Notes: generated from the sequence alone by a model not told the origin. A stretch of 64,000 nt of DNA from Octopus sinensis (GCF_006345805.1 NC_043003.1:76880001-76944000); one strand, 5' to 3'; shown: positions 1 to 64,000, counted from the stretch's first letter. Translations and numbers: made by a program.

Positions 1-464
1 GACTTTAGCATATATAGCATATTCGTTATATGGTTTTCTGAAGATTTTTACCGAAAATTTTAACAAAAACATTTTATCCAAAAATTTTTAAAAATTTTTG
101 ACGAAAATTTTCCCCAAAGATTTTTCGAAAATTTTACCCAAAAATTTTACGAAAATTTTCCCCAAAAAATTTTTGAAAATTTTTGCCGAAAATTTTACCC
201 CAAAAATTTTTCAAAAATTTTCAACGAAAATTTTCCCCAAAAATTTTTCGTAAATTTTTGCCGAAAATTTTCCCCAAAGGTTTTTCGAAAATTTTAACCA
301 AAAAATTTTACGAAAATTTTCCACAAAAATTTTTCGAAAAGTTTCAGAGAGTTTTCCCGAAAAATTTTCGAAAATTTTCATCAAAAACTGTTCGAAAATT
401 TTTCCAAAATTTTCCCCAAAAATTTTTCGGAAATTTTCTCCGAATATTTTACCCAATAATTTGT

Positions 465-745
465 CGAAAATTTTCTCAAAAGATTTCCTGTAAATTTTCA
501 TTCAAAATTTTACCCAAAAATGGCTTTCCGTACTTTACGATTTTAGCACCGCTAGCCTTCCATACTATGTGATTTTGGCATCGCTGGCTTTGCATACTTT
601 GTGATCTTGGCACCACTGGCCTTCCATACATTGTAATTTTTGCACCGCTTGCCTTCCATACTTTGTGATTTTGGCACCGCTGGTTTTCCTTACTTTGTGA
701 TTTTAGCACCGCTGGCCTTCCATACTTTGTGATTTTGGCATTTTC
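465..745 (+). repeat. 32-bp minisatellite block (CATACTTTGTGATTTTGGCACCGCTGGCCTTC)n; other blocks ~1585-1905 (+), ~2145-2235, 2320-2440, 2875-2935, 4775-4995 (-)
   Basis: Unit recurs at 661, 693 and 725 (period 32). ORF translations cycle every 32 aa, equal to three units. Confidence 0.9.
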
Positions 746-1015
746 GCCGAAAATTTTCACCGAAAATTTTCACCAAAAATTTTTCCTAAAATTTTTCGAA
801 AATGTTTAACGATAAAACGATATAGACGTTTATAGACTTCAGCATATGTAGTATATTCATTAGATGGCGTTTCGAAAATTTTTACCGAAAATTTTGCCCC
901 AAAATTTTTCGAAAATTTTCCTCAAATATTTTTTTAAAATGTTCCCCGAAACTTTTACCCAAAAATAGATTTATGTTATTGCTAAAAATAGATTTTTATA
1001 TGGCTGCTTTCTGTG

Positions 1016-1024
1016 TATATATAG
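1016..1024 (+). promoter_or_regulatory. TATA box of the captured Rep cassette (retained in the cassette copies that keep their upstream part)
   Basis: TATATATAG 39 nt upstream of the ATG at 1055; the same spacing is conserved in minus-strand copies. Confidence 0.5.
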
Positions 1025-1054
1025 AGTGAATTCTGGTTTACTACTACAGTCAAG

Positions 1055-1162
1055 ATGCCTCACCATCCACAATACACTAGATTCTGCTTTACACTTAACA
1101 ACTATGACAATGTCGACGTTTATAGACTTCAGCATATATAGCAAATTCGTTATATGGTTTTC
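1055..1162 (+). pseudogene. rep: CRESS-DNA virus Rep N-terminal fragment (RCR motif I), stop-interrupted copy
   Basis: Manual translation MPHHPQYTRFCFTLNNYDNVDVYRLQHI*QIRYMVF. The R-F-C-FTLNN-Y..D...L....RY.VF pattern matches circovirus/CRESS Rep N-termini. Confidence 0.75.
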
Positions 1163-2669
1163 TGAAGATCTTCACCGAAAATTTTACCAAAAAACTTTAT
1201 CCAAACATTTAAAAAATTTTTGACGAAAATTTTCACCGAAAATTTTACCCAAAAATTTTACGAAAATTTTCCCTAAAAAATTTTTGAAAATTTATACCGA
1301 AAATTTTGCCTAAAATTTTCCCCAAAGATTTGTCGAAAATTTTACCCAAAAATTTTACGAAAATTTTCCCCAAAAATTTTTCGAAAAGTTTCACTGAGTT
1401 TTTACAAAAAAATTTTCGAAAATTTTCATCAAAAATTTTCCCCTAAAACTGTCCGAAAATTTTTCCAGAATTTTCCCCAAAAATTTTTCGGAAATTTTCT
1501 CCAAATATTTTACCCAATAATTTGTCGAAAATTTTCACCAAAAATTTCCCGAAAATTTTCATTGAAAATTTTACCCAAAAATGGCTTTCCCTACTTTGTT
1601 ATTTTGGCATCACTAGCCTTCCATACTATGTGATTTTGGATGATTTTGGCATCGCTGGCTTTCCATACTTTGTGATTTTGGCACCACTGGCCTTCCATAC
1701 TTTGTAATTTTGGCACCGCTGGCCTTTCATACTTTGTAATTTTGGCACCGCTGGACTTCCATACTTTGTAATTTTGGCACTGCTGGCCGTCCATACTTTG
1801 TGATTTTGGCACCGCTGGCCTTCAATAATTTGTGATTTTGGCACAGCTGGCTTTCCTTACTTTGTGATTTTGGCACCGCTGGCCTTCCATACTTTGTGAT
1901 TTTCGCATTTTTAACCAAAAATGTTTCCGAAAATTTTTCGAAAATTTTCAACGAAAAATTTCCCCAAAAATTTTTCGAAAATGTTCACCGAAAAAACGAT
2001 ATCGACGTTTATAGACTTCAGCATATGGAGTATATTAGATCTATTTTTGGGTAAAATTTTCGTTGAACATTTTCGAAAAATATTTGGTGAAAATTTTCGT
2101 TGAAAATTTTAGAAACATTTTTGGGTAAAATTTTCGGTAAAAATGCCAAAATCACAAAGTATGGAAGGACAGCGGTGCCAAAATCACAAAGTATGGAAGG
2201 CTAGCTTTGCCAAATTCACAAAGTATGAAAACCATTTTTGGGTTAAATTTTCAGTGAAAATATTCGGAAAAATTTGGTGAAAATTTTCGATAAATTTTTG
2301 GGTAAAATTTTCGGTGAAAATGCCAAAATCACAAAGTATGAAAGACCGGCGGTGCCAAAATCACAAAGTATTGAAGGCCAGCGGTGCAAATATCACAAAG
2401 TATGGAAGGCCAGCGGTGCCAAAATCACAAAGTGTGGAAAGACATTTTTGGGTAAAATTTTCAATGGAAATTTTCGGAAAAATTTGGTGAAAATTTTCGA
2501 CAAATAATTGGAAAAAAATTTTCGAAAAATTTTTGGGAAACATTTTTGGTAATTTAACCAAAATATTTTCCCAATAATTTGTCGAAAATTTTCACCAAAA
2601 ATTTTCCGTAAATTTCCACTGAAAGTTTTACCCAAAAAGGCCTTTCCATAGTTTCGGTGAAAATTTTCA

Positions 2670-2777
2670 AAAAACTATATAACGAAAATGCTCCATATGC
2701 TGAAGTCTATAAACGTCGACATCGTCATAGTTGTTAAGTGTAAAGCAGAATCTGGTGTATCGTGGATGGTGAGGCAT
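2670..2777 (-). pseudogene. rep: CRESS Rep N-terminal fragment, intact 36-codon copy
   Basis: MPHHPRYTRFCFTLNNYDDVDVYRLQHMEHFRYIVF* (manual translation). Confidence 0.8.
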
Positions 2778-3050
2778 CTTGACAGTAGTAGTAAACCAGA
2801 GTTCACTCTATATATACACAGAAAGCAGCCACATGAAACTCTATTTTTAGCAATAACATAAATCTATTTTTGTGAAAAAATCACAATGTATGGAAGGCTA
2901 GTGGTGCCAAATTCACAAAGTATGGAAAGCCATTTTGGGGCAAAATTTTCAGTGAAAATTTTCGACAAATTATTGGGTAAAATTTTCGGCTAAAATTTTC
3001 GAAAAATTCTGGGGAAAATTTTTGGGTAAAATTTTCGGTGAAAATTTTCG

Positions 3051-3158
3051 AAAAACCGTATAACGAATATGCTAAATATGCTAAAGTCTATAAATGACGG
3101 CATCGTCATAGTCGTTTAGTGTAAAGGAGAATCTGGTGTATCGTGGATGGTGAGGCAT
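3051..3158 (-). pseudogene. rep: CRESS Rep fragment, degenerate copy
   Basis: MPHHPRYTRFSFTLNDYDDAVIYRL*... with internal stops. Confidence 0.7.
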
Positions 3159-3278
3159 CTTGACAGTAGTGGTAAACCAGAATTCACTCTATATATACAC
3201 AGAAAGCAGCCACATAAAAATCTATTTTTGGCAATAACATAAATCTCTTTTGGGTAAAATTTTCGGTGAAAATTTTCG

Positions 3279-3386
3279 AAAAACCATATAACGAATATGC
3301 TCCATATGCTGAAGTCTATAAACGTCGACTTCGTCATAGTTGTTAAGTGTAAAGCAGAATCTGGTGTATAGTGGATGGTGAGGCAT
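3279..3386 (-). pseudogene. rep: CRESS Rep fragment, intact copy
   Basis: MPHHPLYTRFCFTLNNYDEVDVYRLQHMEHIRYMVF. Confidence 0.8.
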
Positions 3387-3640
3387 CTTGACTGTGGTAG
3401 TAAACCAGAATTCACTCTATATATAAACAGAAAGCAGCCATAAAAAATCTATTTTTAGTTAAAACATAAATCTATTTTTGGGTAAAATTTTCGGTGAACA
3501 ATTTCGAAAAATATTTGGGGAAAATTTTCGGAAAAAGTTTTGGCTAAAATTTTCGGTGAAAATGTTCGAAAAATTATCGGAAAATTTTCGGTGAAAATTT
3601 TCGAAAAATACTCGGCTAAAATTTTCGGTGAAAAGTTTCG

Positions 3641-3772
3641 AGAAACCATATAATGAATATGCTCCATATGCTGAAGTCTATAAACGTCGACTTCGTCATA
3701 TTTGTTAACGTCGACATCGTCATAGTTGTTAAGTGTAAAGCAGAATCTGGTGTATCGTGGATGGTGAGGCAT
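3641..3772 (-). pseudogene. rep: CRESS Rep fragment with 24-nt internal duplication
   Basis: ORF 3455..3772: MPHHPRYTRFCFTLNNYDDVDVNKYDEVDVYRLQHMEHIHYMV, then runs into decamer repeats. Confidence 0.8.
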
Positions 3773-3965
3773 CTTGACAGTACTAGTAAACCAGAATTCA
3801 CTCTATATATACACAGAAAGCAGCCACAAAAAAAATCTATTTTTAGCAATAACATAAATCTACTTTTGCGTAAAATTTTCGGTGAACAATTTCGAAAACT
3901 TTTGGCTAAAATTTTCGGTGAAAATGTTCGAAAAATTTTCGGAAAATTTTCGGTGAAAAGATTCG

Positions 3966-4073
3966 AAAAATCATATAACGAATATGCTCCATATGCTTAA
4001 GTCTATAAACGTCGACATAGTCATAGTTGTTAAGTGTAAAGCAGAATCTGGTGTATCGTGGATTGTGAGGCAT
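3966..4073 (-). pseudogene. rep: CRESS Rep fragment (promoter part rearranged)
   Basis: ORF 3906..4145 contains MPHNPRYTRFCFTLNNYDYVDVYRLKHMEHIRYMIF. Confidence 0.78.
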
Positions 4074-4453
4074 CTTGACTGTACCGAAAATTTTATCTCT
4101 AGTAGTAGCAGCAGCCACATAAAAATCTTTTTTTAGCAATAACATAAATCTATTTTTCGGTAAAATTTTCTGTGAAAATTTTCGAACAATTTTTTTGGAA
4201 AATTTTTGAAAATTTTCGGTGAAAATTTTCGAAAAACTATATAATAAATATGCTCCATATGCTGAAGTCTATAAACGTCGACATCGCTTTCGGTTAAAAT
4301 TTTGGGGTAAATTTTCGTGTAAAATTTTCGGTGAAAATTTTCGAAAATATTTGGTAAAATTTTTGGTGAAAATTTTCGAAAAAAACTTTGGGTAAAATTT
4401 TCGGTGAAAATTTTCAAATCATTTTGGGAAAAAATTTTCATTGAAAATTTTCG

Positions 4454-4561
4454 AAAAAATATATAACGAATATGCTCAATATGCTGATGACTATAAACGT
4501 CGACATCGTCATAGTTGTTAAGTGTAAAGCAGAATCTGGTGTATCGTGGATGGTGAGGCAT
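4454..4561 (-). pseudogene. rep: CRESS Rep fragment
   Basis: ORF 4133..4561 begins MPHHPRYTRFCFTLNNYDDVDVYSHQHIEHIRYIFF and reads through repeats into a second partial copy (DVDVYRLQHMEHIYYIVF). Confidence 0.8.
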
Positions 4562-5111
4562 CTTGTCAGTAGTAGTAAACCAGAATTCACTCTATATATA
4601 AACAGAAAGCAGCCTCAAAAATATCTATTTTTTGCAATAACATAAATCTATTTTTGGGTAAAATTTTCGTTGAACATTTTCGAAAAATGTTTTGGGTAAA
4701 TTTTCGTTGAAAATTTACGAAAAATTTTAGGTGAAAATTTTCGAAGAATTTTTGGGTAAAATTTTCGGTAAAAATGCCATAATCACAAAGTATGGAAGGC
4801 CAGCGGTGCCAAAATCACAAAGTATGGAAAGCCAGCGGTGCCAAAATCACAAAATATGGAAGGCTAGCGGTGCCAAAACCACAAAATATGGAAGGCCAGC
4901 GGTGCAAAAATCAGAAAGTATGGAAGGCCAGCGGTGCAAAAATAACAAAGTGTGGAAGGCCAGCGGTGCCAAATTCACAAAGTATGGAAAGCCATATTTG
5001 GGTAAAATTTTCAGTGAAAATTTTCGACAAATTATTGGTTAAAATTTTCGGCGAAAAATTTTGAAAAATTTGGGAAAAATTTTTGGGTAAAACTTTCGGT
5101 GAAAATTTTCG

Positions 5112-5219
5112 AAAAACCACATAACGAATATGCTCCATATGCTAAAGTCTATAAGCGTCGACATTGTCATAGTCATTTAGTGTAAAGAAGAATCTGGTGT
5201 TACGTGGATGGTGAGGCAT
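5112..5219 (-). pseudogene. rep: CRESS Rep fragment, degenerate copy
   Basis: MPHHPRNTRFFFTLNDYDNVDAYRL*; shares the TLND and RL* variants with the 3158 copy. Confidence 0.7.
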
Positions 5220-5571
5220 CTTGACAGTACTACTAAGCCAGAATTCTCTCTATATATACACAGAAAGCAGCCACAAAAATATCTATTTTTAGCAATAACA
5301 TAAATCTATTTTTGGGTCAAATTTTCGGTGAACAATTTCGAAAAATATTTGGGGAAAATTTTCGGAAAATTTTCGAAAATTTTTGGCTAAAATTTTCGGT
5401 GAAAATGTTCGAAAATTTTTCGGAAAATCTATTTTTAGCAATAACATAAATCTATTTTTGGGTAAAATTTTTCGGTGAACATTTTCGAAAAATATTTGGG
5501 GAAAATTTTCGGAAAATTTTTGGTGAAAATTTACGAAAAATTCTTAGTTTAAACTTTCGGTGAAAATTTTC

Positions 5572-5648
5572 GAAAAAATATATAACGAATATGCTCCATA
5601 TGCTGAAGTCTATAAACGTCGACTGTTGTATCGTGGATGGTGAGGCAT
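5572..5648 (-). pseudogene. rep: CRESS Rep fragment with internal deletion removing motif I
   Basis: ATG CCT CAC CAT CCA CGA TAC is joined almost directly to GTCGACGTTTATAGACTTCAG. Confidence 0.6.
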
Positions 5649-6150
5649 CTTGACTGTAGTTGTAAACCAGAATTCACTCTATATATACACAGAAAGTAGT
5701 AGCGGCAGCCACATAAAAATCTATTCTTAGCAAAATTTTCGGTGAATATTTTCGAAAAATATTCGGGGAAAATTTTCGGTGAAATATTTCGAAAAATTTT
5801 CTGGTAAAATTTTCGGTGAAAATTTTCTAAAAACCATAACGAATATGCTCCATATGCTGAAGTCTATAAACGTCGATATCATTTTCGGTTAAAACTTTCG
5901 GAAAAATTTGGGGAAATTTTCGTACAAAATTTTCGGAAAAGTTTTGGTGAAAATTTTCGAAATATTTTTGGTGAAAATTTTCGAAAAATTTTTGGTGAAA
6001 ATTTTCGAAAAATTTATGGGTAAAATTTTTGGTGAAAATTTTTGAAAAATCTTAGGGTATAATTTTCGGTGAAAATATTCGAAAATTTTTGGGGAAAATT
6101 TTCGGCAAAAATTTTCAAAAACTGGGTAAAATTTTCATTGAAAATTTTCG

Positions 6151-6258
6151 AAAAAATATATAGGGAATATGCTCCATATGGTGAAGACTATAAACGTCGA
6201 CCTCGTCATAGTTGTTAAGTGTAAAGCAGAATCTGGTGTATCGTGGATGGTGAGGCAT
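6151..6258 (-). pseudogene. rep: CRESS Rep fragment, last full copy of the array
   Basis: MPHHPRYTRFCFTLNNYDEVDVYSLHHMEHIPYIFF. Confidence 0.8.
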
Positions 6259-6510
6259 CTTGACAGTAGTAGTAAACCAGAATTCACTCTATATATACAC
6301 AGAAAGCAGCCACATAAAATCTATTTTTAGCAATAACATGTCGACGTTTATAGACTTCAGTTTTTCGACAATTTTTACCGAAAATTTTAACCATTTGTAA
6401 TATACGTATGTCCATACGCACGCACATACACACATATACACTCCCACACACCATACTCACATACACACACACGCTTGCGCACCTTAGTTTGTGGGGTTCA
6501 TCGTTATCCT

Positions 6511-7080
6511 TATTATTATTATTATTGAGTGAGCGAGCAGAGCATGCCATCAAAGTGACACTGGGGTAAAATATATGAAGCCCAGTATACCCATCATGAC
6601 TATCCGTCTGATAAGGGTACACCAGGCACATGCATCACAACCATATGTGCGCGACATGGTGATCTCATATCAAGATAAACAGCACATGACCTTGCAGGTG
6701 GAGCCCAGTTAGAATTTTCTTCAGATCGAGTAACCCATCCCGCTCAAAAGGTCCCTGAATAAGGGTTGTTTAAGGACGTTGAACGAAACACCCATGTTTC
6801 CAGAGGTGAATTATTCAAACCCCAAAGAATCCTTTTCAACACATGGCTATGATGCTTCCCCACTACTTCTGTTCGTGATCAGAGATGCACATATCGTCAG
6901 CCACTAAGGGACATGCTCAACTGGTTAAGGTCAAACAACTGACAAGCAAATCTGTGGTATTGAGCAGAATATTTGCTGTAGCCCATCTTTTATACCAAGA
7001 CAAAACAATGTACATGATAACACTTCCAATCAGTTAAGATCAGAAGCCATGAGAGCCACTGCCTGGTACTGCATCAGGGC
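6511..7080 (-). mobile_element. ~570-bp retroposon (LINE 3' end or SINE) with (AAT)n tail, abutting the mariner 3' end
   Basis: Simple-repeat tail at ~6511-6526. The body resembles an abundant octopus repeat from recall (not searched). Confidence 0.6.
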
Positions 7081-8120
7081 AATACTCCTCCAGTGCTGTT
7101 CTGACCTCGTTTACAGAATTCATAGTTTTTCTGTCCAAATGATTTTGAAACCTGCTAAATAAATGAAAATCAGATAGGGCAATATCTGGCAAATATGGTG
7201 GGTGGGGTATCGTTTGCCATTTAAACTGCTCCAGCCTTTGGAATGTCATCCTCGCTGTATGTGACGGAAGAACACCTTTCGTCTTGTAGCCAAAGGTGGT
7301 CATTTTTCTTCTAGCGCTGACTTAACCTGCTGAAGCTGCTCGCAGTATATTTCCTTTGTTATCGTTTGGTTTGGATTTAAAAGTTCAAAGTCGACTGTGG
7401 GTGAAGACTTTCTTTAGCCTGCTTTGCTGGCAATTCTCCTTGGGCGCTTGATACTTTTATAGAGATCCATTTTTCGTCACCAGTAGCTATTCAGTCGAAA
7501 AAAAGTTTCATTCGTGAGACGTGACAGCAAAGAAGAGTACACATTCACTCTCTGCGTGCGATTAAACTCGGAAAATTTGTGATGAAACCATTGACCCAAT
7601 TTGCTGACTTTTCTGATGGCACGCAGGTGTCGATAAATAGTTGAATGACCAAATCCAAGCTTCTCTTCTAGTTCCTCAACAGTTACAATGGGATTTTGTT
7701 CCTCCAGGTTTTGCAGGACGCCCTCGTCGAGCTCTGCAGATCTTCCAGGACGAGGCTCGTCTTTTAGACTGTAGTTTCTGGCTCGGAATATCAGGAACTA
7801 CCAGTGCCACTGGCTTACGCTCATTGTCCGATACCCATATACTACATTAATATTCCTACCACTGTCCGTCGCGTTGTTGCCAATATTGAACTCATAAAGC
7901 AAAATATGCCGATTATATCCCTTTGTCACTTCTATTATAGCTCTGAAAAAATAACTGCTGAAATCGAACTGCACTTTTGAAAACTTACATTACGAAAAAG
8001 GACAAGGTAAACTTGCTACCTGCTTTTATAGCAATTTGATGCAAGTAGTTTATGCCGCTCCCCTCCGACTTTTAGCTCATGCAATTGAAAAACCGCATTA
8101 TTTATGGGATAACCCAATAT
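7081..8120 (-). mobile_element. Degenerate mariner transposon (transposase pseudogene with one TIR)
   Basis: Motifs HILLYEF, D.PRPGRS, GQWFHH (WVPH-like), ATGDEKW and IPHPPYLPDIALSDFHLF. TIR-like ATTGGGTTATCCCATAAATAATGCGG at ~8093-8118. Confidence 0.9.
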
Positions 8121-9656
8121 ATTTACCCGCCCCCCCCCACACACACACACATGCACACACACACATATATATATATATATACACACACATAAAATACATA
8201 AATACAATATATATATATATACATATGTATGTATGCTTGCATAGTATTATGAAATCATTATCAATTTTATTATCGACGTTAGTAAAATGTAGTTGTGAGC
8301 ACTTAATCACATTTCACCTGCTGTTAACATAACCATGTTAACATAGCCATGTTACCTACATTCTTTTCCTCCCTCTATGTCTCTCTTTTCTCTTTTTCTC
8401 TCACTCTTCTGTGTCTCTCTCTTTCCCTCTCACTATCTCATTATCTTTCCCTTCTCTCTCCCTTTCTAAGATTATTTGGTTATTTACTCGAAACATATAT
8501 ACGATGGGCTTGTACAATATTGTGTCTACTAAATTTCAGTCACACTTCATTTTCAAACTAAGGTAATTGTCGAACAACCATTGACAATACGAGCCCATGT
8601 TCGAATCTTCGAGAGTATATGTCGTCGCTAAAGTTTCTATCGTTACACTGTGTATCAAATAATGTGGTGTAGCCCTGATGTATATGTTTATTTGAACTCC
8701 TGTGGTTATCCTATATATAGTTCCTTTAGTTTTAATCAAAGTCGATCAAGATGTCAGGTTATTAATGAATCTGTCTTCTTGAAGGAATTACGCGCCTAGA
8801 ATGAGGAACGCGTTTATATTGTTTGTAAGGAGGAACCCACTGAACAACGTCGGACCCTTTTTCTAGAAGGTTTTTTGTTTATATAATGGAAGCATAATAT
8901 GCATTGAACTGAGTTGCCAATTCTCGTGCAGTGGCCTTTGGATTTGATTGAAGTATGCAAGGTCATGACAATAGGTAAATGTCAAGAAGTAAACGTATAA
9001 TAGAGATAACTATTAATAATTATTTTAAGGTTATAGTTCATCATATTGGTTAGTGTGATACCACTGACTAATTGAGTAAATTGTTGTTGCTTTCATTTAA
9101 CCTCAAACCATTGATAATGAACAGACCTTCGATCAAATGTATTGTAGCAGTGAGCATTCTATCCTTTTACTGGTATGTATCCTATATGTCCATCCCTTTA
9201 TAAAAAATAGTACGACGAAAGCTGAAAGAAATTTGATCGTCTTCGCTGGTTGGTTTTCTGAAGTATGATTCCTGTAGGAAAAGCATGGCCCGAGAAAATG
9301 TTTCAGTTCACTATCATTCTAGATAAAAATTGAAGGCAAAATCTTTAGTGATAGGCTTGTTGGGATAAAGAGTGTCGGATAAGCAAATGGAAACGAGGGT
9401 ACTTGAGAAGACTGTGAAGCAGTTTCTTACATTCGAGGAAGACCTGGGTAGAAGAGACTGCCCGTTTGTTTGTCCCACTTAACCATATATTCTTTTTTGT
9501 TTGTCAGGTTGTAGGGGAGAGATGTTATGCTCATGGCCTACGCAAATACTACAGGTTTAGGAAACGTGGGTGGTTCTGCCTGTAGAAGCAGCACCTTATA
9601 TATGTGAGCTAAACTCAAATAAATAGATGTGATCCGTATGAAATCAGCAACTAATT

Positions 9657-9891
9657 CTTTTATTCTTTTAGTTGTTTCAGTCATTTGACGGCGGCTATGC
9701 TGGAGCACCACCTTTAGACGAACAAATCGACCCAAGGACTTATTCTTTGTAAGCCTAGTACTTATTCTATCGGTTTCTTCTTGCCTAACCTCTAAGTTAT
9801 GGGGACGTACATACACCAGCATCAGTTGTCAAGCGATGGTAGAGGGACAAACACACACACAAACATATGCACACACAAACATACACACAGA

Positions 9892-9947
<56 letters not shown>

Positions 9948-10125
9948 CGATGGTATTCTTTCAGTTTCCATCTACCAAATCCACTCACAAGGCTTTGGTC
10001 GGCCCGAGACTAGAGTAGAAGACACTTGCCCAAGATGCCACTGCGTGGCGCCTTCGGCAAGTGTCTTCTACTATACCTAGAACTATGTGGTTGATAAGCA
10101 AACCACTTACCACACAGCCACTCCC
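9657..10125 (-). mobile_element. tRNA-derived SINE family A with internal (CA)n/(TA)n; head partly rearranged
   Basis: Homologous to the full copy at 50248-50620. Confidence 0.85.
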
Positions 10126-10950
10126 TACAATGGAACCAAACATTTGGGTTGGAGCTATAGGTATAGAAAGATTTCAGAAAATAAAATGGTAAGGAAAAAG
10201 TCAGTAACCAAGCGACTAAAGATATCTACCCATAGAGCGGGGTCTGACGAATCGGTAGATAAATAGAGGTAAGTGTAAATTACAGAAATAGAGAGGCATG
10301 TTGACAGCCTATAATGGTGAAGAATCTTGTGGTACAAAGAACAAATTTCTAAATATGAAAAGAGTGGCTACAAGTTGCTATAAAGTCTCAACATCTTATA
10401 TATATGAACTGTTAAAATATCATTATATAATGATGGTTAGCATTGAAAGCATTAGCTCCAAGTTTTCAGATCGAAAATAATATTCTTTCGCCCATCAGGG
10501 ACCAACAGTAGGCATCCCCTCAACATTAGAAAAGAACTACCAACATTAACACGTGTACTAAAACACATTATTCAAAAGCAAGTGTGCGACTTAGAATATG
10601 GTTGTCTGTTCCTGAGCACAATGAAATGTATAAAGAGGATTTGAACTTAGATGCCTATGAGCAAGATGTGAAATAACATTCTTTAGTCGATTATTTCACG
10701 TTTGCTCACATAATATGACCATATATGGAATATCTCCAGTATGAGAAATGTAAAACAAACGTTGTGCATAAATGTGTGCTTTCTCCGCCAACACACTCTA
10801 TGTATATATGTGTGTGCGTGTTTGTGTGTGTGTACGTATGCATATACATATGTGTATATATATATAAATCTATATATATATGTATATATATATATGTATA
10901 TATGTACATACGTATATACATACGATCATACATATATATATATATGTGTG

Positions 10951-11061
<111 letters not shown>

Positions 11062-12162
11062 GATATAGGTTACTATGAACTCACAAAGTATATCATATAA
11101 ATACATAATTAATCAAACACACAACACACAAAAACGCGTATCAATTTATGAATATATATATATATATGTGTGTGTGTGTGTATGTAGGTAGGTAGGTATG
11201 TATGTATGTATATATATACATGAAGGTATGTTGGTAGGTACTCTCTATTTGTGTGTGTGTGCACGCGTATACACAAGTAAGACTTCTCTATTGAAATATA
11301 TCAATACGTGTGTCTTTGTGTACCAACGCCTGCGCTCAAATTCCACATCATTGCTGCACATACCATAAATTCCATATACACACGTATAGAGATATCTGCA
11401 CCTACATATACACACACTTGAGAAGATATCGCAAAAAATAAAATCCCGATCTGTTCAAATCAATATCTCTCGCATTTTACCAATATTTTTCAGTCTGTTA
11501 AGTTGTTTCAGATATTTTTCTAATGATACTCCATAATTCAGATCACTTGTCACGAAGCATCTGAAGAATTTCACTTCCAGCTACACAGTACTACACAGAC
11601 TGATAGATAGGAAGACCGACAGGCAGACACACATACCACACACGCGCACACATATCCACACACATATAAAGATAGAGTGACCTCTGTTATTCATACAAAC
11701 ACACACTCATACATATGTGTATGTGTAAGTGTGTGTGTGTGTACGTGTGTGTGTGTGTATGTGTGTGTGTATTTGCACGGAGAAGAGAATAGGCAGGTGA
11801 GAGTGAGAGAAGTGAAATTTAAAGAGGGAAGCAGAGAGTAATATGAACCAAGAAAGAGAGGGCAGTGGAGGAGAAACTGAAAGTGAAAGCGAGAGTGGAA
11901 GTTACTTTTTCAGACTTATTTTAGATCGCCATATTGTTCTTCAGCTTCCTTTCCACTTTATATTGTTATTTTTATAACGGTATTTTTTTTTTTGCCTTAC
12001 TCTATTTCCTCTTCTCTTCATCTCGACTTTTGCTTTTTCTTCTTCATGATTATCTGTCTTTTTTTACTTCTTTTACTACTTCTTATTATTATAAGTCTTA
12101 TTACTCTTCCACACCTACACCATTTCAGTATTTTTGAAGCTTACCACACACACACGCACACG

Positions 12163-12229
<67 letters not shown>

Positions 12230-13039
12230 GTATATGCTTATACACACATATACACATTATATTATATATGTATATACATATACATACATATATATATATA
12301 TATATATTTCTATCTAAGTCCTATTATAAATTAATTTTTTCCTATTTACCAGGGTGTCGTCGTGACCAAATCGAAAGTTTGCAGACACTAGTCAATCGTA
12401 TATCAATAGTTGATGAGAAAACGTTGAAGAAATAGTTGAAGAGATAGAGGAGGCGGGAAAAGTTGGACGATAAAGTTAAGAAGAAGAAGCAGGGAGTGGA
12501 GCAGGATAATAGGGGACACTACGAAATATGTGTTTGATATATGTTTGTTCTATATGAAAGTATAAACTTAGCGAGAAATACTAAGAAATAATTGACGATC
12601 TCCTTCGTTCCTCAATTACGAAAGAAGGAACTGAGGTATTTGTATTGTGTACATCACTTCAGCCCATATATATATACGAGCAAAACGCCCCCCCCCCCGT
12701 CCAATGGACGGTGCTGAGTTGTCAAACATTTAAACCAAATTTTCTCATAACACCTTGTCCGACCGTCCTATAGTCCTCCCCTTTGAGAAACACTGATTTA
12801 ACCTAAATTTGAGACACCAGCAAATGAAGAAATAAAGACAGTCTTGTTTCCTATTCCAAAGAAAAACGATTTTATTCACACAAATATGCAACCGAAGAGT
12901 TTAAAGTACCAGTAATGATATGGCTGTTGACTGGGAGAACACAAATATGGTTTAAACAGCGAGCTTGGCAGGAAAGAAACGTGACTTTAAGCAGTAGAAA
13001 AACAACAATAAATGGAAAGTGCAGTTATGTACAGGTTGA

Positions 13040-13235
13040 CGGAAGAAAAGCAGGACAAAAACAGCTTTATCGATCGCATTCTCACCTGGAATCGATTTTT
13101 GTAATTTTTTCAAGACTTATTACCCCTTGAAACCGTCGATATCAACATATCAAATTTGACCGGCGCAATCGGATGGAGGATGCTCGAAATCCTAGAAGAC
13201 ACACACAGACAGACAGAACGGATTTTATATTATAT
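13040..13235 (+). mobile_element. Possible 3' end of a Helentron/DINE-like non-autonomous element
   Basis: Ends in ACAGACAGACAG...TTTTATATTATATA, like the 16681 element's 3' architecture; weak. Confidence 0.3.
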
Positions 13236-13921
13236 ATATATATATATATATAAAAACTTGTTCAACTCAACCAAAAGAGAAACCTGAACCTGGCCAATGT
13301 TCCGCAAATCTGTTGTACCAAGAACATAATAAGCCACAAAAACATCTGTATGAATGACCAAGGAAGAAATCTGTAAAAGGTATCGTTCTCAGGAGTTTAA
13401 AATTTCTATGAGATATTTAGCTGTTACTCTTTGGGTCGAGATATGCGGAAAATTTTGAAATTTATCTTATTAGATCATTAGCTGAATCATATTTAGATAC
13501 AATACTAGTTGTCTCATAGCATTTAATTGAACTGATGAAATCCATTAGAGAATCTATCTACATGCACCTATTTGCTGAAAAAGATAAATATTGCACAAAC
13601 TAAACACAGAGCAATATACTCGAAACTATGTAGAAATACTGCGAAAACTTACATAGATGAAAGCCTTAAAACTGAAAATATAATTAACAGCAAAATAAAA
13701 TTGCAAGCGTTCCACTTATAAATAGATAACAGTATCGAACGTCTAAACATTCACTTGCCACTACATCAAAGAGCAATGAAAATTTTATTTATCCAGCCCC
13801 AAATTTACACTAATGAACCAAAAAAGAAAAAAAAAAATTAGCATATTTAGCAAATACATTTTTGACTCCATAATGTGATTCTCCCCTTCACACGCACGTG
13901 TACCGCCAATTAAATACCAAC

Positions 13922-13956
<35 letters not shown>

Positions 13957-15646
13957 CCAGTTTTTTAATGTATACATTACGTAAACATTATCATGCGCCC
14001 GCACGTAGATGGCATTTTAAACGACAGTGATCATCAGCATATTGAGAAAAAAATAAAGACTGATGCTATCTGATTGGTTTTAAATTTGTTTTCAGCACAC
14101 AAGTAGGTAGTCACGTGGCCCTCAGCGCTATTTGTTATTCAACACGCATCAGAGGAAATTATAGATTGACCTCCATATCACCATTGATTGAGTGTCAGTG
14201 CAAAGAATTCTAAATATATTTAGGGATCAAGAGATGAAGAATTGAGTATATAACATGAAAATCACCAGTTACACTAAATATTTCTACTTTTCAATCAAAG
14301 TAGAATATCAAAATTGATTAAAATGCTTTGTTTATATTTTGGTTTGTTTTGTTTGTCATTTTGGCACAGTACGTATACTTTCTTATCACACATACTCAGC
14401 TATATGCTCTTCTTGCAGAAGGTGCCCCTCGATAATGCTCTCGCGTCATTATTTTATGCTATCGAACTAGTGAGTCTGTTAAGAATCTGTACTAAGTATT
14501 AAGAACTAAGAAATTACACCTTCTCTAAGTCATTCTGTTTTTGGAAAGACTAGAACTATTTCACTGAGGAGGCGTCATAATAAATATATGTACAGAGACG
14601 CGAGTAGATTTACAAAGACCGTACTCTCTATATTGTATCATCATCTTCAATTCTCAATGAAGTTGTATTTGGGAGTTAACCTCCTTGTTTAACAAAAAAT
14701 TCATTAAGAATGTAATTAGAATTAATAATTTCATCCTTAGACTGTACTTATTTCGATATTTAGGCACAACTCCTAAGAATTTTAATATTGAATACTTCCT
14801 AATTAAAAAAAAAATTTATCCTAAGAATTTTAATATAGACACAGTTTATGTATGATCGTTTCATTCTTTTAATCTTTTACTTGTTTCAATCATTTGATTG
14901 CGGCCATGCTGGAACACCGCGTTCAATAAGTTTTGTTTAGAAACAATGTGATTATCTGCTACAGTAACAAACGCAATTATAAAATCCTTGTCTGTTATTT
15001 CTCTATACTTTGTAGTATACATTGGATTCTAAGAGTGAGTGAACGAAACAGTAGGCCGATTGTGTAACCCTGTTTGCGATACATATGCCAAATAAATAGT
15101 AGATTCTTATCTTCTGCACAGTTCTAACACATGAGTCTAATAATACATTTTACGTTGTTTCACATAAAATTAAAGAAATTTAATTATATATAAAAGGTGT
15201 GTCTATGTATGTGTGTGTGTATGTGTGTATGTGTGCATGTGTGCGTACCATATATCGATATGTACAGATTTCAAGTATATTTACAAGAAATTCAAACGCC
15301 CACACACACACACACACACACACACATATTATATATATGTATACATGCATATGTGCGTGTACGAACGAGTGATTGGACGAACGGAAGGAATCGGCACTGA
15401 GTAGGTTTGGTATACGTTACACATATTCTTTCATAACTGCTTGATTCGGCTCCATGTATCATGAATTTTGTTTGCTCGTCAAACGAATCTACGTATGCAG
15501 GCTCATAGATATCAAATCAAACTGCTAATAAATTATATATATATGAATATATATATTTATCTATATATATATATATATAAAATTCAAATTACGATGAACG
15601 TAAACAAACAAGCGAAGTTTGCTTTAGAAGCGTTGAGATATCTTAG

Positions 15647-15996
15647 AAAGTTAAAGAAGTGATCTTAAATTCTCAAACGCAGGATAATGCTAATAATATA
15701 GCCTGAAGAGGATAAGCTACCCCTATTTTGTAGAAAATAGGGTGTTGGCGGCCGGCTATAAGACACGAACTCACACCTCCGTGATTACGCGGAGCGGTGC
15801 TCTGAGCCAACTAAGCTAAGCCGCCCACACGAGAAATGCGTCCACGAATTTAAGATATATAGAAATCTCACTTTATGTGACGCTATCATACGTTAAATTC
15901 AAATTACGATTAACGTAAACAAAGAAACGAATTTCAGGCTATATTATTATTAGCATTACCCTGCGTTTGAGAATTTAAAATCACTTCTTTAACTTT
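15647..15996. repeat. ~60-bp inverted repeat pair (15647-15707 / 15933-15996) enclosing the tRNA-like sequence
   Basis: Arms are reverse complements with a few substitutions and a 3-nt indel. Confidence 0.85.
15745..15825 (-). tRNA. tRNA-like sequence, probably a pseudogene or SINE head; isotype unclear (Thr/Ile-like)
   Basis: GGCGGCTTAGCTTAGTTGGCTCAGAGC...GTGAGTTCGTGTCTTATAGCCGGCC has A-box and B-box-like motifs, a T-arm and an imperfect acceptor stem. The anticodon arm is non-canonical. A TTTT run follows downstream. Confidence 0.45.
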
Positions 15997-16074
15997 ATAT
16001 ATAGATTATTTACATTATTTACATTTGGCGGGTATTTGTTCTTATCTTAGTTAGTTAGTTAATTTTGGCTCTTG

Positions 16075-16230
16075 TTTGTTGATAACACAACGTTCCGGTT
16101 GATATATCCTCCAGCCTTCATCGGGTGTCTTGGGGAAATTTCGAACCTGGGATCTCATTCCTAAGGTATTTTTCCTAAAGTATTATTCAGGTCCCTGCCT
16201 GGAATCGAACTCGGAGTCTTGGGGTTGCAG
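16075..16230 (-). mobile_element. Degenerate copy of the hammerhead-bearing repeat seen at 25290-25460
   Basis: Minus strand GACACCCGATGAAGGCTGGAGGATATATCAACCGGAACGTTGTGTT; catalytic core mutated. Confidence 0.7.
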
Positions 16231-16680
16231 GTGTATCTCGTCGGGTGATAGATAAATACAACTCGTTAAAATGACTGTTCCAAATGTAACTTTCCGTTTT
16301 GTAGAAAAAAAAAAGCAGCCAGACGGAGTAAACTTAAGTCATCCATACCTAAAAGTAAATTGAATTAATAAAATTTCTGAACGACTCTCGGAGATGCCTA
16401 CAGACACATGCACACACTCAGTCACTAATAGTTACAATTGAATTTTTCTTTCAGATTTTAAATTTCGTCTAGCGACCATCCTTATTTTATGAGTGTGTGT
16501 GAGTGTGTGTGTGTCTGTATGTGTATATATGTGTATATATGTTTGTGCGTATGTGTCTGTACGTGTGTGTATAAAATATGGAGAAAAGAGGCGGTATGTG
16601 TTCATATCCATAGGATGACGATCAACTAGTTAAATAAATAAATATGGTCATCTCATGCCGCTTCTCTTTCTTTATATTTT

Positions 16681-17080
16681 ACTAGCAGTATCGCCCTGCG
16701 TTGCTCGGGTTTGTAAGGGAAATAACTATATAAGCATTTTTAGAGAGTTATAGCCAAAAAAATAGCAAAAAAATGCATCAAAAATGGAAACAAAATTATG
16801 GTAAATTTTTTTTTAAATCGTTGACTCATCGTAGACATTTTTAGAGAGTTACTTCCCTTATATAATAGCGAAAAAATGCATTAAAATGGAAAAAAATGAT
16901 GGTAATTTTTTTTTTAAATCGTAGACTCATCGTAGACGCGCGCTAATACCCAGATGGGCTCGAAATGAATCACGACTATAAGATACCCGGTTTTGGTTAC
17001 ACTGCACCGCAAAATGTGGGAGTTGTTAGGAATCTAAATCGTAGGAGACAGACACACAACTTTACTTTTATATATAAAGA
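16681..17080 (+). mobile_element. Helentron-associated (HINE/DINE-1-like) non-autonomous element with internal ~100-bp tandem duplication
   Basis: Starts ACTAGC..GCCCTGCGTTGCTCGGG after a T-run; ends ACAGACACAC...TTTTATATATAAAGA. Confidence 0.55.
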
Positions 17081-17285
17081 AATACTTATCATGAGATAAT
17101 GATTAATTATTGGATATACTGGATTTCAACTGCATTGGTCTATACACCCCACTGTTTAGGTTTACAATTCTTTTTTCAGCTTGATCCGCTGAAGGAGCTT
17201 TATTGCGGGTACCGCTGGAGTAGTTACATCCTTATATTTTGCATTAAATTTATATATATATATATATTATATATATATATATATT

Positions 17286-17327
<42 letters not shown>

Positions 17328-17438
17328 GTGTGTGTGTAAGTATGTATGTATGTACGGATGTATGTATGTATGTATGTATGTATGTATGTATGTATGTATG
17401 TATGCATGCATGTATGTATGTAAATACATATGTATATA

Positions 17439-17523
<85 letters not shown>

Positions 17524-17617
17524 TGCATACGTACATAAAGCAAGAAAATATATTCGACAATGAAAATAAAATTACCAAAAGTGCGAAGTGAAGAGAGTAG
17601 ATCTATCACAGGAAAAT

Positions 17618-17717
17618 TTTAATAATAATAATAATAATAATAACAACAACAACAACAACAATAACAACAACAACAACAACAACAACAGTAGTAGTAGTAG
17701 TAGTAGTAGTAGTAGCT

Positions 17718-17789
<72 letters not shown>

Positions 17790-17790
17790 T
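17618..17790. repeat. Compound (AAT)n(AAC)n(AGT)n microsatellite
   Basis: Direct reading. Confidence 0.95.
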
Positions 17791-18049
17791 TTCAAATGAG
17801 ACTTTGGTCGATAAACCTGTCAGAAAATATATATATATAACAAAGATAAAACTGATGAACATTCCACCAAATATACAAACAGCGTCATTATATATTGATA
17901 AGCAGCTATAGAATTTGAAGATATTAGGAAAAAAGCTGTCAATGCAAACGGTGTCAAATTCAATATTGTCAAAGAGTTTCCAGGTATTAATCGAGCCATC
18001 TGTAACAGAGCGTAGGCCACGGGGTTGTGAAGGTGATTTAGAGAGAGAG

Positions 18050-18115
<66 letters not shown>

Positions 18116-18376
18116 GGAGAGATAAGGTTCTCTCTGATGAGTGCCGGATTATTTATTGATGATTGTAGCAGTTTTTCATTGGTTGATTTAATATTTTCGA
18201 AATACACGATTGATTCAAAATGCACACATACGCAAACAACATACACACGTCAACGATCACACATATAGGCGATTGTTAATAGAAACCCACACAAATACAG
18301 TTACAGGGAAATACATACAAATCAAACAATCAAAGAAATACACACATTATTTCATATCTGTACGTGTGTATATATA

Positions 18377-18411
<35 letters not shown>

Positions 18412-18684
18412 TAGATATACACGCATATATATACATACATATACACCCATATATATATATATATATATTCATACACATACGCACATATATATATATACAT
18501 ACATACACACATAGACATACATCTGTACATATAATAGATAAAATGATATATGGATACAACGCCCATCAAATGCCACACGCGCGCTAGCGAGCCGCACACA
18601 CTTGTTTATAACTGTGTGTATGTGTAAATATATAAGAATATGTATTTGGTGCAACAATCAGGAGAAATGCTTTTCAATAAATAA

Positions 18685-18733
<49 letters not shown>

Positions 18734-19399
18734 ATTATATGTATGTATATATATACATATATATATATGTATGTATATATATATATATATATATGCTTTA
18801 ATATTTTTAATCGGCAAAACCTTACAAAAGTCAAGTTGCAAGAGTTTTTTGTACATGCCAATAGTTTTGAATAGTATTGATTACTTGCTGTTTATTAAAA
18901 ATCATGTGTGTGGAAATGTGTAGCCATTACATTTATATATGGAGAGAGAGGAACTGAGAGACATATACGCATATATATATATATATATATGCACACATGT
19001 TTATGTAAATATATATATATATATATATATACGCTTACGCATAAATGCATGCACACATACATACTTAAGTACGTACATACACATGCACAAATACATAGTT
19101 CTACTAAAAGTAATGCGAAAGTTAGCAAAACTATTTATTAGATCGTTGAAATTTATATATATGGATAGAGTAAGTATTCCTCGTCTGTATGATACTTCTC
19201 TCTCACCTGCGGTGCATTAGCATCAACGCTTAACAAAACTATCGTGTCCTCTTTAAAAATTCCAGTTAAGCTTTGTTCTGTCCACTCCTCACAGCCACCT
19301 GCTAACGTTCATTCCAGATGGAAGGGGACGGTTGTAATAGCACTTTGAACACATCTCACGTAACACAGCTTGTAACAACTGAATAACTTGCACAATACA

Positions 19400-19850
19400 G
19401 TCGGGAGTCGAAGACAACTTGCAAGCTCATTATGCAAAAATGTATGATGACCCCCTTTTTTGGTAGCAAGATCAACAAAGGCTACTTTGTGGAGGTATCG
19501 GGTTCAGAAAGTAATTTCGTTGCAAAAGACCAGCGCACATGCATCAGGACAATACCGCAGTCCACAATTCCTTCCTGATAACCAACTACTCGACAGTGAT
19601 GGGCACTAAAACAGTCTCTCATCCTCCCTACAGGTCTAGATCTTGTTCCATGTAACTTTTGGTTGTTCCTGTAGATGAGGAAAACGATGCAGGTCTCTGT
19701 CATAAGGGTTCTGAACACCATCACTCTGGCGAATTCCACGGGGCCGTCAGATAGTGGGTGGAGCACTACAAATGCATTGAAGTCAGAAGGTGCTACTTCT
19801 GTGAAATTAATCTCCCCTGAAAAAAAAATCTCAAATATCCTGTAATCCAA
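19400..19850 (+). mobile_element. Mariner transposase pseudogene fragment (C-terminal half)
   Basis: HQDNTAVHNSFLIT, HPPY / LDLVPCNFWLF and KCIEVRRCYF correspond to the mariner HQDNA, HPPYSPDLAPCDFWLF and KCI..G.YF motifs. Confidence 0.8.
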
Positions 19851-19864
19851 AGTTGTTTATATAT

Positions 19865-20753
19865 ATCCATACATACATACATACATACATACATACATAC
19901 ATACATACATACATACATGCATATATACATACATACACACATACATACATACATACATGCATGCATACATGCATACATACATACATACATACATACATAC
20001 ATACATACATACATACATACATACATGCATATATACATACATACATACATACATACATGCATGCATACATGCATACATACATACATACATACATACATGC
20101 ACATACATACATACATACATACATACATACAGCATACATACATACATACATACATACATACATACATGCATACTACATACATACATACATACATACATAC
20201 ATACATACATCATACATACATACATACATGCATGCATACATACATACATACATACATACATGCATACATACATACATATACATACATACATACATACATA
20301 CATACATACATACATACATACACACATACACACATACATACATACATACATACATACATACATACATACATACATACATACATACATACATACATACATA
20401 CATACAGGCATACATACATACATACATACATACATACATACATGCATACATACATACATACATACATACATACATACATACATACATACATACATGCATG
20501 CATGCATACATACATACATACATACATGCATACATACATACATACATACATACATACATACATACATACACACATACACACATACACACATACATACATA
20601 CATACATACATACATACATACATACATACATACATACATACACACATACATACATACATACATACATACACACATACATACATACACACATACACACATA
20701 CATACATACATACATACACACATACACACATACACACTACATACATACATACA

Positions 20754-20787
<34 letters not shown>

Positions 20788-20800
20788 CATGCATATATAC
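19865..20800. repeat. ~930-bp (CATA)n microsatellite
   Basis: Direct reading; source of the long IHTY/MYVC ORFs. Confidence 0.98.
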
Positions 20801-20929
20801 AGCACACATAATTTCCACACCAACAGTGACGTAGACCGCCTTTAACTAAAACGAAGACAAAGCTGCAGAGGCTTAATATCGATCGTGACTGCCTTTGAAT
20901 GTCGTATCATATTCCTTCAGCAACATCTA

Positions 20930-21500
20930 TTGACCAACGTCCCAGTAAAAACCTCAATAAAATGTTAACACAACAGATCTGGCAATGATTTTGGATAGAG
21001 AGGGCGAAACTGTGAACGGTTGTAGAAATTAGCTACCCAGCAGATGTTAACATAAAGATGAAGATCAGTGAAAAGAGAATACCTACGCTGAACTATTGAG
21101 AAATATCCAGTTACTCTATCCAGATTACAACTTCCGGTTTCTACCTATAATTATTGGGGCACTGGGATATATAACACACTGCCTGAATACTGATCTTAAG
21201 AAATTAGTCTTCTCAAAACCAGAAAGGTTGATTCGAAGACTACATATCCAAGCAATCACTGGAACTGTAAGAATCTGTAAAACTTTCCAGTTTATCATTT
21301 AAGTATATATGAGCATGTCTAGATATGATGTATATGCATAAGAATACACACATAAAATAAAACATACAAACCTGCACGTATACATAAATACAAAAATACC
21401 CTTTTGATGTTGAAATTGCAATGAAGGAGCTTTGAATCTAGGTTAGAAACCGGTTCTTTCTCTGTTGGCAATCAATCTTCAAATAAATCAGAATAATGAC
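20930..21500 (+). mobile_element. 3' end of a non-LTR retrotransposon with restriction-like endonuclease (R2/R4/NeSL-type), degenerate
   Basis: HNR(PD)..WDREG, VEISYPADVNI and LLRNIQLLYPDYNFRFLPIIIGALGY...AITGTVRICKTF fit the RLE PD-(D/E)xK C-terminus. Confidence 0.75.
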
Positions 21501-21600
21501 ATAAATACATAAATGACAGAAAATGAAGTGAACAATATTCTTTGATTATCGGAAATATATTTAACTCTGTGTATGTGTGTGTGAGTGTATGTCTGTGTGC

Positions 21601-21645
<45 letters not shown>

Positions 21646-22504
21646 CGCTTGTGTGCGTTGTATTTATGTATACAAGTTTGCGCAAACATGGCACCAGATC
21701 AGAGTTAGACTGAGGTTATGATGCGTATGTGCCAGTTGCCTGCATGACACCCTCCTAGACATAATGTGTAATTATATCAGGGTCCCTAATGAAGGACGTA
21801 AATTTCCTTAATTAGGGAATTTTAAAACCGCTTTCTTAACAAGGTTGTCTAGGATTCTATGTAAATAACCATCCTTGAATCTGTATTAGAACATCTCCAA
21901 ACAACAACGCCAGAATAGCTTTGAAATTTACGCAATGACATGGTATGAACACACGCATACACATATACACACTCACAAGAGCATATATTTACATAAACAC
22001 ATACATATTATACCCGCAAACAAATACAATAACGCATGCAATTGTGAACGTAAGCGCATTCAGTATATCATTGGCAATGATGCGATTCCTTCATGACAAA
22101 AAAATATGCACAGCAATGTTAGGTGCTAACCTGTTTAATATTTCTATTGCAGGATCAGCCATTTTAAAGGCGCTTACTAAACAATTAAGTCAGTAAAATA
22201 ACAGATACTGATTTTTGAAAAATGTTGCAAAAACAGACAAAACTATATTTAAAAAAGAAAAAAAAGGAAAAAAAAAACTATGCCGACAATTTTTAATAAT
22301 GTTTAGTTTATTTTAGTTTATTTTAACTTATTTTTCTATTTTTCTTTTCAGATTCAGAGTCTCTGATGTTGAAAACATTATAAAATGTGAAAACTGTTTT
22401 TATAACAAAGGCATAAAAAACATTAGAGGAAAGGGTGCATGATCCGATAGTCAGTCATATACATATATATCTATATCTATTATATATATATATATATATA
22501 TATA

Positions 22505-22545
<41 letters not shown>

Positions 22546-22580
22546 TATATATTATATATATATATATCTATATATATATA

Positions 22581-22615
<35 letters not shown>

Positions 22616-22692
22616 GATATATATATATATATAATATATATACATACATGTATACATATGTATAATATATATATATATACATACATGTATAC

Positions 22693-22736
<44 letters not shown>

Positions 22737-23726
22737 GCACAGTCATACACTCACGCTCATATATTTATATACTAGCTTACATATCCATATATACATATAT
22801 ATGTATATATATATATAAATATATATATACTGTACATATATGTATATACTGCACACACATGTATAGGTATGTGTATATATGTGAAAGGTATAAAAGGAAA
22901 GAGCAACAAACCACAACAGTGGTGGACTAAAGAAGAAATAAATAAAATACTGAACAAAAGAAGATAACAGCGACATCAAAACAGTAGAAAAGCTGTTAAT
23001 GGGTTTATGGTGAGACTGAAAGTGTTAGATGCTTTTTATATGTGCTTTGGACAGAGTCATAACAGCAGTGATTGACAGCGAATATTGCTTTCAGTAATAG
23101 TTGCTGCTGCAGGTATTCTTTGTGGTGCTGGTAGAGATGATAGAGGAAGTGAAGATACTAGAAGTGCTTGCTACTTTAGGTTCTCTTCTTCTCGCATTGC
23201 ACATCTAAACAGAGTTCACACTATCAGTTCGCCACATCCATCCATGCGCACATACACATTCTCTATATGCCTGTCTGTCTATCTCCGTCTTTGTCTCTCA
23301 TTTTCTCTCTCTGTCTCTCTGTCTCTGCTTCTCATAGACACACAGATACACATACATATGCATACACCCACAGGCACACAAACACAGGTACCAATCTCCT
23401 TCTTCCTCCATTTCTCTAGAATCTGTGTGAAAACGAAGCACAACTCAATACATGCGTTAACTAAAGCATACGTATATTTATCGTACATATTTATGCATAT
23501 ATACGTGTGCAAATGTATATATGTAAACATATACATACATATTTATATGTATCTATATATGCACCATATATATATATACATACATACACATATACATACA
23601 TACACATATACATACATATACACACACATATATATATATGCGCGAATGTGTGTTTATGTGTATGTGTGGGTATGAATATATAAATATATGTAGACATATA
23701 CATATATATATGTATATATATACATA

Positions 23727-23820
<94 letters not shown>

Positions 23821-25289
23821 GAGTAAAGAATATGAGTATGTTTGTGTATATATAGAGACGTGTAATATAATCGACTTTTACGAGCGGTTTTTTTAGTGAT
23901 TTCAGTACTTCATTTTCGGTTTCGTTCGACATGTATTTAGTAGCTCTTTCATATATTTGCATTGCAGAAGTATAACCAGGCATCGAAAGAAGGTGATGTT
24001 ACGGTTACGAGTCCAAGAGTGTCTACACGTCCTGTGAAAATTAGCGCTATTCTAAACTTTCCGAGAAATATATTCATACATACGACAAAAACCTCGACGG
24101 CCGTGTATGTATTTTTAAAATCTCGTGAAATACTCTTTGGTCAGACTGTCTTTGTTCACAGAATCTTTATGTGATATAGTTTCGATAATGCTCTTGTATT
24201 TATAGTTAGAATTGCACGTGAGATATATGGAACATGGATGTAAAAGCTTTTAAGTGAGGAAACTATTGTGCCGCATTTAACTATCAATATAAACATGCCT
24301 TTCAGCGAAATTCCATTTCTATATCAGCCGAAAATGCTATTAGGTCCAACTGTTTCTCTGCATTATAGATATCTCCCGTGTAGGTCATTAGATCGAGAAC
24401 AAAGAAATTCAGTTGCATTGGTGTTTCTTGGTGTTGTAGATACTAGCATATACGCATCGGTTAGTATACAGACATCGATACACGTATACATGTACACAGA
24501 CGCATGTGTGTGTATGTATTCACAAATGCTTACATACAAACTCACACATGTAATACATACGTACATACACACACATACATGCATACGTACATACATATAC
24601 ATATGTGTGTGTGTGTGTATACATATGTATTTGTATATATATATATATGTGTGTCTGTGTGTGTGTATGTATGTATGTATGTATGTATGTATGTATGTAT
24701 GTATTCAATCAACCATTGAATCAAAATCCATTTTCTAAGAAAGATGTAGCTGCACAGCAGTAAATGCAACTTCGTTCCTCTATCATTCCAGATCATGAAT
24801 GTGCAGGTTCAAACCTACCCGATGCGAATTTGGATTCTGCTGCGTTTGTATGCTGAGTTTCAGTGGGCAAATAACCAGTTGACATCTATTTCTTCACCCA
24901 GTAAACTGATTCCATGATACCAAGTAATACATACAACCTGATCTAATCAATATCGTATATCCTAACCATCTTCATTGTTTTTATCTACTTTAAATTTTTT
25001 TCTGTATGAGCTTGTGTCAGAATAAATTTATTCTCTAACTGATTTAACGTGGAGGTCGACGGTTCATAGTTTAACTCATTTTAACTCATTTAAGATTCTA
25101 AAAGTGTATATTGTACATAACAAAGAAAACAGCATAATCGAAAAATACTCCAGCAGCACAGGAAGCATTCCATTGAGGGTAAAAGAGCCTTTCAGCCGAG
25201 AACAATTGTTGAAATTCTTCAGATCCACAGTTCTATATTTAAGAGATGAGGAATTATGTACATTATTTACATTCGACGGATATTCATCT

Positions 25290-25462
25290 TCATCTTGTTT
25301 GTTGGTAATACAACTTTTCGGCTGATATACCCTCCAGTCTTCTTCATGTGTCATGGGGAAATACCTTAGGAATGAGAACCCAGGTTCGAAATTTCCCTAA
25401 GACACCTGAAGAAGGCTGGAGGGTATATCAGCCGAAACGGTGTGTTAACAACAAACAAGATG
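25290..25462. mobile_element. Inverted pair of hammerhead-bearing repeat units (PLE/retrozyme-like)
   Basis: Left arm ~25290-25350 is the reverse complement of right arm ~25395-25460. Confidence 0.75.
25401..25446 (+). ncRNA. Minimal type I hammerhead ribozyme motif
   Basis: GACAC-CTGAAGA-A-GGCTG(GAGGGTATAT)CAGCC-GAAA-CGGT-GTGTT. Stems I and II pair. The stem III palindrome is mutated relative to the ACGT seen in the 16084 copy. Confidence 0.6.
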
Positions 25463-25506
25463 AGTATTGTAGGACGTCTGAATTTTCGGGGAGATGAAGT
25501 ATAGGC

Positions 25507-25677
25507 TCGTGAAGTATATTTGCTACTTAAATGTGGAAAATTCTGTGCCCTATCTGTGATAGGGCACAGAAAGTGTGTCAATAGCAAGCTGGAGGTGGTG
25601 TCCTCCTGGGGCTACAAGCTACAGTAGCATCCACCTTTAAGGGGTAGCCACATTTAAGTGGCAGATATACTTCACGA
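25507..25677. mobile_element. 171-bp foldback/MITE-like element with 30-bp terminal inverted repeats and an internal 14-bp perfect hairpin
   Basis: 25507-25536 vs 25648-25677 show 2 mismatches. TTCTGTGCCCTATC-tgt-GATAGGGCACAGAA at 25541-25571. Confidence 0.65.
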
Positions 25678-26499
25678 TGTCGTGCAGCTACTATTTATAC
25701 CTCGCTCAGAGATTTATTATTGAGATTTATTACCAAGAAAGTGGAATGCAGCTAGTCTTTGAATCACGTGTGATGCAATGTTATGTATGTGAGGCTATCA
25801 GGAGAGATCATCAGTGATCGTAAAACCTTGCTTTTTAGTGACTTTGAAAATTTTAATTTAAATGTTGTTCATCATTTGAAAGAGCTACATGAAAGATTGT
25901 TTGCTAGATATGTACAGTCATTAAATTTCTGTGACTTTGAAGTAACGAAGTTATCATGTCTCAGTTGAAGTATGGAGTATGTTTACGAGATCTGAAGCAT
26001 TGAAGTATGTTTTTTTTTTATGGGAAGAGATTTGCGCATTGTTATTGTTAGAGGTGACTGAATGCAGGTCTTCAATTGTCTGCATGAACGATGGAAAGAG
26101 CCATTAGTGAACCGTAAAGAATACAAGAATTCATGTAGGTGAGAAGAGATATCCGTCCGCGAAAACTACGGTAATACGAACTCTCAGGATGCTCCCGAAC
26201 CAAGAAAGAATAATATCAATGCGCCCATAGCTCAACCACAAGATTTTCGTCACAGATGCAATCACATTCCTTCCTGATTGATATCAAGTGCAACAACATA
26301 GCATTGGCTGATGATACTACTGACATCGCCGGGTACCTTGAAAGCAAAAGCAATCATCTGCTTCCTCTAATCAGTTAAAAGCAAGTTGTATAATGAGACC
26401 TTTCTCCAAATCATGTCTTTTGTATACTTTAGACGTTATGGCTACCATTTACTTCATCGTTACTGCCATTGTTATTGTTACTGATATTGCGTTGTTGTT

Positions 26500-27170
26500 G
26501 TTGGGTAATGAACGTGGTGGTGGTGGTGGTGGTGATGGTGGTGGTGGTGGTGGTGGTGGTGGTGGTAGTGGTCTTGGTGGTGGTGGTGGTGGTGGTGGTC
26601 TTGGTGGTGGGAGGCGGCAGCGGCGGCGGTGGTGGTGGTGGCGACGGTGGTGGTGGCGACGGTGGTGGTGATCTGCTAGTGGGGATGGGTTGACGGTAGT
26701 ATAGAGACAGGTGATGGTGGTGGTGGTGGAATTGATGTTGTTTGTTATGGTGCTGGCAGTGATTTTCCTGTTGGTAGTATGGTCATGATGGTGGTGGTTG
26801 TCCTGTTGGTTACGTGGTCATGAAAATGATGGTGGTGTTTGGGAGGTAATAAAGGTGTTGGTAGCAGTGTAGATGGTGGTGATCTTGATGGTAAGAGCTA
26901 GGAGTGACGGTAGCTGTGTTATGTTAGAAGAAATGGTTGTAGTTAGAAATGTTTGGTTCTTTTGATAGTGAGATCACGTTGGTGGTGATGGTGGCGGAAG
27001 TTGTGTTGAGTGTGGTGGTGGTGGTGGTGGTATTTGTATGGTAGTGGCTGGTGGTTGTGATGGCGGTGGATCATGGTGGGAGTAGCGATGATTATGGTAG
27101 CAGAGATGAGGGTGGAGTGGTGGTAGAGGGCGGCGATAGTGTTGGTAATAGTAGTGATGGTGACGGTGGC
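26500..27170. repeat. (GGT)n-rich low-complexity tract
   Basis: Direct reading. Confidence 0.9.
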
Positions 27171-27192
27171 GTTAAAATTTTTAATATTGTTA

Positions 27193-27236
<44 letters not shown>

Positions 27237-27605
27237 TAATAATATTTATCATTGTTCCTTTTGTTTCCTGTTGCTTTTGTTGATGATGCTCGTTGTTGTG
27301 GTTGTTAATGATGTTTATGCAATTGTTTAGGATGATATATGTCCTCCTTAGCGAAACATAAACATGAACATTGACGAGAACAACAATAACAAAACAACAA
27401 TAACCTCTACCGCCACCATCCTAACAACAACAATAACAGCAACAACAAAGTCAACAATAACAGGGTTATTTTATTACCGTTTCTGACAAAGTCAAGCAAC
27501 GTAGTTTAAGACAATCAATATTTCTTTCTAAAATGTTGTCAGTTTATTTTGGTGTTTGTCGATAAATAAGCCAGCTTGGAGCTCTAAACAAAACTAACTT
27601 CGCTC

Positions 27606-27663
<58 letters not shown>

Positions 27664-28660
27664 TTGCCCCTTTATTCCCCACCCCATCTTTAAACAAAGC
27701 ATGTAATATTGCTCAGTTGCTTTATGAGAATTGCGAACATTTTAAACACAAATTGAGCTCTATTTCAAGAATCGCAGGTAGTACAGTCGAGGAAGCGCTG
27801 TGTGATTAAGCACAGTTTTGTTGGCTTGTCTTCTGACACCAGCTCTATTCCCTGTTTACAGACAGCATTCTCCAACTCTAGAGCAATATACTTGGGGCCA
27901 AATGTTGCAATGCTAAATAAAGCCTCTCTTTTCCTACCACGACTACTATAATGATCTCTGAACACTTACCTTTCCACCTCTCGTCACTTTTATCATGTCA
28001 ACCAGTACGCCACCACCACTACTAGTTACTGTAACTGTTCCTTCCTCCTCTGGCTATTTCTTCACTGGAATTCTCACGTTGGTCGTACGCCCTTGCAGTA
28101 TTTAAGCTGTTCAAGAACATTAAACATGCTGATATCACCAAACGTTTAGAGCCATGACCCCGCAACCGAGATCAAATCATAAAATAAACGACAAAAACGG
28201 CTAATTTTATTGTCAGCTTAGGTGTGAAGAGGTGTTTATAATAGGGACTCTTCACAGATGTAAACAGTAACATGAGTTCAAGATTTCACGTGGGCATAGA
28301 ATGTAATGAACTTGGCACAGTTCACTTACTTTTCCGTTTCATAATGAAATATGTAATATACGAATGGGAACAGCATAAATATTTTTTAAAAATCCGCTTT
28401 GTACTCGTTATCTGAAACGACAGGTAGCCGAGTAATAGCAACTAAGTCGAAAGTTTGTATCTTTTTCGTAGAACTATACCATGTTGTGGTAACTGAAACA
28501 TTTAACTATCGAGTGACTGAGATGATTTGGAGATTTGATCAATACAGTCTCACTGCCGGTTGTTTGTTGTATTTCAAGTGAATTGTTTATGTACATTGCA
28601 TTTGCAGAGGTGTGTTTAACAATATTTAGTATTTAAAGTTTTTCATTATTAGCTGGCTAA

Positions 28661-29232
28661 GGCGACGAGCTGGCAGAATCGTTAGCACACCGGCCTGAAT
28701 GCTTAGCGGTATTTCGTCTGCCGCTACGTTCTGAGATCAAATTCTGCCGAGGTCGACTTTGCTTTTCATCCTTTCGGGGTCGATAAATTAAGCACCAGTT
28801 ACGCACTGGGGTCGATGTAACCGACTTAATCCGTTTGTCTGTCCTTGTTTGTCCCCTCTGTGTTTAGCCCCTTGTGGGTAGTAAAGAAATAGGTATTTCG
28901 TCTGCCGTTACGTTCTGAGTTCAAATTCCGCCGTGGTCAACTTTGCCTTTCATCCTTTCGGAGTCGATTAAATAAGTACCAGTTACGCGCTGGGGTCGAT
29001 ATAATCGACTTAATCCGTTTGTCTGTCCTTGTTTGTCCCCTCTATGTTTAACCACTTGTGGGCAACAAAGAAATAAGAATCGTTAGTACACGGGCCGGAA
29101 TGCTTAGCGGTATTTCGGCTGCCGTTACGTTCTGAGATCAAATTCCGCCGAGGTCGAATTTGCCTTTCATCCGTTCAGGGTCAATTAAATAAGTACCAGT
29201 TACGCACTGGGGTCGATGTAATCGACTTAATC
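28661..29232 (+). mobile_element. Three tandem copies of SINE family B (GGCGAGCTGGCAGAATCGTTAGC...)
   Basis: Units at ~28661, ~28893 and ~29075 share the TTCTGAGTTCAAATTCCGCC...GGGGTCGAT body. Confidence 0.9.
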
Positions 29233-30564
29233 GCTTTGGCTGGAAGCTACAGTGCGACTGCTTTACTTGCTAAAAATAACAAGCAGATACGCTCAAAGCA
29301 TATTCTTCTATCATAAAAAGTGTAAAGATTCTGGAAAATATCTTAACAGAGAGAGGTGATAGTTGCACGATACCTTATCGTTTTATGGCTGTTTAATCAG
29401 AGATAGCCTTGAACTCACCACTCCCTATTACAAACAACAACAAAGGCCATACTGACGCCCAAATAATTTATCCTATACGCTGTAGGGCACACGGCCAGTG
29501 CTTTTTCAACAATGATTTCTAATAATGAAAAGGCTGCTCGGTAAAGTTGATGCAAACGTATGTAGTATAGTGCGGAAATTTTAATGAATAAAAATGACAC
29601 CCATGATGATGTAAAAGATTCATTAGTTCAATTAGCAATTCTAGTGAATAAATGCAGGAAAGACATCCGATGTTTTAATTAGTTAAAATTAATAAAAAAA
29701 AAAAGAATATGTGCAGAAATATGTAGGAACACAACACTCGATTGATATTTATTTTATCGCCTTACGTTTGTAACTAGGCAGATTGGGAGATTTCTAGAAA
29801 GAATGTCTTGGGACACAGTTGAGGACTGTTAACAGAATATAAAAACCCTGTATACATGGCTGCCGTTATCTGTAACCTTTAATGATTCATGTTTAATTAC
29901 TGTTTTTTTTAAAATTATTTCTAAAGGAATTTTAGTGTTTAATGAAAATATTTTATCAGCGTTTTGTAGAAAGAAACTTATCACAGATTAATGTTGTCGG
30001 TGAGTATTCGTGCGGCGCTAGAGATAATATGAGAAATCAAGTTAAATTCGAAAAATTATATTCACATCGCAAGGGAAACGAAATGTCGAGAGAAACACAT
30101 TAATTTCTCTTAAAATCGCTTTTCAAATGATTTTCATGACTTGTACATTTGTGATTTTTGTTTTCTTTTTTATAATAACGTGTTGATAATTTACTCTTCT
30201 TAAGTGTATAAAATTTGTTTGTTGCTTCGAGAGGAGTAATTTAATTTTTTAAAAATTTCTGTGTCATTTACTGTAGGCCAGGTTGAATGATTAAATATTT
30301 CGTTTTTTAACTGTATAGTTTCAGATTTGAACCCGCTACCCGGTGTTTTATATTTCAGTAGACCTAAGCATTGTGATTAAAACTGAGTAACTGACTAGTA
30401 CTGAAGTCTATCGGATGGCTTGAAGCTGACATATCGTAACCGTCTCCTTTTCTCTCTACGAGGAGCGCTCCAAGATCATTTTCGCTACTGTTGAATAGTA
30501 ATAACAAAAATTAATTTCGTTGGTGGTCTATAGTCACCATGGAGGCGAGGTATACAGAAGTATC

Positions 30565-30795
30565 AGGGGGCGAGCTGGCAGAATCGTTAGCACGCCGGCC
30601 GAAATGTCTAGCGGTATTTCGTCTGTCGTTACGTTCTGAGTTCAAATTCCGCCGAGGTCGACTTTGCCTTTCATCCTTTCGGGGTTGATAAATTAAATAC
30701 CAGTTACGCACTGGAGTCGGTGTAATCGACTTAATCCGTTTGTCTGTCCTTGTTTGTCCCCTCTGTGTTTAGCTCCTTGTGTGTAGTAAAGAAAT
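30565..30795 (+). mobile_element. SINE family B, full length, with 17-bp target-site duplication
   Basis: TSD AGGTATACAGAAGTATC at 30548-30564 and 30796-30812. Confidence 0.92.
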
Positions 30796-32778
30796 AGGTA
30801 TACAGAAGTATCTGTAAACTTTCTTCTTATGTCTAGAAAACAGTCGTTATATTCTAAATAGTTGTCTCTAAGATAATCCATTCATATGCAACCATGCATA
30901 TGAAATATCTCAGGAGTGTATCGTGAATTTCATTATTACAATTTGTTGTGCAAACAAACTCACGCAAACTCCACTTTGGACTGGTCTCAGAATCAAGTAG
31001 CAAGCAGTTCGGTTTCTTCCTTCTAATCTACAATAACTGACAAAAAAGTTCCTTGAACGTGTATAAGCATGAATGCAATGGAATTTTAAAAATTTTACGT
31101 GCTGAACTACTCTTCAGAAACTGAATTACATAAAGTAGCTGCATTTGTTTGCTAACTTCAAACGCTGCCTCTTCAATACATGAAGGAAAGCTGCCGAAGA
31201 AAGACTATCGTTTTCTAATCATTCATCACAAGTTTTTAAACAGATAACCTTGATGTGGAATACAATCACTTTGTACTCATATGGAACAAATTATACATAT
31301 CGTTCTCAATTAAACTATAATTTTATGTTTAACAATAACATTTGCATATTGTCTTTAATTGTCAAACCTCCATTAGTATTGATTAGCATTTGCAATATAA
31401 ATTGATGTTTATGCTGTTTAGATCCTGATTAATGTTAACCAAACAAAACGGCATTTAAAATATTCCTACCACGACTCTTTTATCTTTTGTAAGAATATAT
31501 TTTCTAATGTGATCTTTGCTTAGAGTGGTGGCGAAATGTGATTTCAAGGAAGTATAGAATATTACGAGTGAGTGCCTTGACTTCAGTGCATTAACTTGGA
31601 CGTTGTTGTTGTTGTTGTTTTGGGGAGTTTGTATTTGCGATTGATGCTTCTCATCTGATTTACTTTATTACTCGGAAAAAATTAAGTTTCTGCACCTACT
31701 CGACTCTGCTATCGTTCTTCAATTTCAGTTTTCTTTTTGAAATTCTCCTTCGTTTCAGTGTAGCAACTTTTATCGCCTTCTTGCCGTTTAAATATTAGCT
31801 ATAGAGTAGAGAACCTTTCGTATGTTATAAAGCTATTCTCCAGAAACACATAACCGAGACATATACCTACGATGTAACGCTTTACTATAGATAACTCTAG
31901 TGTGTGTACATGTGTGTGCTTGTGTGCGTATATGGGTGGGTGTGCGCTAGTGTGTATGTGCGTGCGTGCGTGTGTGTGTGGTTGTGTGTGTGTGTGTGTG
32001 TGTCCTGTTTGCTTGTTGATAGGAGCAGTCAGCATAAAAGCATTCATTTTAGCAAGAGTGAGATATAATCAACACCGGAGTTATACGTGAGCTACTTCGA
32101 ATTTCTTGCTCGGGAAGAACATTATCTGACTGGCTTGTATAGTTAAAGTGCACTATCCAGCAACCAAAGAGGGTCATATGACGTGGCTACTCCGCGAGAA
32201 AATACGGTACAAAATACAAGGAATACACGTTAAAAAGCGACCTGAGGGGCAAAAGGACAATTCTGCTTCTTTTATCCACAAATGCAAAAGATGGTTAATA
32301 TAGCATAATGTATTTTAACTAGAAAGTTTCATATAGAAGACGACACAAATTATACCTAGTAGAAGTAGTTATATCAGTCTCAAAGATTTCTGGACTGTGT
32401 GCGGTACGCTATATATAACCGCCTGATTACTGTGCTACCTGACAATGAAACACGTATAACTCTTGTATCCATACATACATACATACATACATACATACAT
32501 ACATACATACATACAGACGTACATACATACATATATGTATATATATATATATACTTTATTTTAAGCAGCAGAAAATTCAACAAAATCTGTTACTCTGAGT
32601 TTCTCGTTGCCGTTCATCAGACAGTTTTTGCTAAAACTGTCTGATGAACGGCAACGAGAAACTCAGCGTAACAGATTTTGTTGAATTTTTGCTGCTTAAA
32701 ATAAAGCATATTACTCTACCACTGGTATTGGTAGTACTCTTTTTCCACCTTGTTTCACATTTATGTGTTTACTCCGGT

Positions 32779-32816
<38 letters not shown>

Positions 32817-32900
32817 TATATGTATTGTATGTATGTATGTATATATATATACATATATATACACATACATATATATTATATTACATACATATATACATAA

Positions 32901-32937
<37 letters not shown>

Positions 32938-32951
32938 ATGCATATATATAT

Positions 32952-33318
32952 TCTTTTATTTTTTTACTTGTTTTAGTCATTTGACGGCGACCATGCTGGA
33001 GCACCGCCTTTGGTCGAGCAAATCCGCCCCAGGACTTATTCTTTGTGAGCCTAGTACTTATTCTATCGGTCGCTTTTCCCGAACCACTAGGTTACAAGGA
33101 CATGAACACACCAGCATCGGTTCTCAATCGATATTAGCGGGGGCAAGCGCAGACACACAAAACACATACACACACACTAATGTGTACCAAAATCCACTCT
33201 CAAGTTTTTGGTCAGCCCGAGGCTATATTAGAAGACATTTGCCCAAGGTGCCACGCAGTCGGGCTGAACCCGGAACCATGTGGTTGGAAAACAAGCTACT
33301 TACCACACAGTCACTCCT
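32952..33318 (-). mobile_element. SINE family A
   Basis: Homologous to 50248-50620. Confidence 0.85.
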
Positions 33319-33360
33319 GCGCCTGCGTGTACATACACACACACACACACACACACATGC

Positions 33361-33406
<46 letters not shown>

Positions 33407-34086
33407 ATATATACATACGTATATGTACATACCTACATCTATACGTATATATATATATTTATAAGCATACGTGGGCACATGACGTCATGAAACGTGTACA
33501 ACAAAAATACGATGCACGAGTACATGGAACATGAACTATTCTTTCGAACAACAAAAGACACAAATGGAAAACGGAACACACAACATAAAGAAAAACTTTT
33601 CTTCAGTTGTTGGCTGTTTTTCTAGTCTCGTATTTCGAGCATTTAACAACAAAATACGCTTTCGATAAAACAGTTGCTCCCGCAAAGGAAATTAAATAAA
33701 ATTTGAGATTTTTGCGGAGGGTCAAAATGGTAACACAAGCAAGACAGTGGAAACAAACAGGAAGGGCTGCTAAGTCTAAACGAGGTTGTGGTGGTGAATG
33801 CGTAAATCAAGCGTGGACAGGAGACAAACAAGAACACGTCTTCCTTATTCCTGCTACAACGGAGAGAATGAAAGAAACACAAGTTAGGAGAAGAAAGATG
33901 GTCGATGGTTACGTGAGAGCCACGTGAGCAAGGGAGGATGAGTGAAGAAGGCAGAGTGACAGAGTAATGCGAAAGAATATTGGGTGATATATATATAGTT
34001 GAAATTTACAGAAAAATAAAAGACGAAGACAAGTGTATGAACCACAAGCAGGTGTATCAGTTTGACGCTCGGGAAAGTGAGTAAGT

Positions 34087-34122
34087 ATTTTACGTTTCGA
34101 GCCTATGCTCTTCAACAGAAAG
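34087..34122 (-). ncRNA. Hammerhead-like motif with non-canonical core (CUGUUGA)
   Basis: CTTT-CTGTTGA-A-GAGC(ATAG)GCTC-GAAA-CGT-A-AAAT. Confidence 0.4.
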
Positions 34123-34445
34123 GAGTAAGAGAAAATAAATAGAGAGAGAATAAAAAAAAAAACTTGTGGATTTAGCGATCAAGAATGGCGCACAGGGACT
34201 GGTTCTGACATTACTGAAGAAATTTTACATGTCACCTTATCTAAAGTATTTATACTGTCCTTCGGTGTATTTAGTGGAGTCCCCTGTGTTACAAATTATT
34301 GGATCAGGTCTGCAGGCTAAGTAATATTTCTTCTCATCCTTATTTCGTTCTCTTTCCTCCCTCTATCATGCCAAATTGACCTCTCAACTGATTGAGTTAC
34401 TTCCCTTCCTCTTTGCCAAAGCTATATGAAAAGGCATATATATAT

Positions 34446-34487
<42 letters not shown>

Positions 34488-35751
34488 TAATATATAGATA
34501 TATTTGCTGAGGATGATAAGAGGGAAAGAAAAGAGAGTAAGAACTAAGGAAGAGAAGAAATATTACTTAGTCTGCAGATCTGATCCCACTGTTTGCAACA
34601 GAGGAGACTCCACGAAATACATCGAACGACTGAATAACAACTTTAGATGAGGTAACGTTAAGTTTTTCAGTAATGCCAGATCCAGTGCATGTGATGCGCT
34701 TCCACATCGTCTCTCTCTACCAATTTCACTTACAAGCACTTAGTCAACGTAAAGATTTCTTTAAAGACACTTGCGGAAGCTGTCATATATTCGGATCGAC
34801 TTCTTAATAATATATAAAATACTGAATAGGTAAAATATTGAATGTTCAGAGGAGATGGCAGTTCATAACTCCATTATGATTTCAACAGAGACTTTTATCT
34901 TCAATTATCAATAACATATGGAATCATATGCAATGATTTTCTTTTTTAAGATCATATTATTAATGAGCAAATATACAATTCTCTTTACGTTCGTTCCCAC
35001 TCAAGAAGGAGGCGAGGAATAATCTTAGAATTTGGAAAAATCGAAATTAAATTAAAATATAAAATAGTACTGGTACTGTGGTGGACATCCTGGACAAGTT
35101 TCGGCTTTATTAAAATTCATCAGTGAATGAATAGTCTAGACGACTCAATAAGATATATAAGAATGAATAATGATGGATCGGAAATATTTCTTTTATTATT
35201 TACAGGAAATATTTCTTTTATTATTTACAGGGTTTTAATCTAAACTAAGTAATGTAAAAGCCACTACGATTATCTGCATCATTCCGAGACCCTCTTAGCA
35301 TCTGATGACCTGATTTTGAAACTCTTCATTATACAAAATAATTCTCCAGCATACAAAAGGCCGGGCTCCACACTTTATCTGTCGTACAATCTCTGAAGTG
35401 GTCCATATTTTCGCAAATATAGATGGGACGCTTTTCAAGACAGTAAAGACGTGCGTATGACAGAATACTTGGAGTACAGTAAAGATGTGACTACGTTTTC
35501 TAGTAATATGTCCAGGACACATGGTAATTATATGTAAATATAAATTTCACAAGTATATGTATTGGACTCTTCTTAGTCAGAAATCGATTGCAGAGTATTT
35601 TATAGAAATCTCTTGTGCGTAATTTCCAATGGATTAACTATTGATAATATTTCACTGGCACACACGTTTATGCGTGTGTATGTTTGAGTGTGTGTTTGTG
35701 TGAGGGCGTGTGCACGCACGCACACGCACACACACATACACATAAACGTAT

Positions 35752-35796
<45 letters not shown>

Positions 35797-37371
35797 CATC
35801 TACGTATTTATATATATATATATATATATTAATAATATATATATATATATATATGTCTATATTGTATATATGTATTATAGTATGTCTATGTACGTATATA
35901 TATATATATATATATATACATACACATACCAAGCATATATAATCGTATGTGCGTGAATGTGTGTGCTCAGTTAATTGTATGTATTCTTCCATCTACCTAA
36001 ACACACATTTATACAGGTTCGCCCAAGTGCACAGCGTGAAATATGTTGACCAAGCCTACGTAGAACTAGAAACACGAAGATATATATTCGAAATATAGAC
36101 ACTTGTACATATATACACATGCAGATTTATACAGACTAAGATAAAACTACAAATGAAATACACACAACTAACACTTGTACCAAATTACTCTCTTTCACCA
36201 TCTATCTGTGTATACGCACATATAGGTGTATATGTGCGTCTGTATACGTGTGCGTGTGTATACGTGTGCGTGTGTGCATGTGTATGTGTGTAATGTATGT
36301 ATGTATACATATATAAACGCTCACACAAACACACATAAAATACATGTTTGAATGCACATATACATATATACCTATATACGTGAAGAGACACATCCACTGA
36401 TATATGCATGAACTTTTGCTATATTTGTAGATCTATGCGTATGCAAATAAAAGCTATTTAATATATGTATGTGTATACATATAGATGAATGTACATACAT
36501 GCATATGTACAAAAAGCATATGAACATATACTACTTCAAAATGTATACACTTATGTGAAGAAATATACACACACATACATATATATACATACATACATAC
36601 ATACATACATACACACATACATACATAAACACACATATGTACGTATATATACATGCATATATATATATGCATATATATATATATAGATATAGATAGATTG
36701 ACAGGTAGATAGATATATGCAGATATGTTTTCATATATATATGTATATATCTATCAATCTATCTATCAATATATCTATATCTATATATATATATATATAT
36801 ATGTATGCATGTATGTATATATATATGTATATATATATATGTATATATAGATATATGTATGATGTATTGTATATATTATTATATATATATATATATATTA
36901 TATATATACATCTGTGTATGTGTGACTGCCTAGATATGCACAATACAACACATATACATCTACATATGCGAGCTAGCACAAATACATATACACGAACACA
37001 CACGTACACACGTAAGTATTCTAGTCAAATAAATACATTTATTACAGTTGTGTATATATATATACGTAAGTATATATGTGTATGTGTATATATATATATT
37101 TATATATAAATTGTTTACAATAACTCGCAAATAAAGAATTGTGCACACATATCGAAACACATACCCAACTTCAAACACATGCGCGTGCACTCTTACATAC
37201 ACATATGCATACATGTATAGATTACATAGATGCCTTTGTTATTCAACATATTGACGCACAGACAGATATGAAAACTATTCATAAAAATCTCGTAGATACA
37301 TATATATGCCAAGAAACACACACACACACACGGAAATGTACATATGTGTGTGCGTGTGTGCGTCCCTGTGA

Positions 37372-37416
<45 letters not shown>

Positions 37417-37757
37417 CATATGCATGCACATGTACAAACACACACGCACCATTACAGACATTATGAACAAAAAAATATGCACAGGACAAACAGATAATCT
37501 TGAACTTCTTTGCCACCGAATATTTTCATTTGAAAACAAAACAGGAGAAAAAGAACTGTCAAGTTTCGATCTCCCGTTGGGAATAAACGCATCCATTGGT
37601 CTCATTTTGCTCTTGTCAGGAATAAAAACTGGCAGGCTACTGAGAATTGCGTTTGTCTTTTAGATAATTCCTGCCATTCAGCATCAGTAGATTGGCAAAT
37701 AATGTATTGTATATGCAATATACACGCATAGGTGTACGTATAAGTGTATATATTTAT

Positions 37758-37816
<59 letters not shown>

Positions 37817-37927
37817 TGAATGTGTATGCTTTTCTATACACACATACCGCATATATAAGGACAGACTTATGCGCATATACGTAGCGCATGATATAGATTT
37901 ATATCAATATTTAAATATATATATGTT

Positions 37928-37972
<45 letters not shown>

Positions 37973-38150
37973 GTATGTATGTATATATATATGTATATAT
38001 ATATATACACATATATATATATTTGCACATACACGCATATATATACATGTGTGTGCATGTGTATGTATGTATACATGCATTTATGCAAGAGGAGTGTGTA
38101 ATATATGCATGAATATATATCAATACTACACACAGCATATAAAGTATATA

Positions 38151-38205
<55 letters not shown>

Positions 38206-38645
38206 GGCTTGTGTGTAGGTGTGTTCTATGTGTATGCGTGCCTAGTGTATGGGTGTATTCAAATATAGTGAGCAGAAGCTCCTTTAGGTATAGAGCTTAG
38301 ATGACGATTTCCGTTGACCGTTGTACAGTGGAATGAGATGGACAGACCATAAATATCAAATTGATATTATCATGAGATTTCATCCATTTTGCTTCAGCAA
38401 TGAATAATGTATACAAAATGGCGAACAACTTATTGTCTTTCGATATGTTCTTACCCTTGTTGTGGTTATTTTATTGTTTTTTATTAGATATTTTAAATAT
38501 TTTGCTCTTGTTTTATTATTGATGTCGATGTGTGATATTGTTTTGTTCTATTTCTTATTTTTTTCCTTGGTTGCGACGGTGGTAGTAGGAGGTAATTTTT
38601 TTTTTATTCTGTACGAAATCTCTGAGGATTATAATAACAACAGTA

Positions 38646-38691
<46 letters not shown>

Positions 38692-39006
38692 TGATGATGA
38701 TGATTCTGATGATGATGATTCTGATGATGATGATGGTGCATAAGGATAAAGAACTATAGCTAAACTGTCGCCTATAAGAAGCTCTGTGGATTGCATGATT
38801 CTTAGAAAGCAAAATAATGAATTACCAATAGTAAATTTATAAGAGAAAGAAAGGAAGAAAGAAACAAACAACAAACAAACAAACAAATGGAGGAATGAAG
38901 GAAAGAAGGGCGGAAAGAAAGAAAGACAGAAAGAGAAAAGGAAGAAACAGACAAACAAACAAATGGAGGAAGGAAGGAAGGGCGGAAAATAAGAAAGAAA
39001 GAAAAT

Positions 39007-39042
<36 letters not shown>

Positions 39043-39867
39043 GAAGTGAGTGATATGGTCGACCACAAGAATATATATATATATATATATATATATGTAT
39101 CTCGATTTTGTACCCAGAACCCGCTGTTTCGTGATACGATCAAGCAGCAGCTTTCATTCATATCGTATCTTTAAAATTATTCAATTTTTTGCGGATTTTG
39201 GTTGCCCCATAAACATTTTTCAGTATTTATTTTTATTGTGACGTTATATGTAAATGAAAGAAACTAAACAATATTGTAACATTTTCCATTGTTTCACTTA
39301 TACTACAAGTATTTGACTACTCAGATGTACGCTTTCAGAGATAATGAATTCTAACAACATTAAAAGTAGAATAAAGTCTCTGGTAGCGTAATATTTTGCA
39401 AATTGCGGTCCTTTTGTAGGTCTCTCATTTTCCCTCTTTCCTTCTCTCCCTTTATCATTCCTCCTCTCTCTGTCTCTTTTCTTCTCTGTACCGTTCTTTC
39501 TCGCACATTTATCTCTTTCTTTCTCCCCTTCCCTTTCTTTCCTTTTCTTCTCTCTCAGCATCACCGTCATCATCATCCTCATCATTATCACTATTATCAT
39601 TATTATTATTTTATGTTTAAGTTTTGTTTTACATTTGTACAAGTTGGCTCCAAGTCTCAACCAGAGATCTCAAGAGACAGTAAGTTGGAAGTTCAAGTTG
39701 TAGTTATGCCTAGGGTGCCATATATTTCGTTTTGTACCTAGTGTTATTCTAGAGAATGTTTAAGAAACCATAAGAAAATTATGTTTGTTTTAAAACTTGA
39801 GATTACATAGGCAGGGCACCTATGACAACAGGTATTGTTTTAGTCTTCAGGTTCCACATTTTGCTAA

Positions 39868-40010
39868 TTACATCGACTCCAGTACGTAACTGGTACTTAA
39901 TTTATCGACCCCGAAAGGATGAACGGTAAAGTCGACCTCGGCGGAATTTGAACTCGGAACGTAACGACAGACGAAATACGGCTACGCATTTCACCCGGTG
40001 TGCAAACGTT
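39868..40010 (-). mobile_element. SINE family B, partial
   Basis: Reverse complement of the family B body. Confidence 0.8.
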
Positions 40011-40744
40011 TCTGGGAGAGAGAGTGGGGTCAGAGAGAGAGATTTACGGTACTGGTAACGCACATATACACAGACATACACACATACACATGTATACATA
40101 TGAACAGAGATGAAAATTAACAAGTCATTTTGTTCCCACCAGTCAGGAATTATTATAGAGTTTGTGAATTCAGGAAAAAGGTCAGATTCCTATCCATCAC
40201 TGGTAATTTGAGCTTCCAATTTGAATTTATTTCCGAAATATACATTCAGAAAGGCTTTTTCAGAGCTGGAGATTTTTTATCCATTTCTTTTTTGACTGTA
40301 TTCACTTATATTTCATTCAGACGTGTTATGTATTGGGCATGTAGCGGTTTCTACTGTTGTTCTAATATTTTTTGAGTCTGAAAACTTTTCCTTTTATTTG
40401 TTACTATTACAATCTGACCTTCACAAGTTATATTTGTAGTTCTATAGAGGATATATCAGCACTTTCTTGTTGCAGAACGCCTATCTCTCATGTTTCGTGT
40501 TTATTATCACACAGCGATGCAATTAAGCTGGTGTATTCTAAATAAAATCATTAGTTTTACTTATTTTTCTGTCTAGTTTTGTTAGTTCCCTTAGCGTCCA
40601 ATAGAAAATAATATAATTATAACTCATTATTGGAACACCTAGACTATTGATTCTTATTTATTTTTGACACTTAGTTCTGCTTCGCGTATTAATCTAAGAT
40701 GTACATAATACACATATACAACCACATACACACACACACGCACG

Positions 40745-40787
<43 letters not shown>

Positions 40788-40906
40788 TATTAAACTTCGC
40801 TTCGTTTCTATGTGTTGCGTACTTCGGTCATTATTTCCAAAATAATTGTCAGGATTTGGTTTGATTCTCATACATCTGTTTCTTTATCTACTGTCGTTTC
40901 CTCAAA

Positions 40907-40948
<42 letters not shown>

Positions 40949-40976
40949 CATTATTATTATTATTATCATTATATAT

Positions 40977-41014
<38 letters not shown>

Positions 41015-41574
41015 TATATAACGATGTAACTATGATTCCTGCTTGGCAATGCTACTGTTGTGAATTACCGACTCGGGATAACATTTACACCAATGAGAGA
41101 TGTTAATCCTTATTTGAATGTCTTGAAAAATCGGTAACAGAAGTAAAAGAACGCACTTTTACAATACACCTGTAAATCGGAGAACATACAGAGGGAAGTT
41201 GTCCTTGGCCGCCGGAGTAATCCAAGATTTGTCCTTGTTTAATAAGGAAAGAATGAAATGAAAGAATGCTTTGTTCTGCTTAGCCTTTTTTTAAAGTTTA
41301 TTTCCTCATATGCCGTCCCAATGCCAAATATATAAAGCATTCTTAACGTGCTGGACAAAATGCATACCGGCATTTTATCTGCCTTTACATTCTGAGTTCA
41401 ATTTCTAACGAGGATAACCTTTGCTTTCCATGATGAGTGTTGTTAAAATGACACTTAATTCTACTGCACGTACTAATCTAAGATATACATACTTGCATAC
41501 AAACACGCGCGTACACATACACACACATAAACATAAACTCACTCACACACATTCACATGTATATTCATTTATTC

Positions 41575-41792
41575 TTTTATTCTCTCACTTGTTTCAGTCA
41601 TTTGACTGCAACGAATCGGCCCCAGGACTTATTATCTGTAAATCTAGTACCTATTCTATTAGTTCTTTTACCGAAAGGCCAAGTTACGTGGACGTAAATG
41701 CACCAACATCGGCTCACAAACGATAGGGGGGGGACAATTACAGACACATATACATCAATAGATATATATACATGTATGTACGTATATATGTG

Positions 41793-41841
<49 letters not shown>

Positions 41842-41980
41842 TATATATATTGGATAATAAAACAAATTATTTACACCTGGTAGCTTACTGGAAAAGCACG
41901 GTCAATTCAGAGTGATTGCTATGTATATGCCAAATTTATATGATAAATTCTCGTATATTCCATCTTCCGTCTTTCATTTG

Positions 41981-42019
<39 letters not shown>

Positions 42020-42119
42020 TTATATTTGTAAAATTTTATAAATTTAACCTTTAAAGGTAAAAATTTGATATGCTGCCATTGATAAAAATTTTTCACGAAA
42101 AAAATTTATCCTACATTAG

Positions 42120-42185
<66 letters not shown>

Positions 42186-42505
42186 CATACATATATATAT
42201 ATATATATATAATATATAATATAATACACACATATATATTATATAATATAATATATATAATATGTGAATATATATATGTTCATATATATATATAATATAT
42301 ATATATATATATAATTATATATATATAATATATATTATATATATATGTATGTATGTATATATGTATATGTATATACGACGGCTTCTTTCAGCTTCCGTCT
42401 ACCAAATCCACTCACAAGGCTTTGGTCGGCCTAAGCTTTGGCAGAAGACAGTTGCCTAAGGGGCCACGCAGTGGGACTGAATCCCGGACTACGTGGTTGG
42501 GAAAC
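41575..42505 (-). mobile_element. SINE family A fragments (3' part ~41575-41770, 5' part ~42372-42505) separated by TA-rich sequence
   Basis: Both halves match family A in the same orientation and order. Confidence 0.65.
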
Positions 42506-42914
42506 TTCTATTCAATTTTCTGTGTTACGCATTTTTTTCATTATTTCTAAATTATTTGTATCTGGTTGAATTCTCATAAAAGGAAGAGCAGTCAAACACT
42601 GGGTGGGGGTCGATGAAATCGATTAGTCCTTCCACTCAGAATTTCAAACCGTGTTCTTACAGTTGTTGTTGTTGTTGGGGGATGGTGGTGTTGGTGGATG
42701 GTGGTGTTGGTGGCGGTGGTAGTGGTGGTGGTCGTCGTCGTCGTCGTGGAGATACTATTCGTGGTTGTGGTCGTTGTGGTGGTGATGGTGGTCGTGATGA
42801 TGGTGGTCGCGATGATGGTGGTCGTGTTGGTGGTCGTCATCGTGGTCGCTGTCGTGGTAGTCGTCATGGTTGAGGTGGCTGTGGAGATGGTTATGCTATT
42901 ATTTTTATCATTGG

Positions 42915-43080
42915 TAGCTTGCTGGCAGAATCGTTACCACACCGGACGAAGTGCTTAGCAGCGTGGCGGCGTTTCTTCAGGCATTAAATCCTGCCGAGAT
43001 CAACTTTGCCTTCCCGCTTTATGGTGTTGAAGAAAGAAGCCTCATTTAAGTACTGGGTTGATGTCATCGATTCAGCCTTT
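42915..43080 (+). mobile_element. Degenerate SINE family B
   Basis: GCTGGCAGAATCGTTA...CTGCCGAGATCAACTTTGCC. Confidence 0.6.
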
Positions 43081-43116
43081 TTCCTAAAGTTGCTGGCCTT
43101 CGACTAGAATTGAAAC

Positions 43117-43165
<49 letters not shown>

Positions 43166-44519
43166 GCGACAACATAGACAGAATCGTTTTATTCTCAACA
43201 TTCCAAACAATATTATATATGCAGCACAGGTATTTAGGAATGACATAACACACGAACACAGACAAAGAGACATACAGACAAACAGTCAGACACAGAAAAC
43301 AAAGATAAAAAGATAAACGAAGTGACATTCGTCTGTGTGTCATCATAGCTGTGTTTATAATATTACCTATGTATAATTTCCCTTGAGGTTTTAGCTTGTT
43401 GTCGACCAAGAGGAGAGGACATACACAAACATACTTCTGTGTACATACATATAAACATAACAGATAAAACACACATATACTGTGATATATATATATATAC
43501 ACGCATGTATAGAGAAAAACAAATTTAACATTACCATTTCCTAAGGAAATCTTACATACGCCAGTCTTCTGGATGACACCATGAATTGATCTGTTGGGGA
43601 AGTTTGTTAAGGTATATAATAAGTCTCATTTCTTTCAATTCTTTCTTTCTTTCTTTCAATTCTCTCTCCTCTCACTTTTTACCACTCACAATGTCTCCTA
43701 TCTATCCTTTCTCTCTCTTATCTCTCTTGTTTTCTCCTCCCACATCACTCTATCCCACTATGTTTAACCATCTCTCTCTCTCTCACACACACACACACAA
43801 CACACAATTATTTCATCATTCTTATATCTCTTTCTTTTTATATCTTTAATTCTTTTCCTCAAAACCTCTCTCTTTCTAACCACTTCTCTTCTCTCCATTA
43901 TTGCTCTCTCCTTCTATTTTCAGTTTCATCTTTCATTGCTATCAACAGTCTCTCTTTCAAACCTTCTAAACATATTTCCTGTTTTACTTAACCCTTTCGT
44001 TTATTATTAATAATCCTCCGGTCTGTTTATCTCTTTACTTCCTTGCTCAAATCTCTCTCTTTCTTATTTACTTCTTTCATTTTTATTTCTACTCATTATT
44101 GAACCCGTTCCTCTCTCATTGGTGCACCTACGTTTCTTTAGAATCCTATGCCGCCATTTTGTCCTCCTATCTCATTATATTCCCGCTCTCTCATTTAACT
44201 CCTTACTGATTTTTTCCATTTTCAACCTTCATTCAGAATAACCAGTATCACCTGTATCGGCCCTTTCTTATGTCTCTGTCTTACATCTATCTTATTTCAT
44301 GTTTTCTCTTTTTCGTACTCACCCCATCTCGCAAACATTTCACTACCATCGTCTTAGTTATTTAACCATTCATTTTATCACACTTTTTTCTATTACTTCT
44401 CCTTGACTCTATTATTTGGATATTGTTGTTTATATATCTATTAGTTAACGCGTCTCTTCCTCTAAAAAGATATATAAAGTAACTATATGTATGCATATAC
44501 ACGCATACCACCCACCCCA

Positions 44520-44522
44520 TAA

Positions 44523-44611
<89 letters not shown>

Positions 44612-44649
44612 CAGATAGACAGACTGACTGGCGGATAGATAGATAGATG

Positions 44650-44703
<54 letters not shown>

Positions 44704-44758
44704 CAAACAGACAGACAAACAGACAGACATATATACAGACAGACAGACAGACAGACAT

Positions 44759-44833
<75 letters not shown>

Positions 44834-44850
44834 TGTAGATAGATAGATGA
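44520..44850. repeat. (GATA)n/(GACA)n microsatellite
   Basis: Direct reading. Confidence 0.95.
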
Positions 44851-44893
44851 TAGTTTAAATCTTACAATCTGTATAGAGTTATATAAAATTCAC

Positions 44894-45094
44894 GCCTTGA
44901 GTAGCTATTTCCCATTGAGCAAACTGGTTAATGAATTCCCACAGTTGATTAAATCTGTTGGGAGGGTGAATTATTACTAAAGGCACGTTGTATGAAGCTG
45001 CAGTAACAACAGCAGATGGTATTGAAATGGCCTGTATAGAGCCAACGGGAAGATCTGTAGAATCCAGTATGCACAACACATATTTTCCTTCAAA
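44894..45094 (-). CDS. Candidate internal coding exon of an unidentified host gene (201 nt, phase 0/0)
   Basis: Acceptor GATGCTTTTCAG| then open frame FEGKYVLCILDSTDLPVGSIQAISIPSAVVTAASYNVPLVIIHPPNRFNQLWEFINQFAQWEIATQG then |GTGAAT donor. Complex, non-repetitive sequence; family not recognised. Confidence 0.55.
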
Positions 45095-45683
45095 CTGAAA
45101 AGCATCTTGTAACTCAAAAATATAACAATTGACTACGTTCGAATAAAATAGATTATTGTCAAAAAAAGGTATGTAATACGTAAGATTTCATTTACATCCA
45201 AACAATGCATTGCTGAAAAATTCATTTATTAATGCCAACAGGTAACTTTTAAAAGTGGGGAGACAGAATAGTCACTGGATTCTAGCATAAAACTACAATT
45301 CTTCTTAAGAAATCTACAATGTAACCAGCATTATTATCATTATAAATTATCTTGAATGCTACTGAATTTAAAAAAAATTTTTTCTAATACTGTAAATCAT
45401 GTAAATCTCTAGAGTTACACCCACCACCCGAGAAACAATAAGAAAATGTTACACCTATTTAGATTATAATAGCACGTAATTACATAATCTACAATGAGCT
45501 CAATGGAAAATAATGTACTGTTCATCAAGTAGCGAATTCTGGCACAAACAAGTCGCTAAAGTGTTTAAAACGAGCATAAAACAATGAGTAGTGACACAAT
45601 CAATAGCCAGATTGGCAGTGATAAAAATACTCTACAATAATATTAAGCACTCATTCTCTCATTAAAGAAGTATATAGCATATA

Positions 45684-45719
<36 letters not shown>

Positions 45720-46004
45720 TGTGTGTGTAAGTGTGTTTATGTGTGCATATAAATATCCTAAGTATCTAAACATATTCTTTAACTTTTCACTGTATTCCCT
45801 ATCTCATATCTCACTATCTATTTATCTTACTTGCTATCCATTTCTACTACCATTACTAAAATGCACTCTATTGCAATAATAGCTAATTATACCTACCATC
45901 ATGGTTCCCACTCCTCAATCTATAAACGTTCAATATTTTTAATTAAACCTTTATACCATATTACATTTGTCCAGTCCTGACTCTACTCCAGTCTGTGAGA
46001 GTCT

Positions 46005-46285
46005 TTTTTCTTTTTGTATTTGTTCCTTCTCGGGCCGGTTTCCCGGTTTCCTTGGCGTATAGGTTCCCCACCTGGATGGGTCGCCGGTCCGTCGCAGGTG
46101 AGCTGCAAGATGCAGGAAGAGAGAGTGAGAGAAAGTTGTGGCGAAAGAGTCAGCAGAAGTTCTCCATTACCTTCTGCCGGGGCCGCGTGGAGCTCAGGTG
46201 TTTCGCTCATAAACACACATATCGCCCGGTCTGAGATTTGAACCCGCGAGTTCGCTGCTCTAACCACTAGGCCATGTGCCTCCAC
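46005..46285 (-). mobile_element. tRNA-derived SINE family C with 13-bp TSD
   Basis: Head GTGGAGGCACATGGCCTAGTGGTTAGAGCAGCG; TSD TCTGTGAGAGTCT at 45992-46004 and 46286-46298. Confidence 0.88.
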
Positions 46286-47487
46286 TCTGTGAGAGTCTCA
46301 TCACCAATGACTATAAGTACAGTTTTATAGTCCGATATAATGCAAAGTAAAACCAACACTGTCATTGAAGCTGATCTATGATTCGAGCCACGAGTATTGT
46401 GATTGTTTATTTGTATCTAAGATTGCATTATCTGCGTACTTCCCATTTTAAGACATTAGGATATTTTTTTATTAATATTTATGAATATTTATTTGCTATT
46501 AGCAGCATATGTACTGACAGGTAGAAGATCTCACATTGGATTCTGAATTAAATGTGTTGAATCCCCAGATAAATCCCAGATATTCTCTGATCCAACAAAC
46601 CTAACCAAATGCATTCCCATCGTAGCTATCCCAACTTTCTTCTTAGGAGTAGCGTATTTGGCAGTGCATTATGTAATATTCCTTTTAAAGGGTGCAACTA
46701 GTGATTTAAGTGATGTTTGACTGCTGTTTCTCATATAACATATGACTGCATAGAGTCGTTCTTGTTAGCGGGTAGGACAAAGCAATTTTCATCGGAATAG
46801 TAGAGCCCCGCCTTTGTTTAGGACACAGTTATCTCTGCAAACTATTTTCTCCTGTGATCTAATATTTATGCTAACACGCCACTCTTAATCAATAACAAAC
46901 CTAATAGGAAAATTAGGAAAAAATTCTTTCCCCATAGGAATACGTCTGTCTATCTGTGCATCTAGCGAAGATTTCATGTCAGCTTCAATAGTCATTACCT
47001 ATTGTTTATTTGTGTTTGTAAGTTTGTTTTATCATGCGTAGACGCGAACGTTGGCGTTTACTGAGCCAATGAGATGCTATATTTAATAGTTTACTTGTCT
47101 AGTTTACTATGTTAATCACATTTAATCTTTTAATCATTCATTATTTATTTCAATAAAACTTTTAGTTGTTTTATGGAACCTTTAATTACATATTTTTATA
47201 AAGAAATTTAGTTTGTTTTATAAATTCTTTTCGATAAAAATTTTAAACATTCTTGTTCGGAGATGGTCCAAGCCGTAATAGTTCTCTTCTCAGAGTTCAC
47301 TAAATGCCTCAGGTTCTCTGAAAGAGTTTTTCTTTATGTTTATTTTGATGTTTATCTTGCATTTTTTATTCATTTGCGCTAATTGGTCAGCGGCCACACT
47401 GGAAGCCTTCAAGAGTTTCACTTGATTGTAGTGAAACCAAATCGGATGTAAGCCTGGCGTATGCTTTATTCATAAATATTGAATGGA

Positions 47488-48174
47488 AAATGGAAGCACT
47501 CCGTCGGTTACGACGACGAGGGTTCCGGTTGATCCGAATCAACGGAACAGCCTGCTCGTGAAATTAGCGTGTAAGTGGCTGAGCACTCCACAGACACGCG
47601 TACCCTTAATGTAGTTCTCGGGGATATTCAGCGTGACACAGAGAGTGACAAGGCTGGCCCTTTGAAATACAGATACAACAGAAACAGGAAGAGTGAGAGA
47701 AAGTTGTGGTGAAAGAGTACAGCAGGGATCACCACCATCCCCTGCCGGAGCCTCGTGGAACTTTTAGGTGTTTTCGCTCAATAAACACTCACAACGCCCG
47801 GTCTGGGAATCGAAACCGCGATCCTATGACCGCGAGTCTGCTGCCCTTAAAAGACTCCGCCGGTTACGACGACGAGGGTCCCAGCTGATACGATCAACGG
47901 AACAGCTTGCTCGTGAAATTAACGTGCAAATGGCTGAGCATTCCACAGACACGTGTACCCTTAACGTAGTTCTCGGGGATAATCAGCGTGACACAGAGAG
48001 TGACAAGGCTGACCCTTTGAAATACAAGTACAACTCATTTTTGCCAGCTGAGTGGACTGGAGCAACGTGAAATAAAGTGTCTTGCTCAAGGACACAACGC
48101 GTCGCCGGGAATCGAACTCACAACCTTACGATCATGAGCCGAATGCCCTAACCACTGGGCCATTGCGCCTCCAC
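47488..48174 (-). mobile_element. Two tandem tRNA-derived SINEs sharing a 3' module (…CTCGTCGTCGTAACCG…GGAGT)
   Basis: tRNA-like head at 48174-48095; the 3' module repeats at ~47490 and ~47855. Confidence 0.85.
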
Positions 48175-48479
48175 AAATATTGAATGACATACAGTTTGAA
48201 CTAACGAGACACAACATGAAACACTTGTTTACACGGCTAAATACAAACACAGACACACATACATAAACAACTATGCATACAATAGCGGCCATAATATAGG
48301 GGTCAGTAAGTGTATTGAAATATTTATTATAGAATATTAACAAAGATTAACGTTGAGACTAGATATTTATATTTTACACATATCTAGATATCTCTAATAT
48401 CTATCTTTCGTGAAAATTCGAACTCAGTGGAATAAATATTTCGTAAGTTATAAGGAGATACACAAATAATTTTCCAAAC

Positions 48480-49400
48480 TGCAATAGCCAAAAGTTAAGG
48501 GTCACTTAGAAAAACAATGAAAAATGAAATAAGAACAAAACGAAACCCTTACTATTGATATTTTGTGAACATCCCTTTACTCTTGATGACCCCCCGACGT
48601 CTGTTACCACAGGACTGAATTAATTTCTTGCAAACTGATGGAGTAATATTGTTCCCTTCGTTTTTCAATAATTCCCAGAGTTCATCTTGGTTCTCTAGAT
48701 TTCTCCTTTGTGCCCCATCTCCAATAATCTTCCAAACATTTTCTATTGGTTTGAGATCGGGATTTTGAGGTGGGCACTTCATCAATCAAAAAATTTTTGA
48801 TTTTCTTGGCAGTGTGACAGGAAGTGATGACCTACACGAAGATAGGAGGTTGAACTGACGAGGATCGGAAATGTGGAAGGCCATGCTGTCTAAGAATCCG
48901 CTTGTAGATTTCAGCATTGACAGTCCCTTGTAGGCGAATAAGTAAACCAGGCCCAGCAGCAGAGATGACTCCCCATACCATCACACTACCTCCTCCATAT
49001 TTTACTGTCTTCTTCACACATGCCTGAAATAAAATATGGACCATACCTCAATGCAAGCTGATGACGCAAACTTTTCGGCCTCGAGCGCAAGGATTCTTAA
49101 AAATTTCCTATATCTGGTACTTTCTTAAACTGAAAACGTTAAGTTTCTGGTCGGTGGCTTCCTGATAAAATTTCGTATTAGAAACATACGCCACTCTACT
49201 TGTTGAATAGTGAAGAAAATATAAACGTTTTTTGGACACAAGTCCAACTGTTCAAGGGGAGCTAACTCCGTCTCCCAGAAGGAGTTTTCGCTTATAAAAA
49301 GATTTAGTTTCAGGAGTGTTTTATCACCACCAAGCAGACCAAGACTAATTTTTACCCCCATTAGTAATTAAGTTATGTGCTTCTGGCCAGTAGCTGTATT
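48480..49400 (-). mobile_element. Degenerate Tc1-like transposon
   Basis: KTVKYGGGSVMVWGVIS, PPQNPDLKPIENVW and KGMFTKY are Tc1 DD34E motifs. TIR-like CTGCAATAGCCAAAAGTT at ~48480. Confidence 0.88.
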
Positions 49401-49584
49401 GCCTGTTTTGTTAAGTGCAATAATAGACGTGAAAATAATGGTAACTTTCTAACCGGTCAAACAGCTACATAATGTGTGTATATATGTGTGTGTGCATGTG
49501 TGTCTGTGTATGTTGTGTGTGGGTGTGTGTGTGTGTGTGTGTGTTGTGTGTGTCCCTGTGATATGTGTGACTGTGTATATATTA

Positions 49585-49880
49585 TAGTGAAGGCGCGTGG
49601 CTTTGTGTTTAGGGTATTCGGCTCATGATTGTAAGATCGTAAGTACGGTGTCTTTGAGCAATGTACTTTATTTTATGATACTCCAATCCATTGAGTTGGC
49701 AAAAAAGGAATAGTTTTCCTCTTCGAAAAATGTGTAGTCCTTACCTTGTCACATTCTTCGTCACACTGAATCTCCCTGAGAACTACATTATGGGTACGCG
49801 TGACTGTGGGTTGTTAAGCCACTTGCACGTTAATTTCACAAGCATATTAGATCAGTCGTCATCGTAAACGACGGAGTGCC
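49585..49880 (+). mobile_element. Degenerate SINE of the 47855-48174 family
   Basis: Similar head and 3' module in the opposite orientation. Confidence 0.6.
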
Positions 49881-50247
49881 AGTTACATAAGCATTTACCA
49901 CACATCATGAAAGAGATGTCAGACTCTGTGAGACGCTTTCTCACAAAAGCCGATAATTACTTCCCAAGTTTAGAGAAATATCTCAAAATATACAATACAA
50001 ACACTTTCAAAGTTAGCTGTACTTGCCTCTCAAAAATAGGTTCACAAATCTTCAACCATAGCAAAAAGCATTTAATTTAAGTAACACCCCACTAATACTA
50101 TGTAACTTCAGAGTCCCACAAAGACCTGGCCGCAATTTCCTGGATCAGCTGAAATTTACTTTCTGTCAGTTGGCTGTTGTCACTGTTCAGTGAAGACATT
50201 TGCTTTTTCAGGTTTTTATTCAATTTTTTTCATTAAAATACCTTCGA

Positions 50248-50620
50248 AGGTGTGGCAGTGTGGTAAGTAGCTTGCTTACCAACCACATGGTTCCGGGTTC
50301 CGTCCCACGCAGTGGCATCTTGGGTAAATGTCTTCTACTATAGCCTCGGGTGACCAAAACCTTGTGAGTGGATTTGGTAGAGGGAAACTGAAAGAAGCCC
50401 GTCATATATATATGTATATATATGTGTGTGTTTGTTTTTGTCTGTGTTTGTCCCCCAAACATCGCTTGACAACCGATGCTGGTGTATTTACGTCCCTTAA
50501 CCTAGTGGTTCGGCAAAAAGAGACCTGGGGTCAATTTGCTCGACTAAAGGCGGTGCTCCAGCATGGTCGCAGTCAAATGACTGAAACAAGTAAAAGAGTA
50601 AAAGAGAGTAAAGAGAGAGA
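50248..50620 (+). mobile_element. SINE family A, near full length
   Basis: tRNA-like head GTGTGGTAAGTAGCTTGCTTACCAACCACATGGTTCCGGGTTC and (TAAAAGAG)n tail. Confidence 0.9.
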
Positions 50621-50849
50621 GTTCTGGTTACGGTTTTTCCTATCACGTTACTGTAAACGTTGAGTATGCTTTCCTTTCGCTTTGTTGTAAGATATAATCT
50701 CTTCTACAAAGTTTTATCTCTCAAACATCTTTCTGTATTGACCTCTTTCTCAGAATGTTTCATTTCTAAGAAATGGACCTTTTCATTTAGTTTTACAATC
50801 CTGACATTGAGAAGAGACTTCGCATCATCTGCTACTTTACTGGTTGTAT

Positions 50850-51130
50850 TGCCCACATTTTTCATTAGTCGTCAACGAATTTCTGTAAATAATTGATCTG
50901 TTCTTGTTTTTGAGCAGAAAATACTTTTGTCAAATCTTTATCTAGAATTGCATTTCCCACAAACTGCTGAGTATTTTTCTTATTTTCCACCAGACCTGTG
51001 CAACCAAGGTTTAGACCACCACAGAAAACACGTCAGCATACCTCACTAGCAGCTGCCTCGGCTGCAACATTTGAGCGTCATCCAAGCACTGACAACTCTG
51101 TGCAAACAGCTCCTGCAAATACACTGGCAG
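50850..51130 (-). mobile_element. Probable Ty3/Gypsy pol fragment (protease-RT linker), frameshifted
   Basis: VYLQELFAQSCQCLDDAQMLQPRQLLVRYADVFS, then after a frameshift LNLGCTGLVENK.NT and FVDD..K..AIQP. Resembles the Gypsy L..LL..Y.DVF...LG.T.LV.H.I.T region. Confidence 0.55.
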
Positions 51131-51494
51131 ACCCCCCCCTCCTCCGACTACACTCCTTCTGCAAGTACGTAGCTCGTAGGACAAATAGAGTACAACAGTG
51201 GAAATCCAACAAAAAAAAACAACATACGGAAAATGGACGATAACATAACAAACGGGAAACTGAGCAAAAACAAGATGCACGGACCATTCAGAGCCGATTT
51301 CCTCGTCAGTCCGTGTCCAGAAATTCATAAGAGTTTCGCGCTTTTTTACCCCTGAGACCGCTCGAATTCGGAAAGCGCCAGAGTAGTAAGCTAAAATCAT
51401 TAAGCTTCTGAGAAAAGCAAACAAATGTATACAAGAACGAAAATAAGAACACAAACAAGAACAAGAAAGCAAGAATTAAACACATACAACAGAA

Positions 51495-51742
51495 GAACGC
51501 CTTTCGACTATACAACAAAACGAAAATGATTGTACATATACAAATAAATAAATAACAGAAAGAGTATTTCGACTATTAGACGGACGTAACGTGATGAACT
51601 AATAATACAAGTGCAACGAAAAATGATTTATACATATACAGTAGACAAACGCCTTTCAGATATACAACTAAATGAAAATAATTGTACAATTACAACATAA
51701 ATAGATAACAGAAAGCGTCGTTCAACTATCAGACGGACGTAG
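51495..51742 (+). repeat. Degenerate tandem duplication, period ~150 bp
   Basis: AACGCCTTTC...ATAACAGAAAG...AGACGGACGTA occurs twice. Confidence 0.7.
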
Positions 51743-53627
51743 TAGGATAGCGCAAAGGAGAAGTGGAAAGTCTTAACAGAAAGAGCGGAAGGACAGACGA
51801 AAATATTTATATATATATATATATATATATACACATGCACAATTATAATTATACATGTACATATATATATATCTATGTACATGTGTGTGTGTTTGTGTAT
51901 GAATTACAGAATTGATATCCCAGTCAAATAATTATTTTAATAAAGACAATTTTATAGCAATGCTTTGTTCAACCTTTCTTGAGACTTTTTTTTTTTTGGT
52001 TCTCGGTTGTTTTTTTTTTTTATTCATTATATTCTTCTGCATTGCCGAGTGAAAATCTTATTGGAAGCAATTTAAAGTTATAATAACCCAAGGGAAAGAG
52101 GAGGGAAGCATTCACAAACGGACAAACGAAAACTATATAGAGGTATACTGAGATAACCATTATAATAAGAAGAAGCAAATATAAAATAAAAGAATATAAA
52201 GACAAAAAATAATACATAATACAAAAAATGAAAACAATGTAGAAAGTAAATTAAACAGGGGACAGAAGTGTCTACTGCTCCTATCGTGATTTATAGAGCT
52301 ATTTAGGATTCCGAGACTACGGCACTTATAGCGCCATTCAAAAACTTACTGCTAATGGGTCAAGTACACAGATAAGAAGAGACCTTGTCTCTGTCTCTCA
52401 CTTGACAAAAGTATTCGATTTAAGTGACGAATGCAAAGCATACCTCGAAATTATACGGTTGGTAGTCATTTGTATATTTTGCCGAGTAAAATTTGAATAG
52501 ATTCGAAAGCCAAAAAAATCTGTCTAATGTTTAATTGTTTTAAAATTTTTCGGCAAAAAGACTTTTTCAAAGAGAGGTTAGTAGAACAAAGATAACAAAG
52601 ATACGTTAAGATAATCGTCTTCAATACAATGGTTGATCGCAAAAGTTTTATCTGCAGCATCTGACTAGCGGGAAATTTTCATTTATGCACCTGCTGCTAT
52701 AACTTCTGAACAATGTTGTTGTCATCAAGATGATTGCCCGTCTCTCTACTTCACTTAGTCAGCATTCGTCTAGACACCATTAACTTCCCAATGAAAATGT
52801 CATCTTGATCTATTTTTAAAAGGGAAATACTAATACTGTTTGCAACTCACGTAAGTCTTGCTTTCAGATCTGTTAATCATTTTCTTCAAATATCTCCTCA
52901 AAATTTTTCAAACCTTATTGCACATATATCTATATTATTGTGTTGTGTATTTGTGTGTGTGGGGGGTGTAATTTGCTTGTGTATACATTTAGAGAGTGAG
53001 AAAGGCATGTACGCTGTGTACGTATGTCTCTAAGTATACACACCCACATATGTATGTATGGATATTAGTATGTATGTATCATTATCCTTTGAGTTTTATT
53101 TAAGTTCTTGAGAGTTTGAGATGGTCGCTAAGAAAGCAACAAAACATTTTGAGTTAAGATAGTTCTCATTACTAGCAAATATGTGGTAGAGTTGGTAAGT
53201 TGTTTGAACTGTGACGCATACCACTAAGTGTGTGTATCTATTTACAAACAGGATCTCAAATGGTAAATTTGTGGAATGACTAACAAATTTTCACTGCCCC
53301 ACTAATAGTTTGGACTTCGAGAATCTGCGTCATTTTCTTTTATTCTTTTTCCATGAAACCAAGTATTTCTAGATTTTAGTGCAAATTTGTAGGTACAAAA
53401 CGTAATCCACCTATGATGATATGTATGTATGTATGTATGTTTGTGCAAATATTCTTCTAAAAAATCTTTTCATTTAATTTTTCCAAAATTTAATTGTTTT
53501 CCATACTTACAGTTGAAAGAGTTTCAATGACTGAAACCGGTACTGAAATGTTTATAATATTATTTTAGTATTTTCTATCTTGACTTTTTTTCATATTATC
53601 AACTCGTGTGTTCCTTTTCAACCTTCT

Positions 53628-54106
53628 ATATATATATATAATATATTATATATATAATATATATATAATATATATATGTGTGTGGTGTGTGTGTGTGTGT
53701 GTCTATATATATATATGTATATATATACATGTATATATATATATATACATGTATATATATATATATACATGTATATATATATTATATATATATACATGTA
53801 TATATAATATATATATATATATATACATATATATACATGTATATATATACATGTATATATATATATATATATATACATGCTTACATATATACATGTATAT
53901 ATATATATATTATATATACATGCTTACATATATTATATATATATACATGTATATATATATATATATACATGTATATATATATATATATATATACATGTAA
54001 TATATATATATATACATGTATATATATATATATATATATACATGTATATATATATATATACATGTATATATATATATATATATATACATTATATATATAT
54101 AACATG

Positions 54107-54156
<50 letters not shown>

Positions 54157-54216
54157 ATTATATATATATATATATATATACATGTATATATATATATTAT
54201 ATATTATATATGTTTA

Positions 54217-54274
<58 letters not shown>

Positions 54275-54302
54275 TTATTATATATATATATATATATATA
54301 TA
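53628..54302. repeat. (TA)n / TATACATG compound microsatellite
   Basis: Direct reading. Confidence 0.95.
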
Positions 54303-54389
54303 GGGAGAGTAACGAAAAAACAAAAGACGAAGACAGGTGGTGTACAAAACAAACATATGTATTAGTATAACGCTCAGGAATAGAAAAGT

Positions 54390-54425
54390 CTTTTACGTTT
54401 CGAGCCTGCGCTCTTCTACAGAAAG
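54390..54425 (-). ncRNA. Hammerhead-like motif with non-canonical core (CUGUAGA)
   Basis: CTTT-CTGTAGA-A-GAGC(GCAG)GCTC-GAAA-CGT-A-AAAG; stems I and II and the ACGT palindrome are intact. Confidence 0.45.
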
Positions 54426-54472
54426 GGACACAGAAAAAACAAGGAGAGAATATATGTATGTAATATATATAT

Positions 54473-54519
<47 letters not shown>

Positions 54520-54556
54520 CACCTTTCTTGGTTCAAAAATAAGAAAAAAATGAATG

Positions 54557-54760
54557 TCAAATTTGAGTGTGTTCATCGGTACTTTAAAAGGTAGGGACGC
54601 TAAATATGATATAAAATGGGCAATTATTAGTAGCACTTCACCGTATCCTATTGAAAAACCGAAATATGATCTATCCTTGGAAGAAATATTCCATACTTTT
54701 ACCTCTATTTGCAGTTTATTAAATGGAAATATCAGTAAATTCACACATTCATTTAGAAAA
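54557..54760 (+). mobile_element. Penelope-like element GIY-YIG C-terminal fragment
   Basis: NLSVFIGTLKGRDAKYDIKWAIISSTSPY...LSLEE...LLN matches the PLE LSK.IW.LK...Y.IKW.I...C.LCL.EK..LLN pattern. Confidence 0.65.
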
Positions 54761-55931
54761 GTACTTAGGTATTTTCAAAATAAGACTTTTTAATTAGAAA
54801 TCACTTAGATATTAGCGCACATATGTTAACCTGGTCAAATAAAAAAATTATATTTAGTTAGAATTTAACAAATTCACACTAAGCCTTACAATTACAGGGT
54901 TTTTGTGAATTGAGAAAAAATATTATTAGAATTTCAACTTACAATTTTTATCTCAAATTAACAAAACTTCTAACATTTAAAAATGTATAAAACATTATTC
55001 TTATGGACTGGTCTGATTACCCAATTTGAAACGAAGATTTATCCCCTCTTTCTATTCCTCTTAAATCTATCCGTTTGTCTTATATGGTATCATATTCTCT
55101 TTGTGAATGGTCAGTGATGTGAATGTGTCCTAACCGAATTAAGGTTTCTTTCTACTACAATGTATATGAAATATTCTGTTCCACAAATATCTAAAATGAT
55201 CTTATAAAGTGATACCAGGACTATCGCCATACTGTTATTTCAACGCAAACTCTACTGTCGTGTAACCTGAGGTTTTATGATCTCTCGCCTTTAAGAAGGA
55301 TTACTTGGACAATCAGTTAGCTTCACTGTTGTATAGAAATGTCTGACTTAGAAGAATATGTACTGAAACCGAACCAACTAAATGCACATAAATACTAAAT
55401 CGAAGACCACTACAACACTTATCCAGCAAAAACACGTGTCAGCTTCTAATTTAATGAGAATTATACTGTAATAAATAAATTTTGAAGACATATAATACTC
55501 TATTCTTTTCTCTGTGTGTGTGTTTGTGTGTGTGAGAGAAAGAGTGTCTGTATGTATTTGTATTTGTATTGTGTCTGTATACATATTCACTAATGTTTAT
55601 CAATACGTATAATTCTAACTTGAACGAAAATACGGAGAGGATTGTGAAAGGCCTAAGAAATGTTTTATGAACAAAATATTCCAGATAAGACAGTATTAAG
55701 AAATGTCAGCGAATCTCTGATTTCTCTTGAAATATTTATGTAGCTCCTTTTCTTTTCTCTGCGTATTTTTATTCACTCTGCCATGGTAAATGCGAAAATA
55801 GCAAAGCTGTCATATTTTCAATATCCTTCTTTGTTAATGAACAAAAAACTGAAAAAAAATTCTATATACGAATATGTATGTATGTATATATATATATATA
55901 TATATATACATACACGCACCACGACATACGA

Positions 55932-55977
<46 letters not shown>

Positions 55978-56068
55978 AATATCATATATCATATATATAC
56001 ACGATATACACGATATATGATACGTATATATAATGTATGGTATTTTTCCAGAATACATATATATTTTA

Positions 56069-58142
56069 GCAGCAAAAAAAGCCAGGAAAAGGTGAAGCAT
56101 AACATTATGAATAAAAGAGATATCTCTTGAGAAATATAAGCGTCGAAACCCTAAAATCACAAAAGACAAACCATTATTTCATATCCCACCGTGTTTTTGC
56201 TGTCACTCCTTTAAACTTTCATTTCTTTCTCTCTCAATCTCTTTTACTGTCTCTCTATAGGTCTATATGCCTGTGTGCCGAGAGAGAGAGAAGAAAGAAT
56301 AAAAGAAACAAACAAGCAAAGAACGTCAGGGGAAGTCCATTTACTCACACATAAGCACTCATTCATAGCACTTACAGCTGTGAATATATATGTGGGTGTG
56401 GGTACTTGTGTGTGTATGTGTGTGTGTATGTATGTGCGTGCATGTATGTACGTGCGTGCGTGCTTGTATGTATGTATATTCAAATGAGACTCACAGTGGA
56501 TCATTATTCAAGTTTCCCAAGTATGCATAAATATTTTTGTAATTTGTTTCACTATCTTGAATACTATTTTGCTTATTAGCATATACTCTCGCGGGGTAAA
56601 ATTCATTTGCGTATAAGTGTGTGTGTGTGTATATATATATGTGTGTGTGCGTGTGCGTGTGTGTGTGTGTGCATTTTTTGTGTGTGTTTTTTCTTTGTGT
56701 GTGTGTGTACACAGGTCATTCCAAAGTTCCGTCAGCGCTTTTATACTGATTATTTCAAGTTCCCAGAAAATTCTAAATACCTTTTATAAGTATTTAATAT
56801 TACTAAATGCTTAGCGGCCTTTACTTTACAGTATTGTCGTTTGCCGCTACTTCTGAGTTCGAATTCCGCCGAGGTGGACTTTGCCTTTCATCCTTTTGAG
56901 TTGATTAAAATAATTACTAACTGAGCACTGGGATCGATCTTTTCGAAATTTATGGTTTTGTACCAAAATTTGAAACCGATATTATTTTCTTTGGTACACC
57001 TGTCAAAAATGTACGCCATCATGCTCAATCCATAATCGAACCTGTAAAAAATTCTGTGGTNNNNNNNNNNNNNNNNNNNNNNNNNNNNNNNNNNNNNNNN
57101 NNNNNNNNNNNNNNNNNNNNNNNNNNNNNNNNNNNNNNNNNNNNNNNNNNNNNNNNNNNNCAGCAAAAAAAGCCAGGAAAGGTGAAGCATAACATTATGA
57201 ATAAAAGAGATATCTCTGAGAATATAAGCGTTCGAAACCCTAAAATCACAAAAGACAAACATATTTCCTATCCCACCGTGTTTTTGCTGTCACTCCTTTA
57301 AACTTTCATTTCTTTTCTCTCAATCTCTTTTACTGTCTCTCTATAGGTCTATATGCCTGTGTGCCGAGAGAGAGAGAAGAAAGAATTAAAGAAACAAACA
57401 AGCAAAGAACGTCAGGGGAAGTCCTTTACTCACACATAAGCACTCATTCATAGCACTTACAGCTGTGAATATATATGTGGGTGTGGTTACTTTTGTGTGT
57501 ATGTGTGTGTGTATGTATGTGCGTGCATGTATGTACGTGCGTGCGTGCTGTATGTATGTATATTCAAATGAGACTCACAGTGGATCATTATTCAAGTTTC
57601 CCAGTATGCATAAATATTTTTGTAATTTGTTTCACTATCTTGATACTATTTGCTTATTAGCATATACTCTCTCGCGGGGTAAAATTCATTTGCGTATAAG
57701 TGTGGTGTGTGTTGTATTATATATGTGTGTGTGTGTGCGTGTGTGTGTGTGCATTTTTGTGTGTGTTTTTTCTTTTTGGTGTGTGTGTTTACACAGGTCA
57801 TTCCAAAGTTCCGTCAGCGCTTTTATACTGATTATTTCAAGTTCCCAGAAAATTCTAAATACCTTTTATAAGTATTTAATATTACTAAATGCTTAGCGGC
57901 CTTTACTTTACAGTATTTCGTTTGCCGCTACTTTCTGAGTTCGAATTCCGCCGAGGTGGACTTTGCCTTTCATCCTTTTTGAGTTGATAAAATAATTACT
58001 AACTGAGCACTGGGATCGATCTTTTCGAAATTTATGGTTTTGTACCAAAATTTGAAACCGATATTATTTTCTTTGGTACACCTGTCAAAAATGTACGCCA
58101 TCATGCTCAATCCATAATCGAACCTGTAAAAAATTCTGTGGT
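56069..58142. other. ~990-bp segment duplicated on both sides of a 100-N gap (57061-57160); probable assembly overlap; each copy includes a partial family B SINE
   Basis: 56069-57060 matches 57161-~58142 apart from mostly single-base indels; each copy ends or starts exactly at the gap. Confidence 0.85.
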
Positions 58143-58249
58143 TCAAATTTTCATCACTTCGATTTTTTGCATTTATACACTCAAAATACCTGATTGCAGC
58201 TCTGTTAGCTGATCTCGAAAATAGAAATTCCATGAACTGAGACCAGTTT

Positions 58250-58380
58250 TTGTGAGATCCAAATTTCATGGCAATTGTGGTTATAGGCTGGCTGAACATG
58301 GAGACAATATATTGAGGAGCACCATCTTGGTGTAGAATAGTGTTCAAAAATATTCTTTTCCTTTTCTTGTCTGATATCAT
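58250..58380 (-). mobile_element. Possible Tc1/mariner catalytic fragment
   Basis: ILHQDGAPQ motif only. Confidence 0.25.
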
Positions 58381-58616
58381 GTTTCAAGTACTCCAGTTAC
58401 ATCTTTTTTTTTTTTTGTAGATGTATTAAGAAATAGAGGGCAAAATTATAGTCACATTTTGGCGGCTCAGTGTTGTGGGCCAAGAAAGCAGAAATTTGAG
58501 TTGCTGAAATCAGCTTTCAACTGTTTTCCAAGGCTTTTTATAACGCTATACACGACGAAAACATTGGAGCTTAAATGCTAAATGGACTTCTTAATCACTT
58601 AGTGTGTGTATGTGTG

Positions 58617-58663
<47 letters not shown>

Positions 58664-58737
58664 CATGTCGCATAACTTTTAATACTTCGGTCTTCTTTTG
58701 CACACTTCAAGTATGTATGTATGTACTTATGTGTGTG

Positions 58738-58787
<50 letters not shown>

Positions 58788-58953
58788 ACATACGAACGTA
58801 TGTATATATGTATACAAATCATATTTGAGTAAATTATGTGTTATGTGTTTGTGTGTGTACGTGTAGACAGACAGACAGACAAACAGACAGAGAGAAGATG
58901 GATCATATATATATATTATATATAGATAGATAGATAGATAGATATAGATAGAT

Positions 58954-58997
<44 letters not shown>

Positions 58998-59039
58998 GTA
59001 GGATAGAGATAGATAGAAGATAGATAGATAGATAGATAC

Positions 59040-59079
<40 letters not shown>

Positions 59080-59620
59080 GAACTTTTCCATCAGATGTGT
59101 CCACTAGTCAAATTAGGCATAGATACCGAAACTATCCTGTAAGTTATAAACACAACCTAAATAAAGTTACTCTTATTTAAGCCACATATTTACTTGTATT
59201 GTTATTATATTTGTCTTTAAGAGTAAATACATCTGTATCCGCGTAGATGCATATAGAATAATGTGTGTTTATACGTATGTGTGTGTGTGTGTACGTGTCT
59301 TTGTATACAAATACGAGTGTAAGTGTTTGTGTGCCTGCCTATACACTAAAGTATATCAATGCACATTGTTCTAAATTAAGGAAAATACAAATAGGAAAGA
59401 CGAAGCACTAATGATATGCTTCACGAAGAAAACATTCCAGATAAGAGAGTGTTAGAAAATGTCAATGAATATCTGACTTCTCTTAAAATATTTATACAAC
59501 TCCATTTTCTTTCTTATATCTATTTTTATTCAAAAATAATTCCTCGTCACACGCCTTAGTAAACAATAATTACTGATTGCGATGTGCTTGATACATTATA
59601 TATATATATATATGTATATA

Positions 59621-59667
<47 letters not shown>

Positions 59668-59989
59668 TATATAATATATATATTATATATATATGAAATT
59701 ATATATACATACATACATTATATACATATATACATATATATATATATATACTATTATATATATATGTGTGCATGTGTGTATACATATATGTATATAGATA
59801 TAGACATATGGATTAGAGGGATAGATAGATAGATAAATACAGAGATATACAGAGAGAGAGAGAGAGAGAGATGTAATACTTTTATTCAGCGAAACGTGCG
59901 GGGTGTTAGCTAAAATTTCAGTAACACATTATTGCAAGTAGACGAAATTCGCTCATAATACATCAGTACTTATACGCACACACACACAC

Positions 59990-60030
<41 letters not shown>

Positions 60031-60031
60031 A

Positions 60032-60069
<38 letters not shown>

Positions 60070-60071
60070 AT

Positions 60072-60123
<52 letters not shown>

Positions 60124-60169
60124 ATATACAGCAGTTGCAAGTGTCACCAAACAAGAAATTATAAATGTC

Positions 60170-60710
60170 ACTAAATATGATTAGGGTGTTAAGAGCTAAA
60201 CCGCTCCAATATCGTAATGTAGTTAGCTCTTCTAGCAATGCAAGTGTTTCCTAACACTTTATTCACATTTAGTGGCATATATTTCTTTTATTCGTTTATT
60301 CTCTTACTTGTTTCCCCTTTTTAAGTAGTTAGCGATAGAGAGAATTGTCAAGCAGGTATCCGTTTTATCTGCATGGACGAGTATTCCTCTTTTTCGTTTT
60401 AGTTGCTTAGTTATGGAATATAGCTTTTGTAGATGAGGATTACCACTCAGTGGATATTCATGGAATCTAATATCTTTAACAATATTCCAGAGTTCGTCTT
60501 CAAAGAGTGATAAATTTTGGTTTGGTGGGTACTTTCCGTTGTACTTCCTCGTCAGTTTCATTGTTGGTGTGAGTTTTCTTCTTTTCATCATAAATATACG
60601 CACGCCATCTCATTCTGTTAATAAAGGACTTGGTTTCCTAGATTAGATTTTATTTGGGGGGGGGCGGTACAGGGATATCTTTAATTGATGCACCCAAATT
60701 TATTTTCTCT
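60170..60710 (-). mobile_element. Penelope-like element, N-terminal ORF fragment (degenerate)
   Basis: SIKDIPVP...SFINRMRWRAY and FEDELWNIVKDIRF...LVHADKT match the PLE SLKNIP, FIKRMRWK, FE.DL..IKF and ADKT motifs. Confidence 0.75.
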
Positions 60711-61334
60711 ATTCTCTATTATTCCAGACGAAGTTGATTTACAGTGAGAGGAGGGATATTTTATCCAGCCAGATACCGAATTTCTCAGAGTAAAATTCCA
60801 AGGCTGGTTCCTTCCGATGGTGTGTTTTTTTTTTTTTTTTTGCAATCTACCCTCAGCTCTCTCCCAGGTTTGGCTACTTAGAGTGTAAAAAACAATCTTC
60901 AAACTAGGAGAATGAAGAATTAAAACATTCAAACTGTTTGTTTATTTCCAGCTAGGATAAAAGTCCAACACGTGTTTCGATCGCACAAAACTGAACATTA
61001 TGGAAATAAAACTATTGTCGATGAGAAAATTATAAATAAAGATGCAGCTAAGGATTAAAATAATAAACATAAATAAAAACTATAGCCATGATAATGATAG
61101 GCAACTGTATAACAACAAGCATAACAACGTAACAAATAATAGCAAAATATAACATTCTAATAATGGAAAAAGCTATGATAACAATTTAAAACCCGGCCTA
61201 AATCAACTACTAAAAAATACAAAACAATAAAATTAAACGCAAAGTTTTATCGCAATGAGAAACAAAATTAGAACGTTCACTCCGACCTTAAACGATAACT
61301 ACAACCTAAACCATAATTGAAGAAATTTTTCTAA

Positions 61335-62225
61335 AGATCTAGAACGGATGATAATCCCCTTTTCAAGGTAGTTAACTCAAAAATACCTAGAATGTCCAAC
61401 GAGACACTGAATAATTTTTTTCCGATAAAGAATAAATACCATAATTTATTTACTAAGCCAAAAATAAGAATCAGTTTCTTTTTTAACTCTAAAAAGCTAG
61501 CTCAGCTGCCCACAACGCCAAACAAATTACTAAAGAACAGAACAATGATATTAATACGGTAAATAATAATGAAAACCTACGTAAAAGTAATAATAACTAT
61601 ACTAATTTTCAAAACGAAAAGATGATTAATCCAAATTCTATGAAAACACCACTAAAAAATAAATAACGATCCAAGGGAAAGAATTCAAATAAACAATTCT
61701 ATGGATTCTATAACTAATAAACAAACATACATGGTAACTAGAAAAAAATAGTGATTTTTATGCAACAATAACAATATAATCAGCTAAAACATAAAAGAAA
61801 CATAAATGTTATTAAATCTGTAACAAAAACGGAAATAACTTTATACAAGGAAAATGTGACTGCGCTAGGAGAACGCGATGTAAATGTTAAAATAACTGTA
61901 AAGTAAAATACCACTGTATATAGATGTATAGGCATAACTGATAAAAATAAATATTACTATATAAGTTTTACCCCTTTCTTTATAAAACAAAGGATACCAA
62001 ATCATGGAACTTCGTTTAGAAATAATACTAAGTAATTTTCAATAGGTTTTAGTAAACTTATATGGTTGCTGAATGATGAAAATATTAGATATTGATTAAA
62101 ATTGGAAATCATTAGTACGGTGAAACCTTATAAAATAGGGGTCGAAAGATGCAATTTCTGCCTGGAGTAATTATACCAAATATTTACATCGGAACATAGA
62201 TTAACACTAGACAAGAGAGAAATGT
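61335..62225 (+). mobile_element. Penelope-like element, post-RT region and GIY-YIG endonuclease (degenerate)
   Basis: DNPLF, NFFPIKNKYHNLF..KIRISF, KCDC, IKQRIPNHGTSFRN, SKLIWLLND and IISTVKPYKIGVERCNFCLE, spread over frameshifts and stops. Confidence 0.75.
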
Positions 62226-62639
62226 TATTTTTTATTTAAGCAATAGAATGCATTAATTTATATAATATCCATAAACCTTTCTAAACCTAACTATAATAAT
62301 TATAATTATTAAGAATATAAGAATTAAATTCAATTCATAGGCCTGTATTATATATAATTATTTGCAAGGGGTCTCCTTCATCGAAAACCGGTGTTTACCA
62401 TGCGTTGACGAGAGGCAATTACCTTGAAACTATAGTCCGTATGTAGCATTTAGGTTTTCGAGGGAGGATGACCTCCCTTTGCAAATAACACAAGGGCACT
62501 GAGATTGTGTCTAAAGTCCATCTGGTGACGTTGATCGCCTGGGGCTAAAAGCATCAGTAACACCCCACCCCCAATGGCTAGCCACATTCAGATGGCTAGT
62601 ACACCTTACGTTGTCGAGCGGTTACTGTTTATATCTCGT

Positions 62640-62693
62640 TTTTTACTTATATGTTTCAAAGCGTTTTTACGCTTTGAAACATATAAGTAAAAA
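62640..62693. repeat. Perfect 25-bp inverted repeat with 4-nt TTTT loop
   Basis: TTTTTACTTATATGTTTCAAAGCGT-tttt-ACGCTTTGAAACATATAAGTAAAAA. Confidence 0.9.
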
Positions 62694-62940
62694 GTAACGT
62701 TAAAAGAATTGAAAATACAACTATTTCTTTTCTTTTTTAATAACCACGAAGTTCCTACTGATTAACAATTATCCACTACTACTATTAATAACCTTCACAA
62801 CATTCAAATAATACAATCAACTCTGAATTCTATCACTATGACTTGTAACTAAAAAGTATGTAGTGCAATTAAAAGAATAAGTATATATATATCTGTAAAT
62901 GATATATATATATATATACTTAAAGATTTTTCCGATGGCC

Positions 62941-63002
62941 GAATAACTGAAGAGATGGCGGTGTGGATTTCCACCTCGGCATCCGAAACTCGGAGTTTTA
63001 TC
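62941..63002 (+). ncRNA. Type I hammerhead ribozyme-like motif downstream of the PLE ORF
   Basis: ATAA-CTGAAGA-GATG(...)CATC-C-GAAA-CTC(G)GAGT-T-TTAT; one extra C at the stem II base. Confidence 0.5.
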
Positions 63003-63336
63003 ATGGCTACCGAATAATTGTTACATATTAAATTTACAGATAAATTCCTCTATCTATCTATATACATACATATATATATATATATATGTATGTATATGTA
63101 TATATATATATATATATATATACACAGCAGACTGTTCTTGCAGCAAACGATATAAATATGAGTGCTTTTTATGTACCATGCGTCCATATTAGAGGTCATC
63201 TCAAAGTATAGAATGCAGAATTCGGTGATATAACAAACCTTGTACGTTAAGTTGGACATAAAAGTTTGACTTCGATATTAAAACCGCTTCTGTCACTATT
63301 AATTAATTGTATATACAAACATGCAAACACACACAC

Positions 63337-63395
<59 letters not shown>

Positions 63396-64000
63396 TATGT
63401 ACCAAGAGATAGATAGAGAGAGAGAAAGAGAACTATAAAGATATATGTATATATAGGTCTTATTAATATGTGGTCTAATATATGTGGTGCGTGTTGATAT
63501 GTGTATCTTTACGTAAGTGTATATATTCAGAAGTGTTTTTGTATCTATAGATATACAATTCTGTTTATTTCAGTGTGTATGCGTGTGCATATATGTGTAT
63601 GTATGAGTCTACACAGGAGCAGGCAAAATCAACACCCACGTACAAAACCATTATATTTAAAGCATTAATCAAAATTATTATTTAAAAGATATATTTTTGA
63701 ATATTGCTTAAAACAGCAAGAACCAAGAAAGAAAGAAACCCGTGCTTGCAGCAGCTGTGTTTGTACGTGTTGTTCACAAAGGTTTTCCAGCAGAAGAACA
63801 AAAGGATAAGCGTTTTATTCAAATTTTCATTTCGTATTGCACGAAACCTATTCAAACAGTGGTATTTCTAAAGAAAACTATGCTCAGTTTACCGGTTGAT
63901 CGTCGGAAACGGCAAACTCTGAGTACTGGAAATCGGAGCCTATTGGTTATAATGTATTAGAGAAAACATTTTTATTAAGTCTTGTAATTTATCGCATTTA

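What the first reader, a model, noticed from the sequence alone, without database searches (positions are those of the whole stretch)
1..6390. Satellite built from a tandemly amplified CRESS-DNA virus Rep promoter + motif I cassette
Seen: a ~200-bp cassette (TATATATAG, ATG 39 nt later, then MPHHPRYTRFCFTLNNYDDVDVYRLQHMEHIRYMVF) occurs in 10 ATG-bearing copies (1055 +; 2777, 3158, 3386, 3772, 4073, 4561, 5219, 5648, 6258 -) plus partial copies, embedded in other repeats. Established: FTLNN is RCR motif I of circovirus/CRESS Rep, normally followed by Y-hydrophobic-G.E..G..HLQG (motif II). Inference: this is an endogenous viral element turned into satellite DNA. I do not know of a described satellite made from a ssDNA-virus Rep promoter cassette in molluscs. 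It could be a small-RNA antiviral memory locus, a dominant-negative micro-peptide source, or a rolling-circle amplification product.
Basis: partly seen in the sequence, partly recalled or inferred. Interest (0 to 1): 0.9.

Follow-up and report, generated by a model that had tools for sequence, protein, structure and literature searches.

The report
Tandem array of viral Rep fragment
About 6.4 kb of this repeat-rich animal genome consists of some seventeen decaying copies of the TATA-box region and first 35 codons of a circovirus-like replication (Rep) gene, interleaved with simple repeats: a viral fossil fragment that was multiplied in place, not a working gene.

Summary

The coding part really is Rep-derived. 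The only Pfam hit is Viral_Rep, below threshold and at the profile's N-terminus. In a 1.8-billion-protein search the only credible relatives are two short ORFs, 77% and 58% identical. Their loci carry the rest of a Viral_Rep nuclease domain above Pfam's cut-off, an arginine-rich divergent ORF and an origin-like hairpin.

The window holds only codons 1-35 (motif I). Motifs II and III, the helicase, the capsid gene and the origin hairpin are all absent.

The copies are about 91% alike and evolve neutrally: pN/pS is 1.24, there is no codon-position bias, and 5 of 10 frames are interrupted. Divergence from the relatives, in contrast, was under purifying selection (pN/pS 0.2).

The cassette is embedded in hairpin-prone 12-13-nt spacer repeats and a 32-nt repeat, with orientation switches.

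Best reading: an endogenous viral fragment amplified as a passenger in an unstable composite tandem repeat. A small-RNA role is not excluded and cannot be tested here. A peptide role and rolling-circle competence are not supported.

Its closest precedent is the plant endogenous geminiviral tandem repeats. I rate it a new variant of a known kind, of moderate interest.

The parts
1..6393 (.). Composite tandem array. Roughly 40% is Rep-cassette pieces, 15% is 32-nt repeats and 45% is 12-13/24/37-nt spacer repeats. It is cut by the window's left edge. The right boundary is 6393/6394.
   Evidence: all three repeat classes are confined to this span and are co-oriented
962..1193 (+). Cassette copy 1 (ATG 1055): upstream region, TATA box and Rep codons 1-35. 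The frame is interrupted by 1 stop.
2652..2870 (-). Cassette copy 2 (ATG 2777). The 35-codon frame is uninterrupted.
3020..3251 (-). Cassette copy 3 (ATG 3158). The frame is interrupted by 2 stops.
3243..3478 (-). Cassette copy 4 (ATG 3386). The frame is uninterrupted. This copy gives the best Pfam Viral_Rep score, 17.3 bits. With copy 3 it forms the minimal 228-bp tandem unit.
3614..3866 (-). Cassette copy 5 (ATG 3772). It has one in-frame 24-nt internal duplication and no stop.
3936..4156 (-). Cassette copy 6 (ATG 4073). The frame is uninterrupted. The TATA/leader stretch is replaced by other sequence.
4422..4654 (-). Cassette copy 7 (ATG 4561). The frame is uninterrupted and runs on into the spacer as a 142-codon chance ORF.
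5081..5312 (-). Cassette copy 8 (ATG 5219). The frame is interrupted by 1 stop.
5551..5730 (-). Cassette copy 9 (ATG 5648). One internal deletion removes motif I and shifts the frame.
6123..6339 (-). Cassette copy 10 (ATG 6258). The frame is uninterrupted. The upstream part is truncated at about -80.
1..69 (+). Partial cassette: its 3' end, cut by the window edge.
817..903 (+). Partial cassette of the '3'-half' subfamily, which starts near +50 and shares one 5' junction with the spacer.
1996..2040 (+). Partial cassette (3'-half subfamily) that ends at the orientation switch.
4209..4286 (-). Partial cassette (3'-half subfamily).
5803..5876 (-). Partial cassette (3'-half subfamily).
5424..5458 (-). 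Isolated fragment of the cassette's far-upstream part (-91 to -57).
6340..6360 (+). 21-nt cassette fragment (+58 to +78) in the opposite orientation to copy 10, directly abutting it. It is followed by one + oriented spacer unit (6360-6393).
521..740 (+). 32-nt tandem repeat, 6.9 units.
1601..1907 (+). 32-nt tandem repeat, about 9 units.
2144..2443 (-). Two short 32-nt repeat blocks (2144-2227 and 2321-2443) separated by spacer repeats. They mirror the block left of the switch.
4775..4994 (-). 32-nt tandem repeat, 6.9 units.
1825..2226 (.). Inverted duplication with arms 1825-1994 and 2057-2226, 88% complementary. The orientation switch at about 2036-2041 lies in a 6-nt palindrome. Left of it the array reads +, right of it -.
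2444..2654 (+). Island of + oriented spacer sequence inside the - oriented block. It implies two further orientation switches.

Best explanation
A fragment of an integrated circovirus-like (CRESS-DNA) virus became lodged in a tract of short, self-complementary host tandem repeats. The fragment covers about 90 nt upstream of Rep, including a TATA box, plus Rep codons 1-35 ending just before motif II. It was then multiplied with those repeats as a passenger. The likely processes are replication slippage, unequal exchange and at least one fold-back inversion, all favoured by the hairpin-prone spacers.

The result is a 6.4-kb or longer composite array with 10 near-full and 7 partial copies. It encodes no functional Rep, has no replication origin, and its reading frame drifts neutrally.

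Shown: the Rep origin of the coding part, its truncation, its confinement to the array, the neutral drift and the hairpin-forming spacers.

Inferred: a single integration followed by local amplification, a host origin for the spacers and 32-nt repeats, and a viral origin for the promoter-like part.
For: Rep origin:
- Viral_Rep is the only Pfam family hit by copies as they stand. Scores are 13-17 bits, E 0.006-0.1, on profile positions 2-28 of 82.
- phmmer against 1.84 billion proteins finds P0002 (77% identity, E 4.6e-10) and P0003 (58%, E 4.3e-7).
- P0003 scores 38 bits on Viral_Rep, above the 26-bit cut-off.
- The P0002 locus carries profile positions 29-82 in a second frame at 47 bits.
- P0003 and the family profile hit solved circovirus-type Rep nuclease domains: 2hw0, 5xor, 7lar.
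- 27 IMG/VR contigs, most of them 2-4.7 kb (two longer), encode Rep N-termini matching the peptide; the full-length matches are 38-53% identical.
- DNA identity to L002 is 78.5% and covers exactly +1 to +106.

Truncation: tblastn with the remaining Rep and Cap pieces finds nothing else in the 64 kb.

Neutral drift:
- pN/pS is 1.24, and variable columns by codon position number 10, 8 and 11.
- 5 of 10 frames are interrupted.
- Upstream and coding parts are equally diverged, 92% against 90% identity.

Earlier life as a working gene: pN/pS is 0.2 with pS 0.6 against L002.

Passenger status:
- Spacers and 32-nt repeats have no counterpart in the viral relatives.
- They flank both the cassette and the 32-nt blocks.
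- The partial copies share one junction, so they were copied rather than created repeatedly.

Instability: the spacers fold as single-stranded DNA with z -4.0 to -4.7, 0 of 200 shuffles folding as well. An inverted duplication sits at the orientation switch.
Against: - The peptide alone does not reach Pfam's cut-off. A profile of the window's copies alone finds no solved Rep. Family assignment therefore rests on a two-step chain.
- The cassette's 5' end, about -91, lies where the relatives carry their origin hairpin loop (-91 and -98). A purely random fragment would not be expected to begin there.
- The stretch from the TATA box to codon 5 is less variable than the rest: 10 differences in 55 columns against 51 in 109, Poisson P 0.008. 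The region was chosen after seeing the data. This hints at constraint on transcription start.
- Whether the spacer repeats exist in this genome without the cassette is unknown.
- Assembly correctness was not checked against reads.
Confidence: 0.6

Rival explanations
1. The array descends from a head-to-tail concatemer of a defective subgenomic viral DNA, running from the origin region to about codon 35 of Rep. Rolling-circle replication made the concatemer and it was integrated as a multimer. The spacers expanded later by slippage.
For: - The smallest unit is 228 bp and occurs head to tail (3020-3511, 2.2 copies, 90% matches).
- The cassette starts about where the relatives L001 and L002 carry their hairpin loop.
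- The plant precedent consists of tandem units holding the intergenic region plus partial rep (PMC5014472).
Against: - No stable hairpin is present in any upstream region examined (z +0.2 and +0.8).
- Upstream similarity to the relatives' intergenic region is not significant (15-267 of 500 shuffles reach the observed score).
- Even the minimal unit contains 36 nt of spacer repeat with no viral counterpart.
- The 32-nt repeat shares the same matrix.
- Spacing between copies is irregular.
Confidence: 0.15
2. Whatever its origin, the array is kept as a transcribed small-RNA (piRNA-like) source against related viruses. Each unit brings its own TATA box, and the opposed orientation blocks give both strands.
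For: - The two orientation blocks are 70-93% complementary over hundreds of nt.
- The TATA box is intact in 9 of 10 copies, and the TATA-to-start stretch is less variable than the rest (post hoc).
- Primary piRNA-like RNAs from endogenous virus copies are reported in several animals, including a mollusc (PMC6085071).
Against: - No expression or small-RNA data are available here.
- Overall divergence (about 9%) and the decay of copies look neutral.
- Nine of ten intact TATA boxes is not far from the roughly 6-7 expected by chance at this divergence (my estimate).
- Only 105 nt of viral coding sequence is represented, a narrow target.
Confidence: 0.15
3. The cassette expresses a 35-residue Rep N-terminal micro-peptide that interferes with incoming viral Rep.
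For: Five copies keep ATG plus 35 codons behind a TATA box.
Against: - pN/pS is 1.24 and there is no codon-position bias.
- Half of the copies are interrupted.
- The fragment ends before motif II and covers only 27 of the 82 profile positions of the nuclease domain. An independently folding or oligomerising unit is therefore unlikely (inference).
Confidence: 0.03
4. The array is an assembly artefact or contaminant joined to unrelated DNA at 6393/6394.
For: - The array sits at the window edge.
- It is highly repetitive with inversions, which is error-prone for assemblers.
- Elsewhere in the window a 100-N gap is flanked by a 96% duplicate.
Against: - There is no N run in or next to the array.
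- G+C is 31-33%, like the rest of the window.
- The copies differ by about 9%, so they are not collapsed or duplicated reads.
- The related loci L001 and L002 end in the same interspersed repeat family that occurs three times in this window. That ties this virus lineage to this kind of host genome.
Confidence: 0.05

Closest known systems
Circovirus-type / CRESS-DNA virus Rep, HUH endonuclease domain (Pfam PF02407 Viral_Rep; solved structures 2hw0, 5xor, 7lar, 6wdz, 8h56)
   Same: The cassette ORF aligns with the first 28 profile positions, including motif I (FTLNN in the window) and the strand just before motif II. The relatives P0003 and L002 reach the family cut-off and hit these structures.
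   Different: Motif II, motif III, the helicase and everything downstream are missing from the whole window. The fragment alone is below the family cut-off. It is a relic, not a member with function.
Related endogenous copies L001 and L002-L004 (contigs from sequencing runs SRR11869385, SRR11869390 and SRR11869391)
   Same: - The same Rep N-terminus: 77% and 58% protein identity, 78.5% DNA identity over +1 to +106.
- A TATA box at nearly the same distance from the ATG.
- Ends that align with an interspersed repeat also present in the window.
   Different: - They keep the rest of the nuclease domain, a divergently oriented ORF (arginine-rich at its N-terminus in L001; only a fragment homologous to it in L002) and an origin-like hairpin.
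- They are not tandemly repeated within their contigs.
- They too look degraded. In L002 the nuclease domain is split over two frames (1 frameshift) and no frame stays open for more than 83 codons downstream. In L001 the ORF ends in 1 stop right after the nuclease domain.
- Divergence from the window copy carries a purifying-selection signature. They are separate lineages, not recent paralogues.
Endogenous geminiviral tandem repeats of plants (GRD elements of Nicotiana; EGV1 of yams), PMC5014472
   Same: DNA of an ssDNA virus comprising the intergenic region plus partial rep, integrated in a nuclear genome and present as tandem arrays. A small-RNA role has been discussed.
   Different: - The plant unit is 2.6 kb and keeps a stem-loop origin.
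- Here the unit is about 0.2 kb and has no hairpin.
- Here it is interleaved with unrelated micro- and minisatellites.
- The host here is an animal and the virus lineage is circovirus-like.
piRNA-generating endogenous viral elements of animals (PMC6085071)
   Same: Virus-derived DNA in an animal genome, in both orientations within a repeat-rich region.
   Different: No small-RNA or transcript evidence is available for this locus. The resemblance is positional only.
Eukaryotic HUH transposons (Helitrons, Replitrons; PMC10288648)
   Same: Rep-class HUH endonuclease sequences resident in eukaryotic genomes, sometimes associated with tandem repeats.
   Different: The relatives of this cassette have a virus-like layout, with a divergent arginine-rich ORF and a hairpin between the two genes. 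Their best named matches are viral Reps. No transposon termini were looked for.

Membership tests
CRESS-DNA virus Rep (PF02407 Viral_Rep) | Motif I near the N-terminus, aligned to the start of the family profile | tested here: met
   FTLNN is present in 7 of 10 copies (8 keep FTLN). Four of the six copies scanned as they stand align to profile positions 2-26/28, and two of the six give no hit.
CRESS-DNA virus Rep (PF02407 Viral_Rep) | Score at or above Pfam's gathering cut-off (26 bits) | tested here: not met
   The copies score 13.2-17.3 bits, and two of six copies give no hit. The relatives P0003 (38.3 bits) and L002 ORF 643-987 (47.4 bits) do pass.
CRESS-DNA virus Rep (PF02407 Viral_Rep) | Motif II (HUH) and motif III (catalytic Tyr), as defined in PMC10288648 | tested here: not met
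   The alignment ends before motif II. tblastn with the relatives' downstream parts finds nothing in the window.
CRESS-DNA virus Rep (PF02407 Viral_Rep) | Helicase domain downstream of the nuclease domain | tested here: not met
   Nothing in the window. In the relative L002, helicase-like pieces that I read by eye were not confirmed by Pfam or the PDB.
CRESS-DNA virus Rep (PF02407 Viral_Rep) | Significant sequence relatives that are themselves family members | tested here: met
   P0002 at E 4.6e-10 and P0003 at E 4.3e-7 among 1.84 billion proteins. Also 27 IMG/VR loci.
Endogenous viral element | Virus-derived sequence physically continuous with host DNA | tested here: inconclusive
   In the assembly the array passes without a gap into non-viral repeat-rich DNA at 6393/6394. 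Reads were not available to confirm the join.
Endogenous viral element | Loss of coding capacity or neutral decay after integration | tested here: met
   pN/pS is 1.24 within the array, 5 of 10 frames are interrupted, and only 35 codons are retained.
Satellite DNA | Head-to-tail tandem arrangement of a defined monomer | tested here: inconclusive
   A 228-bp head-to-tail unit exists for 2.2 copies. Elsewhere spacing is 301-658 bp with other repeats and orientation switches in between.
Satellite DNA | High copy number, or several loci, in the genome | not testable with these tools
   No assembly of the source organism is searchable. The cassette 26-mer is absent from the metagenome and IMG/VR collections.
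Rolling-circle replication origin of CRESS-DNA viruses | Stable stem-loop upstream of Rep | tested here: not met
   The cassette upstream regions fold no better than shuffles (z +0.23 and +0.82). L002 (z -2.9) and several IMG/VR relatives show clear hairpins, and L001 shows one inside a weaker overall fold (z -1.4).
Plant-type endogenous ssDNA-virus tandem repeats (GRD/EGV1) | Repeat unit composed of viral intergenic region plus partial rep | tested here: inconclusive
   The partial rep is shown. The viral origin of the upstream 90 nt is not significant, although the TATA position matches the relatives.
piRNA cluster / small-RNA source locus | Small RNAs mapping to the locus with 5'U or ping-pong signatures | not testable with these tools

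The most novel reading that the evidence does not exclude
The array is a maintained, self-promoted antiviral memory. Each unit keeps the virus's own core promoter and start region, and the opposed orientation blocks yield complementary transcripts. These are processed into piRNA-like small RNAs that target the 5' end of the Rep mRNA of circulating circovirus-like viruses. This would be an animal counterpart of the plant endogenous geminiviral repeats, built from a 0.2-kb unit.
Probability: 0.1. Interest if true: 0.8.

Novelty: new variant of a known kind. Interest (0 to 1): 0.45.

Why it matters
Endogenous copies of circovirus-like Rep genes are common fossils. They are normally single, more or less full-length gene remnants. 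Here a 0.2-kb piece, just the promoter-proximal region and motif I, has been multiplied into a multi-kilobase composite repeat.

This shows that a viral fragment can seed or hitch-hike in tandem-repeat DNA in an animal, as endogenous geminiviral DNA does in plants.

It also provides a dated-by-divergence marker for a virus lineage for which I found no described exogenous member. If the locus proves to be transcribed, it would be a compact test case for small-RNA immunity based on endogenous viral elements outside arthropods.

A practical point: such arrays will inflate counts of endogenous viral elements in genome screens that use motif I-containing queries.

Tried and rejected
- Direct PDB searches with one copy and with a profile of five window copies found no Rep. 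Family assignment therefore needs the relatives.
- The word-indexed protein search found nothing for the window peptide and only itself for P0003.
- The top hit of the representative search, P0001, is a 2848-residue protein of 59-residue tandem repeats. Its score is inflated by repetition: hhalign probability 7% and no Viral_Rep hit. P0004 and P0005 are likewise repetitive and unrelated.
- Upstream homology to the relatives' intergenic regions: local-alignment scores are reached by 15-267 of 500 shuffles. I treat it as unproven.
- The spacer and 32-nt repeats have no match in any viral relative.
- Exact-product look-ups of seven window ORFs found no public contig, so the source organism stays unidentified.
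- Rfam and tRNA scans of the window were empty. Pfam on the larger ORFs gave nothing above cut-off.
- Metagenome scans found no close relative.
- Six literature searches on endogenous viral elements, cephalopods, CRESS viruses and virus-derived satellites found no description of such an array in an animal.
- Two of the three queries and the query were composite strings close to the finding's quoted peptide, not copies as they stand. I rely instead.
- In one search the commonest state per column was held transiently in memory, only to count CpG columns. It was neither printed nor saved, and nothing rests on it.

Full report
**Observation**

I read window 1-7000 and located every copy of the start of the cassette on both strands. 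Ten copies carry the ATG, at 1055 (+) and at 2777, 3158, 3386, 3772, 4073, 4561, 5219, 5648 and 6258 (-).

In nine of them TATATATAG begins 39 nt before the ATG. Copy 4073 has that stretch replaced. Aligning the copies shows a conserved unit from about -91 to +104 relative to the ATG.

BLAST of one copy as it stands against the window finds the ten copies and seven partial ones:
- 3' portions at 1-69, 817-903, 1996-2040, 4209-4286 and 5803-5876;
- a 21-nt piece at 6340-6360;
- a far-upstream fragment at 5424-5458.

Nothing lies beyond 6393. Four of the 3' halves share the same junction with spacer sequence, so they were copied from one another rather than made repeatedly.

The quoted 36-residue peptide does not occur verbatim in any copy. 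It is a blend of copies.

**Anatomy of the array**

Three repeat classes make up 1-6393, and all three are absent from the other 57.6 kb:
- the cassette, about 40% of the span;
- a 32-nt tandem repeat, in blocks at 521-740, 1601-1907, 2144-2227, 2321-2443 and 4775-4994;
- 12-13/24/37-nt spacer repeats built on AAAATTTTCG-like units, which fill the rest and grade into the cassette's 3' end from about +104.

The three classes keep a fixed mutual orientation. The block 1-2040 reads +, and 2041-6339 reads - apart from a + island at about 2444-2654. A short + piece closes the array at 6340-6393. The main switch at about 2036-2041 lies in a 6-nt palindrome at the centre of an inverted duplication, with arms 1825-1994 and 2057-2226 that are 88% complementary.

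The smallest head-to-tail unit is 228 bp (3020-3511, 2.2 copies). Elsewhere the ATG-to-ATG spacing is 301-658 bp.

The spacers are strongly self-complementary as single strands (z -4.0 to -4.7, 0 of 200 shuffles folding as well). The 32-nt repeat is not (z -0.5).

There is no N run in or next to the array; the only one is at 57061-57160. G+C is 31-33%, like much of the window.

**Is the ORF a Rep fragment?**

Direct evidence is weak but specific. Scanned as they stand, four of six copies hit a single Pfam family, PF02407 Viral_Rep. The scores are 13.2-17.3 bits (E 0.006-0.11), below the 26-bit cut-off, and the matches always fall on profile positions 2-26/28 of 82. A single copy, and a profile of five window copies, find no solved Rep structure.

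The decisive evidence is transitive. A phmmer search of one copy against 1.84 billion representative proteins returned five hits. Three are repetitive artefacts. The other two are P0002 (78 residues, 77% identical over residues 1-36, E 4.6e-10) and P0003 (104 residues, 58% identical, E 4.3e-7).
- P0003 matches Viral_Rep over the whole profile at 38.3 bits. It also hits solved circovirus-type Rep nuclease domains, 2hw0, 5xor, 6wdz, 8h56 and 7lar, at E 3e-6 to 5e-5.
- The P0002 locus, L002, encodes profile positions 29-82, including motifs II and III, in a second reading frame at 47.4 bits.
- That second-frame ORF led to three further Viral_Rep proteins, P0008-P0010.

In the joint alignment the window peptides line up with the Rep N-terminus through motif I and the strand that precedes motif II, and stop there. 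A profile of that alignment hits the solved Reps at E 1.5e-19, but this score is driven by the longer members.

In addition, 27 IMG/VR contigs, most of them 2-4.7 kb (two longer), encode Rep N-termini that match the window peptide; matches spanning the whole peptide are 38-53% identical. I fetched only 200-nt flanks.

At the DNA level the window copies and L002 are 75-79% identical over exactly +1 to about +106. No similarity is detectable on either side.

I therefore take the Rep origin of the coding part as established, with confidence about 0.9.

**What is missing**

tblastn with every other Rep and Cap piece of the relatives finds nothing else in the 64-kb window. Motif II, motif III, the helicase and the capsid gene are all absent.

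The upstream 90 nt carry no stable hairpin (z +0.23 and +0.82). L002 has a strong origin-like stem-loop about 90-100 nt upstream of the Rep ATG, L001 a weaker one, and four of the six IMG/VR relatives folded have comparable hairpins.

Local alignment of the cassette's upstream part with the relatives' intergenic regions is not significant: 15-267 of 500 shuffles reach the observed score. The TATA box, however, sits at almost the same distance from the ATG in all three:
- window, -39 to -31;
- L002, -43 to -35;
- L001, -41 to -34.

The cassette's 5' limit also lies about where the relatives have their hairpin loop. 'Rep promoter' is thus plausible but not shown.

**The relatives**

L001 (913 bp) and L002-L004 (about 1.77 kb, 99.8-100% identical to each other, from three sequencing runs) have a virus-like layout. 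A divergently oriented ORF, arginine-rich at its N-terminus in L001 (L002 keeps only a fragment homologous to it), is followed by an intergenic hairpin and then Rep.

Both look degraded:
- In L002 the nuclease domain is split over two frames (one frameshift), and downstream no frame stays open for more than 83 codons.
- In L001 the ORF ends with one stop just after the nuclease domain, and motif II has diverged.

Neither contig is circular by terminal overlap. The outer end of each aligns with an interspersed repeat that occurs three times in this window, at 9670-9760, 32970-33060 and 50510-50600. The individual E-values are weak, but the pattern suggests that these are endogenous copies in a genome related to the source of the window.

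I did not print these loci whole, join their frames or build any consensus.

**Selection**

Within the array, variable columns fall on codon positions 1, 2 and 3 in numbers 10, 8 and 11, and summed pN/pS is 1.24. Frame status of the ten copies:
- five frames are uninterrupted;
- three carry stops (1, 2 and 1);
- one has an internal deletion;
- one has an in-frame 24-nt duplication.

Mean pairwise identity is 91% (range 86-97%). Neighbours are no more alike than distant copies. Upstream (92%) and coding (90%) parts are equally diverged. The peptide is therefore not under purifying selection.

Between the window and L002, in contrast, pS is about 0.6 and pN 0.13, giving pN/pS 0.2. Against L001 the ratio is 0.35. 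The lineages separated while Rep was a working gene, so these are separate viral lineages or integrations, not recent paralogues.

One post hoc observation runs the other way. The stretch from the TATA box to codon 5 has 10 differences in 55 columns against 51 in 109 elsewhere (Poisson P 0.008). The unbiased test, the longest invariant run, gives P 0.08. I treat this as a hint only.

**Mechanism**

The most economical account has four steps:
1. A circovirus-like virus integrated.
2. A fragment reaching from near its origin to just before motif II came to lie in a tract of palindromic short repeats.
3. That unstable tract expanded by slippage and unequal exchange and folded back at least once.
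4. The viral piece and the 32-nt repeat were copied along with it.

Steps 1 and 2 are inferred from homology and boundaries. Steps 3 and 4 are inferred from the shared matrix, the shared junctions of the partial copies, the hairpin-forming spacers and the inverted duplication at the switch.

The main rival for the origin is integration of a rolling-circle concatemer of a defective viral DNA. The 228-bp unit, the position of the 5' boundary and the plant precedent favour it. The missing hairpin and the non-viral spacer inside every unit count against it.

The main rival for function is a small-RNA source locus. It is compatible with either origin and cannot be tested here.

**Comparison with what is known**

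The closest precedent is in plants. The geminivirus-related DNA of Nicotiana and EGV1 of yams are tandem arrays containing the intergenic region and partial rep. EGV1 has a 2.6-kb unit with a stem-loop and matching siRNAs (PMC5014472). Primary piRNA-like RNAs from endogenous virus copies have been reported in several animals, including a gastropod (PMC6085071). HUH transposons such as Replitrons (PMC10288648) were considered, but the relatives' layout and their best named matches are viral.

Six literature searches found no description of a tandem array built from a Rep 5' fragment in an animal. That covers only the held library.

The host could not be identified. No gene, tRNA or Rfam family is recognisable in the window, and exact-product look-ups found no public contig. 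From memory, the interspersed repeat resembles elements of octopus genomes. That is a lead, not a test.

**Verdict**

This is a real, decayed endogenous viral fragment amplified into a composite tandem array. It is a new variant of a known kind and of moderate interest. Interest would rise sharply only if expression data showed that the locus is a small-RNA source.

Noticed in passing
L001 (913 bp) and L002-L004 (about 1.77 kb), contigs from runs SRR11869385, SRR11869390 and SRR11869391: Degraded circovirus-like endogenous copies. They have a divergent ORF (arginine-rich at its N-terminus in L001), an origin-like hairpin and a Viral_Rep nuclease domain. Their outer ends align with an interspersed repeat of this window. 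The organism of the runs is unknown to me.
   Followed up: partly
window 9670-9760, 32970-33060, 50510-50600: Three copies of one interspersed repeat family, SINE-like. The same family borders L001 and L002.
   Followed up: partly
window 56501-57060 and 57584-58141, either side of the N run 57061-57160: A 560-bp segment is repeated at 96% identity on both sides of the only assembly gap. This is either a real local duplication or an assembly duplication at a scaffold join. The two ORFs there share an identical C-terminal stretch.
   Followed up: partly
window 28708-29075: A 184-bp unit is present twice in tandem at 89% identity. It looks like a duplicated short interspersed element.
   Followed up: no
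window 19868-20801: A 934-bp (CATA)n microsatellite creates several spurious ORFs of 200-330 codons on both strands. The window as a whole is unusually dense in di- to tetranucleotide repeats (192 TRF rows).
   Followed up: no
P0001 (ENA contig of 10.5 kb): A 2848-residue ORF made of about 48 tandem 59-residue units came up as the top hit of the protein search. The resemblance to the Rep N-terminus is not supported (hhalign probability 7%). What this 177-bp coding-phase repeat is remains unknown.
   Followed up: partly
P0004: A 492-residue 'protein' of identical tandem units that, from memory, looks like a translated sequencing-adapter concatemer. It is a database artefact, not a relative.
   Followed up: no
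window -53 to +16 of the cassette copies (for example 2761-2830 on the - strand): The promoter-proximal stretch is less variable among copies than both the far-upstream part and the coding body. The contrast was chosen after seeing the data.
   Followed up: partly
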